DNA of 64,000 nucleotides from positions 316,944,001 through 317,008,000 of the forward strand of contig OZ024741.1 of the NCBI GenBank assembly GCA_964016885.1. Reading direction: 5' to 3'. This stretch comes from Eledone cirrhosa (lineage: Eukaryota). Below, one piece after another: positions 1 through 64,000 of the stretch (position 1 is its first letter; each line of letters opens with the position of its first letter). The notes below the pieces were generated by a model, which saw nothing but the letters and a program-made list of their open reading frames with translations, was not told the origin of the DNA and did not search any database. The position numbers were made by a program, and so were the translations under genes.

Positions 1-13703: not shown

Positions 13704-16535
13704 CTGTGTGTTGTGTGTTGTGTGTTGTGTGTTGTGTGTTTTAGTTGTGTGTTGAGTGCTGTGTGTTGTGTATTGTGTACTGTGTGTTGTGTGCTGTGTG
13801 TTGTGTGCTATGTGTTGTGTGTTGTGTGTTTTTAGTTGTGTGTTGAGTGCTGTGTGTTGTGTGTTGTGTGTTGTGTGTTGTGTGTTGTGTGTTGTGTGTT
13901 GTGTGTTGTGTGTTTTTAGTTGTGTGTTGAGTGCTGTGTGTTGTGTGTTGTGTATTGTGTACTGTGTTTTGTGTGCTGTGTGTTGTGTGCTGTGTGTTGT
14001 GTGTTGTGTGTTGTGTGTTTTTAGTTGTGTGTTGAGTGCTGTGTGTTGTGTGTTGTGTACTGTGTGTTGTGTGTTGTGTGTTGTGTGCTGTGTGTTGTGT
14101 GTTGTGTGCTGTGTGTGGTGTGTTGTGTGTTGTTAGTTGTGTGCTGTGTGCTGTGTGCTGTGTGTTGTGTGTTGTGTGCTGTGTGTTGTGTGTTGTGTGT
14201 TGTGTGCTGTGTGTTGTGTGTTGTGTGTTGTGTGTTGTGTGCTGTGTGTGGTGTGTTGTGTGTTGTTAGTTGTGTGCTGTGTGCTGTGCTGTGTGTTGTG
14301 TGTTGTGTGCTGTGTGTTGTGTGTTGTGTGCTGTGTGTTGTGTGTTGTGTGTTGTGTGTTGTGTGCTGTGTGTTGTGTGTTATGTGGTGTGTTCTGTGTG
14401 TTGTGTTGTGTGTTGTGTGTTGCCCGCTGTTGTGTGTTGTTGTGTTTTGTGTGCTGTGTGTTGTGTGTTGTGTGTTGTGTGCTGTGTGTTGTGTGTTGTG
14501 TGCTGTGTGTTGTGTGCTGTGTGCTGTGTGCTGTGTGTTGTGTGTTGTGTGTTGTGTGCTGTGTGTTGTGTGCTGTGTGTTGTGTGCTGTGTGTTGTGTG
14601 TTGTGTGCTGTGTGTTGTGTGTTGTGTGTTGTGTGTTGTGTGTTGTGTGTTGCGTGCTGTGTGCTGTGTGTTGTGTGTTGTCTGTTGTGTGGTGGGTGCT
14701 GTGTGTTGTGTGTTGTATGTTGTGTGTTGCTGCTGTTGTGTGTTGTGTGTTGTTGTGTTTTGTGTGCTGTGTGTTGTGTGTTGTGTGTTGTGTGCTGTGT
14801 GTTGTGTGTTGTGTGCCGTGTGTTGTGTGTTGTGTGCTGTGTGTTGTGTGTTGTGTGCTGTGTGTTGTGTGCTGTGTGTTGTGTGTTGTGTGCTGTGTGT
14901 TGTGTGTTGTGTGTTGTGTGTTGTATGTTGTGTGTTGTGTGCTGTGTGCTGTGTGTTGTGTGTTGTGTGTTGTGTGTTGTGTGTTGAGTGCTGTGTGTTG
15001 TGTGTTGTGTGTTGTGTGTTGTGTGTTGTGTGTTGCTGCTGTTGTGTGTTGTGTGCTGTGTGTTGTGTGTTGTGTGTTGTGTGTTGTGTGTTGTGTGCTG
15101 TGTGTTGTGTGTTGTGTGTTGTGTGTTGTGTGTTGAGTGCTGTGTGTTGTGTGTTGTGTGTTGTGTGTTGTGTGCTGTGTGTTGTGTGTTGTGTGCTGTG
15201 TTCTGTGTGTTGTGTGTTGTGTGTTGTGTGTTTTGTGTTGTGTGCTCTGTGTTATGTGTTGTGTGCTTTGTGTTGTGTGTTGTGTGTTGTGTTTTGAGTG
15301 CTGTGTGTTGTGTCTTGTGTGTTGTGTGTTGCTGCTGTTGTGTGTTGTGTGCTGTGTGTTGTGTGTTGTGTGTTGTGTGTTGTGTGCTGTGTTGTGTGTG
15401 TTGTGTGTTGTGTGTTGTGTGTTGAGTGCTGTGTGTTGTGTGTTGTGTGTTGTGTGTTGAGTGATGTGTGTTGTCTGCTTTGTGTTGTGTGTTGTGTGTT
15501 TTGTGTTGTGTGTTGGTGTTGCGTGTTGTGTGTTGTGTGTTGTGTGTTGTGTGTTGTGTGTTGAGTGCTGTGTGTTGTATGCTGTGTGTTGTGTGTTGCG
15601 TGTTGTGTGTTGTGTGTTGTGTGTTGCGTGTTGTGTGTTGTGTGTTGTGTGCTCTGTGCTGTGTGTTGTGTGTTGTGTGTTGTGTGTTGTTAGTTGTGTT
15701 TTGTGTGTTGTGTGCTGTGTGCTGTGTGTTGTGTGTTGTGTGTTGTGTGTTGTGTGTTGAGTGCTGTGTGTTGTGTGTTGTGTGTTGTGTGTTGTGTGTT
15801 GTGTGTTGCTGCTGTTGTGTGTTGTGTGCTGTGTGTTGTGTGTTGTGTGTTGTGTGTTGTGTGTTGTGTGTTGTGTGATGTGTGCTGTGTGTTGTGTGTT
15901 GTGTGTTGTGTGTTGTGTGTTGAGTGCTGTGTTTTGAGTGCTGTGTGTTGTGTGTTGTGTGTTGTGTGTTGTGTGTTGTGTGTCGTGTGTTGCTGCTGTT
16001 GTGTGTTGTGTGCTGTGTGTTGTGTGTTGTGTGTTGTGTGTTGTGTGCTGTGTTCTGTGTGTTGTGTGTTGTGTGTTGTGTGTTGTGTGTTGAGTGCTGT
16101 GTGTTGTGTGTTGTATGTTGTGTGTTGTGTGTTGTGTGCTGTGTGTTGTGTGTTGCTGCTGTTGTGTGTTGTGTGTTGTGTGTTGTGTGCTGTGTGCTGT
16201 GTGTTGTGTGCTGTGTGTTGTGTGTTGTGTGTTGTGTGTTGTGTGTTGTGTGTTGCGTGTTGTGTGTTGTGTGTTGTGTGTTGTGTGTTGAGTGCTGTGT
16301 GTTGTGTGCTTTGTGTTGTGTGTTGTGTGTTGTGTGTTACGTCTTGTGTGTTGTGTGTTGTGTGTTGTGTGCTGTGTGTTGAGTGCTGTGTGTTGTGTGC
16401 TGTGTGTTGTGTGTTGTGTGTTGCGTGTTGTGTGTTGTGTGTTGTGTGCTCTGTGCTGTGTGTTGTGTGTTGTGTGTTGTGTGTTGTTAGTTGTGTTTTG
16501 TGTGTTCTGTGCTGTGTGCTGTATGCTGTTGTGTG
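13704..16535. repeat. 7-bp satellite (TGTGTTG/TGTGCTG)n, about 2.8 kb
   Basis: Visible directly in the sequence. Confidence 0.97.
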
Positions 16536-16940
16536 ATATGTGTTGTTGTTGTTGTTGTTGTTATTGTTTTTGTTGTTGCTGTTGCTGCTGTTGTCGTTGC
16601 TGCTGTTATTTTTACTGCTGCTGTAGTGTTGTTGTTGTTGCTACTGCTGTTGTGTGTTATTGTATGTTGTTGTTAATACTTGCCTTTGATATTCTGTTAT
16701 TTTCTTAGTTGTTCTTCTCCATTCAATGAAAGAACACACGAGCTGTTCATTGCAATACAATCAAATCTGCACCCTGTTGGACTTTTTCTTCCATTTTCTT
16801 ATAGCTTTCTTTCTTTCTTTCTTTATTTATTTATTTATTTATTTATTTATTTCATTATATATTTGTTTTTATCCTTCCTCGTTATTTATCTTCTTTTTTC
16901 CTCTGTTGCTGCTTTTTTTAGTTTTCCTTATTATTACTAC

Positions 16941-16991
<51 letters not shown>

Positions 16992-17742
16992 TATTATCAT
17001 CATAATCATTATTATTTACTCTTTCTGTGCTACCCCCAGCAATACAGTCACTCCCTTCATCCCCTTCGTCCTCCTAACTACCACTACCAACATCACCGTT
17101 AGCCCCACCCCACCCCCTTCATCACCTCATCATCATCTCCTGAATCCCTCATCCTTTATCTCGTTTATTATTTTTTTTTTTTCCTTTCCAACATTTGCAT
17201 TTCTTATTTTCAGCTATGCATTATTTTTTGTTTTCATTATTCTTTTGTTTTCTTTTCTTTTCCTTTCTTTCTTTCATTCGTTGTATTCTTGTGTTTGTTT
17301 TGTTTTGTTTTGTTTGTTTGTTTTCTTTCTTCTTTGCCACTCTCTACCAAAACTTGCTCTCTCCCATCCACCTCTACTGATCGGACCCTCCATCAATACA
17401 CCCACCCGCTCCTTACGGTTTTATTCTCTCTTGTCTCCCTCCACCAAACCTTACTCTCCACCACAGTCATCTCTTCTTCATCACACCCTCTAACAACGCC
17501 AACACCCTCTCCCTCTTCCCCGTTGCCCACTCCTCTTCTCCATTCGGTTTCTTTCATTTTCATATTATATTCTGCGCTCGATCTGGTTCTGCTTTTCCAT
17601 ATTTCACAAATATCCTTAATACATTCGATATTTTTATTTTCAGACATTTTTTTTAATGGTTTTTATTTCATTTTGTTCCATTCCTGTATTCCTATATTCC
17701 GTACACATCAATAACCCCCTTTGTCACGTTCTCACTTTCCTC

Positions 17743-17797
<55 letters not shown>

Positions 17798-17802
17798 CAT
17801 AT

Positions 17803-17905
<103 letters not shown>

Positions 17906-17990
17906 GAGAGAGATTTCCGAGTTGTGTGGAAGGGTGAAATAACCGTAGTTAAAAAGGTACCTAATGCATTGGCAGAGTAAAGGCATCTTT

Positions 17991-18116
17991 ATTATATATA
18001 GAAATGACTTCTACAGGACTAGAACTGTTTCATTCGTATGAAATCATCAGGAATGTCCTAATGATTTCATACAAATGAAACAGTTGTCGACCTGAAGAAG
18101 TCATTTCTATATATAA

Positions 18117-18117
<1 letters not shown>
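17991..18117. mobile_element. Palindromic pair of HHR-bearing element ends
   Basis: Left arm (minus strand, about 18009-18053) has an intact CUGAUGA..GAAA..GUA core; right arm is degenerate. Next to (TA)n. Confidence 0.75.
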
Positions 18118-18201
<84 letters not shown>

Positions 18202-18400
18202 TTAAGGGTATGTGAATATTTATTTATAAAACAGCTCTATATTATATTTTATATTTTATCTGATGAAAGCACACCATAATTTAACTTGGTGTCCTTGAAA
18301 TATGTATAATGAAATAAATATGGTTTTATAAATATAGTTTCCATTTGTTAATATATCGTATATATATATATATATATATGCATGTGTGTATGCATGTATG

Positions 18401-18432
<32 letters not shown>

Positions 18433-18458
18433 CATGTATTTATGTATGTATGTAAGTA

Positions 18459-18525
<67 letters not shown>

Positions 18526-19924
18526 ATAAAGTGTCACATATTCCGTAGAATAAAGGGAAAAGAGTACGCTATGTTATTTACAGAGCCAAAATATATTATA
18601 AATAATTTCTCAACACAGTTGCTTGCTACCTAAGGTTTCAAAGCCTACTCTAGTATAAGTTATAGAGACACTATATATGCCAGTATTACTTATCTTTCAG
18701 GCAAGGTTACGTTGGCCGGTGTTATTTCATATTTGAGATCTCATCAAGTGAGGTAATAAAGTAACGAAATATTTGTTTTTGTTATTCAGGAGGAAACATT
18801 CATGCGTCTGTAACTTTTAAATGTAATTATAACTGTTAGAGTGTATGGTTTGTGTGTATGTGTGTTTGTGTCTTTCTGTTTATAATTATATGGGTTAATC
18901 TAGTGAGAGCGTGTTTTATTAAAGAGTGGCGTGTTAAACATGGACATGTGTATTTATGTGTGTATCATTATACATACTGTTGTATTTAGCTGATGTGTGA
19001 TATGTTTATTTTTATAGATATATGTGTTATTTATTTGTGTGTATTTATGTATTTATGCGTATATTATTTATATTTAACTGTATTTGAGTGCAGTATGATA
19101 TGTGTATAGGCCGGAGAAAGAGTTAGTGGATTAAGGTGGGTGTAAAATAGTTATGTTTTGTGTGTCTGGAACTGTATTCTTCTCTGCTGAGAGGCGATGC
19201 ATGTGTGCATGTTTGTGTCTGTGCCGTTGTGTGGGTGTTCTTGATTGTGTTTGTTTATGAGTATCTATGTCTATGTGTTTGTATATAGCGTGATTGTGTG
19301 CTTTTTTTTATCGGGGAGATTAACGTAATTTTCAGGGAGATTCAACGTGACAAAATGTGACAGGGCTGACCATTTTCAATTACAGGTAGAATCCAGCCGA
19401 CTGGCGTCCAACAATTCTTTGTTTGCACGTGAACTGCGGTCGATATATATTTTCTATTTTTCTATTTCTCTCTTTTCTATATTTTTCTCCTTTGGCTAAT
19501 CCATCTCACACCGTTCTCTCTCTTCCTTTTCAGTTGATGCACTTTACTTTATAACATTTTACTTTTTTACTTTTTTTCGTGTAATTTGCCAAAAGGCAAT
19601 GTACACAGAGATGAAAAGTATCAATCTTGATCCATTGAATCTACAAGGATTTCCAGAGATTGACTGAGGAGAAAGTACTATCCGTTTTCCCGCTGTCTTT
19701 GTCCTTTGTATCTCCACCTCTTTTGGATATATATAATAGGTAAAAATAGAAGTTTTAGCTGTTGCATAGCAAGTACTATTAGATTTGTTTGAGGCAATCA
19801 CAAAGCACTCAATGAAGCGAAAGTTAAAAACATTGGGTCCAGAGTAAATACAACAGTTATAAAGTGAGACACCAAGAAAACCGACCGAAGGCACTAGCCA
19901 TACACAACGACGATAGATACAGAA

Positions 19925-20907
<983 letters not shown>

Positions 20908-21009
20908 AAATATACTCTGTCATTCCTATGTGGGAAAAGCACGTTGAGTGCTTGAATTGAATTACATCAATATTTACCGTATATATATATATATATATGT
21001 ATATATAAA

Positions 21010-21451
21010 CATAAGTATGTATACGTACATACATATATGTATACCGACGTACAGTAGTATGTATATACATACATGCACACACATATATATATGTACGTAT
21101 GGGTTTACTGAACATTTATTATATTGCTCGGTTTGTTTGTAAACAAACAGCTCGAATTAAGCCATACAGTGTTCGGCAACCATCGTTGCCATTTTGTTCA
21201 ACACTGACAAAGGAACGATGAATTAGTTTCTAGCTTATTAGCTGTCATCAGCATCGTATACTTTCTAGTCAGTCGATTGAACGTTTGAAAGTATATACTT
21301 TCCTTATGCATATTAACGGCTGAGCAGCTTAATTTGCATATCGAGTGAATTAGTCGGCCGGGCGTACCGAAAACGATAAATATTTGTCGAGTGCTTTTAT
21401 ATCAGTTATAAATATTTACTAGTTGTAACCCAACAATTTTAAATATAACTT

Positions 21452-21452
<1 letters not shown>
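21010..21452 (-). mobile_element. Diverged solo monomer related to the 466-bp retrozyme-like unit
   Basis: Collinear blocks shared with the array unit: gtttactgaacattt..gtaaacaaacag, HHR within an extended stem, aaag..ctttt hairpin, gcag..taatttgcata..gtga..acgataaa. Flanked by (TA)n on both sides. Confidence 0.7.
21216..21256 (-). ncRNA. Hammerhead ribozyme motif (slightly degenerate)
   Basis: Reverse complement CGAUG CUGAUGA C AGCU-AAUA-AGCU A GAAA CUAAUU CAUCG. Confidence 0.7.
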
Positions 21453-21501
<49 letters not shown>

Positions 21502-22208
21502 ACACACACGTACCCATCTTCGCCCGGGTAAACAGATGATAAGAGAAGACAGGTAAAAGAGAAAATGACTGTATTGGATGTTTGCCTGGTTACAGTATGA
21601 GTCGAGACCGTGGTATCTGTGCGATACAAAAAACAGTAAAAAAAATCTTCCAGATATACCAGTTTCTTCGTTGTACCGTTTGTGCATATGAACAATTCTA
21701 GGTGCTCCCACATAGAATAGTGACCTCTAGGAGATGAAACGTGTATCATTGCATAGACGTGGTTGTTCCAGGTTTCTCAAAAGGATGATGGAAGTTCCAA
21801 TCTTTTATATTATATGTAGATATAGATATAGATAATTAATATAAAAGATGAAGCTCAGCCAGTTCGTCTTCGACCATCGCAGCACGCCCGTTTTTCTTCA
21901 TTCTTGGCTGCACGCCGTCGCCGCTGTAGTTCACGGTTTGATAAAGTCGAATTGCTTTTACTTTCTGTGGAACGCTGCACTCACGCACACACACATAAAC
22001 AGACGCGCACGTACATACACACGCACACATGGTAATAGTTACAGCGTTCACTTTGCCTCTCTGTTTCTGACTCTCCCCTCACACTCCCTCATTGGCATTA
22101 TGCATATTAATTTAAGCTTGGCGTCGTTGAGGTGGGCGGAGTCATTTGAAACCTATGAACCAATGATAATCGAGAATTATGACACACGGAATACTGACAT
22201 TGTTGAAA

Positions 22209-22255
<47 letters not shown>

Positions 22256-22675
22256 GTGTGTGTATCATATATATATATAAATGTGTGGGTGGGGGTGCGT
22301 GGGTGTGTCCACATACAATTACTTACGCCTATCCGCCCATGAACACCACCACCACCACACACACTTATATATACACGGACATTTAAACACACATTTATGT
22401 CCACACATTTGGAACACACACATTCGCAAACACATTTTTAAACACACGCTGAAATAGAAACAAACATATAAATATAGTTTTCAATTTCAATATTTAATTT
22501 CAATCTAAATTTTTCTAATTTTCCCTCAGGCCATTATTAATTTATTTCTGGTTCAACCAATCATTTCTCTCCACTTGAAAGTCATCAATATCTGTCTACC
22601 AAGGTTTTGTCCACTTCACCGTAAACTTCTTCTTTATATTATGACTTTTCATTGGTAACCGCACAAAATACACAT

Positions 22676-22855
22676 AATTGTTTCTACTTTTGGCACAAGG
22701 ACAGCAATTACCCAGTGCATTACTGGTACTTTATTTTATAGACCCCGTAAGGATCAAAGGCAAAGTTAACATCGGCGGGATTGGAACTCAGAATGGAAAG
22801 GGCCGTAACTCTATGCATCAAAGCATGGCGTCCGACCCTCTACCGATACTGCCAA
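22676..22855 (-). mobile_element. SINE (main family)
   Basis: Reverse complement of the 1131 family. Confidence 0.8.
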
Positions 22856-22910
22856 TACACGGAAAACACAGACGTTGCATACTACTCTGTCCCAAAACTC
22901 CTCCCTTCCC

Positions 22911-23090
22911 CAGACCTGTCGACTCTTCCTGACCGACTGGGAGATCTGCCACCCACTTTGGAGGTGAGCGAGAGATGTTTTCTCTTGTGAAAATGGGTAT
23001 AGCTTTCCCATTTTGTCTCATTTCTACCCCTTTTGGGCTACTTTTTTACATGGTACTCCCCGTTTGGGTTTTTAGTGGTTGGCAGGTCTG
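22911..23090. mobile_element. MITE with CAGACCTG(T/C)CAAC terminal inverted repeats
   Basis: Starts cagacctgtcgactc, ends ggttggcaggtctg. Homologues at 46438, 47333 and 50429. Confidence 0.7.
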
Positions 23091-23969
23091 TCACCCACTA
23101 ACAACCACCTACTATTTATTGTCAGTTTACCTTGTTGATATACAGACACTTTATTCCAACCTTCCTTGTCCAGACAACTGTAATGCTTTGGTCCCAACAT
23201 TCAGCTACCACGGATACCTTATATATAAATGAAATTTCCCAGATGTCAATTTTGACTTTCATCCTTTTGTGATCGATAGAATACTAGTTCAATACTAAGA
23301 TCGATTTTCCCCTCACTCTATCTGTCTCTATTTTTACAATTATTCTCATCCAAGATTGTTGTTATACAGTGTCAACATTAATTTTCTTAACTATTATTTA
23401 TCGTGATCGACTATTATTACAGCCATTTCCGTTGGGACGCACACGTTTCAAACTTCCCCGTTGCTTCTTAAGTTGATCGCTATATATATATTTATATATA
23501 TATGTGTGTGTGTGTGTGTATCTGTGTGTGTGTAAATGTGTGTGTGTGTGTATGTGTATATTTATATATGATTAGAGTTTCTGCCATACGGTTAAGTTAG
23601 TAATCGAAACGTTAAAAGTTTAACTGTCTGGCGGAAAAACCCATATTATATTTACATCGTAATTTTCGTAGACATAGAGTACTAAGTTGAATAATGAATG
23701 GTTTTCCCATTCATAATCAGTAACACTTAACACACAGTTATATATATATATGTGTGTGTGTCTGTGTCTGTGTGAGTGTGTGTATGTGAGTGTGTGTGTG
23801 TGTGTATGCATGCGTGTGAGTGTGTGTGTGTGTGTGTGTGCATATATATATATATATATACACACATTTACATCCGGCTGTGGGCAGGCGGAAACAGTAT
23901 GATAACATATCAATATGGTGATAAAATCATAGGAACTCTTTCCAAGAAAGTTTAAATATATATATATAT

Positions 23970-24588
<619 letters not shown>

Positions 24589-24825
24589 GAAATTTCCTTT
24601 ATTTCCATCCTGTTGCATAATGTGTCAATTAAACCCACACTCAAACAATACTATTTCTTATCCTTTACAGTAATCGATATCACTATACCACTAAAGTGTG
24701 TATGTGTATGTATGTCCACACACACACATATATATATTGTATTTATAAGCTTCTCTGAATTATGTCCTAAGCGATATTATTCATTCATTCAGATCTAATG
24801 TATATGACTGACTCATTATTCTTTA

Positions 24826-25110
24826 GTTGATACCCTCGTGGTGCTCAAATTTGTTGGTAAGAGTTGCCTTTATGGCAAATCCCATGCCATTTCCCCTCTT
24901 CTCACCTTTCGGTTTACCTATTCATAAGAAGGTATATCCTGCCACAGCTTCTGTCAAATTATCCTCCTCACTCAGTCATATCTCTGCAAATGCTACAATA
25001 TATAAATTGTAAGGTGCAAGTTCTCCTGCAACAATGGCAGTCCTGCGCTCTGAATTTACTGAATCTTCATCGTCTACAAGTATCCGTTCATTCCAAGTAA
25101 CTATCTTCAT
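24826..25110 (-). pseudogene. Degenerate RTE/BovB-like LINE APE-endonuclease N-terminus
   Basis: Minus-strand translation WNERILVD..ERRTAIVAGELAPYNLYIVAFAEI*LSEE..AGYTFL*IGKPKGEKRGNGMGFAIK matches RTE APE motifs. Confidence 0.7.
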
Positions 25111-25274
25111 TTTCACTCGATTTCTTATATATTTTAAATTTCTGTCATTTCTCTATCATAAATAAACAGCCGCCACCCGCAACATACTGGCCAGCTCAAA
25201 CATTGATAAGGTAATGTTTAGGTCACCTTTTCTAGACCCTTCGCAAAAACTGGGTGAGCAGCATATATATATAT

Positions 25275-25496
25275 ATACACTTTACTCTAGGAGGATGAAA
25301 GGGAAAATCGACTACGGTAGGACTTGAACTGACGATGTAAAGAGCTGGAATAAATACAAAAAAGATTTAGTTCGAAATTCTACCAGTTGACCACCCTTAT
25401 AATTATTGTTTCTACTTCTGGTACAAGGTCAACAATTTGAAGGGAAGGGGAAAGTCGATTGAATTGCGTTACTGGTACTTTATTTTATCGACCCCG

Positions 25497-25497
<1 letters not shown>
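25275..25497 (-). mobile_element. Degenerate SINE fragments
   Basis: ggatgaaagggaaaatcgac and actggtacttttattttatcgaccccgta. Confidence 0.6.
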
Positions 25498-25539
<42 letters not shown>

Positions 25540-25825
25540 AATAACGAAACGAAATTAAATTTCGTTTCGTTTGTAACTCACTTTTGTATGACTGACGCTT
25601 AAACAATTAAATTAAAAATGTACATCCACATATGTATACTGAAATACTAGTATGCATATGAATACACACACGTGTACATATGTAGATGTACCGAGTTTTT
25701 CACTGGACACTTTACTGTGAGTGTCCAGCTATTCTGTATGTAAACACACAGACAAACCGGTTTTTAGAGTCATACTGGTTTTCGAGGAAACACCTTTCCT
25801 CTATTCTCCAGAAAGCCAGACAAGG

Positions 25826-25870
25826 AATATTGGACTAGTTTCGATGTTGTTACATCTCATCAGCAATATT
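25826..25870 (-). ncRNA. Type I minimal hammerhead ribozyme, array unit 1
   Basis: Reverse complement reads AAUAUUG CUGAUGA GAUGU-AACA-ACAUC GAAA CUAG UC CAAUAUU: complete core, 7-bp stem I, 5-bp stem II, palindromic stem III (ACUAGU), GUC cleavage triplet. Confidence 0.88.
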
Positions 25871-26291
25871 TACCTATCTTCCGGCCTTTCTAGAGAATCG
25901 TAAAAGCACATATCGTTATATGCTTTTTCCATGAAAATTAGTAGTGGGCAGACTAATTTGCATAGAGCGTGAGTACGTACCGGTTCAGCGGAGACGATAA
26001 AAACAAATAACGAAACGAAATTAAATTTCGTTTCGTTTGTAACTCACTTTTGTATGACTGACGCTTAAACAATTAAATTAAAAATGTACATCCACATATG
26101 TATACTGAAATACTAGTATGCATATGAATACACACACGTGTACATATGTAGATGTACCGAGTTTTTCACTGGACACTTTACTGTGAGTGTCCAGCTATTC
26201 TGTATGTAAACACACAGACAAACCGGTTTTTAGAGTCATACTGGTTTTCGAGGAAACACCTTTCCTCTATTCTCCAGAAAGCCAGACAAGG

Positions 26292-26336
26292 AATATTGGA
26301 CTAGTTTCGATGTTGTTACATCTCATCAGCAATATT
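26292..26336 (-). ncRNA. Hammerhead ribozyme, array unit 2
   Basis: Identical to unit 1, offset +466. Confidence 0.88.
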
Positions 26337-26757
26337 TACCTATCTTCCGGCCTTTCTAGAGAATCGTAAAAGCACATATCGTTATATGCTTTTTCTATGA
26401 AAATTAGTAGTGGGCAGACTAATTTGCATAGAGCGTGAGTACGTACCGGTTCAGCGGAGACGATAAAAACAAATAACGAAACGAAATTAAATTTCGTTTC
26501 GTTTGTAACTCACTTTTGTATGACTGACGCTTAAACAATTAAATTAAAAATGTACATCCACATATGTATACTGAAATACTAGTATGCATATGAATACACA
26601 CACGTGTACATATGTAGATGTACCGAGTTTTTCACTGGACACTTTACTGTGAGTGTCCAGCTATTCTGTATGTAAACACACAGACAAACCGGTTTTTAGA
26701 GTCATACTGGTTTTCGAGGAAACACCTTTCCTCTATTCTCCAGAAAGCCAGACAAGG

Positions 26758-26802
26758 AATATTGGACTAGTTTCGATGTTGTTACATCTCATCAGCAATA
26801 TT
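26758..26802 (-). ncRNA. Hammerhead ribozyme, array unit 3
   Basis: Identical to unit 1. Confidence 0.88.
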
Positions 26803-27223
26803 TACCTATCTTCCGGCCTTTCTAGAGAATCGTAAAAGCACATATCGTTATATGCTTTTTCCATGAAAATTAGTAGTGGGCAGACTAATTTGCATAGAGC
26901 GTGAGTACGTACCGGTTCAGCGGAGACGATAAAAACAAATAACGAAACGAAATTAAATTTCGTTTCGTTTGTAACTCACTTTTGTATGACTGACGCTTAA
27001 ACAATTAAATTAAAAATGTACATCCACATATGTATACTGAAATACTAGTATGCATATGAATACACACACGTGTACATATGTAGATGTACCGAGTTTTTCA
27101 CTGGACACTTTACTGTGAGTGTCCAGCTATTCTGTATGTAAACACACAGACAAACCGGTTTTTAGAGTCATACTGGTTTTCGAGGAAACACCTTTCCTCT
27201 ATTCTCCAGAAAGCCAGACAAGG

Positions 27224-27268
27224 AATATTGGACTAGTTTCGATGTTGTTACATCTCATCAGCAATATT
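27224..27268 (-). ncRNA. Hammerhead ribozyme, array unit 4
   Basis: Identical to unit 1. Confidence 0.88.
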
Positions 27269-27689
27269 TACCTATCTTCCGGCCTTTCTAGAGAATCGTA
27301 AAAGCACATATCGTTATATGCTTTTTCTATGAAAATTAGTAGTGGGCAGACTAATTTGCATAGAGCGTGAGTACGTACCGGTTCAGCGGAGACGATAAAA
27401 ACAAATAACGAAACGAAATTAAATTTCGTTTCGTTTGTAACTCACTTTTGTATGACTGACGCTTAAACAATTAAATTAAAAATGTACATCCACATATGTA
27501 TACTGAAATACTAGTATGCATATGAATACACACACGTGTACATATGTAGATGTACCGAGTTTTTCACTGGACACTTTACTGTGAGTGTCCAGCTATTCTG
27601 TATGTAAACACACAGACAAACCGGTTTTTAGAGTCATACTGGTTTTCGAGGAAACACCTTTCCTCTATTCTCCAGAAAGCCAGACAAGG

Positions 27690-27734
27690 AATATTGGACT
27701 AGTTTCGATGTTGTTACATCTCATCAGCAATATT
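27690..27734 (-). ncRNA. Hammerhead ribozyme, array unit 5
   Basis: Identical to unit 1. Confidence 0.88.
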
Positions 27735-28097
27735 TACCTATCTTCCGGCCTTTCTAGAGAATCGTAAAAGCACATATCGTTATATGCTTTTTCCATGAAA
27801 ATTAGTAGTGGGCAGACTAATTTGCATAGAGCGTGAGTACGTACCGGTTCAGCGGAGACGATAAAAACAAATAACGAAACGAAATTAAATTTCGTTTCGT
27901 TTGTAACTCACTTTTGTATGACTGACGCTTAAACAATTAAATTAAAAATGTACATCCACATATGTATACTGAAATACTAGTATGCATATGAATACACACA
28001 CGTGTACATATGTAGTCTGCCCACTACTAATTTTCATAGAAAAAGCATATAACGATATGTGCTTTTACGATTCTCTAGAAAGGCCGGAAGATAGGTA

Positions 28098-28142
28098 AAT
28101 ATTGCTGATGAGATGTAACAACATCGAAACTAGTCCAATATT
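28098..28142 (+). ncRNA. Hammerhead ribozyme, inverted arm unit 1
   Basis: aatattgCTGATGAgatgtaacaacatcGAAActagTCcaatatt read directly on the plus strand. Confidence 0.88.
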
Positions 28143-28563
28143 CCTTGTCTGGCTTTCTGGAGAATAGAGGAAAGGTGTTTCCTCGAAAACCAGTATGACT
28201 CTAAAAACCGGTTTGTCTGTGTGTTTACATACAGAATAGCTGGACACTCACAGTAAAGTGTCCAGTGAAAAACTCGGTACATCTACATATGTACACGTGT
28301 ATGTATTCATATGCATACTAGTATTTCAGTATACATATGTGGATGTACATTTTTAATTTAATTGTTTAAGCGTCAGTCATACAAAAGTGAGTTACAAACG
28401 AAACGAAATTTAATTTCGTTTCGTTATTTGTTTTTATCGTCTCCGCTGAACCGGTACGTACTCACGCTCTATGCAAATTAGTCTGCCCACTACTAATTTT
28501 CATGGAAAAAGCATATAACGATATGTGCTTTTACGATTCTCTAGAAAGGCCGGAAGATAGGTA

Positions 28564-28608
28564 AATATTGCTGATGAGATGTAACAACATCGAAACTAGT
28601 CCAATATT
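28564..28608 (+). ncRNA. Hammerhead ribozyme, inverted arm unit 2
   Basis: Identical motif, offset +466. Confidence 0.88.
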
Positions 28609-29029
28609 CCTTGTCTGGCTTTCTGGAGAATAGAGGAAAGGTGTTTCCTCGAAAACCAGTATGACTCTAAAAACCGGTTTGTCTGTGTGTTTACATACAG
28701 AATAGCTGGACACTCACAGTAAAGTGTCCAGTGAAAAACTCGGTACATCTACATATGTACACGTGTGTGTATTCATATGCATACTAGTATTTCAGTATAC
28801 ATATGTGGATGTACATTTTTAATTTAATTGTTTAAGCGTCAGTCATACAAAAGTGAGTTACAAACGAAACGAAATTTAATTTCGTTTCGTTATTTGTTTT
28901 TATCGTCTCCGCTGAACCGGTACGTACTCACGCTCTATGCAAATTAGTCTGCCCACTACTAATTTTCATGGAAAAAGCATATAACGATATGTGCTTTTAC
29001 GATTCTCTAGAAAGGCCGGAAGATAGGTA

Positions 29030-29074
29030 AATATTGCTGATGAGATGTAACAACATCGAAACTAGTCCAATATT
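29030..29074 (+). ncRNA. Hammerhead ribozyme, inverted arm unit 3
   Basis: Identical motif. Confidence 0.88.
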
Positions 29075-29495
29075 CCTTGTCTGGCTTTCTGGAGAATAGA
29101 GGAAAGGTGTTTCCTCGAAAACCAGTATGACTCTAAAAACCGGTTTGTCTGTGTGTTTACATACAGAATAGCTGGACACTCACAGTAAAGTGTCCAGTGA
29201 AAAACTCGGTACATCTACATATGTACACGTGTGTGTATTCATATGCATACTAGTATTTCAGTATACATATGTGGATGTACATTTTTAATTTAATTGTTTA
29301 AGCGTCAGTCATACAAAAGTGAGTTACAAACGAAACGAAATTTAATTTCGTTTCGTTATTTGTTTTTATCGTCTCCGCTGAACCGGTACGTACTCACGCT
29401 CTATGCAAATTAGTCTGCCCACTACTAATTTTCATAGAAAAAGCATATAACGATATGTGCTTTTACGATTCTCTAGAAAGGCCGGAAGATAGGTA

Positions 29496-29540
29496 AATAT
29501 TGCTGATGAGATGTAACAACATCGAAACTAGTCCAATATT
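29496..29540 (+). ncRNA. Hammerhead ribozyme, inverted arm unit 4
   Basis: Identical motif. Confidence 0.88.
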
Positions 29541-29961
29541 CCTTGTCTGGCTTTCTGGAGAATAGAGGAAAGGTGTTTCCTCGAAAACCAGTATGACTCT
29601 AAAAACCGGTTTGTCTGTGTGTTTACATACAGAATAGCTGGACACTCACAGTAAAGTGTCCAGTGAAAAACTCGGTACATCTACATATGTACACGTGTAT
29701 GTATTCATATGCATACTAGTATTTCAGTATACATATGTGGATGTACATTTTTAATTTAATTGTTTAAGCGTCAGTCATACAAAAGTGAGTTACAAACGAA
29801 ACGAAATTTAATTTCGTTTCGTTATTTGTTTTTATCGTCTCCGCTGAACCGGTACGTACTCACGCTCTATGCAAATTAGTCTGCCCACTACTAATTTTCA
29901 TGGAAAAAGCATATAACGATATGTGCTTTTACGATTCTCTAGAAAGGCCGGAAGATAGGTA

Positions 29962-30006
29962 AATATTGCTGATGAGATGTAACAACATCGAAACTAGTCC
30001 AATATT
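29962..30006 (+). ncRNA. Hammerhead ribozyme, inverted arm unit 5
   Basis: Identical motif. Confidence 0.88.
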
Positions 30007-30250
30007 CCTTGTCTGGCTTTCTGGAGAATAGAGGAAAGGTGTTTCCTCGAAAACCAGTATGACTCTAAAAACCGGTTTGTCTGTGTGTTTACATACAGAA
30101 TAGCTGGACACTCACAGTAAAGTGTCCAGTGAAAAACTCGGTACATCTACATATGTACACGTGTGTGTATTCATATGCATACTAGTATTTCAGTATACAT
30201 ATGTGGATGTACATTTTTAATTTAATTGTTTATATATATATATATTTATG

Positions 30251-30283
<33 letters not shown>

Positions 30284-30298
30284 GTATATATATATATG

Positions 30299-30350
<52 letters not shown>

Positions 30351-30541
30351 GATGTATATGTATGTATATATATATGTATATATATCTATATGTATATATA
30401 TGTATATATATGTATATATATATATATATGTATATAAATATATATGTATATAAATATATATGTATATATATGTATATATATATATTTCGTTTCTGAATTT
30501 GTTTAGCAAGATTGTTTATCTGAAAACGTGTGTTGAAACCG

Positions 30542-30637
30542 ATATTGTTATACTTTGGGAGGGTCATGTTGCCAATAAGAAACACACGTGCGTGTGTTTC
30601 TTATTGGCAACATGACCCTCCCAAAGTATAACAATAT
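30542..30637. repeat. Perfect hairpin (47-bp arms, 2-nt loop) made of PLE-like 3' termini
   Basis: atattgttatactttgggagggtcatgttgccaataagaaacacacg-tg-reverse complement. Matches 23970-24016 and resembles 53483-53510. Confidence 0.85.
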
Positions 30638-30734
30638 ATATATATATATATACGCACATTTATACACATATATTTGTATGTATTTATAGTGGGGTATATG
30701 TGTGTATATATATTGTATATGTATATAAATATTG

Positions 30735-30789
<55 letters not shown>

Positions 30790-31240
30790 AATAGAAAACG
30801 AAAGTTTAGAAAAGGATTATTACTAAAGCATTTAATAGATTTCCGAACAGGAACGAATAGTCCATTCCTGCAAGAATAGGCCATCAGAATTAATCAAACA
30901 CAAAAATGATTTACCTCATACGTTTTAAAGTCCCAGTGGGAGAAAAAGAAAGCGAAGATGTAAAGAAATCGTTAAAATTATAGAAGCCTAAAATAGTAAT
31001 TAAAATTTATAAATTTATAAATTTATAAAATATTTACGTTCAGTAACAATAGATACTTCACTAACTATGATATATCATTACAAAAGGAGAGGATACACTA
31101 AAATAGAGCAGGATTTATACTAATGGGAATTATAAAGTCTATTATAACTTCGTATGTGAAGTTATGAAAATATTATTAGAATGTACTTAAAGAATGTTAA
31201 AATTTATGGAAGCATAAAACAGTTATAAATAAATTTGATC

Positions 31241-31309
31241 GATTCTGATGAACATTCTTGCAGGAATGAACCGTTCATTCCTGTTAGTCTAACGAAACGT
31301 TCGTAAATC
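31241..31309 (+). ncRNA. Hammerhead motif with a long stem II
   Basis: GAUU CUGAUGA ..caggaaugaa-ccg-uucauuccug.. GAAAC GUUC GUA AAUC. Degenerate inverted copy at about 30830-30895. Confidence 0.6.
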
Positions 31310-31516
31310 TATTGAATGTTTTATTCATAATCCTTGTTTAAACTTTTGTTTATATAGTTATCATAAGAAATTATAACATTGTTGTATTTGGAATTTTACC
31401 CGTTGGATTAAACTTTAGACTGTTTATTACCTAGCTTGAGCACTATAAAATCATATAAAGCTTTAAATCTATTTAGCCTTTATACTGAAGTATTTTCAAC
31501 TCACTTGAACTTGTTG

Positions 31517-31559
<43 letters not shown>

Positions 31560-31564
31560 CGTGT

Positions 31565-31642
<78 letters not shown>

Positions 31643-31644
<2 letters not shown>

Positions 31645-31817
31645 CCTGGGTTTAATCGGGGATAACCACAGTAAGTAAGGTACACAATACATAGCAGAGT
31701 ATAAATTTTTAATATAGAAATGGCTTCTACAGTACTAGAACTGTTTCATTAGAAGGAAATCATGATGATTTCCTGATGATTTCCCTCGAATGAAACAGTT
31801 CTAGTCCTGTATAAGTC

Positions 31818-31823
<6 letters not shown>
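31643..31823. mobile_element. HHR element terminus with an inverted HHR pair
   Basis: Same family as 9102, 17991 and 59635. Plus-strand CTGATGA..GAAAcagttctagtcctgTA at about 31769-31816. Confidence 0.7.
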
Positions 31824-31890
<67 letters not shown>

Positions 31891-32016
31891 CTAGCTGAGG
31901 TACCCAGCATCGCCAAGGTTACGGCAGAAGAAAAAACGTCTGTATTGAATGCATTGTCTTGTTTACAGTGTGTGTGTGTGTATGTTTGTGTGTGTATGTT
32001 GTGTGTGTATGTTTGT

Positions 32017-32058
<42 letters not shown>

Positions 32059-32164
32059 CTTTACTCTACTACCCCAAGTATCTCTGTTGGGTCTAACTAG
32101 TTTCAAATTGGTTTTCTCTCTCTCTATATATATATATATATATGCTCTATATATATATAAATAT

Positions 32165-32356
32165 AATTGTTTCTACTATTGGCACAAGGCCACCAATTAC
32201 CCAGTGCATTACTGGTACTTTATTTTATCGACCCCGTAAGGATGAACGGCAAAGTTAACCTCTTTGGGATTTGAAATCAGAATGGCAAGGGCCGTAACTC
32301 CATGCGTCAAAGCATGGCGTCCGACCCTCTACCGATACTGCCAATCTACCGCCTTC
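32165..32356 (-). mobile_element. SINE (main family)
   Basis: Reverse complement of the 8216 copy. Confidence 0.8.
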
Positions 32357-32496
32357 TAAAGATGAGTGGTTACTCCTTCATTACGTTTATTGGCTGGTGA
32401 CGCGCGTTTCGCCACCGATCAGCTCAAAATTCGATCTATATCGATCTAGCTCGACTCTGTAATCAATGGCTCGTCGGACCTCTTTGGTGGTAATAA

Positions 32497-32544
<48 letters not shown>

Positions 32545-32910
32545 ATAATAATAAATTTGAAGACTAAAATCCAAAGAGGGCTCGATAAGGATAAATATAT
32601 ATCAAATATATAAGAACCATAGAGCAAATATTTATTAAAATAACAGATTAATGTTTAAGCAAAGAATCGCTGCTTTCACCCTTAACGGGATCTTCTGAAA
32701 CTAAAAAAGTCAATCTGTGAACGCAGAAATAAATATTTCAAAAAACATTGCAACTGAAGTAAGACAGGAAGACGACAATTTGGTTTGTGGAAACGTTCCC
32801 TGGCAAAAAACAGAAAAAAACGAAGATAATACGTCATTATTTGGTGCAGTGAAAACAATTACAAGGGTGAAAGCAGCGATTCTTTGCTTAAACTTTAACA
32901 TGTTATTTTA

Positions 32911-32946
<36 letters not shown>

Positions 32947-33091
32947 AAAAAGAGATGAAATCGAAAATGCAACTGGAGTCTTATTTTTTTTTTAAATATA
33001 TATATTTATTTGGTTCCTTTACCGGTTTCGCAGTTCTTCTGCTTTTCAAAAGGTGAGTTGAGATGGAGGGTCTGTGGTTTTTCTCACATCT

Positions 33092-33149
<58 letters not shown>

Positions 33150-33151
<2 letters not shown>

Positions 33152-33722
33152 TAAGTTATTCCGGGTTGAATCGGAGGTAACCACAGTAAGTAAGATACTC
33201 AATACATAGCAGAGTATAAAAGTTTTAATATAGATGAGATTCTACAGCACTAGAACTGCTTCATACTTTAGAAATCATCAGGAATCTGGCTGTCCAAAAT
33301 AAATGTTGTGGTATTTATATCTTTTCAGGTGATAGGAGAGGGTGGGGAGTGGGATGGGTGGAGGTCACTGGTTGAAAGAAAAGGGAATTCATTAAAAGCT
33401 GATTCTTTAAGGCTATAATTTATATTTAGAGTGACAAAGGCAGAAAGAATTCTATAAACAAGTTCAAATTGGGGTGCCACTCCTTATTTTTAAGTTTCTC
33501 TTAAGCTAACAATGCCTATATTTCAGGTGTCTATAAGATGGTTGGGGGGGGGGGGGGTGATCATGGTTGATGGATTTAACGAAAAGGGAAATTCTTTAAA
33601 AGCTAATTCTTTAAAGCTCTACTTAGAGTGACAAAGGCCAAGAGAATTTTATAAACCAATTCAAATATTGGGTGCCTATCATTATTGTCATGTCTCTCTT
33701 AAGCTATATTTCAGGTGTCAAC
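33150..33722 (-). mobile_element. HHR-bearing non-coding element, homologue of 9085-9550
   Basis: Long alignment with 9085-9550. HHR at 33238-33286 has a GAAA>GAAG change. Flanked by microsatellites. Confidence 0.7.
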
Positions 33723-33727
33723 AGACA

Positions 33728-33781
<54 letters not shown>

Positions 33782-33866
33782 AATATACACATATACAAAC
33801 ATATACAAACACATCTACAGATATACACATATATACACATATACATACATTCATAAGAACACATTC

Positions 33867-33907
<41 letters not shown>

Positions 33908-33912
<5 letters not shown>

Positions 33913-34799
33913 GAAAGGTATAGAAATTGTTGTAGCGAGAAGCTAATAGTATTCCATAACATATATGCGACTATAACGTCAAAATGGGAAAAATAGTTAA
34001 CGTAAGATGTGGGAAAAATAATTCAAACTCATCTCAAATAGAATCAGGATATAAATTCATCCACAGAATTTAGTGAAATCCAGGGAAAAATCAATCGAGC
34101 CTTAACTCATGATAAAATACTCATCCTTCAATTTGGAAAAACTTCAAATGCTCTGTATAGTCTTAAAGACTATTTCATGAAAACTTTCAGTGAAGATCGT
34201 CACGGTTGGATTTCAATCGTCAGCAGAGCTCAACTCGATAGCCAGGACTCTCACAGATTTATATGCCAAAAAGGGAATTTAAAAACTGGCTAGTTCACCA
34301 TCATGCGGGATTATGAAAAACGCACATGAGGAAAACAGGGCTAGTGACGGCAGAATGAGGCGAATGTTTGTTTACAAGAAACAACAGTCAAATACATTCC
34401 GAAAAAAACTCTACAAAAGGAGTTCAGCAAAAAGCAATATTATTGCAGTTTTTATTTAAAAAAACCGGGATTAGTCACAAATAATTTAAGCACTCTAGGA
34501 AAAAAAAATCCGAGTATAAATATATAAATGAAAGGTATAGAAATTGTTGTAGCGAGAAGCTAACAGTATTCCATAACATATATGCGACTATAACGTCAAA
34601 ATGGGAAAAATAGTGAACGTAAGATGTGGGAAAAATAATTCAAACTCATCTCAAAGAGAATCAGGATATAAATTCATCCACAGAATTTAGTGAAATCCAG
34701 GGAAAAATCAATAGAGCCTTAACTCATGATAAAATAAAGTCGATAATACTCATCCTTCAATTTGGAAAAACTTCAAATGCTCTGTATAGTCTTAAAGAC

Positions 34800-34807
<8 letters not shown>
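33908..34807. repeat. Direct duplication of a 270-280-bp segment (33908-34178 and 34527-34807) bracketing a unique spacer
   Basis: aaatgaaaggtatagaaattgttgtagcgag..cttaaagactatttcat occurs twice; (TA)n on both sides. Confidence 0.85.
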
Positions 34808-35520
<713 letters not shown>

Positions 35521-35781
35521 TATTGTCGAGAACAATACATAGGCCAGACCAAAAACAGCCTCCGCCAACGCATGACTGTCCATAGATCCCAAATCAAAAT
35601 ACGGGAATACAGGAAAATACCACTGAGTGAACACATTGATACCTGTGCCGCCCAAAATCATCCCAACTTCAGAATCTTTCCCCTTTACAAATTTAAAGAT
35701 AATGCCACCCACACCCAGCGCATCAGCAAGGAATCTTACTTCATTAACAAATACGGACCCCGTCTAAACACTTCTCCCTAA
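35521..35781 (+). pseudogene. PLE GIY-YIG endonuclease C-terminal fragment
   Basis: [39 protein letters not shown]: YIG, R, E and terminal LN residues typical of PLE GIY-YIG. Confidence 0.8.
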
Positions 35782-35921
35782 GACGAACCCACAACATACA
35801 CACGTCAACATACATACCTACATCAGCACACATCTCTGCCCACATATAAACACAATGACATACGTAAACACACATGCTCTATGGTGCAACACAAAAAAAT
35901 ATATGTGCATATATATATGTA

Positions 35922-36981
<1,060 letters not shown>

Positions 36982-37449
36982 TATATATATATATATATAT
37001 AATATATATATATATATTTATGTGTTTGTGTGTGTATGTGTGTGTGAATATATATATATGTATGTATATATATATATGTATGTATGTATGTATAAATATA
37101 TATATATATAACGAAGGAAATATGGTAAGGAACCAGATGGACCATAACGCACCAAAGTACTCAATACTTAGGATAGTAGAGTGGGTAATGGTATATATAT
37201 TATATACACACACATGACGGACTTCCACAGAGTTTTCGTCTATCAAATTCTCTCACAAGTCATTGGTCAACCGCTGAAGCTATAGAAGACAGTCGCTCAT
37301 GTTGCTATGCAGTGAAATTGAACCCACAGCCACAGGGGCTGAAGTGAATTCCTTAACTAACCAGTCATGTTCAAAATTCTGTTTAAACATTTACTGGGGA
37401 GTGGTGGAGGAGCTGATGACACATGAAAGTGTTATGCATTGTTACCAGT

Positions 37450-37945
37450 CACGTTTTTGTTGACGTTGTCGGTGTTGCTGTTGTTGTCGTCGATGTTGTT
37501 GCTGTTGTTGTTGTTGTCGTCGTCGTTGCCGTTGCTGTTGTTGTTGTTGTTGTCGTCGTCGTTGCCGTTGCTGTTGTTGTTGTTGTTGTGGTCGTTGCTG
37601 CTGTTGTTGTTGTTGTTGCTGTTGTTGTCGGTGTTGCTGCTGTTGTTGTTGTTGTTGTTGTTGTTCTTCTTCTTCTTCTTCTTCTTCTTCTTCTTCTTCT
37701 TCTTCTTCTTCTTCTTCTTGCTAGCAATGTGGTTGTTGCTGTTGTTGCTGACGTTGTAGTTGTTGTTATTGTCGTTTTCGTTGCTGTTGCTGTTGTTGCT
37801 GACGTTGTAGTTGTTGTTATTGTCGTTGTCGTTGCTGTTGCTGTTGATTTTACTGTCGTTGCTGTTGTTGTTGTTGTTGCTGCTGTTGTTGCTGACGTTG
37901 TAGTTGTTGTTGCTGTGGTTGCTGTGGTTGTTGTTGTTTGTTAGT
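37450..37945. repeat. (GTT/GCT/CTT)n trinucleotide block
   Basis: Visible directly in the sequence. Confidence 0.95.
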
Positions 37946-38089
37946 GTTGGAATTGAGATTTATGCAACAGTAAGGGCATTTTTTTTTTTTTACAAAATAA
38001 TTGATTCTACTTTTGACACAAGGCCAGCAATTATACCAATGCATTACTGGTACTTTATTTTATCGACCCCGTAACGATGAAAGGCGAAA

Positions 38090-38412
38090 TAATAAAGTTT
38101 CTGTGTTTATAAAAAAAAACGTTATAGGAAAACAGAATATAGTAAAAAACGTATAGAGAAAACACAGCGATAATTACTGAATATGTCACAGATATGTGTG
38201 ACGAAAGAACTTTGAGAAATAATATTTATGTTTTATATTTTTAACTGTTGGTCAATCAATGATAAATATTCATTGCCAGCTAAATTATACACAGAAATAT
38301 AAAAATATACTGAAGCGAAAACCAAAAAACCAAACAAAACTAAACAGTGAGTGTTTTTCACTATTTTTTGGCAATATTAGGACAACATGACACTCTCCAA
38401 ATATAACAACAG
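38090..38412 (+). mobile_element. Degenerate PLE 3' pseudo-LTR remnant
   Basis: ctgaatatgtcacagatatgtgtgacgaaagaactttg and terminal catgacactctccaaatataacaa parallel 53261-53510. Confidence 0.6.
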
Positions 38413-38558
38413 ACTTTCGTTTTAAATAAAATAAAATAAGAAACAGATCAAACTACAAAACTATAAATAAACAACAAAACGTCTTGTGTTTGTGTCTGTG
38501 TCAACTGGGCAATTTTCCACTTTCTGTTTCTTTGAACTACTACTACTACTACTACTAG

Positions 38559-38593
<35 letters not shown>

Positions 38594-38595
38594 AC

Positions 38596-38645
<50 letters not shown>

Positions 38646-38924
38646 TTTCTTTATTAACCACAAGGGTTTACATAAAGTAGACATTAAGGACAGTGCAGGA
38701 CAATACAGGACGGTACAAATGGGCATTTCTGCGTGTAAAAAAAAAAAAGAGAGGATGTAACAAAAAAATAACAATGAAAAATTCTCCAATAGGGGGGAGA
38801 CTTCGGAGGGACATTTGTGGAGAAAGCCCAGTAAAAGGCCACAGTGACCCTGACCACCAAGGCAAGTGCCCTCTCCCAGTTTTCCACCTTTAATTTACAG
38901 ATACATACTCAGAGTAGGCCCATT

Positions 38925-41900
38925 CACTCGGGCCATTCTTGCTTCTCTCACCCATCTTTCAACAAAATGCTGGGAAGAGAGCACTTCCCTCTCTACTCTG
39001 ATTTTCCTTTTCAAATGAAATTTGAAAAAGTCAATCAGGGCATCACCGAAGAGCTAAGTACTCGTCTTCAGCCCTTTCAAACGTGTCCATCATACTATCT
39101 CTTTCGCCGTGGCCACCAGACAGATAAAAACTGCCTGCCCTTCCCGGCTAAAGGAAGAGGGCGGGGCAATCCTCACGGATCCGTCCTACACGCGACAGCA
39201 GGTGTTCGACATAAACCCACAAGTCAGCAATTTTCGGACACTGGACGAGTGCGTGCAGGACGATTTCGTCGCCCTGCGCGCATCTCGGACATGCCCGGCT
39301 GACGGCACCCCCAGGCCTGTAGAGTTTATCCCGTATGGCAAGGCTCCTTGGTAGCACTGCCAGGCGAGAGATTTCTGGAAGTTGTCCATAGGCCCCGGCC
39401 CGAAAGTTCTTCCGAAGAGATTGGCTAGTTGATTTTCGTCGACGCCTAGAGTTTCCCCAAGTGCGTCGTCGCTCTTCCTCTCCACTAATCCTCTATAGAA
39501 CGCCGAGGTGGAGTTTCCACCGATCATATTACCCGATTGGTCGAGGGCTGTGAGCGCCTGAAGACATTACAGTCTCCAGGCGATCCCTCTCGGTCTTCGC
39601 TTGACCCAGGACTGCAGCTCCGTCAAGGAAACGAGCTGGGGAAAGAGGTGTCTAGCAAACGGCGACCATACCTGATCACCGTCGAGGAAGAGGTGGAGAT
39701 ATCGTAGCCTGAGCGCGTGTCTGCGCATCATCAGCCACGGCATGCCTAGCCCTCCACGTAGCGGGTGTTGACAACAGATGGACCTCCTGACCATCGGAGC
39801 GCGTCCCTTCCACAAAAAGCGAAAGAGCAAACGCTCCAGCGCAGTCAGGCGGGGCTTAGGACAAGGTACGACGGTCAGGCGGTAGCAGATGACAGACGCG
39901 ATGTACGCTTTAGCCACCTCCGCTCGACCTTTCGGGGATAGCTTCCTCTCCGCCCATTTCTGGGTGAGAGAAGCCACCCTGCTCGTCACCTCGTCCCAGT
40001 TTTTGTCCGTCTGGAGGTCCTGACCGAACCAGACCCCTAGCATTTAACCGGTCCGTCCGTCCAGCGTCCGACGACGCTGTTGGACGGCATGGACCTGCCT
40101 CTTCAGGTGTCGAGCTGCAGGCCCACTGACTTTTCCTGGTTGATCATTGCTCCTGTCACCGCTTCGTATTCTCTTAGTGTAGTGCAGATCGCCTCGATGT
40201 GTTTGGCGTTCGACACCACTACGGTGACACCGTCCGCATATGCTGACACGGATCTTCTGCATCCTAGTTCACGCGGGACGCCCCTCAACGTCTCCAGTTT
40301 GTACAGTAATGGCTCGAGAGTCAATACGTACAAGAGGGACGAGAGGGGACATCCTTGGCGGACCGAGCGCATGATGTTGAACGGTTCCGAAAGGTGACCG
40401 TTCACTCTCATCACAGAGCAGATTTCGCTGTGCATGGCAGCGATCCAGCCTCTGAAGACGGGCCCAAAGCCAGCCGCCCTCAGGACTGCCGCTAGGTAAC
40501 GATGGTCGAAAGCTTTCGACTGATCTAAATTGATCAAGGACGCACCCGTGCCAGGTTCCCTAGCTACCCTCTCTACGATGTATCGCATGAGGTGGAGGTT
40601 GTCGTGGATGGATCTGTCGGGAATGGCGTATGTCTGCGCCTCTCCAACCATACCACCAATGACAAGCGCCAACCTCTTTGCTAGCTCCTTGGCCAAAATC
40701 TTTAACTCTGCGTTTAGCAGAGTTTTGAGCCTGAAATTATCTATGTTATCCCCCTTGTTCGCATCCTTTCTCAGCAGCGCCACCGCTCCTCGGCTCACAT
40801 AGCTGGGAATTCTCCCGTTCTGTTGCCAGTTACAGTAGACGTCCGCCAAGAGGCCTCCGAACAAGTCTGGCATCTGTACGTAAAGTTCATAGGGCAGAAA
40901 ATCCAAACCAGGCTATTTACCCCTTATGCAGCCAGTTATTTCCTCCTGTACTCCAGCAGCTGTTCTCGGCTTTTCTCAACACTCCGCCTCAGTGGCCGAG
41001 AGCCGCGGCAGTCCGTCGAGGTAGACACTAAAGTCCATCCCTCGATCCGGCCCGCCGCTACCCCCGAGCAGCTGAGCGAAGTGTCGCTGAAAAGCTTCAC
41101 ACATTTACCCGGCATCGAGTAGTATGCGCCCGTCGTGGTCCACCAAAGACCGGATCGTGGCTTTGTTGCCACGACGCGCCTCCGCCACTCGGGCCCATTG
41201 AACGGCTTTTTTCGTCCCCTCGTGTCTGAGAGCACGCACCCTACCTCTGACAACGCAGCCTTCGTGCTTTGCATTGAAGAATTGGTCAAGGGCCAATTTC
41301 GCCGCAAGTACCTCGGTCGCGATGCCTTTGCTAAGCGCCTCGTCTAATTTTCTAACTAGTTCTCCCTCTGCTCTATTTTTCTCTATAGCTAAAGCCTTAC
41401 TAAACCTAATTGTCTCTATTCTAATCGCTCTTTTCAGAGCAAACCACCACGTGTTGTTGACGATGGCGCCTGTCAACGTTCGCTTAACTAGTTGGCTAAT
41501 CCGGTCTCTGTAGGCCTTGCGCGCTGGTAAGGACGCGTTTAGCTTCCAGTAGCCGGGTCCTCGTCTATGAAGCCTATCTAAGTCAAGCACACAGATCACG
41601 AATTTGTGGTCCGTGTAGCTGACAATCTTGAATTGTGGACAGCCTATGCTAGACCTATCTATTTTCCTACAAAATACTCTATCTAGATATGATCTGGATG
41701 ACCCGATGCGGTTTGTCCAAGTCCACATTGGTACATTCGGGTAATCCAATCGGTACCTGTCAGACAGTTCAAAACGCCTGAGCAGGTTGGTGAGGCTCTT
41801 GCACCCTCCTCCCCTATCCGCTAATCCCACACAGTCCCAGCGTGCATCTAAGATCCCGTTCCAATCGCCCACTAACACTAAAGAGCGGGATGTTCCTAGA

Positions 41901-42285
41901 AAGGTCTCCAGACGCCGGAAGAAATCAGGCCGCCCTGCTCCTGTCGGGGCATAGACGGCCACTAGCCTGAAAGCTTGCCCATCTCCGCTGGTCACGTCCA
42001 GCAACACCAACTTACCTTCTGGGTCCAGGAAGATGGCCCGTATGGCGAGATCCAAACCTCTCCGAAAAAGCACAGCAACTGCCCCGCCGACCCAGGACGG
42101 CTGGGAGATGCGTACACATCGTAGCCGCCGAAGATCGGTGCGAAGGCCCGTGCTTCGGAGATTCTGGTCTCGCTGATGGCCACTACATCTATGTTTAGTG
42201 ACCTGAGGTCGTTGAGCAGGTGGCCCTGCTTCCATGACGACCCCAAGCCACGCGCATTTATGCTGCCTATTCTTAGTGAGGTCAT
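38925..42285 (-). pseudogene. Tx1-like ORF2 (APE endonuclease plus reverse transcriptase), several frameshifts
   Basis: SINARGL, VAISETR, VAVYAP, GDWN, SYLDRVF, TDH (APE); LDQSKAFD, VRQGCPLSSLLY, AYADG (RT); GGLGMP; CPRC..LHALVQCP. Confidence 0.9.

Positions 42286-64000: not shown

Follow-up and report, generated by a model that had tools for sequence, protein, structure and literature searches.

A truncated, probably dead copy of an abundant hammerhead retrozyme in Eledone cirrhosa: a likely U6-type internal promoter and likely mobilisation by Penelope-like elements

We analysed a hammerhead-bearing segment at positions 21006-21381 (minus strand) of a 64,000-nucleotide stretch of Eledone cirrhosa DNA (GenBank assembly GCA_964016885.1, contig OZ024741.1, positions 316,944,001 to 317,008,000 of the forward strand), hereafter referred to as the window. 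In our judgement the segment is probably a truncated and likely dead copy of an abundant non-LTR retrozyme, which is likely transcribed from a U6-type promoter within its own unit and likely copied into (TA)n targets by the RT/GIY-YIG protein of a Penelope-like element (PLE). The locus itself is an ordinary decayed copy, and the findings on its family, designated A/B, bear on which enzyme mobilises animal retrozymes and on what transcribes them. Beyond what the first-pass annotation of this DNA had described, the analysis brings in the Penelope-type insertion anatomy, the match of a conserved octamer block to a U6-type promoter, and about 75 bp that belong to another family. The locus is laid out as follows.

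20980..21005: (TA)n-type target adjoining the B1 arm at its 3' end
21006..21381, minus strand: B1 retrozyme copy of 0.9 unit (376 bp; unit about 429 bp), 5'-truncated, delimited by flank comparison among copies
21378..21456, plus strand: 3' tail of family D (a different hammerhead repeat), 98.8% identity, ending in (TA)n
21455..21498: (TA)n target adjoining the D piece at its 3' end

The interval 21010-21452, formerly taken as a single element, therefore holds a B1 copy (21006-21381) and a piece of family D (21378-21456), joined 5'-to-5' with an overlap of 4 nt, AAAT. The 3' end of the B1 copy lies at the tail-less end site of its family (u223) and is followed by (TA)n, and no ORF of at least 120 aa was found over 21006-21381. 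The D piece looks younger, with 1 difference in 82 nt from a copy at locus L097, against about 4% for the B1 copy (12 substitutions relative to the B1 majority over 21085-21381). No second copy of the B1/D junction was found among 40 scored candidates (of 4021).

Other elements were observed in the window. An older family D copy (79%) at 18207-18366 (plus strand) ends at the D short site in (TA)n, and hammerhead copies of family C, which often forms inverted pairs, lie at about 9100-9150 (minus) and about 59660-59760 (plus); the latter family has CUGAUGA UUUCU...AGAAU GAAA, a long helix III and U-U at 10.1-11.1. Another hammerhead-like motif, with a long stem II, is located at about 34200-34230 (minus). 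At 40106-42319 (minus) and 53607-54865 (plus) we noted LINE-like remnants, an RT with an upstream endonuclease/exonuclease/phosphatase domain and a second RT.

The segment had been described as a solo relative collinear with the 466-bp unit of a nearby array. Collinearity was borne out, since the local alignment scored 174 against a mean of 33 and a maximum of 63 for 500 dinucleotide shuffles (0/500 as high), and still 114 against a shuffle maximum of 48 after removal of the TA-rich head. The word solo has to be given up: 4021 first-look candidates were found genome-wide (3.0 Gb), the best of them 94-96% identical, on many chromosomes. By pattern search the genome contains 881 exact B1 cores; the octamer-plus-hammerhead pattern excluding A and B1 gave 21,888 matches, with 99 B-type among the 100 matches listed, and a further pattern gave 3,877 matches, A-type among the 100 matches listed and A2 in the loci read, while the reversed-pattern controls gave 0 matches. 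The family is also abundant in contigs of a second organism (3007 contigs).

Six subfamilies, A1, A2 and B1-B4, were resolved in 168 segments, with identities of 97% for A1/A2, 81-95% among B1-B4 and 58-60% for A versus B, the B2-B4 and A2 segments being chosen by pattern and those of A1 and B1 by overall similarity. The units are 422-484 bp long with a GC content of 0.35-0.39 and form partial tandems of up to about 6 units, and no ORF was found in the unit or between tandem units. A type I hammerhead core is retained in all six subfamilies, with the cut sites GUC (A1), GUU (A2 and B1) and GUA (B2-B4), and with G-C in A, U-U in B2-B4 and C-A in B1 at position 10.1-11.1. The 466-bp array belongs to the sister clade A1, about 59% identical to the unit of the window copy, and is composed of two inverted arms.

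25537..28015, minus strand: left arm of the array, clade A1, 5.3 units; its end, at tail site u296, runs into (TA)n
28013..30232, plus strand: inverted right arm of the array, clade A1, 4.8 units; its end, at short site u233, runs into (TA)n

Variants along this array (25537-30232) recur periodically, in every second unit of the left arm (u369) and every third unit of the right arm (u369 and u166), as if they could come from dimer and trimer templates; recombination or assembly is the alternative. A highly diverged third octamer-plus-hammerhead element was observed in one copy at L120:1466-1572 (minus), with stem II AUAGCU/GCCAU and a CAUGUA site.

The hammerhead of the window copy runs from 21257 to 21215 on the minus strand and reads ACGAUG-CUGAUGA-C AGCU aaua AGCU A-GAAA CUA AUU-CAUCGU, with the following parts.

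21268..21282, minus strand: 5' arm of the outer extended stem I
21252..21257, minus strand: 5' strand of stem I, ACGAUG (B1 majority ACGGUG)
21245..21251, minus strand: core CUGAUGA
21231..21244, minus strand: stem-loop II, C-AGCU-aaua-AGCU-A, with the C10.1-A11.1 mismatch
21221..21230, minus strand: GAAA and minimal palindromic helix III, CUA-AUU (family CUA-GUU)
21196..21220, minus strand: 3' strand of stem I, CAUCGU (21215-21220), and 3' arm of the extended stem (21196-21208)

The stems reported earlier, CGAUG/CAUCG for stem I and AGCU/AGCU for stem II, were found as quoted on the minus strand with the core at 21245-21251, and both arms of the extended stem could be placed at 21196-21208 and 21268-21282. 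The statement that the core is kept applies to CUGAUGA and GAAA and fails at position 10.1-11.1 (C-A) and at the cleavage site, which is AUU in the window copy and GUU in 27 of 30 B1 segments; the predicted cut falls between 21221 and 21220. In addition, the change G16.2>A at 21223, a rare one seen in 2 of 35 B1 copies, breaks the pair with C15.2. Where a canonical active hammerhead has G10.1-C11.1, C15.2-G16.2 and a favourable NUH site, this copy thus presents C-A, C-A and AUU, and for these three reasons it is probably dead. The Rfam hammerhead models gave no match to the window copy up to E 10, and the whole window gave 0 Rfam matches at gathering score; the array unit matches Hammerhead_HH9 with E 1.8e-8, below the gathering score.

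Covariation was analysed using an alignment of 43 real copies and 23 named pairs, with L120 and L180 excluded. The named pairs were paired in 90.2%, compared with 33.6-47.6% in slid controls. The covariation score, computed over two clades and six subfamilies with few independent lineages, was 0.324 against at most 0.109 in the slid controls, and 9 of the 23 pairs changed on both sides, a count not above the shuffle control (9.3). Between the A1 and B1 majorities, 10 pairs were altered on both sides, 9 of them still pairing; A1/A2 contribute A-U to U-A in stem II, and the B subfamilies contribute A-U, G-U and U-G in stem I, with 10.1-11.1 as the exception to covarying pairing. The covariation anticipated among homologues was indeed observed, and the proposal of an old and diversified family, not a one-off satellite, holds good: the predicted fold is conserved over sequence across its members. 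Circular monomers are predicted to fold much better than their shuffles, with z values of -6.9 to -10.4 from 25 shuffles per unit, although a TA/CA hairpin inside the unit inflates these values.

Selection on the fold, which had been read from this very copy, is another matter. In 35 B1 copies, mutations were counted at 8/455 in the catalytic core, 166/8435 at other non-CpG sites and 5/280 in the octamer. Since the B1 core drifts like the remainder, selection would act on source lineages only, the inserted copies being neutral.

The mode of insertion was examined on the ends of the copies. On the RNA strand, the 5' ends of the arms vary and their 3' ends fall at two fixed sites, short and tail, which lie at u220-223 and about u274 in B1 and at u228-233 and u296-303 in A, with equivalent sites in B2-B4 and D. 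Canonical ends were followed by (TA)n in 106 of 116 cases. Among 76 head-to-head arm pairs, 45 had both 3' ends canonical, and under end classes set after the data had been seen these comprised 44 short plus tail, 1 short plus short and 0 tail plus tail. The array of the window follows this one-arm-each rule, which across families also fits the B1 arm (short site) and the D piece (D tail site). Linear monomers ending at the cut site were rejected as templates because the 5' ends show no pile-up there (13/152 in u1-30, p 0.21); together with arms of up to 5-6 units, this scatter fits a circular or uncut multimeric template.

Two independent RNAs were likewise rejected as the source of the two arms, because in all 27 pairs whose arms both carry a hammerhead the subfamily is the same, often down to finer variants, and clades A and B are mixed in 0 of the 76 pairs. 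On the same counts, and given that the D piece looks younger, it is more likely that the join of B1 and D in the window arose later, by nested insertion or by deletion, than in one event with two templates; inverted repeats may be readily deleted, which bears on this join.

Two 3' end sites, a tail on one arm, 5' truncation, an inverted upstream copy and a (TA)n target are all as expected of a PLE-mobilised element. According to the text available, PLEs leave inverted, 5'-truncated copies with a one-sided tail in (TA)n targets (PMC8557442), cut and extend both target strands, and carry a tail signature, unique to them, that lies between two internal RT start sites, while hammerhead cleavage is dispensable for insertion in vitro (PMC11167929). 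We therefore consider it likely that the A/B retrozymes are mobilised by Penelope elements, and the rule seen in 44 of 45 pairs would mark two RT start sites for a Neptune protein. The evidence presented here is insertion anatomy, and the earlier link of animal retrozymes with PLEs, as far as the accessible sources go, is one of co-occurrence and phylogeny.

We next describe the putative promoter, for which two elements were recognised in the window copy.

21329..21340, minus strand: octamer block TATGCAAATTA, last base altered (G>A) in the window copy, matching an element of host U6, U6atac and MRP genes
21291..21299, minus strand: TATA-like box AG-TATATAC, 42 nt after the octamer start

The octamer itself was located at 21332-21339, in agreement with the first description of a conserved block. 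The aaag..ctttt hairpin described at the same time overlaps the TATA-like box; subfamily B3 lacks its right arm and retains the box. The sequence TATGCAAATT is the joint-longest invariant run across the six A and B units, and is common to A1 and B1, neither of which was chosen for that run. The 12-mer TATGCAAATTAG, with at most 1 mismatch, was found at -77 to -79 of the one MRP gene, the top one of 8 U6atac loci and 3 independent U6 loci, all of which have a TATA near -31; it was absent from this position in the genes for RNase P, U1 (5) and U2 (3) and in 4 U6 copies of lower score, and 10 of 14 extra U6 loci fell outside the 5' pattern and hence were unscored. The background was 8 matches in 699,884 nt. 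AG-YATATA is retained in 153 of 168 segments at 41-42 nt after the octamer start, compared with 46-47 nt in the host genes, the spacing in the repeats being about 5 nt shorter. The octamer is a general POU site. As a general trait of host hammerhead repeats it was rejected, for it occurs within 200 nt upstream in none of the 15 copies of family C and none of the 8 of family D. A U1/U2-type (newt-like) promoter was also rejected, there being no convincing match upstream of host U1/U2 (best nominal p 0.04 in 24 comparisons).

Taken by its match, the octamer plus TATA is likely an internal U6-type promoter, with a predicted start site near 21267 in the window copy if used as in U6. The predicted start lies 8-29 nt before the core, and the covarying outer stem uses sequence upstream of it; the selected RNA must therefore span units. 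Runs of T5-T7 in each unit should stop Pol III before the next ribozyme, so that either use of Pol II or leaky termination has to be supposed. The octamer match defines a candidate for the promoter and for the start site, and offers a reason for the tandem form. As to the host snRNA genes themselves (L231-L299), two promoter types were observed: TCART near -57 to -66 in U1, U2 and RNase P, and TATGCAAATKAG at -78 in U6, U6atac and MRP, the latter element being a candidate for the native U6 promoter of this animal. In one U6 array copy (L261), the sequence between octamer and TATA is different and the element is shifted to -271.

The same module could belong to a SINE-like non-autonomous PLE, with a linear Pol III transcript extending to a T-run, a ribozyme that trims the 5' end or is vestigial, no circle, and multimers as rare read-through. 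A start so close to the core would suit such an element, as would the T5-T7 run that coincides with the tail end or closely precedes it in each of the subfamilies listed, the weak-looking B cores, and the dispensability of cleavage for PLE insertion in vitro (PMC11167929, in its accessible part). We regard it as unlikely, because many arms cross the promoter and exceed one unit, with 5' ends scattered over the whole unit, because the B tail ends 6-8 nt past the T-run, and because the covarying outer stem requires sequence upstream of the predicted start.

Potential helpers for a retrozyme mobilised by PLEs are present, with 10,596 GIY-YIG candidates in the genome. The locus L151 encodes a 938-aa frame with RT and GIY-YIG and a Cys-rich linker, of the Neptune type by the description given in the available text of PMC8557442. 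Members of its family terminate in (TA)n at two sites separated by 68 nt, and the L151 PLE end bears a weak likeness to the tail end of the retrozymes (0/300 shuffles for B4, p 0.07 for B1 and p 0.35 for A1, within 9 comparisons). In the terminal repeat of this near-intact Neptune-type PLE (G000:C1, about 145.87 Mb) we observed a hammerhead-like motif, UUGAAAA...GAAACCGGU, which resembles the U3-A8 core variant in the accessible part of PMC4209133. A second PLE family (L154, L155, L158, L164 and L166) has a minimal hammerhead 3' of the ORF, also with U-U at 10.1-11.1. Within the window, a 3' fragment of PLE GIY-YIG, 50% identical to L151, adjoins a long (TA)n at 35500-35772 (plus).

With such ends, the copies might instead be 5'-truncated terminal repeats (pLTRs) of an undiscovered autonomous PLE and no independent retrozyme. 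The PLE-like end anatomy is in line with this, as are the minimal hammerheads of PLE terminal repeats (PMC4209133, in part), and just 50 of the 10,596 GIY-YIG candidates were inspected (30 + 20); none of these 50 loci showed a PLE whose terminal repeat is an A or B unit. The A/B units hold no RT plus GIY-YIG ORF between pLTRs as an autonomous PLE does, and run head-to-tail without any ORF for up to about 6 units. Moreover, the A/B copies near PLE ORFs (L145, L161 and L162) are separate insertions, and the terminal repeats observed are non-homologous to them by blastn. This origin is accordingly rated as quite improbable.

Tandem arrays of near-identical units might suggest ordinary satellite DNA spread by DNA-level copying, with a ribozyme-like fold by chance, yet the dispersal over many chromosomes, the covariation and the HH9 match of the array unit speak against it, and the strand-specific 3' ends with the 44/45 short-plus-tail asymmetry already refute it. 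Nor can the window locus credibly be a domesticated functional ribozyme under host selection: stems I and II still pair and a hammerhead-like fold is the MFE of the copy (z -2.5), but it is less than one unit long, 4% from its subfamily majority with changes in the cleavage helix and the promoter block, has no Rfam hammerhead match, and belongs to a subfamily that decays neutrally.

A retrozyme mobilised by PLEs would be propagated in the following way. Tandem units would be transcribed from the internal octamer plus TATA with read-through into the next unit, by which a promoter normally upstream of the RNA comes to be carried inside the RNA. Hammerheads with a 2-bp palindromic helix III would cleave most efficiently in dimeric form, and the RNA of unit length set free in this way may circularise. 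The PLE protein would nick both strands of (TA)n and start reverse transcription at two sites 50-70 nt apart, on circular or uncut multimeric RNA as template. Master lineages would be selected for fold and promoter, and the inserted copies would drift. Cleavage may be unnecessary, given that B1 has spread in spite of U17 and C10.1-A11.1. A more far-reaching version is offered only tentatively, and we hold it to be rather doubtful as a whole: a retrozyme superfamily of more than 25,000 copies would have captured a gene-external U6/MRP-type promoter, made heritable through tandem or circular RNA, a dimeric Neptune PLE would prime two strands at two RNA sites, and the window would hold a rare case with arms of two families (B1 short, D tail).

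In the openly accessible literature, we found neither a published description of the A/B repeat family nor a published U6-type promoter in a retrozyme. The closest known system is that of the metazoan non-LTR retrozymes (Cervera and de la Pena 2020, PMC7229834), which in the available text share tandem units of the 150-450-bp class, GC under 45% (here 35-39%), a type I hammerhead with short palindromic helix III, no ORF, a highly self-paired predicted circle and coexistence with PLEs. By these sequence marks the A/B family is classed as a non-LTR retrozyme. It differs in its units of 422-484 bp, the conserved octamer plus TATA, U-U or C-A at 10.1-11.1 in clade B, and inverted two-arm insertions with a one-sided tail, the word 'inverted' being absent from the accessible text of PMC7229834; here, both the circles and the cleavage are predicted. 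As to the mismatch, U10.1-U11.1 is described as the best-tolerated one in natural hammerheads (Perreault 2011, PMC3088659, accessible passage); B2-B4 share it, whereas B1 has C-A, which that passage does not cover.

With Neptune-type PLEs and pLTR hammerheads, as given in the accessible parts of PMC8557442, PMC11167929 and PMC4209133, the family shares 5' truncation, partial tandems, an inverted upstream copy, a tail at one end, (TA)n targets and a hammerhead upstream of the 3' end sites. In contrast to them, A/B units are without ORF, have a tail of 50-70 nt versus 30-40, and show no homology to the pLTRs inspected. A recent preprint (bioRxiv 10.64898/2026.07.22.740005) reaches the same conclusion on the helper, treating retrozymes as non-autonomous PLE derivatives, and also finds solo monomers common; it differs in relying on co-occurrence and pLTR phylogeny, mainly in vertebrates, and the words 'tail', 'promoter' and 'mollus' are absent from its available text. 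Finally, newt satellite 2 (Coats, Zhang, Epstein 1994, as cited in the accessible part of PMC2220036) is likewise a hammerhead tandem repeat with an internal snRNA-type promoter; the newt promoter is cited as a Pol II snRNA promoter, whereas the match found here is with the upstream regions of U6, U6atac and MRP and not with those of U1/U2.
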